The notes under the pieces are model-generated. The model had not been told where the DNA came from. It searched no databases and saw only the letters and a program-made list of their open reading frames with translations. Below, piece by piece: positions 1 to 45,374 of a stretch of DNA of 45,374 bases (positions within the stretch are counted from its first letter, which is position 1; each line of letters opens with the position of its first letter). A program made the translations under genes and the position numbers. The DNA is from Candidatus Thorarchaeota archaeon (lineage in GTDB: Archaea > Asgardarchaeota > Thorarchaeia > Thorarchaeales > Thorarchaeaceae). The stretch is from positions 1 through 45,374 of the forward strand of contig JBHLRS010000024.1 of NCBI GenBank assembly GCA_048882325.1, written 5' to 3'.

Positions 1-1047
1 AAGGTGAGCCTTCTGCATCTCAGCATTTGTCACCCACTCGAGACTCTCCACTGATGTGCCATTTGCGACGTCCATGCAGAATACGAGTGCCTTCAATGTT
101 CCTGAGTTAACATAGGCCGCTGGCTGATGTTGATATGGAAATAGAAGTTGGTTGATTGGATCCCAAATACACTCCCTAAGATAGGCATTCAATGCATTCA
201 CATCAGCAGGAACTGCAAGGTTGAGAGATTCTACTTTGTCTTCTAGGTCTTGAGTCCAGAAGTCATACTCTGTACCAATTGATTCGCTCCACCAGATTCT
301 GCACCAGCGGAGATACCATTGATGTGCACTAGGATCTACGAAATAGGTATTGTACCTTCCACCAAAGAAGGGATAGTCCATAGTCACATTAGGGTTCAGA
401 GAATTGTCCCATTCCAATCGAAACCAGTCTTGATCCTCTCCTGTATCGGGGTCTCGTGGATGATAATTATACCAATGTTCGAGAGTGTGGTTTGTACTAT
501 CAAGAACGGAGAAGTTCACCAAGTAAAGCGTGTATCCGAGGGTAGGTGGCGTCATGTATGGATTCTCCTCTAACCACTCCTCAATAGCATAACCATCAAT
601 GACTCTACCAGCACGTGGATAGAAGATTCTTTGTGGATCGTCAAGATTGGCCTTTTGATAGATGAGAGCTGACTCATCCAATCGTGTGCCTGTGTCAGAA
701 CCGTTGACTGAATTATCCAGCAGCTCCTGTTGAAGGTTATTTGTAAAAGCTGTGTCAGCATATACAACCTCATACTCGATATTGTAGGTTATTTGCACAT
801 CTGCTGTAGAATAAATTCTAACGGTGGGCATTCCTGATAGAAGGATAGCTTCATCGATCAATGAAGGTTCGTACCCTGCTACAATGATGTTTGTCTTCCA
901 GTTCCTCTCTATGGTCAATAGACCTTGACTCAGAGTACTTGCCCTAGTGGTCCTGACATCATTTCTCTCCAGTCCCGTCGGAAGTGTTGCAACAAGGAGA
1001 AAGACAATGAAAAAGACCAAAGCGCGACGCATGTCTTTCATTTTCAT
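1..1047 (-). CDS. Secreted/surface hypothetical protein, 3' end runs off the window
   Basis: Not in the ORF track. Manual translation from ATG 1047 gives MKMKDMRRALVFFIVFLLVATLPTG..., a signal-peptide-like N-terminus. The frame stays open to position 1 (...HWYNYHPRDPDTGEDQDWFRLEWDN...). Confidence 0.8.
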   Translation of the reverse strand, partial: MKMKDMRRALVFFIVFLLVATLPTGLERNDVRTTRASTLSQGLLTIERNWKTNIIVAGYEPSLIDEAILLSGMPTVRIYSTADVQITYNIEYEVVYADTAFTNNLQQELLDNSVNGSDTGTRLDESALIYQKANLDDPQRIFYPRAGRVIDGYAIEEWLEENPYMTPPTLGYTLYLVNFSVLDSTNHTLEHWYNYHPRDPDTGEDQDWFRLEWDNSLNPNVTMDYPFFGGRYNTYFVDPSAHQWYLRWCRIWWSESIGTEYDFWTQDLEDKVESLNLAVPADVNALNAYLRECIWDPINQLLFPYQHQPAAYVNSGTLKALVFCMDVANGTSVESLEWVTNAEMQKAHL

Positions 1048-1156
1048 TTAATCGCATATTAACAAACTGGTTCATGTAACCACATGCTGTCAGTCATTGG
1101 CGCGAATTGAATATATACACACATATTATATTAGTAGCTATGAGAATTTTTATCAC

Positions 1157-1272
1157 GTGCGCCGGTCACGGCAAAGTACATCGGTTATCCTCGATATACC
1201 CTTACGGGTTGTCGCGCTCGTTTCCGCAGGCTAGCGCAAAGATGCATCGATCCCCAAGTTCGGCCGACGCAT
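1157..1272 (-). ncRNA. Putative structured cis-regulatory RNA, unknown family
   Basis: GC-rich island in an AT-rich intergenic. On the minus strand it has a terminal stem, ACCC-GUAA-GGGU and CG-GAAA-CG GNRA-capped hairpins, a GCGCU/AGCGC stem and a GUAUAUCG/CGAUGUAC stem. It shares a ~24-nt motif with 9388-9411. Confidence 0.4.
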
Positions 1273-1353
1273 TCTCCTCACCCTTCTCTTTTTGTCTTTC
1301 AGTTACTCTTAAATCGAGGCGGAAAACCCTCGGCCATTACTGGAGACACCTAG

Positions 1354-2793
1354 ATGACACCTCCGAAGAAACCTACAATTTCTGAAATCCTAGACATAAA
1401 ATCTGTAGCGATAATTGGAGTTTCAGCAAGCATGGGGTATTACTGGGCATACTCAATGCTTCAATGGGAACACAACCTCAATATCTGGTTTGTTTCAAAA
1501 AGAGGGGGTGAAGTTCTAGGTCACAAGATTCTCACAAGCATTGAAGAAATCCCTGAAAGAATCGACTATGCAATTCTCCGTGTCCCATATCGGGTGGTGC
1601 CACAGACACTTCGCGATTGTCATAAACTTGGAGTAAAAGGAGTCACTATTTTCACTAGTGGCTTTTCTGAACTTGGTACTGAGGAAGGAAGACAAAGAGA
1701 AGAGGAGATCAAGAATATACTTGATGAAACAGGGATGAGGGCTTTTGGACCTAATTGCATGGGTCTGATGTATCCAAAGATAGGTTTTGCATTCATGCCG
1801 AAAGTGAAACGACTCATCGGAAATGTTGGTTTCCTCTCCCAATCTGGTGGAGTCGCGATAACTAGTTACACAGCAGGCGTCGTGTCTGGAGTTGGATTCA
1901 GCAAAGTGTTCAGCTTTGGAAACCAAGTTGATATCGCACCGCAGGAACTCCTTGACTACTTTGAAGATGATGATGAAACTGATGTCATTGGAGCATATAT
2001 TGAGGGAGCTAAGAATGGAAAACAGATTCTAGACTCAATGAAAAGAACAGCGATGAAGAAACCACTAGTCATCCTCAAAGGAGGAAGATCCTCCGAAGGA
2101 TCTCGTGCAGCGGCATCTCACACAGGTGCACTAGCAGGAAGCCAAAACCTTTGGACTGCAGCATTTCGTCAGGCCAATGTCTTAACTGTTGAAACAATTG
2201 AGGACCTTATTGCAACTCTGAGTATCTTCTCACTGAGTCCCAAGCCAAAGTCCCGAAATATTGGGATAATGGCGATAAGTGGAGGTAGTAGTGTCATATT
2301 TACCGATTTGTGCATCGAAAAAGGACTCGAGATTCCACCAACCTCAGATGAAACCATCAAGAAGCTTGATCCTTTAATCCTCGACGTTGGAACAGGACTT
2401 GGAAATCCAATAGATCTGGCTGCTGACTATTATCAAGATCAGACCACATCGGAAGTGATTCGTATTGCGGGTGGAGAGCCCAGGTTTGACTCATTGATTC
2501 TGAGCGCTGACGTTCATAACATGTATCAAGCTGCCTCCATAATGGGAGCTGCGGACATACTTGTAGATTTTTGGAAAGCCATGGCAGTAGCAGGGAGGGA
2601 AGTTGTTGAGAAGGAAAATAAACCGGTACTTGTTGTAATCCCGGAAGTAGCATACCCAAAGCCACGAACAGACGCATGGAATACGTTTGTTGAGCAAGGA
2701 CTTCCTGTTTTCAGAAATATCAATGAAGCGGCAAGTGCTCTCTCAAGGGTCTGTGACTATTTTGAAACTAGGGAGAGAAGAAGGTTTCGCTAG
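1354..2793 (+). CDS. Acyl-CoA synthetase (NDP-forming) alpha subunit / CoA-binding protein
   Basis: SVAIIGVS CoA-binding start, GPNCMG, SQSGG, SFGNQVD, LKGGRS and the phospho-His motif AASHTGALAG, plus NPIDL. No ATP-grasp beta domain. Confidence 0.88.
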   Translation: MTPPKKPTISEILDIKSVAIIGVSASMGYYWAYSMLQWEHNLNIWFVSKRGGEVLGHKILTSIEEIPERIDYAILRVPYRVVPQTLRDCHKLGVKGVTIFTSGFSELGTEEGRQREEEIKNILDETGMRAFGPNCMGLMYPKIGFAFMPKVKRLIGNVGFLSQSGGVAITSYTAGVVSGVGFSKVFSFGNQVDIAPQELLDYFEDDDETDVIGAYIEGAKNGKQILDSMKRTAMKKPLVILKGGRSSEGSRAAASHTGALAGSQNLWTAAFRQANVLTVETIEDLIATLSIFSLSPKPKSRNIGIMAISGGSSVIFTDLCIEKGLEIPPTSDETIKKLDPLILDVGTGLGNPIDLAADYYQDQTTSEVIRIAGGEPRFDSLILSADVHNMYQAASIMGAADILVDFWKAMAVAGREVVEKENKPVLVVIPEVAYPKPRTDAWNTFVEQGLPVFRNINEAASALSRVCDYFETRERRRFR

Positions 2794-3386
2794 ACTTTCA
2801 CTATCCAGTTCACAAGTTCAGCATCCATAGGATTTTCTCTGACAAATGTGTCCCTATAGAATGGATTGCTCATCTTCAGCCAAACATATTGTAGCTCAAA
2901 ATCAAAGCCAATGATTCTAAATGACGCTTCAAGTGCAGAAGGTCGGAAAGAAACATAGGCGAAAAGTAGTGAGAGGCAGAGAAGCAGAATGTATGAATAA
3001 ACCCAGGGGCTCACAGGTTTCCCAGCCCATACATCAGCACCAGCATAGATTAATGCAAAGAACGATATTCCTGCTACCAAGGATGCTATGATTACCGAGA
3101 GACCTCTTGCTCTCATTTCTGCATTATCAGAAACTGAGTGGTCCTCACACACATCGACTAGGAAACTCTTTGCTTCAGCATTTGCTGCATGCTGCCTTCC
3201 TAGCAAATTGAAGTTTGGGTCCCAGGTAGGTCTAAGCCAGACCTTTCGACCCGGGTGACTTGAAATTCTTGCTGTCTTGGTTGCAGGAGCACCACAAACT
3301 GGACATGTCTTCGGAAACCGAACTCTGCTGACTCTTACACGGACAATAGGTTCATCAAAATGAAGTCGATGTTTCATCACCGTCAA
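2790..3386 (-). CDS. Membrane protein with putative Zn-binding domain
   Basis: FPKTCPVCG ... VCEDH (CxxC/CxxH) followed by two hydrophobic helices. Confidence 0.65.
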   Translation of the reverse strand: MTVMKHRLHFDEPIVRVRVSRVRFPKTCPVCGAPATKTARISSHPGRKVWLRPTWDPNFNLLGRQHAANAEAKSFLVDVCEDHSVSDNAEMRARGLSVIIASLVAGISFFALIYAGADVWAGKPVSPWVYSYILLLCLSLLFAYVSFRPSALEASFRIIGFDFELQYVWLKMSNPFYRDTFVRENPMDAELVNWIVKV

Positions 3387-3462
3387 GAGTCACATCACCG
3401 GTTTTGTCACCACTACTTCCATACTAATTTAGTGTATCGAAGGCGGTAAAGTATAACTTCTT

Positions 3463-4593
3463 TCAAAGGTATGCCTTCTCAATCTGATTGTACACAAATC
3501 GTTTCATACTTTGGGAAGCTCTAACCGGGTCTTTCATCTCAAAGTTGTCTAGTGCTTCGATCTCGATTGTTTTCAAAGAAAACCCCAGCTCATTTAGACT
3601 CGACTTGATTTGCTCAATCGCTACGCCAAAGTGTCTCATCCCAATATCAAGTGCTTCAAGTATTTTATATCCGTAGTGTGTTAGCCAAAGCGAGTTCATG
3701 AGAGCGGTACTCCCTTTAGTAGCAACAGTGGTGTTGTCAATCTCTCGAGCTCTAGCCTCTACTATCTTCGGAATCAGTGATGATGCTCTTGTTTCCTTCA
3801 TCATTTCAATATCGAGAAACAAGGTAGGTCCGTTATTCTCAATTTGCTCTTCAAGCAATTCTATTGTTCGATCAAAGATAGAACGGCGTGCTTCTTCATA
3901 ATCCATTGAGGTGTAGGTTTTATCAATCAATGCAGATGGATTTCCGTCAAACCCTGCAAGTTCCCCCAAACCAAGACCAATCAAGAGACCTCTCTGCACA
4001 GCATACCAGTCATCTTTTGTGACTTGATTCAGGATAGTAGAGATTCTTTCAAGGATCTTGGACCATTCCATTCGAGTAGCAAGAATGTCATACGTTTCCC
4101 ACATCAAGACTGGTGGTGCAGTCCATGGTGCTCTATCTGGACGAACAAGTTGAAACCTCTCAGAGATTTCCTTTGTCGTTAACAGATATCGCAGAATATG
4201 GTCTGCTGAAATCACCACAGATGAGTCTAGTAGGACATTTGCCTTTACGAGGACGGGTGTAAGGTCCAACGATCTAAGACGATTGTTTGTGAGATTGAGG
4301 CTTGATAGAGAAGTGCACGTTCCTAAAGGCCAGAGATCTAATGAAGGAAGGTGATTATTGTCAAGTCGAACCTCTGTTAGAGAGTAATTACCTTTGAGAG
4401 GAGATAGATCCAGAACTTCAAGCATATTGTTAGACAAATTCAGTGTTGTTAGATTGGAACACTTTCTTATATTCGATAGATCAACCTGCTTTGCAGCTCG
4501 CATTATAAGGTCTATCCTCTTATCATCACAACGATACTTTGTTTCTTCCTGCCGCCCATGAGGACTCCAATATCTGATTGTGACCTCGTCCAT
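3463..4593 (-). CDS. Leucine-rich repeat protein
   Basis: LxxLxLxxN repeats (LTTLNLSNNML, LTEVRLDNNHL, LSSLNLTNNRL) with LDLxPL linkers, then a helical C-terminal region. No signal peptide. Confidence 0.85.
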   Translation of the reverse strand: MDEVTIRYWSPHGRQEETKYRCDDKRIDLIMRAAKQVDLSNIRKCSNLTTLNLSNNMLEVLDLSPLKGNYSLTEVRLDNNHLPSLDLWPLGTCTSLSSLNLTNNRLRSLDLTPVLVKANVLLDSSVVISADHILRYLLTTKEISERFQLVRPDRAPWTAPPVLMWETYDILATRMEWSKILERISTILNQVTKDDWYAVQRGLLIGLGLGELAGFDGNPSALIDKTYTSMDYEEARRSIFDRTIELLEEQIENNGPTLFLDIEMMKETRASSLIPKIVEARAREIDNTTVATKGSTALMNSLWLTHYGYKILEALDIGMRHFGVAIEQIKSSLNELGFSLKTIEIEALDNFEMKDPVRASQSMKRFVYNQIEKAYL

Positions 4594-4643
4594 TCAATAT
4601 TCTACCACGACTAAAATCTGCAGAATTCCTGATAAATGCAAGT

Positions 4644-7600
4644 CTAAGGTGTCTCTTCCTCTTTCAGGAGTTGAGGGAGCCGTTTCTCTGCAGCAATAAA
4701 ATAGCCATTATCGAGGGCTTCGAACACTATCCTGTGAGAGATACGTTCACTAAACCCAAGTAGGCTCAGTTCCTTGATTATGGCGTCTGGTGACACCCCG
4801 TGATCTATCTTCATAGTCTTGAAGGCGGATGCAACTGGAGCAAGAGCCTCTGGTAGGTTCTTCTTGACTCCGACATACCTCTCGAATAATTGACCATCGA
4901 AATAGCTATCAAAAACCTTGTTGAAGGTTTCAACCACATCTTCTGTGAGTGTGCGGTAGATGGGGGTAACTATTTTGTCATCGTAGTCATAGAGACCGCC
5001 TACCTCCCTCGCGAATGTTTCTAGCTGTATCTTCTGTCGTGCAGATGCTGATTCGAGAGTAATAATCACACAGATGAGCTCCTCCGATTGAACTGCAGTG
5101 ATGACCTCGGTGATTGGAATAGATGTCCACTTTGGTGAATCCATAGAGAACTCTTCACGAAACTGCGAGATAGCTGCAATAAATGAGCTGAGAAGCGATT
5201 CTTCAAATCCACCCTTTATAATCTTGGAGTAAACTGAGAGTCCAACCTTTCTTTGAATCACGAGAAGACCAATGAGATTCTTGGCATCTTCAAGTCGTCC
5301 CTTTAGGTCCAGAAGTTCAAGGTTCCTTTTTGTTGTTAGATTTGTGTAGAATCGTTTACCAATCATAATTGAAGCAATGCATGCAAGTAGTAATAGTGCT
5401 CCAATGGCTCCAGCGCGAAGATAGGACCCGTAAATAGTACCCGGGCGAGCTACTGCATTAAGTACAATCTCTTGTACAAACGATTGGTGATGCTCCTTTG
5501 TGACTGTTAGACGTATCAGGTACAGGCCAATATCTGGTACAGTGATGTTAGCTATGTAGAATCCCAACGACTGGACAAAATATCCTTGAGTGAGAATTGT
5601 ATCACCAGTCCCACCAGCATCAATCAAAATGTAACTGACAAGAGCATTTTCAATTGGCAGACCGGTATCACCTGAGAGGGGAACAAATCTCAACGTCAGG
5701 ATTGTTGAAACATACCTTGTGTATGTCGAGTTCAAGTGGTGATATGGAGAAATCTCAATTGGTATCATCTCAGTCGTAAGTGTAAATCGGACCGACTGTT
5801 CTACAAATCCCTCTTTTGATAGCCAGATTGTCGCGTTCCAGATCCCGAAAGTTGGTGTCAATGTGAAGTTATACCATCCTGAACCTGTGTTGGATAACAC
5901 AAAGAAGTCGCGTATTGGTGCGGAAGGGATGAGTTCCGCGCTTAGGACACCGGTTTCATCCGTTGAATTATAGTATATAGCAAAGTCATATGTTCGTCCC
6001 TCATAGTAGACACCATTTAACCCATAGAAGGAGAGAGACGTTGGAATTTTGACGACTTCGAAATTAAATTCTATGTATACGAAATCAAAACCTAACTTTG
6101 AGAATCGAAGACCCACTGCATATGTCCCAACTTGTGGTACTCGAATAGAAACGTTGTAGGAACCATTACCTATCTCTGACCATGAAACAATGCTTGCAGG
6201 ATTATACGTGACATTTACAATTGCATTCTCAATACCGAAGGTGTCGTTAGTGTGATAGAAAAGTGATATTACATACGATTGATTGAAGTGTAGTTCATCT
6301 GGAAGGTCAGCTCCTTCAATTCTAACAGAGGCAGGAACTAATCCTACGATGATGTAGAATGAGGTTGCAGCAGTACTATGACCCACCTTTGTGGCTGACA
6401 TTGTTATAAAATAGGTTCCACTCAAGACCGCAGTGAAGTCTACCGAATAGTTGCCAGGTTCTCCAATCACAAACTGTGGATTAGAATATAGTAGACCTTC
6501 TGAAGGTCCATTAATAGAAAGTATCGACACATTTGCATCCTCAATTCCAAGAGCATCCAGATACATATACCGAACTTTGATCTGTCGTGACTCGTCAGGA
6601 TCCAATTCTACAATTTGATTTCCGAGGACTGTCATGATTGATAATGATGTTATTTCAACTTCAACGGTACAATTTGTAGCAAAGTGGAAAGGCACCGTAG
6701 CGTTTACAGTCATAGAATAACGTCCCGTCCCTGTTATTGAGGAGTTAACATCTGCCTCCCACCAGCCTTTTGCCAAATTAGGATGAAATTCAACATTTGA
6801 TGTTGACCAATTGCCAACTATAGTGGCATCGTTCATGATAGGTGTGTATGTATCCAAATCATAGAGGTTTACTGCAACCGTGAAGACATCACCGAGTTGT
6901 ACATCAATGGACGGCGTGTGAGCAATCATTGTCAACTCATGATGAAGCTCGAATTCAGTTGAGCCAAAAGCCACTTCAGTTCCATTGATCCAGTATACGC
7001 TTACTAACCAAGAGCCAGTTGTAGAATTAAATGAGCCTAAAGTCCAAGCACTCCCAATAACAATTGAACCAGTGGCATTGTCAAGTGTTTCTGAAGCCCA
7101 TAGTGTTTCTGATGGTAGATACCACTTCATCTCTAAATTCGTCACTGATGTTACTGTGTTTGTTTGAGTACCAATTTCCGCAAGACAACGTATCTTATTG
7201 TTACTCCTAAAGATGTCTTCAGTAAACCATTCAGAAGCATCTTCAACCATTGTGGATACAGATTTGGCATAGTTGGGAGCCGATATGTCTACTTTCCACC
7301 ATCCTACAGAGTCTACCTCTCCAGCTGGGACTATTATCATGTCAGATTCATCAACCGAAACAGGAGTACCAAATGGATCTTCTACAGACGCATTCTCCCA
7401 GTCATCTGGGCAGAAGAGCCTAAATCCTAAATCCTTAGCTTCTGGAGAGGATTCAACATAAGTGTAGAATGAGATGTTAATAGAAGCGTCCAAATCAACT
7501 GAAAAGGTAACTCCAAGATTACCGAGACTTGTAGTGGCTGATGAGGAGAATGAGCGATGCATCATACTGAATTCTGCTGAATAATCGAAGACAATCGTTG

Positions 7601-9320
7601 CATTTGAACCAAATTCAAGTGGAACAATTGGATAGACCCATTCTGAGTGATTCAAGAATGCAACTCCTGTGTCAGAAATGTTGATTGTTCCAGTTTCCTG
7701 AGAGCTCACAGTTAGCTGAACAGATCCCGAGGAGAAAGTATTTGCGCTCCTCAATTCTAAGTTGTTTAAATAGACTGTAACAAACTGACCATTTGTAGCA
7801 TCACCATCCAAATCAGAATCTGTTTCACTAATAGCTACATATGTGGCAACTGTTTCAACCTCGAGGATTATTCGAGCAGTGAAAAATGTTGGAGCTCCAG
7901 TTAGGTTAACAAGTAGTTGACCATTACTAAACCAGGTCTGCCTTTGAGTAACGTTTGTTAAATCTATAGACCAATTCCATAATTGAGTCGAGTCATCCAA
8001 GATTTCAAATCTCAATTCGAATATACCCTCAAAGTTGGTTCCGATTGGACCTCTCATGTAATTATAATCTAAATTAAAGTAGAAGAGTTCTGTTTGTTCA
8101 CTATTGTCAATGTCCTGATACCAAAAAATCCTAGTTCCATTATAATGACGAAAGTTACTTCCGTCGTAGAACCCCTCATTTTCAAGAATGACATAACTGT
8201 CTATATCTTGAACGTATGAGGCCCGTTGTCTGCCAAAAAGACTATTGACCTCACGTCGTGCCAACCAACCATCGGCATAATAAGCCCCATCACCAGCCCA
8301 ATCCTCATTAGTTCCAGGATTCCCAGATTCGAAAGTTCCATTGAGTGCATACAGCTTTCGAATGTCATTTGCAGTGACCTTGATTTTGTCACCATACCAT
8401 CCGTGAAGTGACCGTGGCACATCTCTTGAAATGGAACAGGTTCCAGATACCTGAAGGTCTAAGTCACCCACACTATCTGTCAAGTCGTTCTCAAATTCAT
8501 AATGATTAGTAAGGCTTGATTCAGTGATTGTACTCCCTGGAAGATAATCACTCTGTATTTCAGTCAGGTTTCTATCGGATATATAATATCTGAAGTCATC
8601 GATATGTCCGTCTACTTGCTGTCCAGCACGAGCAATTGAATTCAAAATGTTGTTTTCCGTATGAAATCCAACAACCGAATCAGTCCAGCCAAATGATGAA
8701 AAATCAATTGCTGGAGAGTTCGTTTCATCACCCCAGAATATAGCTAGGTAGTTTGCGGTCTCATTCCACGTGATAGCAATGAAGTACCAATGGTCCACCA
8801 ACCAGCTAGACTTAGATCCTTGAGCTGTTGAGTCACTACCCCAATCGAGGACAAACTGGTTGCTTGACCAGCGTGTTTCGAAGTTTGCGTCTTGGCCCCA
8901 AAAGCGGCCATGTGGTGCTGTACCGTCCCACTTACCCCAGAACGAAATTGTACCTGCAGGTGAACCAAAATCCGCGGCACCACCAGAACCCACGAGATAA
9001 TATCCGCCTTCACCTTCACCTGAGTAGTAATTGTCAGGGGCACTAACTGGCAAATAGACTTCCGTAGAAGGATTGGGATCAATATCCATACGAGATGAAC
9101 CTGACGTTGTCATTCCAGAAGATGCACCTGTGTGTTCAATGAGTACTGGGTCGAGTGTTCCAGAATGGATATCAGAGAATTGAGAGAGAGTTCTCTGAGA
9201 ATCAGAGTTAGTAGGAAGACTCGAATCGAGTGTTTCAGAAACCATGGGAAGACTGGCAAACGGGAGCATAGCTAGGAGGATTGCTAGTAGCGGAATAGCA
9301 ACTACTCTGTTCCTAGGCAC
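4644..9320 (-). CDS. Large single-pass surface protein: LamG/ConA-like domain, Ig-like beta repeats, TM helix, cytoplasmic longin/roadblock-like and wHTH-like tail
   Basis: Signal peptide. LamG motifs GTISFWGK, WYFIAITW, GHIDDFRYY. Many N-x-S/T sequons. TM helix AGAIGALLLLACIASIMIG. Tail LIGLLVIQRKVGLSVYSK...LLSSFIAAISQFREEF. Confidence 0.75.
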   Translation of the reverse strand: MPRNRVVAIPLLAILLAMLPFASLPMVSETLDSSLPTNSDSQRTLSQFSDIHSGTLDPVLIEHTGASSGMTTSGSSRMDIDPNPSTEVYLPVSAPDNYYSGEGEGGYYLVGSGGAADFGSPAGTISFWGKWDGTAPHGRFWGQDANFETRWSSNQFVLDWGSDSTAQGSKSSWLVDHWYFIAITWNETANYLAIFWGDETNSPAIDFSSFGWTDSVVGFHTENNILNSIARAGQQVDGHIDDFRYYISDRNLTEIQSDYLPGSTITESSLTNHYEFENDLTDSVGDLDLQVSGTCSISRDVPRSLHGWYGDKIKVTANDIRKLYALNGTFESGNPGTNEDWAGDGAYYADGWLARREVNSLFGRQRASYVQDIDSYVILENEGFYDGSNFRHYNGTRIFWYQDIDNSEQTELFYFNLDYNYMRGPIGTNFEGIFELRFEILDDSTQLWNWSIDLTNVTQRQTWFSNGQLLVNLTGAPTFFTARIILEVETVATYVAISETDSDLDGDATNGQFVTVYLNNLELRSANTFSSGSVQLTVSSQETGTINISDTGVAFLNHSEWVYPIVPLEFGSNATIVFDYSAEFSMMHRSFSSSATTSLGNLGVTFSVDLDASINISFYTYVESSPEAKDLGFRLFCPDDWENASVEDPFGTPVSVDESDMIIVPAGEVDSVGWWKVDISAPNYAKSVSTMVEDASEWFTEDIFRSNNKIRCLAEIGTQTNTVTSVTNLEMKWYLPSETLWASETLDNATGSIVIGSAWTLGSFNSTTGSWLVSVYWINGTEVAFGSTEFELHHELTMIAHTPSIDVQLGDVFTVAVNLYDLDTYTPIMNDATIVGNWSTSNVEFHPNLAKGWWEADVNSSITGTGRYSMTVNATVPFHFATNCTVEVEITSLSIMTVLGNQIVELDPDESRQIKVRYMYLDALGIEDANVSILSINGPSEGLLYSNPQFVIGEPGNYSVDFTAVLSGTYFITMSATKVGHSTAATSFYIIVGLVPASVRIEGADLPDELHFNQSYVISLFYHTNDTFGIENAIVNVTYNPASIVSWSEIGNGSYNVSIRVPQVGTYAVGLRFSKLGFDFVYIEFNFEVVKIPTSLSFYGLNGVYYEGRTYDFAIYYNSTDETGVLSAELIPSAPIRDFFVLSNTGSGWYNFTLTPTFGIWNATIWLSKEGFVEQSVRFTLTTEMIPIEISPYHHLNSTYTRYVSTILTLRFVPLSGDTGLPIENALVSYILIDAGGTGDTILTQGYFVQSLGFYIANITVPDIGLYLIRLTVTKEHHQSFVQEIVLNAVARPGTIYGSYLRAGAIGALLLLACIASIMIGKRFYTNLTTKRNLELLDLKGRLEDAKNLIGLLVIQRKVGLSVYSKIIKGGFEESLLSSFIAAISQFREEFSMDSPKWTSIPITEVITAVQSEELICVIITLESASARQKIQLETFAREVGGLYDYDDKIVTPIYRTLTEDVVETFNKVFDSYFDGQLFERYVGVKKNLPEALAPVASAFKTMKIDHGVSPDAIIKELSLLGFSERISHRIVFEALDNGYFIAAEKRLPQLLKEEETP

Positions 9321-9349
9321 TTTTCGCGCTCCAGTGTTTTTTGGGGAGA

Positions 9350-9413
9350 ACCGACTGCTATCGCTAATTTTCTGCAGAAACTCCTCTCGCAGGCTGGCGC
9401 AGATAGCATCGGT
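9350..9413 (-). promoter_or_regulatory. Structured hairpin element upstream of the 1558-aa surface protein gene
   Basis: Minus-strand ACCGA-UGCUAUC pairs with GAUAGCA-(G)-UCGGU and encloses a CUGCG/UGCAG stem. It ends ~30 nt before the GTG start and shares a motif with 1225-1249. Confidence 0.45.
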
Positions 9414-9605
9414 GTACTGACGATATGTAAGGGACTTTGATGTATTTCAGCAAATGCTGTTCGTACATGCTTGATTCAATGCGAAGAAGTTTACCAGCAA
9501 CTATAGAGCTCACACCTGCATTTCAGCATACTTTCTTTGACTGCCCATTTGTTTTTAACAAGATTTGCGGAATTGAATGATGAATAGTAGTCGAAGGAGA
9601 GAAAT

Positions 9606-10631
9606 GTGAAGCACATATCAAAATTCGTGGTCATTCTAACTATAGCCACGCTCTTCTCAGCTGTTTCTGTGTTTGCACAATCAGACCAGGGATTTGAGTG
9701 GGGATTTGCATATGATGATGAATTTCATTTCATGATGCATCTCAATGCTACAGGTTTAAAAATTGATGAAGAGATCTATCTTATTTCCAATGACACCCTC
9801 CCAAATATCCCAGCTTCGATGGAGAACTGGACAGACATACCATATACAGGGATTGAAGCGTACTACGCAAACGGAACCCAACTTGGAATCGAGATGTTGA
9901 CATTTGTTGCTATGTACAATGTTTACGTACCCATCGGAAACTGGAGTTCATTGAGTTCACTGGCACGCAGAACACACAATGTTGAAAACCTGACCCTTGC
10001 TGTCGTTGAGCCATCCTTCTGGGGATACCGTTGGGAGGATGACGATTGGGTGTTAACCGATGGTGGAGTGACAATCTATTCGAATTATACCATCAATGTC
10101 CATGTGGAATATCTCAAGACGGATGGATTCTTAGCAAACTATACTGTTGATGCCTATAATACAACTACGGGGGCTGATGCTGGAGAGATTGTTCTAGAAC
10201 GATTGGGCATAGATGAATATAGAGAAAAAACAGAACCGATAATAACGAACCATCCTAGGGATATTGTATATGTTGAGGGGCAGGTAGGTACCAGCATCAC
10301 ATGGTATGCCTCTGATGACTACCCTGCTACGTATGAAATCTTTGTAGGCTTTTCACCAGATCACGGTATGCCAGCATTGATAAAAATTAGATCAGGATTA
10401 TGGAACCATTCATCAGAGGCAATCACGGTTGCTGTCGATGGTCTGCCAGTTGGAGTGTTTCTATACCGCTTGATTGTCTACGATCTTAGTGGAAACGATG
10501 ACAAAGACGAAGTAGTAGTAACTGTCATTGATGAGTTTACAGCAAATCTACGTTGGATCTTGATCTCTGTCGTCGGAGGAGCAATCTTGGTAATTGGAGC
10601 AGCTGTTATTTTTCAGATCAGAAAGCGTTGA
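9606..10631 (+). CDS. Secreted, C-terminally membrane-anchored protein with an Ig-like domain
   Basis: Signal peptide (...SAVSVFA). Module HPRDIVYVEGQVGTSITW...YRLIVYD. C-terminal TM helix + IRKR. GGAG upstream of the GTG start. Confidence 0.75.
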   Translation: MKHISKFVVILTIATLFSAVSVFAQSDQGFEWGFAYDDEFHFMMHLNATGLKIDEEIYLISNDTLPNIPASMENWTDIPYTGIEAYYANGTQLGIEMLTFVAMYNVYVPIGNWSSLSSLARRTHNVENLTLAVVEPSFWGYRWEDDDWVLTDGGVTIYSNYTINVHVEYLKTDGFLANYTVDAYNTTTGADAGEIVLERLGIDEYREKTEPIITNHPRDIVYVEGQVGTSITWYASDDYPATYEIFVGFSPDHGMPALIKIRSGLWNHSSEAITVAVDGLPVGVFLYRLIVYDLSGNDDKDEVVVTVIDEFTANLRWILISVVGGAILVIGAAVIFQIRKR

Positions 10632-10651
10632 ACTAGAGGTTACGTTAGCCT

Positions 10652-12118
10652 CTAAATCAACCCTACTTTTTCGTTAAATTTCTCTATGAGTTCGTCTATC
10701 TTTGGTGTTGACTGTTGAATGTTCTCCCAGTATCTTGGGAAGTCATACCATTGAGCATTCAACTCATCAAGCTCCATTTGTTGTTGTTCAATCCAAGTGA
10801 AATACTTCAAGTGATGAATCCGCTTTCTATCATAGTGACCAAGCTCAATCATGGCGTCTGTCTTCTGAGCCATGAGATGTCTGTGATAATCCTTGATTGC
10901 ATCTTTCTCTGTGTACGTTCCATGAGCCTCACGTGCCTCTTTGATTCGCGATTGATACATGTCCATAGAATCAGTGAATACTGTGAGTACGACGTCATTC
11001 TTGGTGAGTTCATAGTACTTGGCAAACTTGATTGCCATGAGTAAGTTCGCGATGCTGGAGATTCCCAACAATGGAAGGTTTGATACAGTAGTCTCCGAAA
11101 TCCCAATATCCTTCACAAGGAATTTTCTCCCTGCATCCTCATTGAATAGCCGAATGAGGTTCATCGAATCATTGTCATCAATAGCGATGACATTGTCAGT
11201 GTTCCTAACATTGTGAATCCATGGCACATGCTTATCCCCAATCCCTTCAATCCTGTGTGCACCATAACCATTGAGCCAGAGTGTGGGACATTGCACAGCT
11301 TCACCTGCAGCAATTCTTGACTGGGGATAGACCTGTTTCATGTAGTCACCAGATCCAATAGTACCAGCAGAACCAGTAGTGAGGCATACACCTTGGTAGG
11401 TGTCATTACCCAGTTCCTTTTCGAGTACTTCCTGCATCGCATGACCTGTGACTTCATAATGCCAGAGATAGTTACCAAACTCAGCGAATTGATTGAAGAT
11501 GAAGACGTTGTCCCTAGTCGCTTTCAGTTCCGCAACTTTGTCATAGATCTCCTTGACGTTACTCTCACTACCTGGTGTTTTAATGATTTCACTCGCTACC
11601 GACTTTAACCAGTCGAATCGTTCCTGACTCATTTCTTCGGGCAGAATAGCTACGCTGTCACAGGCGAGGAGTGTTGCATCATAGGCACCACCCCTACAAT
11701 AGTTTCCAGTTGAGGGCCATACAGCTTTATGGATTGTTGGATCAAATTGGCCTGTTACGAGGGGAGGAACAAGACAACCAAATGCAGCACCAACCTTATG
11801 CGCACCTGTGGGAAAATACTTTCCAACCAGCGCTATGATTCGAGCCTCAACGCCTGAGAGCTCAGAAGGAATCTCCATATAATTAGCGAGGCGTTGAAAC
11901 TGACCGCCTTTGTCAACAGGTTCATTCTTCCAAGTGATTCTGAAGAGATTTTGAGGAACCACATCCCAGAGTTCGATTTCCTTCAGTTCATTCTTAATCC
12001 TATCAGGAACAGTACTAGGGTCTTTCATCTGTTTGAAGGTGGGAATCACTATGTTCCGTTCACGACATCTTTCAACAGTTCTCTTAAGCTGAGCCTCATT
12101 CATAGTTAAATCAATCAT
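10652..12118 (-). CDS. PLP-dependent fold-type II enzyme (cysteine synthase / Trp synthase beta superfamily), substrate unknown
   Basis: PTGAHKVG (PLP lysine), PSTGNY, TTGSAGT phosphate loop, HRIEGIGDK. Confidence 0.85.
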   Translation of the reverse strand: MIDLTMNEAQLKRTVERCRERNIVIPTFKQMKDPSTVPDRIKNELKEIELWDVVPQNLFRITWKNEPVDKGGQFQRLANYMEIPSELSGVEARIIALVGKYFPTGAHKVGAAFGCLVPPLVTGQFDPTIHKAVWPSTGNYCRGGAYDATLLACDSVAILPEEMSQERFDWLKSVASEIIKTPGSESNVKEIYDKVAELKATRDNVFIFNQFAEFGNYLWHYEVTGHAMQEVLEKELGNDTYQGVCLTTGSAGTIGSGDYMKQVYPQSRIAAGEAVQCPTLWLNGYGAHRIEGIGDKHVPWIHNVRNTDNVIAIDDNDSMNLIRLFNEDAGRKFLVKDIGISETTVSNLPLLGISSIANLLMAIKFAKYYELTKNDVVLTVFTDSMDMYQSRIKEAREAHGTYTEKDAIKDYHRHLMAQKTDAMIELGHYDRKRIHHLKYFTWIEQQQMELDELNAQWYDFPRYWENIQQSTPKIDELIEKFNEKVGLI

Positions 12119-12201
12119 TTAGGGAACCTCACACACAATCATTGAGCGTACTCAATTCCTGCAAAAGGGTTTCGGCCTATCTAATGGTGTTAAGAATAAT
12201 G

Positions 12202-13332
12202 TTAGTCAGGAGAGAGCAACTTCTCCAAGGCTAATTTCTTCTCTTGTCGGATTCTATATCCAATTACAATGTTGACTAATCCAAAAATAGCCGGGATGCT
12301 AACTAATGAGGTGATGATAAGACTCCTTAATTTCGATGTGTAAACTATGTTCATATTGTGAATTTCTATCGTGTAGTTGGTGAAGATAGTTGGATCTGGC
12401 AGACCCTCAACAGGAAACCAACGATATTGTAGTAATCGATACGGATTATCAGGACCACGAGTTAGAGTGATCCGTTTGTTGTCTGTCTTAAGCCAATTAT
12501 CGAAAAGACTTGATCTACCTCTAGTAGGATCAGCTGGGAGCATTCCAACTCCCTCTACGTAGAACATTGGATAAGCGTGAGCGATTGCTCCGTCATCAGT
12601 TCCCACAAATCCAGTATCGAAATCAGCAAGCCATGCAGTGTGGCTCACCGCTGGAATACCCAGAGACCTAGAAAGAGCTACAAATAGCGTTGTGTATTCA
12701 TCACAATCCCCCTCTGCATTTCTGAGGGCATAAGTAGCACCTCTGATTGAGCTATGTAATCTATAATCGACATAGTTCGCAGTGAAGTTGTAAATGTTGT
12801 ATGCAGTTTTTATGGGATCATCTGCAACTTCTAAGAATTGAGCTACTTTCCTGATGTTTGGGTCAGTGCTATCAGCAAGTGGATGATAGGCGGTGAAGAG
12901 CTTATACTGTTCATCTTCAACATTATATGGTTCGATTGTCAGATCAGGAGTTGTATAGTCTAAAAAGGTCAAAGTCACATTAGCATGGAACCAGAGATCA
13001 ATTGTCTGGTTAACATTGAAGTCAGTGTATTCATACCAAAGGTACTGGTTTTCATATTCGTCAGTTGTTGTTTGATTAGAGATAGAATCAGAGACAAAAC
13101 CGGTAACAGTCTGTACAGGGTCCCAGTCCTTCAGTTGTGCAAGTCTAATGGTTACAGATGTGAGGTCAAGAGGCCCTTCATTCTTCATATAGAATCTGTA
13201 GCTAAGTTGAAACTCTGCGGTTCCTCTTTCTGGTTTTTTGGATTCTTGCTCATATACAACACCAATAGCAGAGATTACAATGATGAGCAGTGCAAATCCA
13301 GCGATGTATCTTGTTGTTCTTCGTCTATTCAT
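12202..13332 (-). CDS. Membrane-anchored transglutaminase-like protein with intact Cys-His-Asp triad
   Basis: GDCDEYTTLFVALSRSLGIPA, AHAYP and ADPT motifs. N- and C-terminal TM helices. Likely ATG at 13332 overlaps the upstream TAA (TAATG). The ORF track starts it at 13353. Confidence 0.85.
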   Translation of the reverse strand: MNRRRTTRYIAGFALLIIVISAIGVVYEQESKKPERGTAEFQLSYRFYMKNEGPLDLTSVTIRLAQLKDWDPVQTVTGFVSDSISNQTTTDEYENQYLWYEYTDFNVNQTIDLWFHANVTLTFLDYTTPDLTIEPYNVEDEQYKLFTAYHPLADSTDPNIRKVAQFLEVADDPIKTAYNIYNFTANYVDYRLHSSIRGATYALRNAEGDCDEYTTLFVALSRSLGIPAVSHTAWLADFDTGFVGTDDGAIAHAYPMFYVEGVGMLPADPTRGRSSLFDNWLKTDNKRITLTRGPDNPYRLLQYRWFPVEGLPDPTIFTNYTIEIHNMNIVYTSKLRSLIITSLVSIPAIFGLVNIVIGYRIRQEKKLALEKLLSPD

Positions 13333-16300
13333 TATATTGCCTCCTGCTCCCAAATGTTCTGTGCAAGCTCAACCCCGTAACGGGCAGCCGCAGATGGAGA
13401 AAGTTCGCTGGCATCTAATCCGTGATTCTCTATGTATTCAAATCGTTCCAGCAGACTGCTTTGGCAGACATTTTGAATCTCTAGCCCAGGTCTTTTGTTC
13501 ACTTCAAGAACAAGGATTCTATCATTCTTGTCAATCACAATATCAACACCGGCGTAACCCAGACCCGTACTTTTCTGTGCCAAGCATGCAGTGGCCAATA
13601 TTTCAGACCAATTCTCTAATTCGAATCCTACGATTAACCCACCAGTGTCGGGGTGTTTTTGAACTTCAAGGCCCTTCATTTCTGCACGTGTAACTCTACC
13701 ATCAGAAATTCTAACAGCAGCTCCGATGGCACCTTGTTTAAGGTTGGCAAGACCATCGGAAGCTTCAGTTGATAGTCGCATCATAGCCATAACTGGGATT
13801 CCTCTAAAGATTATGACTCGGATGTCAGGTAGTCCGATGGATATTCGCTCCAAAGAAGGATGAGTTGTAATCAATTCCTCGATAATGACAATGTCATTGT
13901 TTGACTTGGTTTGGCTAGTAAGATATTCGCCCTTGATGATTTTTCGAATTTCGGTTTCTATAACTATAGGATTATAGATTTGAGTTCCAGAAATGAAGTT
14001 ACCATTCTCATCACGCTTCTTTACAACCAAAATTCCTTTTCCGCCAAAACTCTGTGCAGGCTTAATCACGAATCCATTCTCAAACCGTTTCTGTGTCTTC
14101 AATTGATGCATCAAATCATCGACTTGGTTCTCACTATCGACAAGAGCATAGAGTTCCGCTGTTGGAACTCGCCACTTGTCAAACTGATCTTTTAGATTGT
14201 ATTTATTTATCACTGAGAAAAGAATACCGGAGTTATACTTTGCAATGTAATTTCTATTTCTGATTTGTATCGAGAGTGGATTCTCACCTTTCTCAAACAA
14301 CCTAGTGAATCGTTTATGATCAAAAGACGTGTATTTTGTGTTTCGACCGAAATACAATACACTTGCCGCAAGGACAACCCATAGTTCAGGATTGACAACT
14401 ATGAAAGTAACAAGTATATCGATACTCATGAAGATAAACGAAGCAAGTGAGATACCCAGAGTCGTTACTAGACGCTTGAATGCGGTAAGCTGGTCTTCCT
14501 GCTCAGCCTCTACAACATACCGATCAATAAACCATGGTGTGATCAAAATCGGAACCAATATTGATCCACTAAGCAAAGGAATCAGAAAAACTTCTCCAAG
14601 TATTTCTAAAAGTCCTATAAACGAAATTGTATATATCATGAGAATTCCAATTCGGAAACCTATAGCTAGGTTAAACTGACTCAAAATCGACCTTATAATA
14701 TATCCAATAACAAATATGTTAAGAAAAATCAAGAGTCCCCAGACTGGTCCCAGAGCCAACATAGAGATGACCAGTATCGTTGGTCCGAAAAGACCCAATG
14801 TCTTCAAACCAAAGACATACTTACCAACCAGTATAATGATCATTCCTATCATGAATCTGAATAAGAAGAGTGAGGTCTCTAATACCAGTATAGCATCATG
14901 GATGAAAAATCTAGCAAGAGCTGCTATTGATCCAAAAACAACAAACAGTGCAATTAGATTCAATGATTCATTGCTAAGGAGGCTTTCTCGTTTTTCCGAT
15001 TTCAAGGTCATTTGTACCTGACCACCTTCTGTCTTTCGTTTACGTCTATAAATCGCATAACTATCAAAACCTCCAATTAGGAAGAACACTGGAAGAATCC
15101 ATGGGAGAATCGCACCAAGCAGAGGTAGAGCAGTTATCCCTCCCGGTGATATTCCAGCTATTGATGTGAGATAGAGGTATTCAGTCACTGCTGAGTTCCC
15201 ATTGCTGTCATTTGCATGGATACGAAATCTCAAAATCCCATCATCATAGAAATTTCCCATTAGGAAGATCCATTCATTTTGGTACGTTTCACTCTCATGT
15301 CCATCAAACACAAGAGGAGTGACAACACCTGTTTCATCACTAGTCCAGTCAGCTTCAACCCAAACATCCGTAATCAAACTCTCAGGGTCTAAAATAATCG
15401 ATGATAATGCGTAGGAATTCTGAAACTTGCGATAATTCTCAATACCCGGAATAAAGGTTGGAACGATGATAGGAGAAAAAAGATCTAGAGGATTCTCGCT
15501 TAGATCTGTTACAGACAAAGAATCCGGATCCATGTTTAGAAGATTCAATGTGAGGATGGCATAAAATGTCGACTCAAGTCGAGAGGAATAGCCTTGCCTT
15601 GGACCAAATCCTCCATCATTGTTGTGAAGTGAATAGATGAAATCAACTAGACCTGATTCATCCAAAGAAATATTCAGCAAGAGTGAGAGAGCCACCCCGT
15701 AGAATGTAGATTCCATTGTTGGAATAACTCGATCACGTGAAGGTACAAATCCGCCAGAAGCATTTTGGAAGTCAGATAGAGTAGTTTTGATAGGTTCAGT
15801 GGTTAGCTCACCACCCAACATCAATCGCACCATAATAGCGCGATAAGTCGAAGTGAGTGTGGAATTCAGCCCTGGGAAATTAGAATAAGTTCCATCTGGT
15901 TTTTCAAGATAACTTAGCCATGTGAAAATCGAGTTTATGTCCATTGGGTAGCTTTGTAAGTCACCTAGTAGATTGAGAGCAGAAATTGCCCAGTATGTAT
16001 GTGTTAAGTAACTAATAGTTGAGCCTGGCTGTTCTCCAAAACCACCAACCTCATTCTGTGAATTCAGTATGAATTGAATAATATCAGGAGTAGCAGTGAG
16101 AGGGTCGTCAAGACTCCGAGTTGCCCGAATTCCGAAATATGTGTATTTTACCCTGGCAGTTGTTCCAGGTCGGAAACCAAAACCGCTTCTTGTATTGCTG
16201 TACGCGTCTTCAATATACACCTTTACAGCAGGATTCACCCAACTAGTGTTCGCAAGGAGGTTGCCTATTAGTAATGCATACGCAGAGTAAGAAATGTCTG

Positions 16301-17504
16301 GAACATCACCAGGGTAATTTCCAAATCCAAAAGATGGCTGAGTTCCAGAAATAAGATAGTTATAGACACCGGTAAGATCTGGTATTGTTATTAAGAGACC
16401 GTGCTCATCAAGAATGAAAAGAAGGCGGAGCGCAAAGAAAGAAGAACTTAACTCCGCGGTTGCATCCCGGTCTGAGGCTGTGAATCCTGACCCGGCTTCC
16501 TGGTTCGCTAGAATGTAATTGAGTGCGTCTTCAAGAAATGTAATGGGCAGGTAGTCATCAATGGGAAATGAAGTTTCTGTTTTAAACAGATGCCAAAGTT
16601 GTACTGCAGCCGTTGTGTATCCCATTGTAGGCAATCCACCAGCATACCCTGCAACACCTCCACTGATGGCAACTAGGGAATTCAGGAATCTAGCGACTGA
16701 TTCGAAGCGACTGGATTCTGTAGTGTTCATAAGAAGGAAAGCTTGTAACGCATTCAAAGAGGCTAAGAGTTCAGCTTGACCTCCGATATTTTCTGAAAAT
16801 CCTGAAGCTCCATTAACAAACAATGGGGGAACAAAAGTACTGTTAATGAATGTGACTGAGGAATTGTCCAATTGAATTCCAAAGCTAGGATAGAGTGTGC
16901 CAATCTGATCCAAAATATGGACGACTCTATGAGTCGAGGAAACATCAGGAGCATCCCATAGTGGCAAAGGTAAATAACCAAAATCAACCGTCTTCAATTG
17001 AAGTAGAAAATTAACAGTTTCATTTACTTGACTCTCAGGTAGTGATGAGAGCGCATTGTAGGTCGATAAAATTTGGAGCGCCTGATATGTTGATTCGACA
17101 GAGCTTCTTGCGCCATTCCAATTTCCATATCCACCATCATCATTCCTTGATGAATTAACAAGGTCGAGGACTTCAGCTACAATTGAAGCAGGAGGTGTGA
17201 AACCAAACCAGTCGAGATAGTAAAGAGACATTCCGAGGTAATATGCGATATCCATAGAAGGAGTATCCACATCGCCATCGTTTTGGGTTGTCTGGACGAA
17301 GGACAGTATCTCCTTGATCAAAGCTTCGTCTTGGAGAATAGGCTGCTGAGCAAGTTCAAAACCAGTTTCAAGACTTTCAAAATCCGAGATTTCTAGATTA
17401 GCGTAGTGCATAATGGAGTTCGTATTGTAGCTCGGTATCAAGAATAGCAGCACAAGTATAAAGCAGGTTACTTGTGCTGCAGCTATTCTTGTCATCCTTG
17501 CCAA
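13332..17504 (-). CDS. Fusion protein: prenyltransferase/squalene-oxidase-type repeats + TM + 7TM (7TM_transglut-like) + alpha-L-glutamate-ligase-like ATP-grasp
   Basis: About 11-12 QxxxGG(F/Y)-type repeats. 7TM motifs GLKTLGLFGP, PILITPWFIDRY, NPELW...YFGR...KRF. ATP-grasp motifs RNRNYIAKYN, FVIKPAQSFGGKGILV, PDIRVIIFRGIPVMAMMRLST.ASDGLANLKQGA, GLGYAGVD, LEVNKRPGLEIQ. Confidence 0.85.
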   Translation of the reverse strand: MARMTRIAAAQVTCFILVLLFLIPSYNTNSIMHYANLEISDFESLETGFELAQQPILQDEALIKEILSFVQTTQNDGDVDTPSMDIAYYLGMSLYYLDWFGFTPPASIVAEVLDLVNSSRNDDGGYGNWNGARSSVESTYQALQILSTYNALSSLPESQVNETVNFLLQLKTVDFGYLPLPLWDAPDVSSTHRVVHILDQIGTLYPSFGIQLDNSSVTFINSTFVPPLFVNGASGFSENIGGQAELLASLNALQAFLLMNTTESSRFESVARFLNSLVAISGGVAGYAGGLPTMGYTTAAVQLWHLFKTETSFPIDDYLPITFLEDALNYILANQEAGSGFTASDRDATAELSSSFFALRLLFILDEHGLLITIPDLTGVYNYLISGTQPSFGFGNYPGDVPDISYSAYALLIGNLLANTSWVNPAVKVYIEDAYSNTRSGFGFRPGTTARVKYTYFGIRATRSLDDPLTATPDIIQFILNSQNEVGGFGEQPGSTISYLTHTYWAISALNLLGDLQSYPMDINSIFTWLSYLEKPDGTYSNFPGLNSTLTSTYRAIMVRLMLGGELTTEPIKTTLSDFQNASGGFVPSRDRVIPTMESTFYGVALSLLLNISLDESGLVDFIYSLHNNDGGFGPRQGYSSRLESTFYAILTLNLLNMDPDSLSVTDLSENPLDLFSPIIVPTFIPGIENYRKFQNSYALSSIILDPESLITDVWVEADWTSDETGVVTPLVFDGHESETYQNEWIFLMGNFYDDGILRFRIHANDSNGNSAVTEYLYLTSIAGISPGGITALPLLGAILPWILPVFFLIGGFDSYAIYRRKRKTEGGQVQMTLKSEKRESLLSNESLNLIALFVVFGSIAALARFFIHDAILVLETSLFLFRFMIGMIIILVGKYVFGLKTLGLFGPTILVISMLALGPVWGLLIFLNIFVIGYIIRSILSQFNLAIGFRIGILMIYTISFIGLLEILGEVFLIPLLSGSILVPILITPWFIDRYVVEAEQEDQLTAFKRLVTTLGISLASFIFMSIDILVTFIVVNPELWVVLAASVLYFGRNTKYTSFDHKRFTRLFEKGENPLSIQIRNRNYIAKYNSGILFSVINKYNLKDQFDKWRVPTAELYALVDSENQVDDLMHQLKTQKRFENGFVIKPAQSFGGKGILVVKKRDENGNFISGTQIYNPIVIETEIRKIIKGEYLTSQTKSNNDIVIIEELITTHPSLERISIGLPDIRVIIFRGIPVMAMMRLSTEASDGLANLKQGAIGAAVRISDGRVTRAEMKGLEVQKHPDTGGLIVGFELENWSEILATACLAQKSTGLGYAGVDIVIDKNDRILVLEVNKRPGLEIQNVCQSSLLERFEYIENHGLDASELSPSAAARYGVELAQNIWEQEAI

Positions 17505-17506
17505 CC

Positions 17507-19858
17507 CTACTTCCTTTTTCTAAGCGCAAGGGCTACAATAGATACTATTACAGCAGCACCTAGCGCGAGATATAGAAGAAGGTCTTCTGGTATCACAATT
17601 GGTGGCAAAGGACCCCGTGCAATTAGAACTGACACATCGAAGTCGATTTCAGCACCAGTCGGATCACTCAGATTGACATTTAGTATGTATGTTCCGTTAG
17701 TTAAACCAGAGATGTCAAGGTTAATTTCTCCAGCTGGATCCAGAACGCCTGAGATAATCACTGAAGTTGTTGCTGTATCGGTGATATTGTACTCGATATT
17801 ACCCAATCTACTCGTTACAGTGAATGTGACAGTATCATACCGTGTGCGTTCAAAACCTATCTCGTCGTCATAACTTGCAGTGAAATCACTGTAGATATGG
17901 AAATATCGAAGGAGATGCATGGATACAAAGGTGTATGCAACATCAGATGTGAAATCAGGATGTTCAGCATATCCACCATCAAGATTACGGATAGAATTGA
18001 TAAAGTTGAATAGACTCATCATATCCAAGGGATATGAGTCCAGAAGATATAGAGCTCGAACAGCAGAGTACGTGAAGATTGTATTTGAAATGTTGTTCGG
18101 GCGAACGGTGTCTAGTTGGCTTCTTCGAAATCCACCATCTAGATTTTGACTGCTCTGCAGAAATGTGACAGCGAGGCTAGGATTTTGAGGTTGGCTATTA
18201 AGAATGGAAAGACCTCGTATCGCTCGATAGGAACTAGTTGCATCACTTGAGTCACCAATGAAACCGCCCCAGCCTCCATCCCCATTTTGCAATCCTTGTA
18301 AATACGTAATGGCACCATTGGTGTTGAGAGGCTGAGAGCCAAGAATCTCCAAAGATCTCAAAGCTCGATAGGTAGAAACCACGTACGGAACTGTATCATT
18401 CGAACTCTTCGCAAAACCACCATTAGGCTGCTGGAGGTTCTGGAGAAATGTTATTGTTTCAGAAGAGTTGGGATAAGAAACTCCGAGTAAGTCATAGGTT
18501 TCAAGCGCACGTAAAGTGCTTTCTGCATATGACCCGGTTAGTCCAAAACCTCCATCAGGATTCCTGTACGAAGCAACATAGTCAATTATGCCTTGAGCAT
18601 TTACGGGATATTCTCCCATCAGGATGTAAGTAGACACAGCATCAAATGTTTCTCGGAGGGTGGGAGAGTCTCCCGGCGTGCCTCCAAATCCATCAGAAGT
18701 TGGAGGATTAGACATATACTCAATGGTTGCAGAAATGCTAGAAGGAGACTCTCCCAGTATTGATAAAGCATGGACTGCATAATATGTTCCCATTAGAGAG
18801 GATTCTGTGCTTGATGGACTCAGTCGAAATCCTCCATCTATGCCTTCTAGGGAATAGAGATAATCACTGACTGAGCTTATGTTCTCAGGAACGCCACCTA
18901 AGAAATCGATTGCTTCCAAGGCAGCTGCTGTGTAGGACGCGGATGTGCTGATTATGTCAACCTGGTTTACAAACCCACCTGAGCTGACTAGTTGAAGACC
19001 TCTGAGGAAGTCAAGTGCGGCGCTTGGATCTGTTGCATTAACTCCATACACACCTAATCCGAGGATAGCATCTTGGGACACAGTAGCTCTGGAAGTCCAG
19101 AAAATGCCTTTCTCACTATTTGTTTGAAGACCAAACCCGCCATCGGGGTTTTGTGCTCTACGTAGATAGGCTATAACCGCAGTACTGTTATTGGGAGTTG
19201 AACCAATCAGCTGGTAAGAACTGATGGCATGATATGTTGAATGAACATCACTATCTGCATCCAGTAGATGAGAGTTGAATCCATCTGTCAAAGAGTTCTG
19301 TAACCTATCAAGGTAATTCTCAACAGCAGTTTCATTCAGTCCAGAATAACCTAGCCAATCTAGAACTTGCAAAGCCATGTGAGTAGGGGAAATACTACTG
19401 CGATCATCTTCCCAATTTCCAAATCCACCTGAAGTTCTCTGGAATGAGAGGACTTGGGAAGTCAGAAATGAGATATCGGATGGTGAAAGTGATATTAGTG
19501 TAGGATCTAGAATCTTGAGCGTTCCAACGCGATAATAAATCTGTTCTATGGAAACTGCGGTATTTCCAGCAATATTCCTAGTTTTATTGACAAAGCTCAA
19601 AGTTTTTTGATCATAAACCGGAGTAGCATAAACTGTCGGGGAGTGCATGACAACCTCTGCACTGACGTCTGTTCTGAACATACTCGATTGAGTGTTGTTC
19701 GGGTTGACGGAAATATCACTAAGAGGAAGTATAAACAAAACAAGTAAACCAATTAGTAATCCGATTCTGAGTGCTTTTTGTGATTGAACCATTTCTACAA
19801 CCATCTTTTGTTTCAATCGTGAAGGTAGAAGCAACCAATCAAAGGGTGGTGGTGGCAA
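17507..19858 (-). CDS. Secreted, membrane-anchored prenyltransferase/squalene-oxidase-type repeat protein
   Basis: About 11 repeats of LxxxQxxDGG(F/W/Y)...STYxAxxxLxxLG, with an N-terminal signal/TM and a C-terminal TM + RKRK. True start is probably ATG 19804 or 19792. Confidence 0.82.
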   Translation of the reverse strand: MPPPPFDWLLLPSRLKQKMVVEMVQSQKALRIGLLIGLLVLFILPLSDISVNPNNTQSSMFRTDVSAEVVMHSPTVYATPVYDQKTLSFVNKTRNIAGNTAVSIEQIYYRVGTLKILDPTLISLSPSDISFLTSQVLSFQRTSGGFGNWEDDRSSISPTHMALQVLDWLGYSGLNETAVENYLDRLQNSLTDGFNSHLLDADSDVHSTYHAISSYQLIGSTPNNSTAVIAYLRRAQNPDGGFGLQTNSEKGIFWTSRATVSQDAILGLGVYGVNATDPSAALDFLRGLQLVSSGGFVNQVDIISTSASYTAAALEAIDFLGGVPENISSVSDYLYSLEGIDGGFRLSPSSTESSLMGTYYAVHALSILGESPSSISATIEYMSNPPTSDGFGGTPGDSPTLRETFDAVSTYILMGEYPVNAQGIIDYVASYRNPDGGFGLTGSYAESTLRALETYDLLGVSYPNSSETITFLQNLQQPNGGFAKSSNDTVPYVVSTYRALRSLEILGSQPLNTNGAITYLQGLQNGDGGWGGFIGDSSDATSSYRAIRGLSILNSQPQNPSLAVTFLQSSQNLDGGFRRSQLDTVRPNNISNTIFTYSAVRALYLLDSYPLDMMSLFNFINSIRNLDGGYAEHPDFTSDVAYTFVSMHLLRYFHIYSDFTASYDDEIGFERTRYDTVTFTVTSRLGNIEYNITDTATTSVIISGVLDPAGEINLDISGLTNGTYILNVNLSDPTGAEIDFDVSVLIARGPLPPIVIPEDLLLYLALGAAVIVSIVALALRKRK

Positions 19859-20217
19859 CCTTCGCGGCTTGTATCAAAAACAGTGTATAGATAATATATA
19901 ATGATGATTTTGTACCTTTGTAATTTCAACGAAACAAAGAGTCCTGATAGACCTCTATTCTCCGAATAACACTTTATAACAGTTCGAAAAAGTTCCTAGA
20001 TAGAATATAACCGGACATAAACAGTACCATAAAACTAGTCGCAGACTAGGAAATAGGCCTCTATAGAATGGTTAATAATGAACCATAGTGAAAACCGACT
20101 CAGGAAGAGGAGCTAACTCCTCTAGTTGATGATTAGCGTTAATGCTACTTTGTATCTGGTCTTTGAGTTTGGACTAGACACTCACCTTGAAAGATAATAT
20201 CGGTGGGTAGAATTAAG

Positions 20218-22959
20218 ATGAGTAAAGAAAAACACGTGTACACTTTTGGCGCAGGTAAAGCTGATGGCGATTCAACCATGAAGAACCTACTGGGTGGAAA
20301 GGGAGCTTCTCTCGCAGGTGCGACATTACTCGGTCTCCCTGTACCACCAGGTTTTACGATTTCAACGGACGTTTGTAACATGTTCCTTGCCTCGGGAGGA
20401 TTAAGTGACGAGGTCAAGGAAGAGGCAAAGGCTTCAATGACTCGCATTGAGGAGTTTATGGGTAAGAAATTCGGTGATCCCAACAATCCACTCCTTGTGT
20501 CTGCGAGGTCAGGCGCACGCCAGTCAATGCCAGGAATGATGGAAACAGTCCTAAACGTAGGCTTAACGACTTCAACTATACCTGGTCTAATTCAAACAAC
20601 GCAAAATGAGCGGTTTGTCTACGATTCCTATAGACGACTCATTACCATGTACAGTGATGTCGTGATGGAAAAAGCGGAGGGAATCGAACCTGATGAGGGA
20701 CATGGAATTAGAGCCCAACTTGAGAGAATTCTAGAGAGAAAGAAGAAGGAAGTTGGTTGTCTTACAGATACCTGTCTGAAAGTTGATGATTTGAAAGATC
20801 TTTGTGATGAGTACAAAGATGCCATAAGAAAGACACTAGGTAGAGAATTCCCAGACGATCCTTATGAGCAACTCTGGGCAGCCATTGGAGCAGTCTTCAA
20901 GAGCTGGGGAGGCGCCCGTGCTGTCGCTTATCGGCGTATCGAGAACATTCCCGATGAGTGGGGAACTGCATGTACAGTGCAGAGTATGGTCTTTGGAAAC
21001 ATGGGAGAGAGCTCTGCTACTGGAGTCGCATTCTCAAGAAATCCCGCCACTGGAGAGGACAAATTCTATGGTGAGTTTCTGATCAACGCACAGGGAGAAG
21101 ATGTCGTCGCAGGGATACGAACTCCCAATGCTATGAACGAGGAGAGCAAGAATGAGCAGAGTAAGGATCTTCCAACCCTTGAGGAAACCATGCCTGAAAT
21201 ATACGCACAGCTCGTGGATATCAAGAATACACTTGAAGATGACACTAAAGACATGGTTGACATAGAGTTTACAATTCAAGAAGGCGTGTTGTTCTTAGTG
21301 CAGCACCGAGTTGGTAAGAGGACTGCCACAGCTGCGTTGAACATTGCCATGGATATGCTGCAAAGCAAGTTTATTGATGAACCGACTGCCATCCTTAGAG
21401 TTGCTCCAGAGCAACTTGGCCAGCTCTTATATCCCATCCTAGATCCGGACGAGGAGGCTAAGGCATCACCCATAGCGAGAGGTCTTCCTGCAGGACCAGG
21501 TGGTGCAGTCGGTCAGATTGTCTTCACTTCTGAAGCTGCAGTAGAGTGGACCAAGAAGAACAAGAAGGTCGTTCTCATCAGAGAAGAAACCAGTCCGGAG
21601 GACATTGAAGGCATGCGAGCCGCAAATGCTATCCTCACTGCCCGGGGAGGAATGACCAGCCACGCTGCACTTGTTACACGGGGGTGGGGAAAGTGTTGTA
21701 TCGTTGGAGCTGCAGGGCTCGATATCAATACATTCGAGAAAACAGTCACAATTGGTGGAAAGCTCTTCAAGGAAGGGGATGTTCTAACACTCAATGGAAC
21801 ACAGGGTCTAGTTTATGAGGGAGAGCTCCCAATGATTGAAGCAACTGAGAATCCTCAATTACAGCAATTTATGGGACTCATTGATAAGTATCGAAAGCTT
21901 GGCGTTCGTGCAAATGCGGACACTCCAGAAGATGCAAAGGTTGCCCTCGAGTTTGGTGCAGAAGGAATTGGACTACTCAGAACTGAACACATGTTCTATG
22001 GTGAGGGAAGTGATGAACCTCTATTCCTATTGAGAAAGATGATTCTTAGTAAGACTAGAAGCGAGCGACATCGTGCACTCGCTGAGCTTGCGCCATTTGT
22101 CAAGGAGGACATCAAAGCTACTCTAGCAGTCATGAATGGTCTACCTGTCACAATCCGACTTCTTGATCCTCCACTCCATGAGTTCGTTCCTCAGTCAAGG
22201 TTTGGACAAGAGAAGCTCGCCCATGCCCTAGGCATCGAAACAGAGGATGTCCAGAAACGAGGTGAGCAGATACATGAGAATAATCCGATGATGGGACATC
22301 GAGGTGTCAGACTAGCCATAACATATCCAGAAATCTATGAGATGCAAATTAGAGCGATTCTAGAAGCTGGAGCAGAGCTGCTCAAGGAGGGGAAGAAGGT
22401 CTCTATCGAGATAATGATCCCAGTAACTATTGGCGCTGCTGAGCTAAAGACTATGGAACTCGTCGTTGAGCGAGTCTATGATGAAGTCAGAAGGGAGGTC
22501 GGGGTTGACATTCCCTATCTATATGGCACAATGATTGAAACACCACGCGCATGTATGCGAGCAGGGGACATGGCTCAAAGTGCCAGGTTCTTCTCGTTCG
22601 GTACTAATGACCTATCACAGTTGAGTTTTGGATTCAGTCGGGATGACATTGACTCGTTTCTGCCTGAGTATCTAGACCGGCACATCCTAAGGAATGATCC
22701 TTTTGTTAGCATCGATAAACGAGGAATGGGTCAACTGATGCAGATAGCAATTGAGAGAGGTAGACAAACACGTCCCGATATCAAACTGGGTGTGTGTGGC
22801 GAACATGGTGGAGACCCACGCTCAGTAGGGTTCTTTCATGAGATTGGTTTGGACTATGTTTCATGCTCGCCTTATAGACTTCCGATTGCGCGTCTAGCAG
22901 CAGCTCAGGCAGCTATCCAAGAGGTTGATTGGCTTCTTCTGAAGGACAAATCAAAATAA
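20218..22959 (+). CDS. ppdK: Pyruvate, phosphate dikinase
   Basis: LLGGKG, PVPPGF, PLLVSARSGA, GEDVVAGIRTP, GGMTSHAA phospho-His, GIGLLRTEHMF, SFGTNDL, CGEHGG. ATG 20218 preferred over GTG 20203. Confidence 0.96.
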   Translation: MSKEKHVYTFGAGKADGDSTMKNLLGGKGASLAGATLLGLPVPPGFTISTDVCNMFLASGGLSDEVKEEAKASMTRIEEFMGKKFGDPNNPLLVSARSGARQSMPGMMETVLNVGLTTSTIPGLIQTTQNERFVYDSYRRLITMYSDVVMEKAEGIEPDEGHGIRAQLERILERKKKEVGCLTDTCLKVDDLKDLCDEYKDAIRKTLGREFPDDPYEQLWAAIGAVFKSWGGARAVAYRRIENIPDEWGTACTVQSMVFGNMGESSATGVAFSRNPATGEDKFYGEFLINAQGEDVVAGIRTPNAMNEESKNEQSKDLPTLEETMPEIYAQLVDIKNTLEDDTKDMVDIEFTIQEGVLFLVQHRVGKRTATAALNIAMDMLQSKFIDEPTAILRVAPEQLGQLLYPILDPDEEAKASPIARGLPAGPGGAVGQIVFTSEAAVEWTKKNKKVVLIREETSPEDIEGMRAANAILTARGGMTSHAALVTRGWGKCCIVGAAGLDINTFEKTVTIGGKLFKEGDVLTLNGTQGLVYEGELPMIEATENPQLQQFMGLIDKYRKLGVRANADTPEDAKVALEFGAEGIGLLRTEHMFYGEGSDEPLFLLRKMILSKTRSERHRALAELAPFVKEDIKATLAVMNGLPVTIRLLDPPLHEFVPQSRFGQEKLAHALGIETEDVQKRGEQIHENNPMMGHRGVRLAITYPEIYEMQIRAILEAGAELLKEGKKVSIEIMIPVTIGAAELKTMELVVERVYDEVRREVGVDIPYLYGTMIETPRACMRAGDMAQSARFFSFGTNDLSQLSFGFSRDDIDSFLPEYLDRHILRNDPFVSIDKRGMGQLMQIAIERGRQTRPDIKLGVCGEHGGDPRSVGFFHEIGLDYVSCSPYRLPIARLAAAQAAIQEVDWLLLKDKSK

Positions 22960-22997
22960 TTTCATACGGTGCTTCCGAACAATCTGAAGCACCACCT

Positions 22998-24608
22998 CTA
23001 TTCTTTCCAATTAGCGTATTTTCTACTGAATTGTCTATTCGATTTCAGACTTACTAACACGATCGATACAATTACACCAATGGATACTCCTGCAATAGTT
23101 CCCAGAAATGCAACAGGAAAAGAAGCTCGATGTTCTCGAACTGTCACGAGCACCTCATCAGAGATGATTCCACCATCTGGACCGGGATTCTCGAACGTAA
23201 GTTCGTAAACATGGGTTCCAAGTGTCAAATTATCAACACAGATGCTGATATTTCCGCTGACCCAATCCGCCTGACGAACAAGCTCACCATCTCGGAGGAT
23301 TTGGTAATCAAAGGGTGCAGCCTCAGAAAACGTAAGTAGACCACTCTGTACGTCATAGATACACTGTACCTCCCAAACGAGAAAATTACCTGTGACGCCT
23401 GAAGAATATGTTATGTCCTGAGGATGGCTTATAGCAATGTTCGGCAGTGGTGGAGGCGGCGGAGTAGGAACAAAATGTGGAGAATAAGCATCAGTATAAT
23501 CACCCGGCCAATAGTTTGACTCATCGTCCACAGATGCAAGACCAGAAACAAGGTCGACACTGAAAGCCCTAATCCGAAAGAAAGAGTCTTCGTTCCACAA
23601 GAACCCGCTTGAATTCCAGACATAGTATGTTCTAGTCAAATTTCTTTTTAAAAGCTGGAAAGACCAGCCCCAATCATTAGTCAACCAGACTGAGAAATAA
23701 TTTGTATCATTAGCATTCAGATCTGTTGCGCTCCAGGTGATGTTACGCAAATTTCCTCCTAGATCTGCTACCTCATGTACAATGACCTTCGGTTTGAAGA
23801 AGTTGCAAATAGTTATGTTCTGATAGTTGAAAACAATTGTTTCATTCAACGAAGTTGTTCCGGTCATTTGAACATCAAGTGTCTGATTTCTCCTCTCCAA
23901 TGTGTAAGTATCATATACAATACTATTTGATGAATCTGCAATAATCTTGTGAACACCAACACTGAGAATCAATGTCCAATTACCAGGAGTAGCATCATAA
24001 TTCAGACAACCGATGTACATTGTATCATTATCGTATTCCCATTCAAAAGTATCAGTTTCAGGATTTCTCCCCGAAGTCATTTGCACCAGGTTATTTGCAT
24101 ATGAAAACAAGGAGTAATTCTGAGCCCCACTCCATACCATAAGATCACTATCACCATTAGTATGATACATTGTGAGATTGATAGTCAGCCCTTCCTCGAT
24201 GTTTCTGACAACGATCCAGTCAAACTGGTCATGATCGATATTGCCAGAAAATTGATCATCAGGATTTCCAGTTGGAAGTACAAGACTTCGAGTCGTGTTA
24301 ATTTGGAAACCATTTTCTAGCTTAAGTTCAGTGTGTATGACATTCATCGATGATGGAAATGTTGCATTCAATACAACGTGGTCTCCTACAATCTCAGAGT
24401 TATTGATAAGTTTCTGTGGTGATGAAGACCACCTAGAGGTCCAGGTTAGAGAGCTGTTATCTCCTGTGGAAAGGAATACGGGATTATAATCAGTCACTCG
24501 AGTCGAATGTCCAGTTTTCAGGTCGTAGCGAGAGATTGAGGATGCAGGTGTATTTGGCAAGAAAATCAGTAGAATGAAGACTGTTGCGAATATCAACCTG
24601 ATTTTCAT
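22998..24608 (-). CDS. Secreted, membrane-anchored beta-rich surface protein with Pro-rich linker and Ig-like domain
   Basis: Likely start ATG 24608 (MKIRLIFATVFILLIFLPNTPASS signal peptide). PTPPPPPLP linker, ISHPQDITYSSGVTGNFLVW module similar to 9606-10631, C-terminal TM + basic tail. Confidence 0.72.
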   Translation of the reverse strand: MKIRLIFATVFILLIFLPNTPASSISRYDLKTGHSTRVTDYNPVFLSTGDNSSLTWTSRWSSSPQKLINNSEIVGDHVVLNATFPSSMNVIHTELKLENGFQINTTRSLVLPTGNPDDQFSGNIDHDQFDWIVVRNIEEGLTINLTMYHTNGDSDLMVWSGAQNYSLFSYANNLVQMTSGRNPETDTFEWEYDNDTMYIGCLNYDATPGNWTLILSVGVHKIIADSSNSIVYDTYTLERRNQTLDVQMTGTTSLNETIVFNYQNITICNFFKPKVIVHEVADLGGNLRNITWSATDLNANDTNYFSVWLTNDWGWSFQLLKRNLTRTYYVWNSSGFLWNEDSFFRIRAFSVDLVSGLASVDDESNYWPGDYTDAYSPHFVPTPPPPPLPNIAISHPQDITYSSGVTGNFLVWEVQCIYDVQSGLLTFSEAAPFDYQILRDGELVRQADWVSGNISICVDNLTLGTHVYELTFENPGPDGGIISDEVLVTVREHRASFPVAFLGTIAGVSIGVIVSIVLVSLKSNRQFSRKYANWKE

Positions 24609-24834
24609 CAATAGTGCCCTCAACAGGCTTTTCTGGACTGACAGGATGCCTCTCCAAAGTCTCCTCCTGTTTTCTTTTATTCGCATTAATATTGTGCAAA
24701 TTTCGATATCAATCTAACCATAGAACATTTCATCGAACGCTGTTGAGGAGTATACGAGAGGTGAAAGTGAACACTTAAAACAGGGACCAATTGGCCAGAC
24801 GTCTGATACACATCATATCTTGAGGATTGAAACA

Positions 24835-25788
24835 ATGAAGCGGATATTGGTGACTGGGAGCTATGGTCAAATTGGGACCGAGCTGATCGGAGCCTTGAGG
24901 AAGAAGTATGGTGGAGAGAATGTTGTTGCCACAGGTAGAAAAAAACCTCCTGCAATTCTGAAGAAAGATGGACCATACTTACAACTGGATGTACTTGATA
25001 CAAACCAGCTTCATGCCATGCTAGTCGATAATGATATTGACATCATTATTCACAATGCATCACTGCTATCGGGAACGGGTGAGAAGAACCCACAGTTAGC
25101 TTTTCGCACTAACATCGAAGGTGCTTACAATGTGTTGGAAGCAGTGAGGATTCTCAACCTGGACCAAGTAATGATTCCCAGCTCAATCGCAGCATTTGGA
25201 CCAAGTACTCCGAAGAAAAACACTCCCAATGATGTGATCATGCGTCCCACTACTGCTTATGGCATATCGAAGGTCTTCATCGAGCTCTGGGGTGAGTATT
25301 ATGCTAAGCGATATGATATGGACTTTCGCTCACTCCGATATCCGGGCATTATCAGCGCTGAGGCCCTCCCAGGAGGTGGTACAACTGACTATGCAGTTGA
25401 GATCTTCTATGAAGCCCTCAAGAACAAGAAATACAGGTCATTCCTCGATAAGGGAACATACCTCCCAATGATGTACATGCCAGACTGTCTGAAGTGCACA
25501 ATCGACCTCATCGAGGCGGATGCAAGCAAGCTGAAGCATCGAAGCTTCAATATCACGGCGATGAGCTTCGCACCTGAGGAGATTGCTGCTGAGATTAAAA
25601 AGCACATTCCTGATTTTGAGATGAGCTATGAACCAGACTTCAGACAAGAGATTGCAGAGTCATGGCCAGCATCACTTGATGACAGTGCAGCTCGTGAGGA
25701 GTGGGGTTGGAAACCTGACTATGACCTTGCAGCGATGGTCAAAGACATGCTTGACAAGCTATCAAAGAAGCTTGGCATTGATTATTAA
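24835..25788 (+). CDS. tdh: L-threonine 3-dehydrogenase (extended SDR / epimerase-like type)
   Basis: GSYGQIG Rossmann motif, LSGTGEKNP, PSSIAAFG, YGISK, PGGGTTDYAV, LPMMYMPD, RQEIAESWP. Confidence 0.88.
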   Translation: MKRILVTGSYGQIGTELIGALRKKYGGENVVATGRKKPPAILKKDGPYLQLDVLDTNQLHAMLVDNDIDIIIHNASLLSGTGEKNPQLAFRTNIEGAYNVLEAVRILNLDQVMIPSSIAAFGPSTPKKNTPNDVIMRPTTAYGISKVFIELWGEYYAKRYDMDFRSLRYPGIISAEALPGGGTTDYAVEIFYEALKNKKYRSFLDKGTYLPMMYMPDCLKCTIDLIEADASKLKHRSFNITAMSFAPEEIAAEIKKHIPDFEMSYEPDFRQEIAESWPASLDDSAAREEWGWKPDYDLAAMVKDMLDKLSKKLGIDY

Positions 25789-25905
25789 TGAAGAATCTTG
25801 GAGCTAAATTTAGACACCATCTTCTTCTTTCCTTTCCATGTCTTCCATACTCTCAAGTATCGTCACCTTTATGTCAAAGAATGCCGCTGGAAATCCATCT
25901 AAACG

Positions 25906-27663
25906 GTGAACTCTATGGAAAGACAGCCGCTCTATTTCACCATCCTCATCCTTTCTATCATGATTGGATCCTGCTTCTATGTGTCCTATGTAGTTGATCG
26001 AGGTATGGGGGAGGTTTCTGTCGAGCGATTGTCAATCGAGAGTTTTTCGAATCGCACTGTGGAGTTCTTGGTATATTCTCCCAGATCTGCAATTCATGTA
26101 GAACCGATGCCAGCAATTCTCACTATTCATGGGCTCACAGGGACAAAAGAGGGGCTCTATGCATTCAATGTAGAATTAGCACGTCGAAACTTTACTGTGG
26201 TATCAGTTGACCTTCCAGGACATGGAGACTCATCTCTTGGATTTGATATCACAAACTTTACTGAGATGGCACAGGATGCTTATGCAGCCCTTCGTTATGT
26301 GCAGACGACCTATCCCAGCGTCAATGATAGTTATGGAGTCCTCACACACTCACTTGGTTTTCGAGTAGCAATAGAGTTGGAGGATTTCCCGATAACTCCA
26401 ATGGCGTATGTCGCGGTTGGTGATGTTGGGAAGATTTCCCAGGATGAATTCGTTGATTTCCCACAGAATCTTCTGTTTGCCATGGGATCCATGGATGAGA
26501 TTGTGACCCGACAGGATGCACTACAAGCTCTACGTATTGCTACAGGTGTTAACACCGCTGTTGAAGATGTGACCTACGGTTCATTGGACGCTGGGACAGC
26601 ATACAGACTTGTGTTTGCCCCATCAAACCATGTCTTTGAAGCAGTTAGCAGAAGATTGGTTACTGAGGCGATCAGTTGGATGGTTCAAGGTGTACTTGGT
26701 GAAGACCAGCTGGAGCATACATACGATTCAAGTGATCAAGTCATTCAGTATAGAACGCCTGCAACAATCCTAGCTTCCTTCCTGATCTTAGTTTCTGTAA
26801 TTCCAGTCATGTGGTTGCTATACAATCTTCTTCCTGAACGATTGAAACCTAGGCAAACTTCCACTGAATCTAAGCCCTTTAACACTCGAAGGACATTCAT
26901 GATAAGCTCGATATTTGGATCTTTAACCGTTCTCATCTTTGCTGGTTCGTCCTTGCTAGGTCTCACACTGGAGGATACGGGGATCTATTTGTTAAACTCG
27001 ATGTCTACCACTGGACTTGTTCTCTTCTTCCTTTTGGGAGCTGCCGTTCTTAGTCTGGTCATGTTCATACTACGTGAATTCAGTCAAATGTGGGAGCTGT
27101 TAGGATTCGTCGACCTCAAAAAATCTAACATCAAAGATTATGTGTACGAGTTTCTCAAGAATTTAGTTGTGGCTTTGGGAGGTGTCCTTTGGGTCCTCAT
27201 ATGGGTAGGAGTTGCTAGTGCATCACAGACCAGCCCTAGTATCCTGCTACTTCTCGTCAAGTGGCCAATTGGTATTCGCTGGGTCAATGTTGTCCTCCTA
27301 ACATGCATCATAATCCCATTTCTTCTAGTTGAGGCTACCTGGATTCGAGCACTAATGATGAGTGAGAATGTGTTTGCTGGCCGCTTCAATAGAACTACTG
27401 CATTCATATTTACACTTATTTCGAAATTCGCTGTTATTGCTTTGCTTTCGATCCTTGTGATTATTGGAACGACTGCTGCAGGTGTTTCAGGTGGGAGAAT
27501 TGTGCTCCTTAGTGTAATTTGGGTTCGCATCCTATTAATACAAGTGCTTGCAACAGTCATTCTTGCGTGGACTGAGATTGAGTTCAAAAACACGTGGTCG
27601 GCAATAATGGTGAGTGCTTTCATACTCTCACTTGTTATGATAACCACAGTGCCATTGATTTGA
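25906..27663 (+). CDS. Alpha/beta hydrolase fused to a multi-pass membrane domain
   Basis: IHGLTG, VDLPGHGDS, THSLG nucleophile elbow, DEIV, SNHVFE, followed by roughly eight TM helices. Confidence 0.78.
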   Translation: MNSMERQPLYFTILILSIMIGSCFYVSYVVDRGMGEVSVERLSIESFSNRTVEFLVYSPRSAIHVEPMPAILTIHGLTGTKEGLYAFNVELARRNFTVVSVDLPGHGDSSLGFDITNFTEMAQDAYAALRYVQTTYPSVNDSYGVLTHSLGFRVAIELEDFPITPMAYVAVGDVGKISQDEFVDFPQNLLFAMGSMDEIVTRQDALQALRIATGVNTAVEDVTYGSLDAGTAYRLVFAPSNHVFEAVSRRLVTEAISWMVQGVLGEDQLEHTYDSSDQVIQYRTPATILASFLILVSVIPVMWLLYNLLPERLKPRQTSTESKPFNTRRTFMISSIFGSLTVLIFAGSSLLGLTLEDTGIYLLNSMSTTGLVLFFLLGAAVLSLVMFILREFSQMWELLGFVDLKKSNIKDYVYEFLKNLVVALGGVLWVLIWVGVASASQTSPSILLLLVKWPIGIRWVNVVLLTCIIIPFLLVEATWIRALMMSENVFAGRFNRTTAFIFTLISKFAVIALLSILVIIGTTAAGVSGGRIVLLSVIWVRILLIQVLATVILAWTEIEFKNTWSAIMVSAFILSLVMITTVPLI

Positions 27664-27707
27664 TACCGCCGCTTCTTACATGAATTTGTACCACTTGGGG
27701 GAAGTTC

Positions 27708-28943
27708 TCATTTGTCCTCAAAGATTCTGAATTCCAGCCCCTTCTCCTTTAGCATTTTCAACATTCGTTGGACTGCCTTATCATCTGGGACCTCAAGAAT
27801 CATTTCGAGCTCTGCCCTGTTAGGAGCAATGTCAGGATCAAAACGGTCCTGATTGATTTCAATGATGCTTACTCCTGACTCTGCTACGATGCTAAGCACT
27901 TTGTTCATACTACCTACTCGGTCTAGAATTGAACCTCGAACTCTCACTGAGCGACCCAATCGGAACAACTCCTTCTCAACGACGCGAGAGAGGAAGGGCA
28001 TGTCTATGTTTCCACCGGAGAGAACAGCAACTGCAGTCTTCCCTTTAATATCGATTTTACCATGCTGGTAAGCTGAAAGTCCAACACATCCAGCTGGCTC
28101 GACTACAATCTTTGCACGCTCCAAGAGCATGAATAATGTCCTCGTAACCTCTAACTCCTCAACTGTCACTACTCCCGAGAGGAAGTCCTTAGCAATCTTG
28201 AAGGTGAGTTTACCCGGTCGCTTCACAGCAATACCGTCACATACTGTATCAAGGCCTTCAACATTAACAACCTCTCCCGATTCGATTGAGGCCTTCATAG
28301 ATGCTGCACTGGCTGCTTCAACTCCATAAACTTCGACCTTAGGTTTCTGCTCTTTGACAGCTATGGCAATCCCTGAAGCGAGACCACCCCCACCAACTGG
28401 AACAGCAATGACATCTACTTTGGGACACTCATCAAGAATCTCAAGTCCGATTGTCCCCTGACCCGCAATGACATCCTCATCATTGAAAGGATGAAGAAAT
28501 GTGGCTCCCGTTTCCTCAGCAATCTTTCTGGCATGCGCTAGTGCATCATCAAAAACAGTACCTTGCAGGACAACAGTAGCACCATAACCTTGTGTTGCTT
28601 GAATTTTAGCGACAGGGGAGAAACATGGCATGACTATTGTTGACTTGATTCCCAGCCGGGTAGCAGCGTAGGCTACACCTTGAGCATGGTTACCAGCGGA
28701 AGCAGCAATGACTCCCATTTTCTTCTCTTTGTCAGTAAGTTGGGACATGGCATATGCGGCTCCCCGGACCTTGAATGACCCGGTTTTTTGAAGACTCTCG
28801 AGCTTTAGGTAGACCTCACCTCCACTGATTTTACTGAAAGTTGAGGAGTGGTCAAGACGAGTCACATGTTTTATATCACTGAGGACCTCTCGTGCATCTA
28901 GGATCTTGGAATAGATATCACTATACTTGCCCATTGTGGTCAC
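27708..28943 (-). CDS. ilvA: Threonine ammonia-lyase (dehydratase) with a single C-terminal ACT domain
   Basis: KLESLQKTGSFKVRGA, SAGNHAQG, PVGGGGL, DGIAVK, SGGNID, and ACT-like DRVGSMNKV. Confidence 0.92.
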   Translation of the reverse strand: MTTMGKYSDIYSKILDAREVLSDIKHVTRLDHSSTFSKISGGEVYLKLESLQKTGSFKVRGAAYAMSQLTDKEKKMGVIAASAGNHAQGVAYAATRLGIKSTIVMPCFSPVAKIQATQGYGATVVLQGTVFDDALAHARKIAEETGATFLHPFNDEDVIAGQGTIGLEILDECPKVDVIAVPVGGGGLASGIAIAVKEQKPKVEVYGVEAASAASMKASIESGEVVNVEGLDTVCDGIAVKRPGKLTFKIAKDFLSGVVTVEELEVTRTLFMLLERAKIVVEPAGCVGLSAYQHGKIDIKGKTAVAVLSGGNIDMPFLSRVVEKELFRLGRSVRVRGSILDRVGSMNKVLSIVAESGVSIIEINQDRFDPDIAPNRAELEMILEVPDDKAVQRMLKMLKEKGLEFRIFEDK

Positions 28944-28981
28944 AAGTCTGTTTTGTCTTCCATACTAGATTAATGATTCCT

Positions 28982-29512
28982 CTAGAATAGGATCATCAAA
29001 CTTAGCAGAAAGAAATTGGATAATATGGGAAACAAGAACCACGTAATGTAGTTTCCAGGTGGTGCAGTGAAGCGATTCAACCTTGACGGAATGAACTCAA
29101 AGTATCCATTATCAACTGACCTCCAAAGCCACAACTCTTTCTTTCTACTCATATAAGGTTCAAAAAAGAGCAAGTCAATAAGAGATGCCAGAACACCTGA
29201 AACAAAGACAGCTGATAGTCCATCAAGACCGAGGGATAAAGGTAACAGAAGACTTGATTGCGCAATAAAGACCCATAGGAACATTATCCAAATAGGCATG
29301 TTTCGTACAAAAGGACCATTGATCTCTTGTCGAGAATAATGATAATATCCTTGTGATGATACTAAATTCTCACCAACACATGCTACAACGAGGATCAATA
29401 ACGAGTGAGGTATTACCCTCCATTGAACATGATACCACATCAAATTGGATGATATCGTGGCTAAAGCTACAAATGCCACTAGATAAACGAAATTCCTTAG
29501 CTTCCGTGACAT
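28982..29512 (-). CDS. CruF-like (carotenoid biosynthesis / hydratase family) membrane protein
   Basis: E...GYYHY...GP...P.....W, DLLFFEP......LWLW, PPGNYITWF pattern, with several TM helices. Confidence 0.55.
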   Translation of the reverse strand: MSRKLRNFVYLVAFVALATISSNLMWYHVQWRVIPHSLLILVVACVGENLVSSQGYYHYSRQEINGPFVRNMPIWIMFLWVFIAQSSLLLPLSLGLDGLSAVFVSGVLASLIDLLFFEPYMSRKKELWLWRSVDNGYFEFIPSRLNRFTAPPGNYITWFLFPILSNFFLLSLMILF

Positions 29513-29519
29513 GCCCCAA

Positions 29520-29804
29520 TCACCGTTTCATCTTACTCTTCGCAGAGTCGAAAATCTCTGAAGTTTTCTTTTTCAAAGAAATGACCCACATCTTCCCTCT
29601 TTTCTCTCTCTCCATACGTTGAGTTGACAGACTTTTCTGAACATTCATGATTAGGTCGACCGCCTTTGAAACAGTGCGACGATCTACGCCAGTTGCCTTA
29701 GATATTCCAGCAATAGACATTGATGGTGCTTCTTTCAATACTTGAAGCACAGCAATCATAGCGTTTGCCAAATCAACTCGTGGTGAGGAAAGTGGAAGTA
29801 ACAT
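29520..29804 (-). CDS. Small winged helix-turn-helix DNA-binding protein
   Basis: MSIAGISKATGVDRRTVSKAV helix-turn-helix. Basic protein. 7 bp from the downstream CruF-like gene. Confidence 0.75.
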   Translation of the reverse strand: MLLPLSSPRVDLANAMIAVLQVLKEAPSMSIAGISKATGVDRRTVSKAVDLIMNVQKSLSTQRMEREKRGKMWVISLKKKTSEIFDSAKSKMKR

Positions 29805-29833
29805 TTCTTTTCAGGAGAAATAGCGCCTGAATA

Positions 29834-29886
29834 CCTTATATACATTATTATGTACACATTATAATGATGACACTATTATGTACACA
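29834..29886 (-). promoter_or_regulatory. TATA box plus tandem 13-bp operator-like direct repeats
   Basis: Minus-strand TATATAAGG at 29842-29834. TATTATGTACACA (+ strand) at 29846-29858 and 29874-29886. Confidence 0.6.
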
Positions 29887-29914
29887 AAATGAATCTTCGA
29901 ATATTCTAGGAAAA

Positions 29915-30625
29915 TCACTTGCTTCCATAACTTTGCCTTAAGATTTCTATAACTCTTTCTCGTGGCACTATATCACTCGCAACAAGGGCAAGAGTCTCAT
30001 CCTTCATCTCACCCTCTTTGACTAGGTCATAACCAGCCTGTTTCACATTGTCAAGAATATGACCGAGTGGAGCACCCTGTTTCAGTGCAGGTTCAATAAT
30101 CCAACCGTAGGGTCGAAGTAGTGCACCAACATACTCTCTGCTCATGTTCTTGCTAAGCGCTTTGACATGTGTAATCAAGGGATCGAAATTGTCCATTTCA
30201 TAAAAGCCGCAGACAGCAAATAGAGCGATCTTTCCCGTCTTCACATGTTCTCGGAGCGCATGTCGACAATGATCATCACGAATCTCAAAGGCACCATGTA
30301 AAATAGGAATTGTTCTATCTAACAGTGTCTTCAGAGAGCCCGTCATACCATCGACATAGACAGGGGTAGCAAGTACAATCAAATCTGCATCAGATATCTT
30401 GTCCAAGATCTCCCCCATCTCATCGTCCTGAATACATTTGCCTGGTGTAGTTGACCAACAAGTAAAGCACCCACGACAGTCTCCAAGATCAAGGCCTTTG
30501 GAGTAGATAATTTCAACATCTGCTCCAGCGTTCTGCATCCCTTCTACGAAGTGTTTGAGAAGCCCTCCAGTGGTCCCACGTTCTTTTTTGGGACTACCGT
30601 TGAAAACAAGTACGTTCATAGTCAT
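29915..30625 (-). CDS. Iron-sulfur flavoprotein / flavodoxin-like NADPH-dependent FMN reductase family
   Basis: NGSPKKERGTT, CRGCFTCW.....C..QD, ATPVY. Confidence 0.85.
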   Translation of the reverse strand: MTMNVLVFNGSPKKERGTTGGLLKHFVEGMQNAGADVEIIYSKGLDLGDCRGCFTCWSTTPGKCIQDDEMGEILDKISDADLIVLATPVYVDGMTGSLKTLLDRTIPILHGAFEIRDDHCRHALREHVKTGKIALFAVCGFYEMDNFDPLITHVKALSKNMSREYVGALLRPYGWIIEPALKQGAPLGHILDNVKQAGYDLVKEGEMKDETLALVASDIVPRERVIEILRQSYGSK

Positions 30626-30721
30626 GACCTCTAGATTTTGCTAATCCTGGGTTCTTAAGGTTTACACGTTTTTTCAATTTCCTCTAGTTTTGGAGAGTCG
30701 TACCATTTAGAGGAAATTCGT

Positions 30722-31864
30722 TCAGAACACCCTATGTTTGATATCAATTCCTCTTGAACGAAGCTCCTCAATAAACAGGTCAGGTGGAATACAACGTTCA
30801 GGTGTTAGGACACCACGTTCAGAGATTCGACCATCCACCATCATCATGGCAGTCACAGAGGCCGGGAATGAGGTTGTTCGCATCATTGATGTCAGATTTG
30901 TCTTTTCATCAAATAGGTCTATCACCTCATACTCAATGTTCCTTGACTCGGTGCCTTTCCATCCTTCTACCATCACTCGAAGGAGTGTTACATCCTTACC
31001 GGAAGGCGGCAGATTTTTCTCAAGTAGGGTTTCGAGAACTCTACGAGGAGCAACTTTCTTTCCATCAACATCCATCTCCTCACTGCCCATCAGACCAAGC
31101 TTCATGAGACACCACATCTTGTGCCCATGTCCAGGATATCTGATAGTCTTGTAATCCAACTCCTTTACTTTTCCTTCATATGTATAGGGTAGTGTGGATG
31201 TACCACCAGATGTATTGAAAGCCTCTAGTTTACCATAAGGTTCTGGGAATGTTATTTCCTCAAAACCAACCAAGGGTTCTTCAATTTTGATCTTACCATC
31301 CCTCAATGCGACACAAGGTTCGATATACTCATTTATCAAACCTTCAACTGAAAATATGAGGGCATAATTGAGTGGAGGACGTGGTTCCTGTTGTAGACCG
31401 CCAACCCGAATTTTCACACTTTCAACTCTATCTAGATACTCGATTCCTTCTCGAGCTAAAACACTGACCATTCCAGGCGCAAGTCCACAATCTGGAACTA
31501 CCGTAACACCTGCATCTTTTGCCTGCTCATGCATCTCAAGTTGCTTTTGAACGATAGTCCATCCACCACCAAGATCACACATGTGCGTACCTGTTTCAAT
31601 TGCGACCTCAGTATGAAGAACGTTGACTGTATAACTCACAGCACTGATTACAGAGTCAACTTCGGAAAACGCCTTTGCTAGTTGGTCACGATTCTTTGCA
31701 TCAACAGTCTTGGCAACAGCCTTCTCGCCAACCTCCTTAGCAAGAGACTCTGCACACTTGGGATCAATATCCGCAACAACGATTTGTTCAACGCTATCTT
31801 GTTTAACTAGGTCATAGGCAGCGCCTTTTCCCATTTGCCCAGACCCGAGAACTAGGACCTTCAT
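30722..31864 (-). CDS. Saccharopine dehydrogenase / lysine 6-dehydrogenase family
   Basis: GSGQMG, DLGG, DCGLAPG, VGGLQQEP.PPLNY, EAFNTSGGTSTL, YKTIRYPGH, MMRTT. Confidence 0.88.
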   Translation of the reverse strand: MKVLVLGSGQMGKGAAYDLVKQDSVEQIVVADIDPKCAESLAKEVGEKAVAKTVDAKNRDQLAKAFSEVDSVISAVSYTVNVLHTEVAIETGTHMCDLGGGWTIVQKQLEMHEQAKDAGVTVVPDCGLAPGMVSVLAREGIEYLDRVESVKIRVGGLQQEPRPPLNYALIFSVEGLINEYIEPCVALRDGKIKIEEPLVGFEEITFPEPYGKLEAFNTSGGTSTLPYTYEGKVKELDYKTIRYPGHGHKMWCLMKLGLMGSEEMDVDGKKVAPRRVLETLLEKNLPPSGKDVTLLRVMVEGWKGTESRNIEYEVIDLFDEKTNLTSMMRTTSFPASVTAMMMVDGRISERGVLTPERCIPPDLFIEELRSRGIDIKHRVF

Positions 31865-32034
31865 ATCAGGCTCTCCTCAAAGTATGTGTACCACACAAGG
31901 AGGAACGGCGAGTAAAAACAGTTCCGTAGAACGCCACTACTCACTGTATATGGCCATCAAATGCGTTTCTTCAAAGAGCAGATTAAACGCCTTGAGAAAG
32001 GCTGAAACAACTGTGAATGGATTCTTAGAAGTTT

Positions 32035-33927
32035 TCACACTTCGCGTGAGAAAATTGCTTGCTTAGAAACCAGATTTGGAAGTAGAAGCCGTTGCCGAGG
32101 AGCAAAACTGGTCTTTTCTTGGATCTCTTTTGCTAGTTCTTCTACAGTCATTTTGACCTGGTCTTTCATCTCTCGACGACGAATAGCTAATTTACCACTA
32201 CTTCTCTCCTTCTCGCCTATAACTGCTATATAGGGAATCCAGAGTTTCTCCGCAGATCGTACCTTTTTCCCTACAGTCTGAGACCGGTCGTCAATCTCAT
32301 ATCGGATTCCAGCCTCTTCCAGCGCTTTGCCCAGCTCTTGACAATAAGGAACGAAGCTGTCATCCACTGGAGCAAAACGGACCTGAACAGGCGTCATCCA
32401 GAGGGGGAGATGCGGGACATCACCTTGTTTCATGTTCTTGTACGCTTGTTCCAAAACACCATATAGTATTCTCTCGACTGCTCCAGAGGGAGAAGTATGT
32501 AGAATCAATGGATGTTTCTCCTTGCCATCAGCGTCTACGTAGGTAATATTGAATCTCTCACCATTTTCGACATCAATTTGAACAGTACTAAGACATCCTG
32601 CTTTCTTCTGAGCATCGACAACGTTCCACTCACACTTGAAGATGAAGTAAGCATATCTCTCGTCGAACACTTCCACCAAGACAGGCTTTCCTACCTTGTC
32701 TACTACTTTTTGTGCGAACTCCTTGTTCCTTTCGTAGAAGTCCCTCAGAATTCTGAACGAAACCTCAATAGACACTTCAAGCTCGTTGAGAAGTTTCTCG
32801 ACAAACTCCATTTGTCGCAACACTGCCTCCATTGCCATCTCTTCATCAGCGACAATCTCGTGAATATCTGGCATCGTAAAGGCCCTCAAGCGTCTCATGC
32901 CAGCAAGCTCGCCACTCTGCTCACGACGATATGATGGTGCTATTTCGAATAGCTTCAATGGTAATTGCTTATAGGAAACAGTTGCCTGAGAAATCGTCAG
33001 GAACTGGCCAAAACATGCGCTGAACCTCGCGAAATATTCGTGCTCTCCTGATTTTACCACGTACTGTCTCGATGGGAACCTTTTGAGGTATGACTTGAGT
33101 GATGGGTGTTCATAGTCGTAGATCAATGGAGTTTGGAGAACATGCGCCCCATAGTCTATCATCTCCGCAGTGACCCTTTCCTCGATGGCCTTCTTTAGTG
33201 TGAGTCCTCTCGGAGGCCACCTAAAGTTTCCAGCATCTGAACCTGGCTCGTAATCAACAAGCTCAAGCTGCTTCATAAGCTCAATGTGTGGAGGAGGTTC
33301 TTGCGCAGTTCTATCCTTCGCAGTTTCGTAATCCACATAGAGCTTTAGCTCATCGAATTTAGCATAATTAAACTTCTTTGCATCCGTGACCTTTCCACCA
33401 GGTTCCATGATGTAAAAAGTGGAGGTGGCTTTTTCCTCCGCGACCAGTGCAGTGAGGTCCTCACCCTCTGTCACTTCGACATCCGCATCCTGCGCTATTG
33501 CAGTTGAGAGGTCTAGGACCTTCGACCGCTCAGCAAGTGGGTGGCCTTTACAATGAATCTCGAATGCCTTATACCAACCAAAAGGAACTCGAACAACATT
33601 AAATCCTCTCTCTTGCAGATCCTTTGCTACAACCTTCAGGAGTTTGAGGGCAACAGATGGCTTTGAGGGGTTTTCACTAAGGTGGACCCATGGATAGACC
33701 ACTATATTCTTCTCCTTGACCTCATCTGCAGCGCTTGCAATCATATCAGCAGTTGCTTTTGCAGCAGCGGTAACATCCTTGGTATCTGTTGTTTCAGCAG
33801 CGATGAAATTGACTAGGCATGAGTCCTCAGTCTTGTAGAACTTGTCTTTCACTGCCTCTGCATTCTTGAGTGCTTTTCTCTTCGCCTCATAAGCGAAACC
33901 ATCGCTGTGAATCTGTAGCATTCTCAA
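32035..33927 (-). CDS. thrS: Threonine--tRNA ligase, archaeal type with N-terminal editing domain
   Basis: MRMLQIHSD, YPWVHLS, PFGWYKAF.I.CKGHPLAE, FSACFGQF, YRREQSGEL.GMRRLRAFTMPD, STVQID, LHTSPSGAVER. Confidence 0.96.
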   Translation of the reverse strand: MRMLQIHSDGFAYEAKRKALKNAEAVKDKFYKTEDSCLVNFIAAETTDTKDVTAAAKATADMIASAADEVKEKNIVVYPWVHLSENPSKPSVALKLLKVVAKDLQERGFNVVRVPFGWYKAFEIHCKGHPLAERSKVLDLSTAIAQDADVEVTEGEDLTALVAEEKATSTFYIMEPGGKVTDAKKFNYAKFDELKLYVDYETAKDRTAQEPPPHIELMKQLELVDYEPGSDAGNFRWPPRGLTLKKAIEERVTAEMIDYGAHVLQTPLIYDYEHPSLKSYLKRFPSRQYVVKSGEHEYFARFSACFGQFLTISQATVSYKQLPLKLFEIAPSYRREQSGELAGMRRLRAFTMPDIHEIVADEEMAMEAVLRQMEFVEKLLNELEVSIEVSFRILRDFYERNKEFAQKVVDKVGKPVLVEVFDERYAYFIFKCEWNVVDAQKKAGCLSTVQIDVENGERFNITYVDADGKEKHPLILHTSPSGAVERILYGVLEQAYKNMKQGDVPHLPLWMTPVQVRFAPVDDSFVPYCQELGKALEEAGIRYEIDDRSQTVGKKVRSAEKLWIPYIAVIGEKERSSGKLAIRRREMKDQVKMTVEELAKEIQEKTSFAPRQRLLLPNLVSKQAIFSREV

Positions 33928-34062
33928 TGTAATACCTCAACAGAGTATGTGGTGATTGGTTTCTCTCTTAAGCTTGATGTAAGAGTGAATACTTTATGGT
34001 AGAGACTCATGGATGGATAGTTATAAGTTAAAATCAACATCATATATTGTGAGGGAGTAAGG

Positions 34063-34578
34063 TTGAAGATCAATGGTTTAATTCATTTGCTTCACATTCT
34101 CCAGAATGACGTAGAACCTTTGCCTGAACCCTTCAGGACCATTTTCTTTTACTTGGTGTTGTTTGGAGGAGTGATCATCCCGATATGTGCATGTTTATTC
34201 GGGTGGGCCCGTAGAAACGCTGCAAAAAGACGTGTCGAGGAACTAGGTGTTTCTTGGAAGGAAATGGATGCAAAACTACCTAAAACTGAAGATGCCCTGA
34301 TTGACAACCTATTCTGCATTGTTGTTGTGATTCTCGTCATCTTTGTAGGGATTGTTGTTGTCCTAATGCAGATATTAGGGCCGTTTGTCAGGGATATAGC
34401 TGTAGTAGTCCTAGTTGCTTTTGCAATTCTGTTCATTGTGGCATGCTGCCCCATTGCCATGATTTGGGGAGTTAGGGTTGATGAGCGTAGAAACAGCGAG
34501 CGGATTAGAATGGCAGAAGAATATGAGAGATTGAAAGAAACAGGTGGAACAGTGAGCGAAGACCCCTTCAAAGACTAG
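34063..34578 (+). CDS. Small membrane protein (about 3 TM helices), unknown function
   Basis: Three hydrophobic segments. GAGGGAG upstream of the TTG start. Confidence 0.65.
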   Translation: MKINGLIHLLHILQNDVEPLPEPFRTIFFYLVLFGGVIIPICACLFGWARRNAAKRRVEELGVSWKEMDAKLPKTEDALIDNLFCIVVVILVIFVGIVVVLMQILGPFVRDIAVVVLVAFAILFIVACCPIAMIWGVRVDERRNSERIRMAEEYERLKETGGTVSEDPFKD

Positions 34579-34662
34579 ACTAACTGAATGCTCGAACCAT
34601 CTTGATTTCACATCCTCGCTGAACATCAACTATATTAGGATTTATTCCAAAACAGATGAATA

Positions 34663-34752
34663 ATGAAAATCTTGACTGAAAATGCAGTTGCCACTTCAAT
34701 ATACATGACAGTATACTGTCAGTATAGTGGCGTCTATTATAGCTATCATTAG
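34663..34752 (+). CDS. Putative Tyr-rich leader peptide MKILTENAVATSIYMTVYCQYSGVYYSYH
   Basis: ATG 34663 to TAG 34750-34752. Six Tyr in the last 16 sense codons, including a YY pair. TATATTA at 34631. Lies 132 nt before the first gene of a tyrosine biosynthesis operon. Confidence 0.6.
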   Translation: MKILTENAVATSIYMTVYCQYSGVYYSYH

Positions 34753-34847
34753 CTGATAGACTGCTAGTCAAGATCCTGCAACTCGCAGATTCTTATTTTG
34801 GTGGTTCTATGGCTCTAAAACGAAATCTAGTGGATGGGAGGTCTCCC
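34669..34847 (+). promoter_or_regulatory. Attenuator-like structured leader RNA
   Basis: ATCTTGACT/AGTCAAGAT, GCCAC/GTGGC around the palindrome TGACAGTATACTGTCA, GTCTAT/ATAGAC, then CTGC-AACTC-GCAG followed by TTCTTATTTT, and GGGAG-GT-CTCCC. Confidence 0.55.
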
Positions 34848-34884
34848 GACAAATGGACAAATCATTCAGTGGAGGGAAGAGATA

Positions 34885-36273
34885 ATGACTGAATTAAGTA
34901 TCCTTCGGGCCGAGATTCAGAAAGTCACCCTGGAAATCATAGATTTGATTGGAAAACGCAATGAACTAGCAAGAGAAGTTGCAAAGGAAAAAACCCGGAC
35001 GGGAGCACCATTAGTAAATAGGGAGATTGAACAAAATCTCCGAAATTTGGTCCTTGAGAAAAGCCATGATTCATTGATTGATCCAAAGTTCGCAATGCGA
35101 TTGCTCAATCAACTAATCATAGAGTCCATTCGAACTCAAAAGAGCCACATTAAATCACCAATCATCCCAAACGCATACACAACACTCTTGAAAGCACGAA
35201 GACTCGAACAGAGTGGTAGAGATATCATTCACCTAGAGGTTGGTGAACCTGATTTTGGGCCTCCAGCTCAAGTTGCTAGATCGCTTGATGAAGCTGTAAG
35301 AGCCGGAAGAACATGCTACACAGACTCTGCAGGAATTGAGGGGCTCAGGATTAAGATTGCAGAACACTTGAACTTGAAGAGTGGAACTGCACTATCTGCT
35401 GAAAATGTAGTCGTATCTGTTGGAGGTCGATTGGCACTCACTCTAAGTATTGCCACAAATCTGATTCCTGGTGATGAGGTAATAATCATTGACCCATCGT
35501 ATCCTGCATATTCAGAAATCGTGAAACAGTCTGGTGGCAGACCAGTCCATATAACAACAAGACTCGAGGAGAACTGGAATCCAGACATTGGAGAGCTTGA
35601 AAGCAGTATCAACAAGTCAACAAGGATGATGATACTGAACAATCCATGTAACCCAATAGGAAAGAGTCTATCCAAATCGGTCTTCGAGGATATTGTAGAG
35701 CTGGCAGTCGGAAACGACCTCACTATCGTAAGTGATGAGGTCTATTCAAATTACACCTTCTCTTCAAGAACCAGTATCTTGGAATTTCCACATAGTAAGC
35801 ATGTCTACATAGATTCGTTCTCCAAGACTTATGGAATGACTGGTTTCAGACTAGGATTCGCTGTTTCAGATGTAGATACAATTCAACGGATTACGAAACT
35901 GCAGAATCTCTTCTTGACTTGCGTTCCAGAGTTCATCCAATATGCAGGTATCAGCGCGATCGATAGCACTGAGGATGCAAAACGATTTGCAGAGTTAATT
36001 GAGAAACGAATGAAGGTTATGTGTAATGAACTGGAAAATGCGCCATTGTCATTCTATAGGCCTGATGGCGGGTTCTATATTTTCCCTAGACTTGATAATG
36101 ATTCTCTGACTGGGATTGAGTTCTCTGATAGACTTCTCTCTGAGATGGGAGTTGCTGTAGTACCGGGTGATGCATATGGATCAGAATTCTCTCGTTTCTT
36201 CAGGATTTCAATTTGTCAATCTGAAGAAGACCTCATTGCAGGGGCAAAGATGATCAAGGAGGTGCTGAGGTGA
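34885..36273 (+). CDS. Chorismate mutase (AroQ) fused to a class I/II PLP aminotransferase
   Basis: N-terminal LRAEI...LIGKR..LA..VAKEK...N.EIE (AroQ-like). GEPDF, NNPCNPIG, SDEVY, SFSKTYGMTGFRLG. ATG 34885 follows GGAGGGA. The ORF track starts it at 34834. Confidence 0.85.
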   Translation: MTELSILRAEIQKVTLEIIDLIGKRNELAREVAKEKTRTGAPLVNREIEQNLRNLVLEKSHDSLIDPKFAMRLLNQLIIESIRTQKSHIKSPIIPNAYTTLLKARRLEQSGRDIIHLEVGEPDFGPPAQVARSLDEAVRAGRTCYTDSAGIEGLRIKIAEHLNLKSGTALSAENVVVSVGGRLALTLSIATNLIPGDEVIIIDPSYPAYSEIVKQSGGRPVHITTRLEENWNPDIGELESSINKSTRMMILNNPCNPIGKSLSKSVFEDIVELAVGNDLTIVSDEVYSNYTFSSRTSILEFPHSKHVYIDSFSKTYGMTGFRLGFAVSDVDTIQRITKLQNLFLTCVPEFIQYAGISAIDSTEDAKRFAELIEKRMKVMCNELENAPLSFYRPDGGFYIFPRLDNDSLTGIEFSDRLLSEMGVAVVPGDAYGSEFSRFFRISICQSEEDLIAGAKMIKEVLR

Positions 36274-37118
36274 GAATAGCGGTTATCGGAGGGGCTGGAC
36301 AAATGGGAAATTGGTTGGTAAACCATTTCATAGAGCGTGGAATGTCTGTCATCATTTCTGATCCTCGGAAACCAAAGGACATTGCCATTGAGTCTACTAC
36401 GAATAATCAGATTGCTGTGATTGATGCTGATGTTGTCTTAGTTTCAGTACCAATGGAATTGACGCCCAAAACTATTCAAGAAGTAGTTCCACACATGAAA
36501 TCCGATTCTATCATTTGCGAAATATCTACTCTTAAAGCAAAAGCGATTGAAACCCTGCTTCATTCGGATACTAATCATGTCCGACCAGTAAGCCTACATC
36601 CACTCTTTGGACCAAGAGCAGATGAATTACAGAAGAGATTCGCGTTGGTTCCTATCAGGAACCTTGAGGAAGAGAAGAAAATTGCTGAGCAATTGTTTCC
36701 AGATTCGGACTTTGTTATTGTGGAGAGAGAGAGCCACGATCGAATGATGGCACTGACATTGTCATTACCTTACTTCACAAACATGGTTCTTGCTTCAGTC
36801 TTTCATTCAGAAGATATTCGATTAATGGAACAACTGAGTGGTACGACCTTCAAGATTCAATTCATGTTGACTGGGAGTATAATGTCTCATTCATCTGGAT
36901 TTCAGACAGCGCTTCAAACAGAGAATGAATATGCCTTGGAATTGCTTACTGACTTTCGAAGGAAATTCGAAAACCATCTCGAACTTCTAAACCAAGACCG
37001 AGAAGAATTCGAGAGGACATATCGGACTCTTCAGAGTAGTATTGGTGGCAAAGTGAACTTAGACATCAAGTATGAGGAAATGTACAAATTTCTCAAGATC
37101 ATGGAGGGGGTTTTATGA
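36270..37118 (+). CDS. tyrA: Prephenate/arogenate dehydrogenase
   Basis: IGGAGQMG, VSVP, EISTLK, SLHPLFGP, HDRMMA. GTGA overlap with the upstream gene. Confidence 0.88.
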   Translation: MRIAVIGGAGQMGNWLVNHFIERGMSVIISDPRKPKDIAIESTTNNQIAVIDADVVLVSVPMELTPKTIQEVVPHMKSDSIICEISTLKAKAIETLLHSDTNHVRPVSLHPLFGPRADELQKRFALVPIRNLEEEKKIAEQLFPDSDFVIVERESHDRMMALTLSLPYFTNMVLASVFHSEDIRLMEQLSGTTFKIQFMLTGSIMSHSSGFQTALQTENEYALELLTDFRRKFENHLELLNQDREEFERTYRTLQSSIGGKVNLDIKYEEMYKFLKIMEGVL

Positions 37119-38203
37119 TGTCCGTTAGGTTTGAGGTGAAAACGCGATCTAGAACATATCCAGTGACAATTGGTCAGAATATCCTTAACTCAATAAGTGA
37201 GTATCTCAAGAAGCCAACTGGTCGCATCTTTGTCATAACTGATGATGTTGTTTCAAATCTCTACCTTCAGGAACTCCTCCAAGGATTGCCAAGCTCTGAG
37301 CTGGAAACTGTAGTCTTTGAGCTTGAGCACGGTGAGGAATCAAAGACTCTTACTTCAGCAAGCAAGTTGTATGACTTCCTTGTGGAAAATTTTGCTACGC
37401 GATCTGATACTATACTTGCATTTGGAGGTGGAGTGGTTGGAGATGTCGCAGGGTTCGTAGCATCTTCATTCAAGAGAGGAATGCGTTTAGTTCATGTACC
37501 AACAACTCTTCTAGCGCAGGTAGATTCAACTGTCGGGGGAAAGACTGGGATCAATCTCGCAGCAGGAAAGAACCTAGTGGGTACATTCTATCAGCCTCAT
37601 GAAGTTGTGATTGATGTATGCATTCTTAGATCACTCTCTGAGAGTGAATTTGCTGCTGGCATTGCGGAAGTCATCAAATATGGAGTTATCATGGATTACC
37701 AACTTCTCCAGTTTTTGATGAATGAAACAGTGAAGATTCTCGAGAGGGATCCAGGAACGGTTGCCACACTTGTAGCGAAGGCTCTTGAAAACAAGAAAAC
37801 CATCATTGAACTAGACGAAACGGAAGATAGAGGAAAGCGAGAGGTACTCAATTTTGGCCATACTATTGGACATGCGATTGAAACGTGTTCGAACCATTCA
37901 ATACTGCATGGTCAAGCTGTAGCAATCGGAATGGTCGAGGAGGCTCGTTTGGCCGTAGAGAGAGGACTCCTAGAAAGAGCAGCTCTGGAATCATTGATTC
38001 AGGTCCTTTGCAGGTTTGGTTTACCGACAGTGATTCCGAGAGAGATCGATGTTGAGAAGATCAATGAAGTAGTTCGACAAGACAAGAAGGTCAGGTCTGG
38101 CCAACTGATTATTCCAGTATTGATTGGATTAGGTAAGACCGAGATTATGGTTGTTAGAGATTTGAACCTGATTAGTAACAATGGAGAAGATATCCAATGC
38201 TAG
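37115..38203 (+). CDS. aroB: 3-dehydroquinate synthase (type I)
   Basis: GEESK, GGGVVGDVAGF, PTTLLAQVDS.VGGKTGIN, KNLVGTFYQP, LNFGHTIGHAIE, LHGQAV. Confidence 0.95.
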   Translation: MMSVRFEVKTRSRTYPVTIGQNILNSISEYLKKPTGRIFVITDDVVSNLYLQELLQGLPSSELETVVFELEHGEESKTLTSASKLYDFLVENFATRSDTILAFGGGVVGDVAGFVASSFKRGMRLVHVPTTLLAQVDSTVGGKTGINLAAGKNLVGTFYQPHEVVIDVCILRSLSESEFAAGIAEVIKYGVIMDYQLLQFLMNETVKILERDPGTVATLVAKALENKKTIIELDETEDRGKREVLNFGHTIGHAIETCSNHSILHGQAVAIGMVEEARLAVERGLLERAALESLIQVLCRFGLPTVIPREIDVEKINEVVRQDKKVRSGQLIIPVLIGLGKTEIMVVRDLNLISNNGEDIQC

Positions 38204-39195
38204 TCGTAATGTACAAGAATGCAACAAATGAACAAGTAGAGAAAGTGCTCGAGATAGTGAAGGAGTTGGGCTATACACCAATTCCGAATCCTGGAGCACA
38301 GAGAATGGTTATCAACATAACAGGTGATGTGGACCTCCTGGACTCCAATAGAATAGAGGGTCTAGCAGGGGTCATGAAGGTCATCCGGGTCACAAAACCC
38401 TATAGACTTGCAGACATCGAAGTGAAATCAGGCCCGACTGTGATTGAGGTTGGAGATGTTGAGATTGGTGGTGGTACCCGAGTCATTATTGCTGGTCCCT
38501 GTAGTGTTGAGTCTAAGGACCAAATTGTTGAAGCCGCACAAGCAGTGAAGGACTGCGGAGCAGATATTCTCCGAGGAGGTGCATACAAGCCAAGAACCTC
38601 ACCTTATTCGTTCCAGGGTCTGGGAAGAGAGGGATTGAAGCATCTTGAAATTGCACGACAGCAAACAGGTTTGCCATTCATCACTGAAGCTGTTGACATT
38701 GAGAGCTTTTCTCTTGTTGAAGCAACCGCAGACATCGTGCAAATAGGTGCAAGGAATATGCAGAACTATTCCCTGTTAAAACGGGCAGGGAGGTCTCCAA
38801 AACCCATCTTGTTGAAAAGAGGGATGTGGGCAAACCTGAATGAACTCCTTGCAGCTGCGGAATATATCATGGCGGAAGGTAATCACAACGTTATACTATG
38901 CGAACGAGGAATCAGGACTCAGAGCAATCATGTGAGATTCACGTTGGATCTTGCAAGTATTCCTGTTCTACGCGGACTAACACATCTTCCACTCATAGTA
39001 GACCCAAGCCACGCAGCAGGAAAAAGGGACATTGTGATTCCTCTTGCCCGTGCAGGACTTGCGGTTGGAGCTGATGGATTAATCATCGAGGTTCATCCAC
39101 ATCCAGAAGAAGCCCTGGTTGATGGGGCGCAATCACTTACGGTTGAGATGTTTCGCGACTTCATGATATCAATCAATGAGGTAGATAGTGGTTGA
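38197..39195 (+). CDS. aroF: DAHP synthase type I-beta with N-terminal regulatory (ACT/ferredoxin-like) domain
   Basis: IAGPCSVES, RGGAYKPRTSPYSFQG, QIGARNMQN, LCERGIR, DPSH, DGAQS. Confidence 0.94.
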   Translation: MLVVMYKNATNEQVEKVLEIVKELGYTPIPNPGAQRMVINITGDVDLLDSNRIEGLAGVMKVIRVTKPYRLADIEVKSGPTVIEVGDVEIGGGTRVIIAGPCSVESKDQIVEAAQAVKDCGADILRGGAYKPRTSPYSFQGLGREGLKHLEIARQQTGLPFITEAVDIESFSLVEATADIVQIGARNMQNYSLLKRAGRSPKPILLKRGMWANLNELLAAAEYIMAEGNHNVILCERGIRTQSNHVRFTLDLASIPVLRGLTHLPLIVDPSHAAGKRDIVIPLARAGLAVGADGLIIEVHPHPEEALVDGAQSLTVEMFRDFMISINEVDSG

Positions 39196-39889
39196 TAGAG
39201 AGAGGTGTGCTTTGATGACCAAGAGATTGTGTATTTGTTTGACAGAACCTACTCTTCAAGACTGCAGAAGGTTGGTCTTGTCAACAGATGCAGATCTCAT
39301 TGAGCATAGATTGGACTTCATGGATGAAATTTCGAGTCTGAATGAAATCTATTCAGCAACCGATAAACCAATCATTGCAACATGTCGTTCGCGCCACCAT
39401 GGGGGGAACTTCGCTGGTGATGAATTAGAACGAGAAAGAATTCTAGTCAGTGCTATCAAACAAGGTGCCTCATTTGTTGATATTGAGATTGATACTGAAC
39501 ATCAATACTTGGCGGAAATCCATAATGCAGCAAGGAACTACAATTGTCAACTGATAATTTCGAAGCATTTCACAAACATCACCCCAGATACCACAAAACT
39601 TCTTGACTTAGTCAAACAAATGAGAGAAGCTAGAGCAGACATCCTGAAGATAGTGGTGACTCCAAAATCAATCTCTGATTGTGGAAGAGTGATTCAACTA
39701 TACAGTCATGTAACGTCGAATACTAATCTCATTGCATTCGCAATGGGCAAACTGGGGAAGTTCACAAGAATCGCAGCTCTGTTTCTTGGTGCTCCGTTCA
39801 TGTATGTATCACAGGATGAGGGAAAGCCTGCAGCACCTGGACAAATATCACTCTCAGAAATGAGAGCAATTGTGAGGTCTCTGTTATGA
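39188..39889 (+). CDS. aroD: Type I 3-dehydroquinate dehydratase
   Basis: IEHRLD, IATCR...GG, VDIE, ISKH, DILKI, FAMG..G..TR, APGQ. Confidence 0.92.
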   Translation: MVDRERCALMTKRLCICLTEPTLQDCRRLVLSTDADLIEHRLDFMDEISSLNEIYSATDKPIIATCRSRHHGGNFAGDELERERILVSAIKQGASFVDIEIDTEHQYLAEIHNAARNYNCQLIISKHFTNITPDTTKLLDLVKQMREARADILKIVVTPKSISDCGRVIQLYSHVTSNTNLIAFAMGKLGKFTRIAALFLGAPFMYVSQDEGKPAAPGQISLSEMRAIVRSLL

Positions 39890-40725
39890 AGCAGCTCATT
39901 CTCATTGGAGATCCTGTAGGTCACTCATTGAGTCCATTGATGCATAATGCGGCACTCAGGGAAATGAGCCTCGATATGGAATTCAGGTATGAGGCCAGAC
40001 CAACCCGTTTCGATGAGCTTGAATCCCAGGCTATATCAATTAGAAATGGGATGATTGAGGGCGCAAATATCACAGTGCCCTACAAGAGAGAGATAATGAG
40101 ATTCCTTGATGAAGTATCAAAAGTAGCTTCAGTTGTTGGTTCAGTGAATACCCTCTATCGAGAAGGAGATAGAGTACATGGAAACAACACCGATGTATCT
40201 GGATTCCTAAAGTCGCTCAGAGAGAAGGCAATCACTCTCAATGGCAAGAGAGCAACCATTTTAGGTGCTGGAGGCGCAGCAAGGTCTGTTGCTTATGCCT
40301 TAATCCAGTCCAGAGTTGCTAGACTTGATATCTTGAATCGAACCTTAGCAAATGCCATAGAGCTAGCTACAAGTCTACGTAATCAAGCAACATGTGAGTT
40401 ACATGTCTGGGAAGACCCGACATCATTTGATTTCGATAAGACTGACCTTGTAGTTAATTGCACACCTATTGGGATGCATGGCCACTCTATTAGTCAATCT
40501 CCACTAGATGGGATTGACCTTCACAGCGAACTAACTGTTGTAGATTTGGTTTACAATCCTCGAAGAACGAAGCTGCTTCTAGATGCTGAAGTCGCTGGTT
40601 GTCTAACTATAGATGGCACTGGAATGCTCGTTCATCAAGGTGCTGAATCTCTTGAATTATGGGTTGGGGAGAAACCCCCTATCGAGGTGATGAGGAGTGC
40701 TGTACTTGATGCACTAGGAGGATGA
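39886..40725 (+). CDS. aroE: Shikimate dehydrogenase
   Basis: HSLSP.MHN, NITVPYK, NTD, GAGGAA, NCTPIGM, DLVYNP, MLVHQG. Confidence 0.95.
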   Translation: MKQLILIGDPVGHSLSPLMHNAALREMSLDMEFRYEARPTRFDELESQAISIRNGMIEGANITVPYKREIMRFLDEVSKVASVVGSVNTLYREGDRVHGNNTDVSGFLKSLREKAITLNGKRATILGAGGAARSVAYALIQSRVARLDILNRTLANAIELATSLRNQATCELHVWEDPTSFDFDKTDLVVNCTPIGMHGHSISQSPLDGIDLHSELTVVDLVYNPRRTKLLLDAEVAGCLTIDGTGMLVHQGAESLELWVGEKPPIEVMRSAVLDALGG

Positions 40726-40729
40726 TGAT

Positions 40730-41257
40730 ATGATTGAGGGTGTTGCTAAGAACATTGGATTGATCGGTTTTATGGGAACTGGCAAAACAGTAGTTGGGCA
40801 AGCTTTGGCAGACCGTTTAGGTAGACAATTCTTCGACACTGATACACTGGTCGAAACAATGGCAGGAAAGACCATCTCTCAAATCTTTCAGGATGAGGGA
40901 GAGGCATCATTTCGTCAACTTGAATCAATGGTTGTGGCGGCGGTCTGTAATAAGGAATATGCAGTGATTAGTTTTGGAGGAGGAGTAGTACTCTCAAAGT
41001 CGAATGTAAGAGCAATAAAAGAAAGCAGTATTGTTGTCTTATTGAGAGCGTCAGTTGAAACAATCCTTGGAAGAACATCATCAACTAATACAAGACCACT
41101 CCTTCACTCATCAAACAATGGGAGTCCAGTCCGAATCTTGTCCCTTATTGAAACTCGAAGAAGCATGTATGAATCAATGATGGACCTTTCTATAAACACA
41201 GATGCTCTGCAGGTGGATGAAGTTGCGAATGAGATCATCCGGAGGTTGGAAATTTGA
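40730..41257 (+). CDS. aroK: Shikimate kinase, bacterial NMP-kinase type
   Basis: GFMGTGKT P-loop, DTD, GEASFR..E, GGG, RPLL. Confidence 0.93.
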   Translation: MIEGVAKNIGLIGFMGTGKTVVGQALADRLGRQFFDTDTLVETMAGKTISQIFQDEGEASFRQLESMVVAAVCNKEYAVISFGGGVVLSKSNVRAIKESSIVVLLRASVETILGRTSSTNTRPLLHSSNNGSPVRILSLIETRRSMYESMMDLSINTDALQVDEVANEIIRRLEI

Positions 41258-42546
41258 AAGCTATCGTCCAGCAAACAGAACTCAGAGGTTCCATCCGTGC
41301 GCCCCCTTCCAAAAGCTACACTCACAGAGCAATAGTGTGCGGTCTCTTATCAAAAAATCAAACTCAAATATCAAATCCTCTTTTTTGTGAAGACACCCAA
41401 GCTTCTCTAAGATTATCGAGGATGATGGGTGCTCAAATTACCAATCAAGAGGACCTTCTTGTAACTGGGCCAGAAACCCTTGTCGCACCAACATCTGAGA
41501 TGGATTGTGGTGGATCGGGGACAACCATTCGCTTGTACACAGCTCTTGCGGCATTGACCAATGGACCTTGTGTTCTAACAGGAGATCAATCCTTGCAGGC
41601 TAGACCCATGACAGACCTACTTCATGCCCTAGACCAACTTGGAATCAAAGCCACTTCGATAAGGAATGATGGAAAACCCCCGGTCGAAGTAATAGGAAAA
41701 GGTCTGTCTGGAGGCAAAGTGAGAATTCGAGGGGATATATCATCTCAGTACATCAGCGGTCTTCTATTCGCGTGCTCCAAATCTGAGGAAGACACGACAA
41801 TCGAGATTACAACTAGACTGGAATCCAGACCATATGTTGAGATGACGCTTGAGGTCATGAAGCACTTCGGGGTGAGTGCCTGGCCTTCAGAATTGTGGGA
41901 TTCTTTCTCAGTTCCAGGAAACCAGGAATACATCGCTTCACACTATGAGATTCCAGGAGATTTCTCTTCCGCAGCATTTCTTCTGGCTGCAGGAGCACTT
42001 CATGGAAAAGTGAGAGTCACAAATCTCAATAAAGGGTCTCTACAAGGTGATGCACTGATTATTGAACTTCTCAAGAAAATGAGTGCATTGATTATTGAAA
42101 AGGAGGATGGCTATGAGGTTAGTGCATCTGAGTTAGAGCCTATCGAAGTTGATGTTTCTCACACTCCAGACTTAGTACCCGTCCTTGTGGTTCTAGCTAG
42201 TCAAGCAGATGGTTGCTCACGAATCTATAATGCGCAGAGACTGAGATTCAAGGAAAGTGATAGATTGACAACAATGTCAACAGAGCTCAAAAAGATGGGA
42301 GGTCGGGTCAAGCTAACTGATGATGGAATTGATGTTGAAGGACCTACGAAACTTCAAGGTGCTATGATTGAAACCCATAATGATCATAGAATTGCAATGG
42401 CCTGCACAATCGCTGGTCTGATTGCTTCGGGATCAACAGTAATTTTGGGTGCTGAGTGTGTTTCCAAGAGCTATCCAAATTTCATGGAGGACATTCAATC
42501 GCTAGGTGCGGAGATATCTATTAACAAAAAAGAAGGAGGAGAATAA
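41254..42546 (+). CDS. aroA: EPSP synthase (3-phosphoshikimate 1-carboxyvinyltransferase)
   Basis: PPSKSYTHRA, SGTTIR, RPM, SSQYISG, SRPY, GDFSSA, KESDR, DHRIAMA, KSYP. Confidence 0.95.
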   Translation: MKAIVQQTELRGSIRAPPSKSYTHRAIVCGLLSKNQTQISNPLFCEDTQASLRLSRMMGAQITNQEDLLVTGPETLVAPTSEMDCGGSGTTIRLYTALAALTNGPCVLTGDQSLQARPMTDLLHALDQLGIKATSIRNDGKPPVEVIGKGLSGGKVRIRGDISSQYISGLLFACSKSEEDTTIEITTRLESRPYVEMTLEVMKHFGVSAWPSELWDSFSVPGNQEYIASHYEIPGDFSSAAFLLAAGALHGKVRVTNLNKGSLQGDALIIELLKKMSALIIEKEDGYEVSASELEPIEVDVSHTPDLVPVLVVLASQADGCSRIYNAQRLRFKESDRLTTMSTELKKMGGRVKLTDDGIDVEGPTKLQGAMIETHNDHRIAMACTIAGLIASGSTVILGAECVSKSYPNFMEDIQSLGAEISINKKEGGE

Positions 42547-42547
42547 T

Positions 42548-43648
42548 ATGACATTTTCATTTGGAAAGGAGTTTAGAATTCATGTCTATGGTGAAAGTCA
42601 TGGTGAAGGTATTGGGGTTGTTGTTGAAGGAGTACCGCCAGGACTCAATATGGATGAGGAGATGATTCAACAAGAATTAGACAAACGTCGTCCCGGAGGT
42701 AGCGAAATTACCTCATCAAGATCTGAGCAAGACCAGGTTTCGATTCATAGTGGGATGTTCAATGGGAAATCAACTGGTGCACCAATCACCTTGTCTATTT
42801 CCAATAAGGATGTTGACTCTTCTTCATATGAGGTAATCCGTCACACGCCTCGACCCGGACATGCGGATTATACTGCAAGAGTGAAATTTGAAGGGTATAA
42901 TGATTACCGGGGCGGTGGTACTTTTTCGGGAAGAATGACCGCTGCTTTTGTGATGGCTGGTGCCTTAGCAAAGTCAATCCTCAAAGAACATGGAGTGATG
43001 GTTCTCGCACATGTTGTTCAGATTGGACAAGTCAGTATTAATGAGGAGGTTTCTGACTACGAAATCAGTAAGAACGTCTATGAAAATCCAGTTAGATGTG
43101 CTCATGCAGATATTGTTTCTGAGATGACGAATGAAATTGCAGAAGCCAAAGCTGATGGCGACTCAGTTGGCGGAATAGTTGAATGTAGAGTTTTAGGTGT
43201 AGAACCAGGGATTGGGGAACCCCTCTTTGATTCTGTTGAGAGTGTCATCAGCCATGCCATGTTCAGTATCCCTGGAGTCAAGGGAGTAGAATTCGGTTCT
43301 GGATTTGCTGGTTCATTGAGAAGGGGTTCAGAGAATAATGATTCACTAATCCTCAGAGAAGGTAAAATTGACTGGGCAAAGAATGATTCAGGAGGAATTC
43401 TTGGAGGAATCACGAATGGAGCCCCCATTGTTTTCCATGTTGCATTAAAACCGACCCCAAGCATTTCGAGGGCACAACGCACTATCGACCTTGAGAAGAT
43501 GGAGGAAACGTCAATACAGACAAAGGGGCGCCATGACCCATCAATCGTGCCAAGAGCTGTCCCAGTTGTCGAAGGACTTGCTGCTGTTGTACTAGTGGAC
43601 CTATTGATGAGAGCTAGCTCGTTACGACTTGCTAGATCTGAAGATTAA
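42548..43648 (+). CDS. aroC: Chorismate synthase
   Basis: GESHG, RRPG, RPGHAD, RGGG..SGR.TA, DGDSVGG, KGVEFG, GGILGGI, KPTPSI, GRHDP. ATG 42548 follows GGAGGAG. Confidence 0.96.
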   Translation: MTFSFGKEFRIHVYGESHGEGIGVVVEGVPPGLNMDEEMIQQELDKRRPGGSEITSSRSEQDQVSIHSGMFNGKSTGAPITLSISNKDVDSSSYEVIRHTPRPGHADYTARVKFEGYNDYRGGGTFSGRMTAAFVMAGALAKSILKEHGVMVLAHVVQIGQVSINEEVSDYEISKNVYENPVRCAHADIVSEMTNEIAEAKADGDSVGGIVECRVLGVEPGIGEPLFDSVESVISHAMFSIPGVKGVEFGSGFAGSLRRGSENNDSLILREGKIDWAKNDSGGILGGITNGAPIVFHVALKPTPSISRAQRTIDLEKMEETSIQTKGRHDPSIVPRAVPVVEGLAAVVLVDLLMRASSLRLARSED

Positions 43649-44875
43649 GATGACTACTATTATGATAACGATACTCGATCCCGCAGAAACAGCAAGTAGG
43701 AGGGTTTGAATCTCGCCATTTTCAGGACCTGTAGCGCTACTAGTTGTTGTGGTGTCTTTTGAAGTCGTGTAATCAACAGTAACAATTTCGGTGGTTGTAG
43801 TTGAGCAAGGACCTGTAGTGAAACCAAATGGATAATGGTCTACGCTTCCAGCAGGACCAGATATGTGGTAATATCCTGTTCCACAGTAATCACTCCAGAT
43901 ATTCCCAATCTCATCAATAGGTACATCCCAATGATTGTTTTTTCCGGCATCATATGCACATGTTCCATTTGATGGTCCGATAAGATTCGCAACTACAGTA
44001 ATGTTGTATGTTCCATCACCTAGATAGACGCAGTACTCAGTACATTCGCCTATGAAATCTTCCCAGACCCAAGATCCATTTACCCACCACATCTCAAGAC
44101 CTATGACACACTCGACGATGGAAGTATTCCATATCGCCAAATTCCATGAACCATAGCTGAAGATACCGATGTTATCGAATCCTTCATCCTCTAAGTAGGT
44201 GCTTGAAATGATATTGCTAGAAATGTATGTACTGTCATCGTAGAGGCATTGGATTCCGTAGTTTGGAGCAAAACAGATCCAATTCTCTGTAATAGAGCAC
44301 TGATCAGTTAAAGTAAGATTTACACCGACCCAATCATTGTAAGACAAGTTGTTTTCATTAAGGACGATATACCTACTACGAGAGACGGTCACTCCTGTCG
44401 CGCAATCATGGACCGTGTTTTGATATAGAGAAATGTGACTTGAGTCATCAATGAAGATTCCAGTTTCCTTCATGTGAGCCACCGAATTCTCAATAGCTCC
44501 ATTAGTACTATTGATAATCCTGATCCCGGTTGAAAATGTGTATTGAGTATCATAGTCTCCAGTTTCACAGTTTACGATTGCCCAATGAAGATCCACATTC
44601 CTAATTGTAATGCCATCATTGTAAAACTCAATTATGTAGTCAGAGATTGAAATTGGGGAATGAGCTTCACCGGTTCCCGTCCAATTATTCGCCTCTTTTT
44701 GAGCAAGAAAATCACTGTTGTTCATTATCACAATCGGTTCGTGAGGCGTCCTTGTGGTCGCAGGATAATAGTTTTCATAAGAAATAGGAACCTGCAGGAC
44801 AGTTCCACAGCTGCTGAACAAGACACTGATTAATGATAACATGATACTCGAAAATAGTACACTCTTCTTTCTCAA
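43622..44875 (-). CDS. Secreted NosD/CASH-like right-handed beta-helix protein with Thr-rich stalk and C-terminal TM anchor
   Basis: HEPIVI..NSDF...W.G.G....P, repeated GI.(I/L)......I..N turns, GNIWSDY.G...Y.I.G....D.YP, TTTTE/TTTTSS stalk, TM helix. Confidence 0.8.
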   Translation of the reverse strand: MRKKSVLFSSIMLSLISVLFSSCGTVLQVPISYENYYPATTRTPHEPIVIMNNSDFLAQKEANNWTGTGEAHSPISISDYIIEFYNDGITIRNVDLHWAIVNCETGDYDTQYTFSTGIRIINSTNGAIENSVAHMKETGIFIDDSSHISLYQNTVHDCATGVTVSRSRYIVLNENNLSYNDWVGVNLTLTDQCSITENWICFAPNYGIQCLYDDSTYISSNIISSTYLEDEGFDNIGIFSYGSWNLAIWNTSIVECVIGLEMWWVNGSWVWEDFIGECTEYCVYLGDGTYNITVVANLIGPSNGTCAYDAGKNNHWDVPIDEIGNIWSDYCGTGYYHISGPAGSVDHYPFGFTTGPCSTTTTEIVTVDYTTSKDTTTTSSATGPENGEIQTLLLAVSAGSSIVIIIVVILIFRSSKS

Positions 44876-45011
44876 TTAATACTCCCACCTAAATTGCAGT
44901 TCACCCTGTACAATAACGACACATTCCATCTTAAACTATCTTGTTTTTCAAAATACACAAAGTGAATGCCAAACCCACAGGTTTATAATAAATCTAAAAT
45001 AGTTAATAATC

Positions 45012-45374
45012 ATGAAGGAGTACGATCTCATTGTTATTGGTTCAGGTGCAGGTATGAATGTCGCATCTGGAGCCTATGATCAAGGATTACGTGTAGCTGT
45101 TGTCGAGCACGGACCGATGGGAGGAACTTGTCTAAATCGTGGATGTATACCCACCAAGATCCTCACTTACGTTGCAGATATTATAACTCAAGCTAGACAT
45201 CTTGAGGAGCTGGGTGTTGAGATTGATATCAAAAAGATTGACTATCCCTGGATCATGAAGAGAATGAGGGATGAGGTCGATGGCGACAGCACAATGCAGG
45301 GCGAGTCTGTAGACCAAGCTGAGGGTATTGATTGGTATAAGGGAACAGGTGCATTTGTTGATGATTACACTATG
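45012..45374 (+). CDS. Dihydrolipoamide dehydrogenase / pyridine nucleotide-disulfide oxidoreductase class I, partial
   Basis: Manual translation gives MKEYDLIVIGSGAG...GGTCLNRGCIPTK (redox-active CxxxxC). Runs off the window end. Confidence 0.88.
   Translation, partial: MKEYDLIVIGSGAGMNVASGAYDQGLRVAVVEHGPMGGTCLNRGCIPTKILTYVADIITQARHLEELGVEIDIKKIDYPWIMKRMRDEVDGDSTMQGESVDQAEGIDWYKGTGAFVDDYTM

Follow-up and report, generated by a model that had tools for sequence, protein, structure and literature searches.

An undescribed archaeal variant of the bacterial Rlo envelope system in a Thorarchaeota genome

Three adjacent genes of Candidatus Thorarchaeota archaeon (GCA_048882325.1, JBHLRS010000024.1:1-45374; the window analysed is this whole stretch of 45,374 nucleotides) combine extracellular barrels, a seven-helix membrane (7TM) core, an ATP-grasp ligase and a transglutaminase (TGase) fold. 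Do these genes, here g1, g2 and g3, form one system? And what could such a system do at the surface of an archaeon? The cassette is a conserved variant of Rlo, a bacterial envelope system that is itself poorly understood. It is also undescribed: our literature search found no paper describing or characterising the archaeal cassette, and the possibility raised before, that the architecture was already characterised, did not materialise.

The three ORFs are co-oriented on the minus strand and nearly contiguous (Table 1). Their junctions, read directly, are those of the preliminary description. The g2 stop TAA (13334-13332) overlaps the g3 ATG (13332-13330) as TAATG, a gap of -1 bp. The g1 stop TAG (17509-17507) precedes a g2 TTG at 17504, with the 2-bp gap given before, or an ATG at 17495, with an 11-bp gap. 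The ATG is the g2 start in public records (1387 aa). The earlier span of 12202-19858 is right in its gene limits. However, 19858 is not the likely start of g1. Positions 19858 and 13353 are the most distal ORF starts possible, and ATG 19804 or 19792 for g1 and ATG 13332 for g3 are more probable. The Pfam families expected earlier were all matched: Prenyltrans in g1 and g2, 7TM_transglut and ATPgrasp_ST in g2, and Transglut_core in g3.

Table 1. Features of the three-gene cassette, in window coordinates.
Feature	Position	Strand	Description
g1	17507..19804	-	Doubly membrane-anchored extracellular alpha/alpha-toroid protein, ~765 aa; alternative start ATG 19792
g1 N-terminal hydrophobic helix	19700..19783	-	Signal anchor or signal peptide; P0001 residues 26-53; hydropathy peak 2.37, K/R before helix
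g1 repeat array	17849..19591	-	~11 tandem hairpin repeats of 44-54 aa, motif (Q..)[DN]GGFG
g1 beta-rich stalk and C-terminal TM helix	17513..17848	-	Stalk residues ~671-750 (beta fold read from sequence); TM 753-782, ends RKRK
g2	13332..17504	-	Signal/anchor, double toroid, beta-sandwich, TM-a, TM1, 7TM core, ATP-grasp; 1387-1390 aa
g2 extracellular toroid region	15465..17327	-	Residues ~60-680; divergent paralogue of g1 toroids
Possible internal g2 start	15009..15026	-	ATG 15011-15009 (Met832); GGTGG 15026-15022 upstream
g2 membrane region	14340..15125	-	TM-a 794-826 (then RRKRK), TM1 846-866, RloB-type 7TM core 879-1055
g2 cytoplasmic ATP-grasp ligase, RimK/RloC-like	13335..14273	-	Residues 1078-1390
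g3	12202..13332	-	Doubly anchored transglutaminase-fold protein, 376 aa: N-TM, beta-sandwich, TGase core, C-TM
g3 catalytic triad codons	12529..12705	-	C217 12705-12703, H259 12579-12577, D275 12531-12529

The g1-g2-g3 order is repeated in about 27 independent assemblies, and this identity places the arrangement far beyond chance. The conserved unit is exactly these three genes, in about 27 loci from several archaeal phyla, and the flanking genes all differ. The synteny looked for in relatives is thus present; the nearest relative locus comes from a Thorarchaeota MAG. An orthologue of g1 lies directly upstream of g2 in 24 loci. Likewise, clusters of the g3 and g2 families share a contig in at least 18 cases, judged by equal size of the longest contig. 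Full-length homologues of g2 form about 28 protein clusters from independent assemblies (Thor-, Odin- and Heimdallarchaeota), with uninterrupted fusion chains of 1340-1510 aa.

The long form, with barrels on the 7TM chain, is a single clade (SH-aLRT 100) on a long stem and occurs only in Asgard archaea. It is present in 17 of 301 Asgard genomes and in 3 of 25 genomes of the same genus. Such a patchy distribution indicates an accessory cassette. A short form (loci L017-L033) is found in Thermoplasmatota, DPANN (Woese- and Micrarchaeota), Thaumarchaeota and one Promethearchaeota, so the cassette is not specific to Asgard. Its barrel protein, 7TM-ATP-grasp chain and TGase-like protein follow the same order, each an orthologue of its counterpart (g1, the g2 core or g3). 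Nevertheless, the short 7TM chain (about 545 aa) has no barrel, and the barrel protein reaches 900-1000 aa, more than in the long form. In the TGase-like protein, Ser usually, and once Ala (L028), takes the place of the nucleophilic Cys. Catalysis by the TGase-like partner may therefore not be universal.

The g1 protein is an anchored extracellular repeat-barrel protein, as first described. It matches Prenyltrans (PF00432) in 4 stretches (E 6e-50), and among PDB sequences Rab GGTase beta comes closest (E 9e-15). The repeats are spaced by roughly 48 aa, and the array is about twice the length of one (alpha/alpha)6 toroid. Single toroids of 267-309 aa in Atlas models align with TM 0.85-0.90 by the match. 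A hydrophobic helix followed by basic residues stands at both termini of g1, as in g3. The C-terminal one reaches a hydropathy peak of 2.68, and this segment is kept in long-form loci. The ectodomains are strongly acidic (D+E 71 and K+R 33 in g1).

The barrels of g2 match the same family (E 1e-37), and phmmer cross-matches between g1 and g2 (E 1e-13 to 1e-36) agree with the earlier claim of paralogous barrels; a 7TM domain and an ATP-grasp ligase follow in the same chain, as also stated there. Neither g1 nor the g2 ectodomain contains any Cys, hence no Asp-Cys-His Zn site; DxDD, DDxxD and the CGEQ thioester motif are also absent from both. No conserved Cys exists across the g1 family or the g2 toroid family. 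Lacking all the catalytic motifs of prenyltransferases, cyclases and thioester (TED) proteins, the barrels of g1 and g2 are, to judge from their residues, non-catalytic toroids.

The membrane core of g2 matches 7TM_transglut (PF14402) over residues 882-1069 with E 2.3e-18 and 67 bits (cut-off 25). The RloB family NF052267 also matches (E 7.8e-10, 38 bits against a cut-off of 900), in the 7TM part only; the N-terminal TGase-7TM fusion of RloB is absent here. By sequence, the core aligns with seven hydrophobic segments (counted by eye) that follow the TGase domain in the bacterial chain P0035; that domain is presumed periplasmic in bacterial fusions for this comparison of topology. The charges show a positive-inside pattern, with basic clusters after TM-a and after the last TM. 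N-glycosylation sequons are more frequent in the predicted ectodomains than in the ligase (1.3-1.9 against 0.3 per 100 residues) at equal Asn content, and the homologues show the same (1.71 against 0.48). These features predict that the two toroids of g2 are outside the cell and the ligase inside. An AF2 model of the 7TM core with the ligase has pLDDT 87 and pTM 0.80.

The ligase domain passes ATPgrasp_ST (PF14397; E 4e-56, 190.6 bits against 31.4) and misses the curated cut-off of the alpha-L-glutamate ligase-like equivalog TIGR02291 (E 5e-64, 216 bits against 314.2). It is therefore related to the RloC family yet outside the equivalog, and given these bit scores its substrate may differ from that of RloC. 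Residues K1148, G1154-G1157, E1209, D1321, E1334, N1336 and R1338 are invariant across 20 homologues. The ATP-grasp blocks are kept (K1148 with the Gly-rich loop, DIR, ANLKQG, D1321 and E1334-x-N1336) and align to RimK (7qys, 5zct). We take the conserved residues, K1148, D1321, E1334 and N1336 among them, to be the ATP and Mg2+ binding positions. In fold, ArgX (Z 16.6) and RimK (Z 15.9) match best, with LysX within Z 15-17. RimK is both the closest solved sequence relative and among the best structural matches. With all conserved motifs present, g2 seems to carry an active RimK/RloC-like amide ligase. The concern that this domain might be external or inactive is not borne out by the topology pattern, the 20 homologues or the RimK alignment.

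The g3 protein, of papain/transglutaminase fold, matches Transglut_core (PF01841; E 4e-14, 53.3 bits against a cut-off of 23), and its AF2 model has pLDDT 91. Both anchoring helices and the intact, predicted external Cys-His-Asp triad (C217, H259 and D275) are as proposed before. All 27 family members keep H259 and D275. Each of the 13 long forms also has C217, and no other Cys occurs in the protein there. The homologues form 38 close clusters, and every named one is Asgard. The best folds are the putative Cys protease 3isr (E 2e-16, TM 0.71 by target) and the periplasmic domain of TgpA (6g4h, E 4e-7); similarity to both is below phmmer detection by sequence. Among the nearest folds, 3isr and LapG are annotated proteases and TgpA has no assigned activity. 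TgpA of P. aeruginosa and 3isr of Cytophaga hutchinsonii, of the bacterial transglutaminase-like Cys proteinase type, share with g3 a beta-sandwich, a TGase core and the Cys-His-Asp residues, and lie outside the cytoplasmic membrane. In contrast with them, g3 carries an anchoring TM helix at each terminus and is tied in the genome to a constant partner, the 7TM-ATP-grasp chain.

Within the C-terminal TM helix of g3, S340, P354 and F357 are nearly invariant, which we read as a sign of helix packing with a partner. The predicted pairing of g3 with g2(780-1390) scores 0.51, and the best of 3 controls 0.00. Of 80 solved complexes, 58 reach the mark for a pairing, as do 2 of 110 mismatched pairs; those that reach it with scores up to 0.60 comprise just 7 of the 80 solved complexes and both passing mismatches. 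At least 90% of contacts are the same between runs, with partner pLDDT of at least 84. The model weakly suggests that g3 may bind this part of g2.

The nearest characterised system is RloABC of P. aeruginosa, where Rlo stands for retropepsin-like osmotic stress tolerance (bioRxiv 10.1101/2025.03.18.643919; PMC12239564). It is the bacterial precedent given in the preliminary description: an ATP-grasp gene beside a gene for an inactive TGase fused to 7TM, with a protease. Secreted RloA proteases cleave runs of at least 8 Glu, and the loss of RloA is rescued by deletion of rloB or rloC (10.1101/2025.03.18.643919). We read this rescue as RloB and RloC making something that needs clearance outside the cytoplasm. 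Both systems are three-gene units with an RloB-type 7TM core (PF14402) and a RimK-related, ATPgrasp_ST/TIGR02291-like cytoplasmic ligase. Outside the membrane, each has a transglutaminase fold and an enzyme that cleaves peptide bonds or, in the archaeal cassette, may do so. However, the TGase of RloABC is inactive and fused to 7TM; here it is a separate, doubly anchored gene with its triad intact. The archaeal 7TM core and ligase form one chain, the cassette has two extra modules of double alpha/alpha-toroids, its archaeal host has no periplasm, and the scores lie under the NCBIfam cut-offs of the RloB and RloC families. No match to the RloA retropepsin (PF05618) was found in the genome itself (93% complete), operon included, and the flanks of 29 loci contain no conserved one.

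Bacterial single chains of about 800 aa contain the same three modules, TGase, 7TM and ATP-grasp (Thalassomonas sp. RHCl1 P0035; P0034, P0036 and P0037), and are likewise uncharacterised. In P0035 the TGase aligns with g3, including Cys, His and Asp (hhalign probability 98%), and the 7TM core and ligase are collinear with g2. These chains are one polypeptide without toroids, whereas here the TGase is separate and barrels stand at the N-terminus of the 7TM chain. Given this homology, g3 was split off as its own gene and not replaced. The earlier view, that barrels took the place of an inactive TGase, is thus corrected: the barrels are an addition. The fusion of 7TM and ligase is real as claimed, but this locus is not unusual in having it: archaeal cassettes carry it as a rule, and it occurs in bacteria too. 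Fusion or linkage of ATPgrasp_ST to peptidases (PF05618, PF08014, subtilase, TGase) recurs, and in P0032 a TM helix connects a ligase of the same family with an external subtilase. For the TGase-like domains of ATP-grasp operons, a role as peptidases acting on ligase-made tags has been predicted (Zhang and Aravind 2012, PMC3495828). The RimK/RimB pair also couples a ligase (poly-alpha-L-glutamate) to a peptidase (a retropepsin partner); nevertheless, RimK is soluble, with no membrane domain or external partners.

An amide bond made inside the cell with ATP can be used outside, where ATP is absent, by an enzyme with a Ser or Cys nucleophile. The cytoplasmic D-Ala-D-Ala ligase and the external DD-/LD-transpeptidases follow this working logic; the analogy is our own and extends to the logic only. 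In the cassette, the ligase would spend ATP on joining amino acids, most probably acidic ones in the manner of RimK, to a peptide or another carboxylate. The 7TM core would move the product outward. Outside, g3 would attack the ligase-made amide bond via an acyl-enzyme. The outcome may be hydrolysis, the role of RloA in Pseudomonas, or transfer to an amine on a surface molecule; classical transglutaminases act on Gln side chains, not on the alpha-Glu peptides made by RimK. The toroids would keep either the product or its acceptor in place; the strong acidity of the ectodomains does not favour a polyanion being bound there in bulk. We give a probability of about 0.5 to this explanation as a whole: one operon for a trans-membrane envelope machine of Rlo type, with the ligase inside, the 7TM core, an external g3 acting on the ligase product, and toroids holding the partners.

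The earlier model of making, exporting and attaching a product is plausible and in keeping with the genetics of RloABC. In logic, with no homology of whole systems, the cassette would also resemble the anchoring of poly-gamma-glutamate by CapD and a candidate transglutaminase cross-linker of pseudomurein (PMC11915815). In a stronger version of the model, a peptide tail or polymer would be made by the ATP-grasp inside, pass outward through the 7TM core and be attached covalently by the TGase-fold enzyme, by use of the ligase-made bond, to surface proteins that the toroids hold. We consider this version doubtful. The use of Cys in Asgard and Ser in other archaea would then resemble LD- and DD-transpeptidases. 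If true, the cassette would be self-contained, ATP-energised covalent chemistry outside an archaeal cell, with a new kind of envelope polymer or capsule, and polymer attachment would also reveal the role of the bacterial Rlo system.

Other explanations differ in what the ligase modifies and on which side of the membrane. In one, control runs from outside to inside: the toroids and the TGase-fold protein sense or bind an envelope ligand, the 7TM core relays the signal and the ligase modifies a cytoplasmic target without export. RimK, which glutamylates ribosomal protein S6, is the model for such a target, and the closest relatives of the ligase (RimK, LysX and ArgX) all act on cytoplasmic proteins. 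The pTM of the 7TM-ligase model suggests rigid coupling, and the 7TM core has no demonstrated transporter similarity, which counts against export. A TGase-like protein that may lack its nucleophile, as in the short-form locus L028, would suit a binding module. However, the kept triad, with a lone Cys as nucleophile in 13 of 13 long forms, argues for external catalysis. Pseudomonas genetics link the RloB/RloC products to secreted proteases, and the external subtilase of P0032 points in the same direction. We judge outside-in control to be quite improbable.

Unlikely, though less so, is the modification of a glycan or lipid carrier. Here the ATP-grasp would couple an amino acid through an amide bond to a carboxylate of a sugar or of a polyprenyl-linked precursor, the toroids would bind the carrier or glycan, and g3 would trim the product or transfer it onto surface glycoproteins. 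Pfam calls the ligase family 'sugar-transfer associated', and characterised relatives of the toroid fold bind isoprenoids. Some orthologous barrel proteins match the N-terminal domain of Ribophorin II, a part of the oligosaccharyltransferase of eukaryotes (28.5 bits for L018, cut-off 23.4), and sequons are abundant in the ectodomains. Nevertheless, all prenyl-chemistry motifs are missing from the toroids. No glycosyltransferase, flippase or sugar-nucleotide gene is conserved beside the cassette, the epimerase at 24820-25788 has no synteny in relatives, and Rlo indicates peptide substrates. A chance adjacency, or a g2 fusion artefact without joint function, is hardly credible. The g2 of the Heimdallarchaeota locus L013, split over two overlapping frames, would suit it. 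However, the start/stop overlap and an identical cassette order across phyla amid different flanking genes oppose it, and the fusion clusters and syntenic loci counted above rule it out. The suspected assembly artefact is not one, the fusion being intact in more than 20 assemblies.

Finally, g2 contains a possible internal start. A start at Met832 would yield a barrel-less 7TM-ATP-grasp protein resembling the short form; we regard it as a lead, as purine-rich codons alone could create motifs of Shine-Dalgarno (SD) type. About 15 of 20 long forms keep Met832, which is some 12 residues upstream of the point where alignment with the short-form proteins starts. The SD-like motif of L014 and L015 is AGGAGG.

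The three genes form a real and conserved cassette, which is uncharacterised. They encode a repeat-toroid (barrel) protein (g1), a single chain with toroids, a 7TM core and an ATP-grasp ligase (g2), and a protein with the transglutaminase (TGase) fold (g3). The three open reading frames lie on the same strand and are transcribed in this order. As the preliminary description stated, they are co-oriented and joined by a 2-bp gap and a TAATG overlap. Both junctions are present, the gap being 2 bp if g2 starts at TTG 17504. Public records place the g2 start at ATG 17495, giving 1387 aa. An AT-rich spacer of 340 bp separates g1 from a divergent gene for pyruvate-phosphate dikinase (PPDK). The source genome has 3.6 Mb and is 93% complete, and the window is one entire 45-kb contig of it. 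The nearest public locus belongs to a Thorarchaeota MAG.

Features of the cassette and of its surroundings in the window
Feature	Position	Strand	Remark
Cassette	12202-19858	-	three ORFs
g1	17507-19858	-	longest ORF; likely start ATG 19804 or 19792; Atlas record begins at 19792
g1 stop TAG	17509-17507	-	then TTG 17504 (2-bp gap) and ATG 17495
g1 residues 202-545	17849-19591	-	conserved Asp and Arg positions
g2	13332-17504	-
Candidate internal g2 start, Met832	15011-15009	-	ATG; GGTGG upstream at 15026-15022 (whole feature 15009-15026)
g2/g3 overlap TAATG	13334-13330	-	last A of g2 stop TAA is first base of g3 ATG
g3	12202-13332	-
ORF of 1558 aa	4644-9320	-
PALP gene	10652-12118
PPDK gene	20203-22959
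ORF of 562 aa	22998-24686	-
Epimerase gene	24820-25788

Full-length barrel-7TM-ATP-grasp proteins of 1340-1510 aa were found in about 28 clusters from Thor-, Odin- and Heimdallarchaeota, using the 7TM-ligase part as query. Therefore, the fusion of 7TM and ligase first noted here is genuine. Of 42 loci from a scan across species genomes, 27-29 hold the same three genes in the same order, which answers the question of synteny in relatives. When the flanks of 29 loci were clustered all against all, no conserved fourth gene, such as a protease, emerged. Given these clusters, the shared order and the unconserved flanks, an assembly artefact or chance adjacency is rejected. The PALP, PPDK and epimerase genes were also rejected as parts of the cassette, being syntenic at most in its closest relative locus (L005). 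Pfam gave nothing at E 1e-3 for two other large ORFs of the window, 1558 and 562 aa long; a 60%-identical counterpart of the longer one exists in L005 only.

The long form, to which this cassette belongs, is monophyletic (SH-aLRT 100) with a long stem, and among named records it is only found in Asgard archaea. It occurs in 17 of the 301 Asgard genomes sampled, in 6/90 of high quality and in 3/25 of its own genus. With this patchy distribution, the cassette is an accessory trait and not an Asgard hallmark. In the g2 orthologue of a Heimdallarchaeota MAG (L013:1193-5384), an 830-aa barrel ORF and a 568-aa 7TM-ATP-grasp ORF overlap in different frames, the split falling immediately before TM-a, the TM helix with RRKRK behind it. 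It is either a frameshift, possibly from a sequencing error, or a natural split.

A short form is also present in archaea. Its barrel protein measures 900-1000 aa and its 7TM-ATP-grasp protein about 545 aa; the third member is TGase-like. Its hosts are Thermoplasmatota, Woese- and Micrarchaeota, one Thaumarchaeote and one Promethearchaeote. The two forms differ in the TGase nucleophile. In the long form it is cysteine in 13/13 proteins, and the sole cysteine of each. In the short-form loci (L017-L033) it is serine within GGSAE[LF] (e.g. L018:12188-13252 and L021:12220-13287), or alanine in L028. The histidine and aspartate of the triad are invariant in the short form too. From these motifs, the short-form protein could be a papain/TGase fold with a Ser-His-Asp triad, or else a domain for binding only. 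In three Thermoplasmatota loci (L021:3344-7783, L024:3478-7839, L033:3-4265), the barrel gene is immediately preceded by a gene of about 1480 aa with BcrAD_BadFG and DUF2229, which is of the CoA-enzyme activase type.

The haloarchaeon Natronomonas sp. EA1 has a 768-aa 7TM-ATP-grasp protein (L029:7626-9932), and neither a barrel nor a TGase gene lies near it. The adjacent genes, for a TauE exporter and an Na+/H+ antiporter, are unrelated. So, the 7TM-ligase unit can exist by itself. The locus was considered as a possible link to haloarchaeal polyglutamyl envelopes, and it showed only this lone gene.

The g1 protein matches Pfam Prenyltrans in four stretches (E 6e-50), and its closest PDB sequence is Rab geranylgeranyltransferase beta (E 9e-15). 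Hydropathy and sequence give an N-terminal hydrophobic helix, the repeats, a beta-rich stalk and a C-terminal TM helix with an RKRK end. About 11 repeats of around 48 aa, with the motif (Q..)[DN]GGFG, lie in tandem. In length, the array corresponds to roughly two (alpha/alpha)6 toroids, and Atlas models of single toroids align with TM 0.85-0.90 by match; the Atlas model of g1 is middling (pLDDT 0.73). The toroid region of g2 (Prenyltrans, 1e-37) is a divergent paralogue of those in g1. The source genome has just one further Prenyltrans ORF.

Neither g1 nor the g2 ectodomain contains cysteine, and none is conserved in either family. DxDD, DDxxD and CGEQ are absent from both. Consequently, the prenyltransferase zinc site, the cyclase acid motifs and the TED-domain thioester are missing, and on these motifs we rejected a prenyltransferase, terpene-cyclase or thioester-domain identity for the barrels. 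The conserved glutamine, glycine and aromatic positions are a structural repeat motif. We read the toroids as probable binding or scaffold modules. Four conserved arginines of g1 (R402, R450, R498, R545) recur with a period of about 48 aa, and D202-x-D204 is common to long- and short-form barrel proteins. The Woesearchaeota barrel protein L018:7851-10565 matches the Pfam Ribophorin_II N-terminal domain with 28.5 bits (gathering score 23.4). The score of g1 itself is 18.8, and Atlas archaeal toroid clusters carry that family too. A link between archaeal surface toroids and a subunit of the eukaryotic oligosaccharyltransferase is possible from these matches.

The g2 chain runs from a signal/anchor through the toroid region, a beta-sandwich, a TM helix with RRKRK and another TM helix to the 7TM_transglut core (Pfam E 2e-18) and ATPgrasp_ST (E 4e-56). 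In NCBIfam, the RloC-type family TIGR02291 scores 216 bits, under its cut-off of 314, and RloB is matched over the 7TM part. An AF2 model of residues 780-1390, built from 38 homologues, reached pLDDT 87 and pTM 0.80. The fold neighbours of the ligase are ArgX (Z 16.6), RimK (Z 15.9) and LysX (Z 14.9). The ATP-grasp blocks (K1148 with the Gly-rich loop, DIR, ANLKQG, D1321 and E1334-x-N1336) are invariant in 20 homologues. They align with RimK by profile search; phmmer with the ATP-grasp alone gave no PDB match at E 1e-3.

TM2-TM8 of g2 (879-1055), the conserved 7TM core, are the sequence counterpart of seven hydrophobic segments, counted by eye, C-terminal of the TGase domain in P0035, a bacterial TGase-7TM-ATP-grasp chain. 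Since this domain is presumably periplasmic, the ligase would face the cytoplasm and the barrels the exterior. TM-a and the last TM helix are each followed by a basic cluster. The three predicted ectodomains have 1.3-1.9 N-glycosylation sequons per 100 residues versus 0.3 in the ligase, with equal asparagine content; in 19 homologues the values are 1.71 and 0.48. These densities serve as an independent check on the predicted topology. Hydropathy, basic clusters and sequons agree in predicting the ATP-grasp inside and the TGase outside, as proposed at the outset.

Pfam assigns g3 to Transglut_core (E 4e-14). In its AF2 model (pLDDT 91), an N-terminal TM helix and then a beta-sandwich precede the transglutaminase core, and a second TM helix closes the chain. 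The best fold matches are the putative cysteine protease 3isr (TM 0.71 by target) and TgpA in its periplasmic domain; phmmer against the PDB gave nothing meaningful. The triad is C217/H259/D275. The doubly anchored TGase with an intact Cys-His-Asp triad was therefore correctly described, its catalysis being predicted from these residues. Close relatives form 38 clusters, every named one from Asgard archaea, before the E-value jumps from 1e-103 to 1e-13. In at least 18 g3 clusters the longest contig equals in nucleotides that of a listed g2 homologue, and we take these pairs to share one contig.

The predicted complex of g3 with g2 (780-1390) scored 0.51, among the passing scores of up to 0.60 that comprise 7 of the 80 solved complexes and both passing mismatches of the benchmark. 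The best of three controls scored 0.00, and the mark was reached by 58/80 solved complexes and 2/110 mismatched pairs. Contact agreement between runs was at least 90%, with partner pLDDT of at least 84. This hints, weakly, that g3 may bind this part of g2. Near-invariant residues within the C-terminal TM helix of g3 would point in the same direction.

The gene neighbourhood of ATP-grasp, 7TM and TGase was reportedly first recounted by Iyer et al. in 2009. The closest described system to the cassette is the RloABC operon of Pseudomonas aeruginosa. There, RloA is a secreted retropepsin that cuts runs of at least eight Glu, RloB joins an inactive TGase to 7TM, and RloC is a cytoplasmic ATP-grasp (bioRxiv 10.1101/2025.03.18.643919). 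Deletion of rloB or rloC rescues a mutant without the protease (bioRxiv 10.1101/2025.03.18.643919). From this rescue, we read the product of RloB and RloC as one that must be cleared outside the cytoplasm. In contrast with Rlo, the RloA protease is absent here (source genome, 93% complete), the 7TM and the ligase are fused, and the TGase appears catalytically intact by its motif.

The TGase of P0035 aligns to g3, triad included, with an hhalign probability of 98%. It follows that TGase, 7TM and ligase are an old core, and archaea hold the TGase as a separate anchored gene. The toroids are an archaeal addition to this core. The preliminary description had them replacing the inactive TGase, a view that this homology overturns.

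Elsewhere, the partners joined to this ligase family are retropepsins, a subtilase and MATCAP-like carboxypeptidases. In Patescibacteria/CPR and others (P0038-P0104), ATPgrasp_ST is fused either with PF08014 ('tyrosine/phenylalanine carboxypeptidase domain') or with the retropepsin PF05618, so that one chain pairs a ligase and a peptidase. P0032 (935 aa) has 7TM, ATP-grasp, a TM helix and a C-terminal subtilase (PF00082), which would lie outside the membrane. In the tree it clusters with a Thermoplasmata short form. According to a prediction by Zhang and Aravind, the TGase-like partners of ATP-grasp ligases are peptidases acting on the tags that those ligases make (PMC3495828).

What is established is the anatomy of the cassette, how it is conserved, and that the catalytic motifs are intact on either side of the membrane. 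To the general model built on them we give a probability of about 0.5. In this model, the cytoplasmic ligase would form an amide-linked product, most likely an acidic peptide, and the 7TM core would move it outward. Then g3 would make an acyl-enzyme on the ligase-made bond, followed by hydrolysis or by transfer to a surface amine, while the toroids would hold the product or the acceptor. The logic would be that of D-Ala-D-Ala ligase supplying external transpeptidases, and this analogy would account for Cys and Ser nucleophiles alike.

Several observations go against the model. The ectodomains are acidic, the RloC-family match is below threshold, and one short form (L028) has lost the nucleophile. 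Alpha-Glu peptides mismatch the classical substrates of TGases. No transporter similarity emerged for the 7TM core; whole-model fold searches of g2 780-1390 were filled with matches to the ATP-grasp part, and the Atlas feature search with residues 840-1075 gave no usable match. The cassette might instead modify a glycan or a lipid carrier, to which we allow a small chance, and a role in outside-in signalling seems less likely still.

Literature searches on the archaeal cassette and its architecture found no description, so the possibility raised earlier that it was already characterised did not materialise. Public protein names are generic ('sugar-transfer associated ATP-grasp domain-containing protein', 'transglutaminase family protein'). 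Within the literature searched, neither the Cys/Ser split between the archaeal forms nor the recruitment to the cell surface of prenyltransferase-fold toroids that lack catalytic motifs has been described. To our knowledge, almost nothing is known of Asgard cell-surface biochemistry. The accessory distribution and the inferred function limit the weight of the finding. Still, it is a discrete three-gene module suited to heterologous expression, and one membrane protein would have an ATP-dependent ligase on one side and an external acyl-transfer enzyme across from it. As a second, differently wired version of Rlo, in which the 7TM is fused to the ligase and the TGase keeps its catalytic residues, it may be easier to dissect than RloB/RloC.

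Finally, g2 has a candidate internal start at Met832. About 15 of 20 long forms retain this residue; in the closest homologue (P0005) it is missing. AGGAGG stands at the equivalent place in the loci L014 and L015; purine-rich codons alone could generate an SD-like motif before Met832. As a lead, initiation there could give a barrel-less 7TM-ATP-grasp protein resembling the short form.

What the first reader, a model, noticed from the sequence alone, without database searches (positions are those of the whole stretch)
34631..34884. Tyr-rich leader peptide in front of an archaeal tyrosine-biosynthesis operon: candidate ribosome-sensed attenuator
Seen: an ORF below the track cut-off, 34663-34752, encodes MKILTENAVATSIYMTVYCQYSGVYYSYH, with 6 Tyr in the last 16 codons (5 in 15 if the inner ATG 34705 is used). 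A TATA-like TATATTA at 34631 would put the transcript start within a few nt of the ATG, so translation would be near-leaderless. The downstream operon makes chorismate and then Tyr (chorismate mutase, TyrA, aminotransferase) and has no prephenate dehydratase or trp genes, so the enriched amino acid is exactly the end product. Established: bacterial trpL/pheL/hisL/thrL attenuators follow this logic. To my knowledge leader-peptide attenuation is not a well-established mechanism in archaea, and Tyr-specific leaders are uncommon even in bacteria. Inference: ribosome stalling at Tyr codons controls read-through into the aro/tyr operon.
Basis: partly seen in the sequence, partly recalled or inferred. 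Interest (0 to 1): 0.92.

Follow-up and report, generated by a model that had tools for sequence, protein, structure and literature searches.

The report
Tyrosine-sensing leader gene in Asgard archaeon
A tiny tyrosine-rich gene, built into an RNA fold that can flip between two shapes, opens the tyrosine-making operon of Thorarchaeota (Asgard archaea); it very probably lets the ribosome sense tyrosine supply, a control known from bacteria for which I found no published archaeal case.

Summary
Observation confirmed. The 29-codon ORF (34663-34752) is the only one of 2045 upstream small ORFs in this genome with 6 Tyr in 16 codons. It is kept in 28 related Thorarchaeota loci: start 33-36 nt after the BRE/TATA motif, frame always open, all three stop codons used, Tyr 135/11/18 by frame. 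The peptide itself is barely constrained (pN/pS 0.7-0.8). The ORF lies in a covarying nested RNA fold. The strand after its stop pairs either with the leader's 5' end or with a U-rich tract plus the ribosome-binding site of a second, overlooked small ORF (34809-34892), which ends on the first gene's start in all 28 loci. A copy left behind without the operon has decayed. Bathyarchaeia aro operons carry Phe/Tyr/Trp-rich leaders (27/27). Tyr-tRNA sensing by the ribosome is about 0.75 likely. Best mechanism (0.45): stalling hides the U-tract from the aCPSF1/FttA terminator; a translational switch is the main rival. There is no RNA or bench evidence. No published archaeal case was found. This scan has reported the same leader in another Thorarchaeota genome, and aromatic leaders in Bathyarchaeia and DPANN.

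The parts
34628..34637 (+). BRE/TATA-like promoter element
   Evidence: AA[G/C]TATA[A/T]TA is kept 33-36 nt before the leader start in 28 loci, with a freely varying spacer. The transcript start (about 34660) is inferred, not mapped.
34663..34752 (+). Leader ORF (uORF1), 29 codons, near-leaderless, Tyr-rich C-terminal part
34669..34677 (+). 5' arm of outer helix P1 (pairs with 34766-34774)
   Evidence: Perfect 9-bp inverted repeat, present in the MFE; compensatory changes in relatives
34690..34731 (+). Helices P2 (34690-34695 with 34726-34731) and P3 (hairpin 34706-34721); Y21 lies in the 3' strand
34732..34761 (+). Helix P4: the codons Y25-Y28 pair with the bases just after the stop
   Evidence: MFE; conserved within the genus group; not formally counted
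34756..34774 (+). Switch strand after the stop: pairs either upstream (P4/P1) or downstream with the U-tract and SD
   Evidence: Constrained folds. Own-locus pairing beats cross-group pairing in 27/28 (downstream helix) and 28/28 (P1) loci.
34776..34788 (+). Small hairpin P5, variable in sequence and length among relatives
34790..34799 (+). U/pyrimidine-rich tract, candidate aCPSF1/FttA target
   Evidence: Mean 8.4 pyrimidines per 10 nt; U4 within 12 nt of the SD in 15/28 loci, and between stop and SD in 20/28
34800..34804 (+). Shine-Dalgarno GGTGG of uORF2
   Evidence: A GGTG core lies 9-11 nt before an ATG in all 28 loci
34809..34892 (+). Second small ORF (uORF2), 27 codons; its stop overlaps the start of the first gene by 8 nt
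   Evidence: 25-52 codons with unconserved sequence, yet the stop lies at -11..+2 of the gene start in 28/28 loci, and at -4 in 14
34885..36273 (+). Chorismate mutase (CM_2) - class I/II aminotransferase fusion, first gene
36270..43648 (+). tyrA, aroB, DAHP synthase, aroD, aroE, aroK, aroA, aroC (overlapping or abutting genes)

Best explanation
A ribosome-sensed attenuator wired to archaeal termination. A ribosome loads on the near-leaderless AUG and melts P1. When Tyr-tRNA is plentiful, it runs to the stop and leaves. In most relatives a ribosome at the stop also covers the switch strand; in this genus the fold P1-P4 re-forms and ties the strand up. Either way the U-rich tract emerges unpaired, and aCPSF1/FttA cuts the nascent RNA and ends transcription before the first gene. 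When Tyr-tRNA is scarce, the ribosome parks on the Tyr codons, the freed switch strand pairs with the U-tract/SD region, and RNA polymerase reads through. Once the stall clears, uORF2 is translated, shields the remaining untranslated stretch and hands ribosomes to the chorismate mutase gene by stop-start overlap. Shown: anatomy, conservation, covariation of both rival helices. Strongly inferred: translation of both ORFs and sensing of Tyr-tRNA (about 0.75 over all ribosome-sensing variants). Inferred only: the output step (termination by aCPSF1/FttA) and its direction.
For: The frame is open in 28/28 loci against a 0.14 chance for a shuffled leader; lengths are 29-32 codons with indels in threes; stops TAG 11, TAA 9, TGA 8; Tyr by frame 135/11/18. 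pN/pS is 0.70-0.79 with no third-position bias, so the codons matter and not the peptide. The last codon is Tyr in only 1/28. P1-P3: 89.6% paired, 24 double changes, 0/500 shuffles. Constrained folding with the 5' part held open: opening the SD-start window costs 8-9 kcal with the ribosome on the Tyr cluster, 4.3 at the stop and 4.8 with none. For the window's U-tract it costs 0.5 kcal with no ribosome and 5-7 when stalled. In 21 Bathyarchaeia leaders the U-rich tract costs 7.0-7.7 kcal to open when stalled three or more codons before the stop and 2.6 at the stop. One copy per genome, at this operon, plus one decayed orphan. The aCPSF1 gene is present. FttA acts on U-rich RNA 30-36 nt behind the 3' end (PMC11616081), and archaeal terminators need no hairpin (PMC8716108).
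Against: The U-tract is weak: the window has one U4 there, 13/28 loci have none beside the SD, and Methanococcus aCPSF1 needs two U4 tracts for efficient binding (PMC8716108). The same helix hides the uORF2 SD, which by itself would switch the first gene off during starvation. If P1 may re-form around the ribosome, the effect shrinks to about 1 kcal or less ('keep5'). In the window a ribosome at the stop does not free the U-tract in the 'drop5' model (6.4 kcal). The footprint (A-site -15/+12) is assumed. 13/28 leaders start with GTG, although 12 of these have an in-frame ATG at codon 5.
Confidence: 0.45

Rival explanations
1. Translational attenuation through uORF2. The ribosome senses Tyr-tRNA in the same way, but the output is access to ribosome-binding sites. 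Either stalling hides the uORF2 SD and so stops uORF2 ribosomes from occluding the first gene's own SD (double negative), or the real footprint is longer than modelled and a ribosome on the last Tyr codons covers the anti-SD strand. Downstream genes follow by coupling and polarity.
For: The best-conserved rival helix centres on the SD, and both strands change together between genera (GAGTCAC/GTGATTC versus GACGCTAC/GTGGTGTC). uORF2 overlaps the first gene's start in 25/28 loci, and that gene has its own SD-like motif in 25/28. There is a bacterial precedent: leaderless polycysteine ORFs act on an SD, not on termination (10.1101/834739).
Against: With the standard footprint, stalling closes rather than opens the SD. 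Overlaps of -4, -8 and -1 are the ones that favour positive coupling (PMC12548453), which argues against occlusion.
Confidence: 0.22
2. Product-induced arrest (TnaC- or AAP-like): excess Tyr, or a pathway metabolite, stalls the ribosome on the nascent peptide, the anti-SD helix forms, and the operon is switched off.
For: This fits the computed direction for the SD (stalled = closed). A short S-G-x-Y core is nearly invariant.
Against: The peptide upstream of the core drifts almost neutrally. The S-G core is fixed at nucleotide level, as a P2 strand. Bathyarchaeia and Aigarchaeota leaders share aromatic codons but not the peptide.
Confidence: 0.08
3. A ligand-, tRNA- or protein-binding RNA switch (riboswitch-like, T-box-like or TRAP-like), in which UAU/UAG repeats are a binding or pairing motif and the ORF is incidental.
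For: Strong nucleotide-level conservation of UAUAGUGG; UAU:UAC is 107:28 against about 60:40 in the genome; the fold is stable (z -3.6).
Against: No Rfam hit even at E<=1. Frame, triplet indels, three different stop codons and in-frame Tyr excess are not explained. In other lineages the RNA sequence changes completely while the aromatic codons persist.
Confidence: 0.1
4. Both small ORFs are translated only to load ribosomes and protect the 5' region. They raise expression constitutively and sense nothing.
For: Leader ORFs have been proposed to raise downstream translation by reinitiation (PMC4833913, abstract only); uORF2 fits this role.
Against: It does not explain the Tyr cluster, its match to the pathway, or two mutually exclusive co-evolving helices.
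Confidence: 0.07
5. A DNA operator palindrome for a transcription factor; the Tyr codons are a by-product.
For: A perfect 16-bp palindrome at 34706-34721.
Against: The perfect palindrome is private to this genome. Relatives keep a hairpin with G-U pairs, changed arms and other loop lengths. There is no second copy in the genome.
Confidence: 0.03

Closest known systems
E. coli pheL-pheA and trpL-trpE leader-peptide transcription attenuators (also hisL, thrL)
   Same: A short upstream ORF with clustered codons for the pathway's product, an unconserved peptide, mutually exclusive helices overlapping the ORF and its stop, and a biosynthetic operon downstream (PMC11802643).
   Different: Archaeal TATA promoter and near-leaderless start; a nested multi-helix fold instead of hairpins 1:2/2:3/3:4; no conserved G+C terminator hairpin followed by a long U-run; a second, coupled uORF; no Rfam match.
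Corynebacterium glutamicum aroR-aroF attenuator; Tyr-tRNA-sensing attenuator listed for aroF in Shewanella
   Same: Aromatic (Phe/Tyr) control codons ahead of DAHP synthase-containing operons (PMC11802643; PMC2659441 Table 3).
   Different: AroR has only Phe-Tyr-Phe and responds to Phe, not to Tyr. Here there are 3-6 Tyr per leader and, in this genome, no Phe codon. No sequence relation was tested or seen.
Mycobacterial leaderless polycysteine sORFs (Ms5788A)
   Same: Leaderless AUG/GUG start, about 29 codons, control codons at the C-terminal end, one large stable fold, SD sequestration (10.1101/834739).
   Different: There the control codons themselves pair with the SD, so stalling frees it. 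Here the anti-SD strand lies after the stop, and stalling is predicted to free that strand.
aCPSF1/FttA-dependent archaeal termination; termination-reinitiation coupling
   Same: A U-rich unpaired target without need of a hairpin; -4/-8/-1 stop-start overlaps (PMC11616081, PMC8716108, PMC12548453).
   Different: In the passages read these are described as general termination, polarity and coupling, not as an amino-acid-sensing switch.

Membership tests
Leader-peptide (ribosome-mediated) attenuator | Short 5' ORF enriched in codons for the operon's end product, conserved across relatives | tested here: met
   28/28 loci; Tyr by frame 135/11/18; top of 2045 sORFs
Leader-peptide (ribosome-mediated) attenuator | Peptide sequence otherwise unconstrained | tested here: met
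   pN/pS 0.70-0.79, no third-position bias
Leader-peptide (ribosome-mediated) attenuator | Mutually exclusive RNA helices whose balance depends on ribosome position | tested here: met
   Covariation and constrained folding; computational only, and the size of the effect depends on the model
Leader-peptide (ribosome-mediated) attenuator | Leader is translated and expression responds to the charged tRNA | not testable with these tools
   No RNA holder was listed; the organism is uncultured
Classical trpL/pheL-type transcription attenuator | Intrinsic terminator: G+C hairpin directly followed by a run of about 7-8 U | tested here: not met
   P5 is short and variable; the tract has one U4 in the window and none beside the SD in 13/28 loci
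Classical trpL/pheL-type transcription attenuator | Match to Rfam Trp/Phe/His/Thr/Leu leader models | tested here: not met
   No match at E<=1, and none at the gathering score in relatives
Translational attenuator (Ms5788A type) | Stalling on control codons frees the downstream SD | tested here: not met
   The predicted opening cost rises on stalling; this depends on the assumed footprint
aCPSF1/FttA terminator | Unpaired U-rich tract, best with two U4 runs; factor encoded | tested here: inconclusive
   Factor present; tract pyrimidine-rich, but U4 beside the SD in only 15/28
T-box riboswitch | Stem I with specifier loop and T-box antiterminator bulge | tested here: not met
   No Rfam hit; the GGTG core varies as an SD (GGTGG/GGTGA/GGTGC) at a fixed distance from an ATG
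Arrest peptide (TnaC/AAP type) | Conserved residues in the nascent peptide upstream of the arrest site | tested here: not met
   only the structure-bound S-G core is fixed

The most novel reading that the evidence does not exclude
Archaea, including an Asgard lineage, have their own form of amino-acid attenuation. A leaderless Tyr-rich ORF gates access of the CPSF73-like nuclease aCPSF1/FttA to a U-tract, and a second, sequence-free ORF then relays ribosomes to the operon. This would be a two-uORF, termination-factor-based amino-acid sensor with no described counterpart.
Probability: 0.35. Interest if true: 0.9.

Novelty: new variant of a known kind. Interest (0 to 1): 0.78.

Why it matters
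Codon-sensing attenuation is a textbook bacterial device. Eight literature searches of the held library found no archaeal case; the library lacks most subscription papers, so older predictions could be missed. If real, it shows that archaea regulate after initiation by using ribosome speed. It would also give a natural, compact reporter for open questions: whether archaeal transcription-translation coupling is tight enough to regulate, and whether FttA is excluded by ribosomes, which PMC11616081 still frames as a hypothesis. In an Asgard lineage it bears on the origin of uORF-based amino-acid control. The element is about 230 nt and can be tested in Thermococcus or Haloferax.

Tried and rejected
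Rfam: nothing. BLAST within the genome: single copy, so not a repeat or MITE. RNAalifold on the mixed MAFFT alignment found only P2, because the window's genus has about 13 extra bases after the stop; the groups were then aligned separately. A pattern search across Bathyarchaeia gave mostly chance hits (controls rang as often) and was dropped. Genome-wide TATA-to-ATG distances gave no peak, so the leaderless start rests on conserved spacing only. Sequencing runs: no RNA holder was listed, which is not evidence either way. No matching leaders were seen before pheA (11 loci), ilvB or hisG (some of these are internal genes), so this is not a genome-wide regime. The match between leader codons and genome content is only partial. 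Trp codons occur in the Bathyarchaeia leader of G086, which has trp genes in the operon, and not in G087, where trpA was not found; but G088 keeps Trp without a detected trpA. By my count, Phe is in the last 12 codons for 5/8 Thorarchaeota leaders with pheA and 3/14 without: suggestive only, with kin not independent and MAGs incomplete. Stops in the other two frames (0/28 open) were not used as main evidence, because ATGA and TATAG force them. DAHP synthases of four other Asgard genomes are internal genes, so their leaders were not seen.

Full report
1. Observation. The sequence is as described. ATG 34663 to TAG 34752 gives 29 codons with Tyr at 14, 18, 21, 25, 26 and 28, and TATATTA lies at 34631. 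The operon behind it is a chorismate mutase-aminotransferase fusion starting at 34885, then tyrA, aroB, DAHP synthase, aroD, aroE, aroK, aroA and aroC. The nearest named relatives of the first gene are Thorarchaeota MAGs at 49-58% identity. The genome has pheA on another contig; trpA, hisG and ilvB were not found in it (93% complete). Among 2045 ATG-started intergenic ORFs of 12-45 codons lying before a same-strand gene, this is the only one with 6 Tyr in 16 codons.

2. Conservation. Upstream of orthologues of the first gene, 28 loci from at least six genera carry the same element. A BRE/TATA motif lies 33-36 nt before an ATG (15 loci) or GTG (13), with a freely varying spacer. That frame is open in 28/28; a shuffled leader of this length is open with probability 0.14. 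Relatives are not independent, but about six lineages are. Lengths are 29-32 codons, the stop is TAG 11, TAA 9, TGA 8, and Tyr counts by frame are 135, 11 and 18. Outside the Tyr cluster the peptide drifts almost neutrally (pN/pS 0.70 within the genus group, 0.79 elsewhere). This is the pattern of an ORF that must be translated but whose product does not matter. A covariance model found exactly one copy in each of 23 of 86 family genomes. Of these, 21 lie directly before this operon, and one lies at a contig end whose sequence continues into the operon's contig (G067). The last (G058) sits before a methyltransferase gene in a genome where the first gene was not found (74% complete). That copy has a degenerate TATA, a lost start, a one-base deletion, an in-frame stop and no SD: a relic that decayed once the operon was gone. 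In Thorarchaeota that still have trp genes (G007, G014), the Tyr/Phe leader sits before a two-gene mutase-aminotransferase/tyrA unit, while the common aro genes lie in the trp operon. So the leader travels with the Tyr branch.

3. RNA anatomy. The window leader folds far better than shuffles (z -3.6) into an outer helix P1 (34669-77 with 34766-74) that encloses P2/P3 and P4. It is followed by a small hairpin, a U-rich tract (34790-99), an SD (34800-04) and an ATG (34809). In 17 leaders outside the genus group, P1-P3 are 89.6% paired with 24 double-sided changes, above all 500 shuffles and all slid registers (relatedness inflates this). The strand after the stop has a second partner, the U-tract plus SD. 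Each locus pairs better with its own partner than with partners from other groups, for P1 (28/28) and for the rival helix (27/28), with group means of -11 to -20 kcal against -7 to -10 for shuffled partners. Both strands of the rival helix change together between genera. The perfect DNA palindrome at 34706-21 is simply P3 and is not perfect in relatives, so the operator explanation fails.

4. A second small ORF. The SD and ATG open uORF2 (34809-34892). Its length (25-52 codons) and sequence are not conserved, yet its stop falls within -11 to +2 of the first gene's start in 28/28 loci, at -4 in 14. The -4, -1 and -8 overlaps are the usual coupling geometries (PMC12548453), and many of the first genes start with TTG or GTG. 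I infer that uORF2 is translated and coupled to the first gene.

5. Other archaea. In the family of one Bathyarchaeia MAG, all 27 aspartokinase genes of the aro-operon type have an upstream ORF with 5-9 Phe/Tyr/Trp in its last 12 codons, nearly all with a hairpin starting at the stop. ADH synthase or DHQ synthase follows in 26 of them. Two more distant aspartokinase paralogues, internal genes of another operon and so a weak control, have none. One subgroup shares the P2 core and an S-G-Y motif with the Thorarchaeota leader. Two Aigarchaeota-type loci have a leaderless ORF ending in Tyr/Phe/Trp codons inside a similar nested fold. This answers the concern that such ORFs arise by chance among many candidates: here the orthologous position was fixed first and then examined.

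6. How it probably works. I folded each leader with a ribosome footprint held unpaired at successive codons. With the 5' part kept open, as by a following ribosome, the U-tract/SD region is hardest to open when the ribosome sits on the Tyr cluster (8-9 kcal) and easiest at the stop (4.3) or with no ribosome (4.8). For the window's U-tract the figures are 5-7 kcal stalled and 0.5 released. Bathyarchaeia show the same sign. For a biosynthetic operon, stalling should mean ON, so the paired state should be the ON state. That fits masking of a termination signal rather than of a ribosome-binding site. Archaeal termination uses unpaired U-rich RNA bound by aCPSF1/FttA about 30-36 nt behind the polymerase, without a hairpin (PMC11616081; PMC8716108), and the factor is encoded here. 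At that moment the uORF2 AUG would still be inside the polymerase, so FttA would act before a ribosome could load (my inference from those distances). The weak points are real. The tract has a single U4 here and none beside the SD in 13/28 loci. The same helix hides the uORF2 SD. The effect nearly vanishes if P1 can re-close around the ribosome, and in this genus a ribosome at the stop does not reach the strand that pairs with the U-tract. I therefore give 0.45 to termination control, 0.22 to translational control through uORF2, 0.08 to product-induced arrest, 0.10 to a ligand- or protein-binding RNA, 0.07 to a non-sensing enhancer and 0.03 to an operator. Sensing of Tyr by the translating ribosome in some form is about 0.75.

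7. Comparison. It works like pheL/trpL and C. glutamicum aroR (PMC11802643), and in layout it most resembles the mycobacterial leaderless polycysteine ORFs (10.1101/834739). It is not a member of the classical family in the strict sense: there is no intrinsic terminator and no Rfam match. It also fails the defining test of the mycobacterial type, because stalling is predicted to close the SD. A Tyr-tRNA-sensing attenuator is listed for Shewanella aroF (PMC2659441), so Tyr sensing as such has bacterial precedent. No archaeal example turned up in eight searches of the held library.

8. Earlier notes of this scan. After forming this reading I found that the scan had noted the same element in another Thorarchaeota genome (e1-5583595) and aromatic leaders in Bathyarchaeia and DPANN. 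These are unchecked AI notes and are not counted as support. A later check of one of them priced the sensing claim at 25/100 because conservation had not been re-made; here it was re-made from the data. The short texts of those notes did not mention the coupled second ORF or the decayed orphan copy.

9. Verdict. A real, conserved cis-regulatory leader; a new variant of leader-peptide attenuation, in Asgard archaea; output mechanism unproven. Interest 0.78.

Noticed in passing
L320 (G014:C110), L321:10068-10130 approx. (G002:C5), L322 (G008:C111), L324 (G007:C28): just before trpE: All four Thorarchaeota trpE-first operons examined (four genera) begin with a 16-20-codon ORF, in three of them about 25 nt after a TATA-like motif, carrying an R-R-D-x-x-W motif with a single conserved Trp codon and two AGGCGG-like repeats. 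It overlaps the 5' end of the trpE frame. It could be a Trp leader or a repeated operator.
   Followed up: partly
L312:1500-1660 (G058:C148:1983-2135): Decayed orphan copy of the leader (start lost, frameshift, in-frame stop, SD missing) before a methyltransferase gene; the operon was not found in that genome.
   Followed up: yes
L120:8451-11383 and L123, L148, L037, L038: In some Bathyarchaeia the mutase-aminotransferase/tyrA pair is transcribed divergently from an aspartokinase-led aro operon. The aromatic leader belongs to the aspartokinase side, and aspartokinase is co-operonic with the archaeal ADH/DHQ route.
   Followed up: yes
L134:3116-3260, L140:3110-3260: Aigarchaeota-type asd-aro operons have a leaderless Tyr/Phe/Trp-ending ORF whose G-rich 5' end pairs with a C/U-rich tract after the stop.
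   Followed up: partly
window 34885-43648; The operon uses bacterial-type DAHP synthase, AroB and AroK and is patchy in the family (about a quarter of 86 genomes). Gene order in G007/G014 suggests it arose by loss of the trp genes and joining of the aro genes behind the Tyr unit.
   Followed up: partly
L021 upstream of the first gene (G007): The divergent G007 leader appears twice in series: the second small ORF also contains a Y-F-S-G-Y-Y stretch.
   Followed up: no
whole genome: ARAGORN found no tRNA-Tyr, -Phe or -Trp in this assembly, only tRNA-His among the four asked for; probably unassembled or intron-containing.
   Followed up: no
window 32035-33927 (-): Archaeal threonyl-tRNA synthetase with editing domain; no Thr-rich leader stood out in the genome-wide sORF scan.
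   Followed up: partly
window 43622-44875 (-): A beta-helix (NosD-like) protein converges on aroC with a 27-nt overlap of the 3' ends.
   Followed up: no

Follow-up and report, generated by a model that had tools for sequence, protein, structure and literature searches.

Leader-peptide attenuation, a bacterial mechanism familiar from textbooks, depends on the coupling of transcription and translation. The trpL, pheL, and hisL leaders of Escherichia coli are the classical transcription attenuators of this kind, and the mgtCBR leader of Salmonella carries two upstream ORFs, mgtM and mgtP. Archaeal transcription terminates without the need of a hairpin. No description of leader-peptide attenuation in archaea was found in the literature searched, where the published cases found were bacterial only. 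In mycobacteria, the leaderless polycysteine short ORFs of the Ms5788A class have been described, in which the position of the ribosome is the signal (Canestrari et al., bioRxiv 10.1101/834739). This leaderless short-ORF attenuator is the closest described system to the leader presented here.

The leader was identified in a window of 45,374 nucleotides (the whole stretch of DNA that was analysed) from a Thorarchaeota archaeon, whose genome is a 3.6-Mb archaeal MAG with an estimated completeness of 93%. It precedes an operon of nine genes headed by a chorismate mutase-aminotransferase fusion gene, which is followed by the genes for prephenate dehydrogenase, AroB, DAHP synthase, AroD, AroE, AroK, AroA, and AroC, the last gene ending at position 43648. 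Based on the Pfam assignments, tyrA and all of the shikimate path are encoded in the operon, while the gene of the Phe-branch enzyme is on another contig, away from the operon. The following features of the leader region, all on the plus strand, are used throughout the text.

34631..34638, plus strand: archaeal TATA box, invariant in nine of ten close copies.
34663..34752, plus strand: ORF1, a leader frame of 29 codons with six Tyr codons, open in all 25 copies.
34669..34774, plus strand: three-way-junction RNA, defined from the fold z-score, the consensus fold, covariation, and the covariance models R1 and R2.
34669-76 with 34767-74, plus strand: P1, the closing helix of the three-way junction.
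34684-88 with 34760-64, plus strand: P1b, a helix of the three-way junction.
34690-34731, plus strand: P2 hairpin, a helix of the three-way junction that is in two parts in the consensus fold.
34733-34759, plus strand: P3 hairpin, a helix of the three-way junction.
34776..34788, plus strand: P4, a small hairpin, defined from the alignment and from single-sequence folds of all copies.
34789..34804, plus strand: U/C-rich tract (34790-99), conserved in all copies, and the Shine-Dalgarno (SD) sequence of ORF2 (34800-04).
34809..34892, plus strand: ORF2, a putative relay frame of 27 codons, whose stop codon (34890-92) overlaps the start of the enzyme gene at 34885.
34885..36273, plus strand: chorismate mutase-aminotransferase fusion gene (Pfam CM_2 and Aminotran_1_2), with its SD at 34871-76.

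Like the Ms5788A class, the Thorarchaeota leader has a short ORF that is predicted to stand right at the 5' end of a polycistronic mRNA and in which codons for the amino acid that the genes downstream produce are clustered. A predicted RNA duplex involves the ribosome site of the next gene, and the position of the ribosome would again be the signal. The leader differs from the class in its archaeal (Asgard) host and in the amino acid, which is tyrosine. In addition, the putative sensor ORF1 is embedded in a conserved three-way junction, which closes over the start region of the ORF as well, a relay frame, ORF2, appears to couple to the enzyme start, and, in the genus of the window, the helix masking the ribosome-binding site is weak, while a hairpin and a U run are present.

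With trpL, pheL, and hisL, the leader shares a leader ORF rich in cognate codons upstream of a biosynthetic operon, an RNA segment that can pair with either of two partners but not with both, and a hairpin with a U run after it, ahead of the first gene. Unlike these leaders, it matches no Rfam leader family, its start is predicted to be leaderless, and nothing competes with the variable hairpin, P4, itself. In the classical leaders, the antiterminator links two segments that are both downstream of the ribosome, whereas the strands of the antiterminator-like P1 lie on either side of it. The presence of two short ORFs in one leader, one of them with the sensor codons, recalls mgtCBR and other relay or coupled upstream ORFs, and, as in mgtCBR, the translation of the downstream ORF would depend on the state of the RNA. 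On the other hand, there is no sequence relation to mgtCBR, the signals are different, and ORF2 ends on the start codon of a structural gene.

The first T of the TATA box is 32 nt away from the ORF1 start codon, both in the window and in the only other-genus copy that was measured, and by eye the box is at a similar distance in the remaining copies. No SD sequence is found ahead of ORF1. Since the TATA box stands at the usual spacing of archaeal promoters, the transcript is predicted to start at the ORF1 start codon or 1–3 nt before it, which would make ORF1 leaderless or nearly so. A scan for sigma-70 promoters and terminators was uninformative, the host being archaeal. The upstream neighbour (34063-34578) encodes a predicted membrane protein of 171 amino acids with no Pfam family above threshold, and the spacer from this gene to the TATA box shows no conservation between species.

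The preliminary description had placed its RNA stems over a tyrosine leader ORF, and this frame proves to be genuine. ORF1 has a length of 29–32 codons across the 25 copies and is open in every one of them. In the 16 copies in which codons were counted, the ORF1 frame has 4–6 Tyr codons and no stops, as compared to 0–2 Tyr codons and 1–7 stops in the other frames. Five of the six Tyr codons are conserved within the genus, and four lie within the last nine codons. The start is also preserved in one of two forms: 13 copies have ATG at codon 1 and never ATG at codon 5, while the other 12 combine GTG at codon 1 with ATG at codon 5. Tyrosine makes up 20.7% of ORF1, compared to 3.5% of the long ORFs genome-wide (binomial P ~4e-4), and the excess also holds against the local base composition (P = 3.5e-3). 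ORF1 thus shows the enrichment in codons for the operon's own amino acid that is expected of a classical attenuator leader. The indel between genera ahead of the Tyr cluster is exactly 3 nt, i.e., one codon, and in the most distant copies the Tyr cluster persists despite a poorly formed P3. The ORF1 peptide shows no conservation beyond a short motif around a Ser-Gly pair, which also forms the base of P2. RNA structure alone explains part of the Tyr-codon conservation, because most of the conserved Tyr codons are paired. Judged from these sequence patterns, ORF1 looks translated. A genome-wide scan for further amino-acid-rich mini-ORFs was too noisy to be used.

The 25 copies of the leader come from 22 of the 87 genomes of the class (six of 17 genera, all within one family) and from three metagenome contigs. 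The search was carried out with two covariance models: R1, a model of the junction, found six diverged copies in three other genera, and R2, built on all 16 copies, raised the tally to 22 of the 87 genomes. R1 and R2 matches occur only upstream of the tyrosine-type operon, and all 25 copies are directly upstream of the chorismate mutase-aminotransferase fusion gene, which ties the element to the tyrosine operon. R2 gave no match in 125 genomes of 26 other families of the phylum. In the genus of the window, the leader (7 of 28 genomes) and the fusion gene (7 of 25) are carried by the same seven genomes. The leader DNA is 78–82% identical in the six other genomes of the genus, while the adjacent fusion protein is only 51–64% identical.

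In the alignment, conservation starts at the TATA box (34631-38), lapses in the spacer, and resumes two bases before the ORF1 start. It holds through the junction, lapses in P4, and resumes in the U-rich tract, the ORF2 SD, and the ORF2 start. The flanks, the spacer between TATA box and start codon, and P4 cannot be aligned. The leader is a single copy in the genome of the window, and reading it as a repeat or mobile element was rejected for this reason. ORF1 was also considered as a RiPP precursor, and this was rejected since no maturase gene was found nearby in the ORF list and the Pfam assignments covering ~2.6 kb upstream and the nine operon genes.

The stems listed in the preliminary description are real and conserved. 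Its outer 9-bp stem (34669-77 with 34766-74) is present and 100% complementary, and the stems 34684-88/34760-64 and 34690-94/34727-31 and the hairpin 34732-61 are all found in the minimum free energy (MFE) fold as well as in the consensus fold of ten homologs. The 16-nt palindrome enclosed by 34690-94/34727-31 (34706-21) is likewise present, and so is the small hairpin at 34776-88 followed by the U-rich run at 34790-99. Two checks proposed with these stems, folding against dinucleotide shuffles and covariation across homologs, both came out in favour of the structure. The 136 nt from 34665 to 34800 fold at −47.7 kcal/mol, far better than 200 dinucleotide shuffles (−26.6 ± 3.7 kcal/mol; z = −5.69), none of which was as good, and the MFE fold of this segment is the three-way junction plus the small hairpin. 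The longer stretch 34660-34900 still has a fold z-score of −3.9.

The consensus fold of the ten homologs has 39 pairs in P1, P1b, the two parts of P2, and P3. P1 and P2 covary. In the 16 aligned copies, 94.5% of the cells are paired, compared to 24–41% when the partners are slid, although this alignment leans toward the structure because it was fitted to the covariance model. It contains seven doubly changed pairs, three of them in P1, and its covariation score was reached by no shuffle, the covariation being drawn from few related lineages. Within the genus, the stem sequences are near-invariant and the variation is almost confined to loops, bulges, and junctions. Between genera, the variable positions are the unpaired junction and loop nucleotides, and P3 is weak or poorly formed in distant copies. 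P4 differs in sequence and length in every species, but a hairpin is kept in every copy, as seen in the alignment and in single-sequence folds. An Rfam search gave no leader, T-box, or riboswitch family at E values up to 10, with four chance-level matches only.

A second small ORF, missed in the preliminary description, connects the leader to the enzyme gene. ORF2 is open in all 25 copies with a length of 25–52 codons and little sequence conservation, and its frame is preserved through large indels. It is preceded by a good SD sequence (34800-04). The stop codon of ORF2 is always −11 to +2 nt from the enzyme start, that is, from 11 nt inside the gene to 2 nt before it. In about half of the copies the enzyme gene starts with TTG or GTG, and the ORF2 stop always overlaps or abuts this start, which suggests that translation of the enzyme may depend on reinitiation. 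In the folds, the enzyme SD is often predicted to be base-paired inside ORF2. ORF2 thus looks translated, and its arrangement with the enzyme start fits translational coupling, as far as can be read from the sequences. A direct repeat (34826-34842 and 34865-34879) places a copy of the SD-like purine block of the enzyme inside ORF2. The short purine-block motif is similar to the P2 3' arm, and several other genera likewise have it within ORF2.

The preliminary description had suggested that the position of the ribosome could switch the exposure of a U-rich archaeal terminator or of the ribosome-binding site. The general idea stands in part: the 3' arm of P1 (34766-74) has two exclusive partners, one of which is the U-rich tract and ribosome-binding site. 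Since one strand with two mutually exclusive partners is present, the ribosome position could plausibly set the state of the RNA. The alternative pairs originally put forward are, however, not conserved. The pairing of the U-tract with 34815-28 occurs in the fold of the window sequence itself but is absent across homologs. The stem 34836-40/34843-47 is present here, inside ORF2, but is intact in only about half of the copies of the genus, and the pairing of 34843-47 with the enzyme SD is not conserved.

The alternative that is conserved is instead the pairing of the P1 3' arm with the tract just 3' of P4 (34770-73 with 34791-94 in the window). By this pairing, P4 would be lengthened to a hairpin whose end directly precedes the U run at 34796-99. 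The extended hairpin is the local MFE structure in all nine of the same-genus copies folded, with a U-rich tail directly after it in seven of them. This U-rich run is UUUU, or UUCU in two copies. In most copies of the genus, the predicted extended P4 ending at the U-rich run is terminator-like in shape. In some of the other genera, the P1 3' arm is also complementary to the ORF2 ribosome site. In every genus, the U/C tract is similar to the P1 5' arm and varies with it. Cognate pairs of arm and tract have a mean energy of −9.8 kcal/mol compared to −7.6 kcal/mol for cross-genus pairs, with 28 of 5040 permutations as good. A different test, in which duplex energies between the ORF2 initiation region and the upstream RNA were compared to those of shuffled initiation regions, was non-significant (z ~0), and the cross-genus covariation test was therefore relied on instead.

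The strength of the alternative helix varies between genera. In the other genera, it ranges from −8 to −19 kcal/mol, comparable with P1 and P1b together (−10 to −20 kcal/mol), and it would be a real bistable element there. In the genus of the window, the alternative helix is weak (about −4 kcal/mol versus −12 to −19 kcal/mol for P1 and P1b), and there the junction may just prevail. The possibility of a conserved antiterminator that pairs with P4 itself was rejected, since no two species share the P4 sequence, whereas the RNA upstream of it does not vary. With no conserved competitor for P4, there is no textbook pair of terminator and antiterminator. The distance between P4 and the U run also varies from 0 to 8 nt among the copies, reaching 7–8 nt in several genera, and in the other genera the U-rich tract is either inside the stem or 7–8 nt away. 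The lack of a competitor and the variable distance together argue against a textbook intrinsic terminator.

Taken together, the leader is probably a ribosome-read tyrosine sensor, i.e., a leader-peptide attenuator of the Thorarchaeota tyrosine/shikimate operon. According to this model, transcription would start at or just before the ORF1 start codon, and a ribosome would load on the 5' end while the downstream P1 arm is still to be made and translate ORF1, whose last third is Tyr-rich. The 3' strand of the junction, and the P1 3' arm in particular, could then pair either with the P1 5' arm (ORF1 codons 3–5), closing the junction, or with the U/C-rich tract and ORF2 ribosome site, forming an extended hairpin capped by P4. 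The position of the ribosome on ORF1, stalled at the Tyr codons or run through to the stop beside this strand, would pick the winning partner, and this choice would decide whether ORF2 is reached and translated. The translation of ORF2 would in turn be relayed to the enzyme gene by way of the overlapping stop and start codons. The output may be masking of the ribosome-binding site, termination at the U run, or both.

For the polarity of this switch, the following scheme seems the most sensible. In the on state, a stalled ribosome would leave P1 and P1b intact and the ORF2 site free, whereas in the off state a ribosome at the stop codon would melt P1 and P1b, and the freed strand would be captured by the nearby tract. 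Folding with ribosome footprints, a check proposed in the preliminary description, gave results in line with one another. The exposure of the site changes with the blocked positions, and the ORF2 site is more open with the junction formed or with a ribosome on the stop codon. Masking the 5' half or the Tyr tract lowers the predicted accessibility of the ORF2 SD in most copies, which speaks for a switch. A footprint on the Tyr codons thus tends to hide the ORF2 site, and the operon would go off in starvation, which is the wrong equilibrium polarity for a biosynthetic operon. A sensible polarity, in which the stall turns the operon on, would need a kinetic argument against the equilibrium folds. 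An arrest-peptide reading of ORF1 would likewise reconcile the polarity.

In this arrest-peptide reading, ORF1 would be of the TnaC or SpeFL kind, where the nascent chain and free tyrosine stall the ribosome near the stop codon and high tyrosine turns the operon off. Its polarity fits the thermodynamic folds, in which a ribosome at the end of the Tyr tract lowers the accessibility of the ORF2 site. The Ser-Gly motif, with a Tyr two residues later, is conserved across genera, and in most lineages ORF1 ends exactly six codons after the Gly of the motif. These conserved residues, however, coincide with conserved paired nucleotides in P2 and P3, and for this reason selection on the peptide and selection on the RNA are inseparable. 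The rest of the peptide varies freely, with four different residues at codon 2, and the number and placement of the Tyr residues vary (2 to 5) as they do in starvation sensors. We therefore regard an arrest peptide as unlikely. The same low probability is given to a riboregulator of the riboswitch or T-box type, where the junction would bind a ligand, a tRNA, or a protein and ORF1 would be an untranslated by-product. That such an element senses tyrosine, a pathway intermediate, or tRNA-Tyr directly seems similarly improbable. The very stable folding of the junction is in line with a riboregulator, and its stems, near-invariant within the genus even though compensatory changes are allowed, are typical of aptamer cores. 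Moreover, the junction starts just 6 nt downstream of the ORF1 start codon, so that initiation would be impeded after folding. Yet the element has no Rfam match at E values up to 10, and no conserved binding core independent of translation, as in riboswitches and T-boxes, was found: the unpaired nucleotides, which an aptamer would conserve, are the very positions that vary between genera. The Tyr codons are concentrated in a single frame, which is also the one free of stops, and these frame-specific signals of coding argue for translation. The start codon is compensated in all 25 copies, and distant copies retain the Tyr codons of P3 although the helix itself has decayed.

A further possibility, and one we consider even less likely, is a gene for a small stable RNA of ~135 nt, consisting of the junction, P4, and the U run, that would end at ~34799 and perhaps act in trans. 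Reading of the operon from read-through or from another start, as this would entail, is given the same very low weight. The dedicated TATA box, the compact stable fold, and the hairpin followed by a U run are what such a gene would have, and bacteria provide a precedent in attenuator-derived RNAs with trans functions (PMC7968998). However, the element always adjoins the operon, from which a fixed short distance separates it, ORF2 spans the gap up to the enzyme start, the element is a single copy in the genome, and the alignments show no conserved promoter-like block between the U run and the enzyme gene.

Leaders for other amino acids were also looked for. No Phe leader was found ahead of the prephenate dehydratase gene. 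Neither trpE (PF00425) nor hisG (PF01634) was found in the 93%-complete genome, so Trp and His leaders were unavailable for comparison in the genome of the window. Among the 86 genomes of the family, trpE is present in only five. Auxotrophy for Trp and His therefore seems to be common among Thorarchaeota, about a quarter of which retain the Tyr/shikimate operon. In four other genera of the family, the region upstream of trpE has a conserved TATA box followed by an SD-led small ORF of 16–20 codons with a conserved Arg-Arg-Asp...Trp motif and a single invariant Trp codon. This ORF and the repeated small hairpins that accompany it stand ~60–110 nt before trpE. The small ORF is a candidate for a Trp leader in the same archaeal family. 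Other observations in the window include a threonyl-tRNA synthetase in the neighbourhood, which carries an archaea-specific editing domain, and the absence of tRNA genes from the window.

We lean slightly towards regarding the tyrosine leader as ribosome-mediated amino-acid sensing by a leader peptide in Asgard archaea with an architecture of its own, in which the leaderless ORF1 lies inside the junction, the closing helix formed around the stalled ribosome acts as the on lock, and ORF2 serves as the relay; it would then be the first leader-peptide attenuator family described in Archaea. The leader marks those Thorarchaeota that make their own tyrosine, as leader and operon are found in only about a quarter of the genomes searched. 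If the proposed reading is true, archaeal ribosomes would be used as metabolite sensors, in a lineage that belongs to the close relatives of eukaryotes. The leader would also open leaderless initiation, translational coupling, and premature termination to concrete study in Asgard archaea that are uncultured, and it would supply a compact natural part of ~230 nt for tyrosine-responsive control in archaeal genetics.
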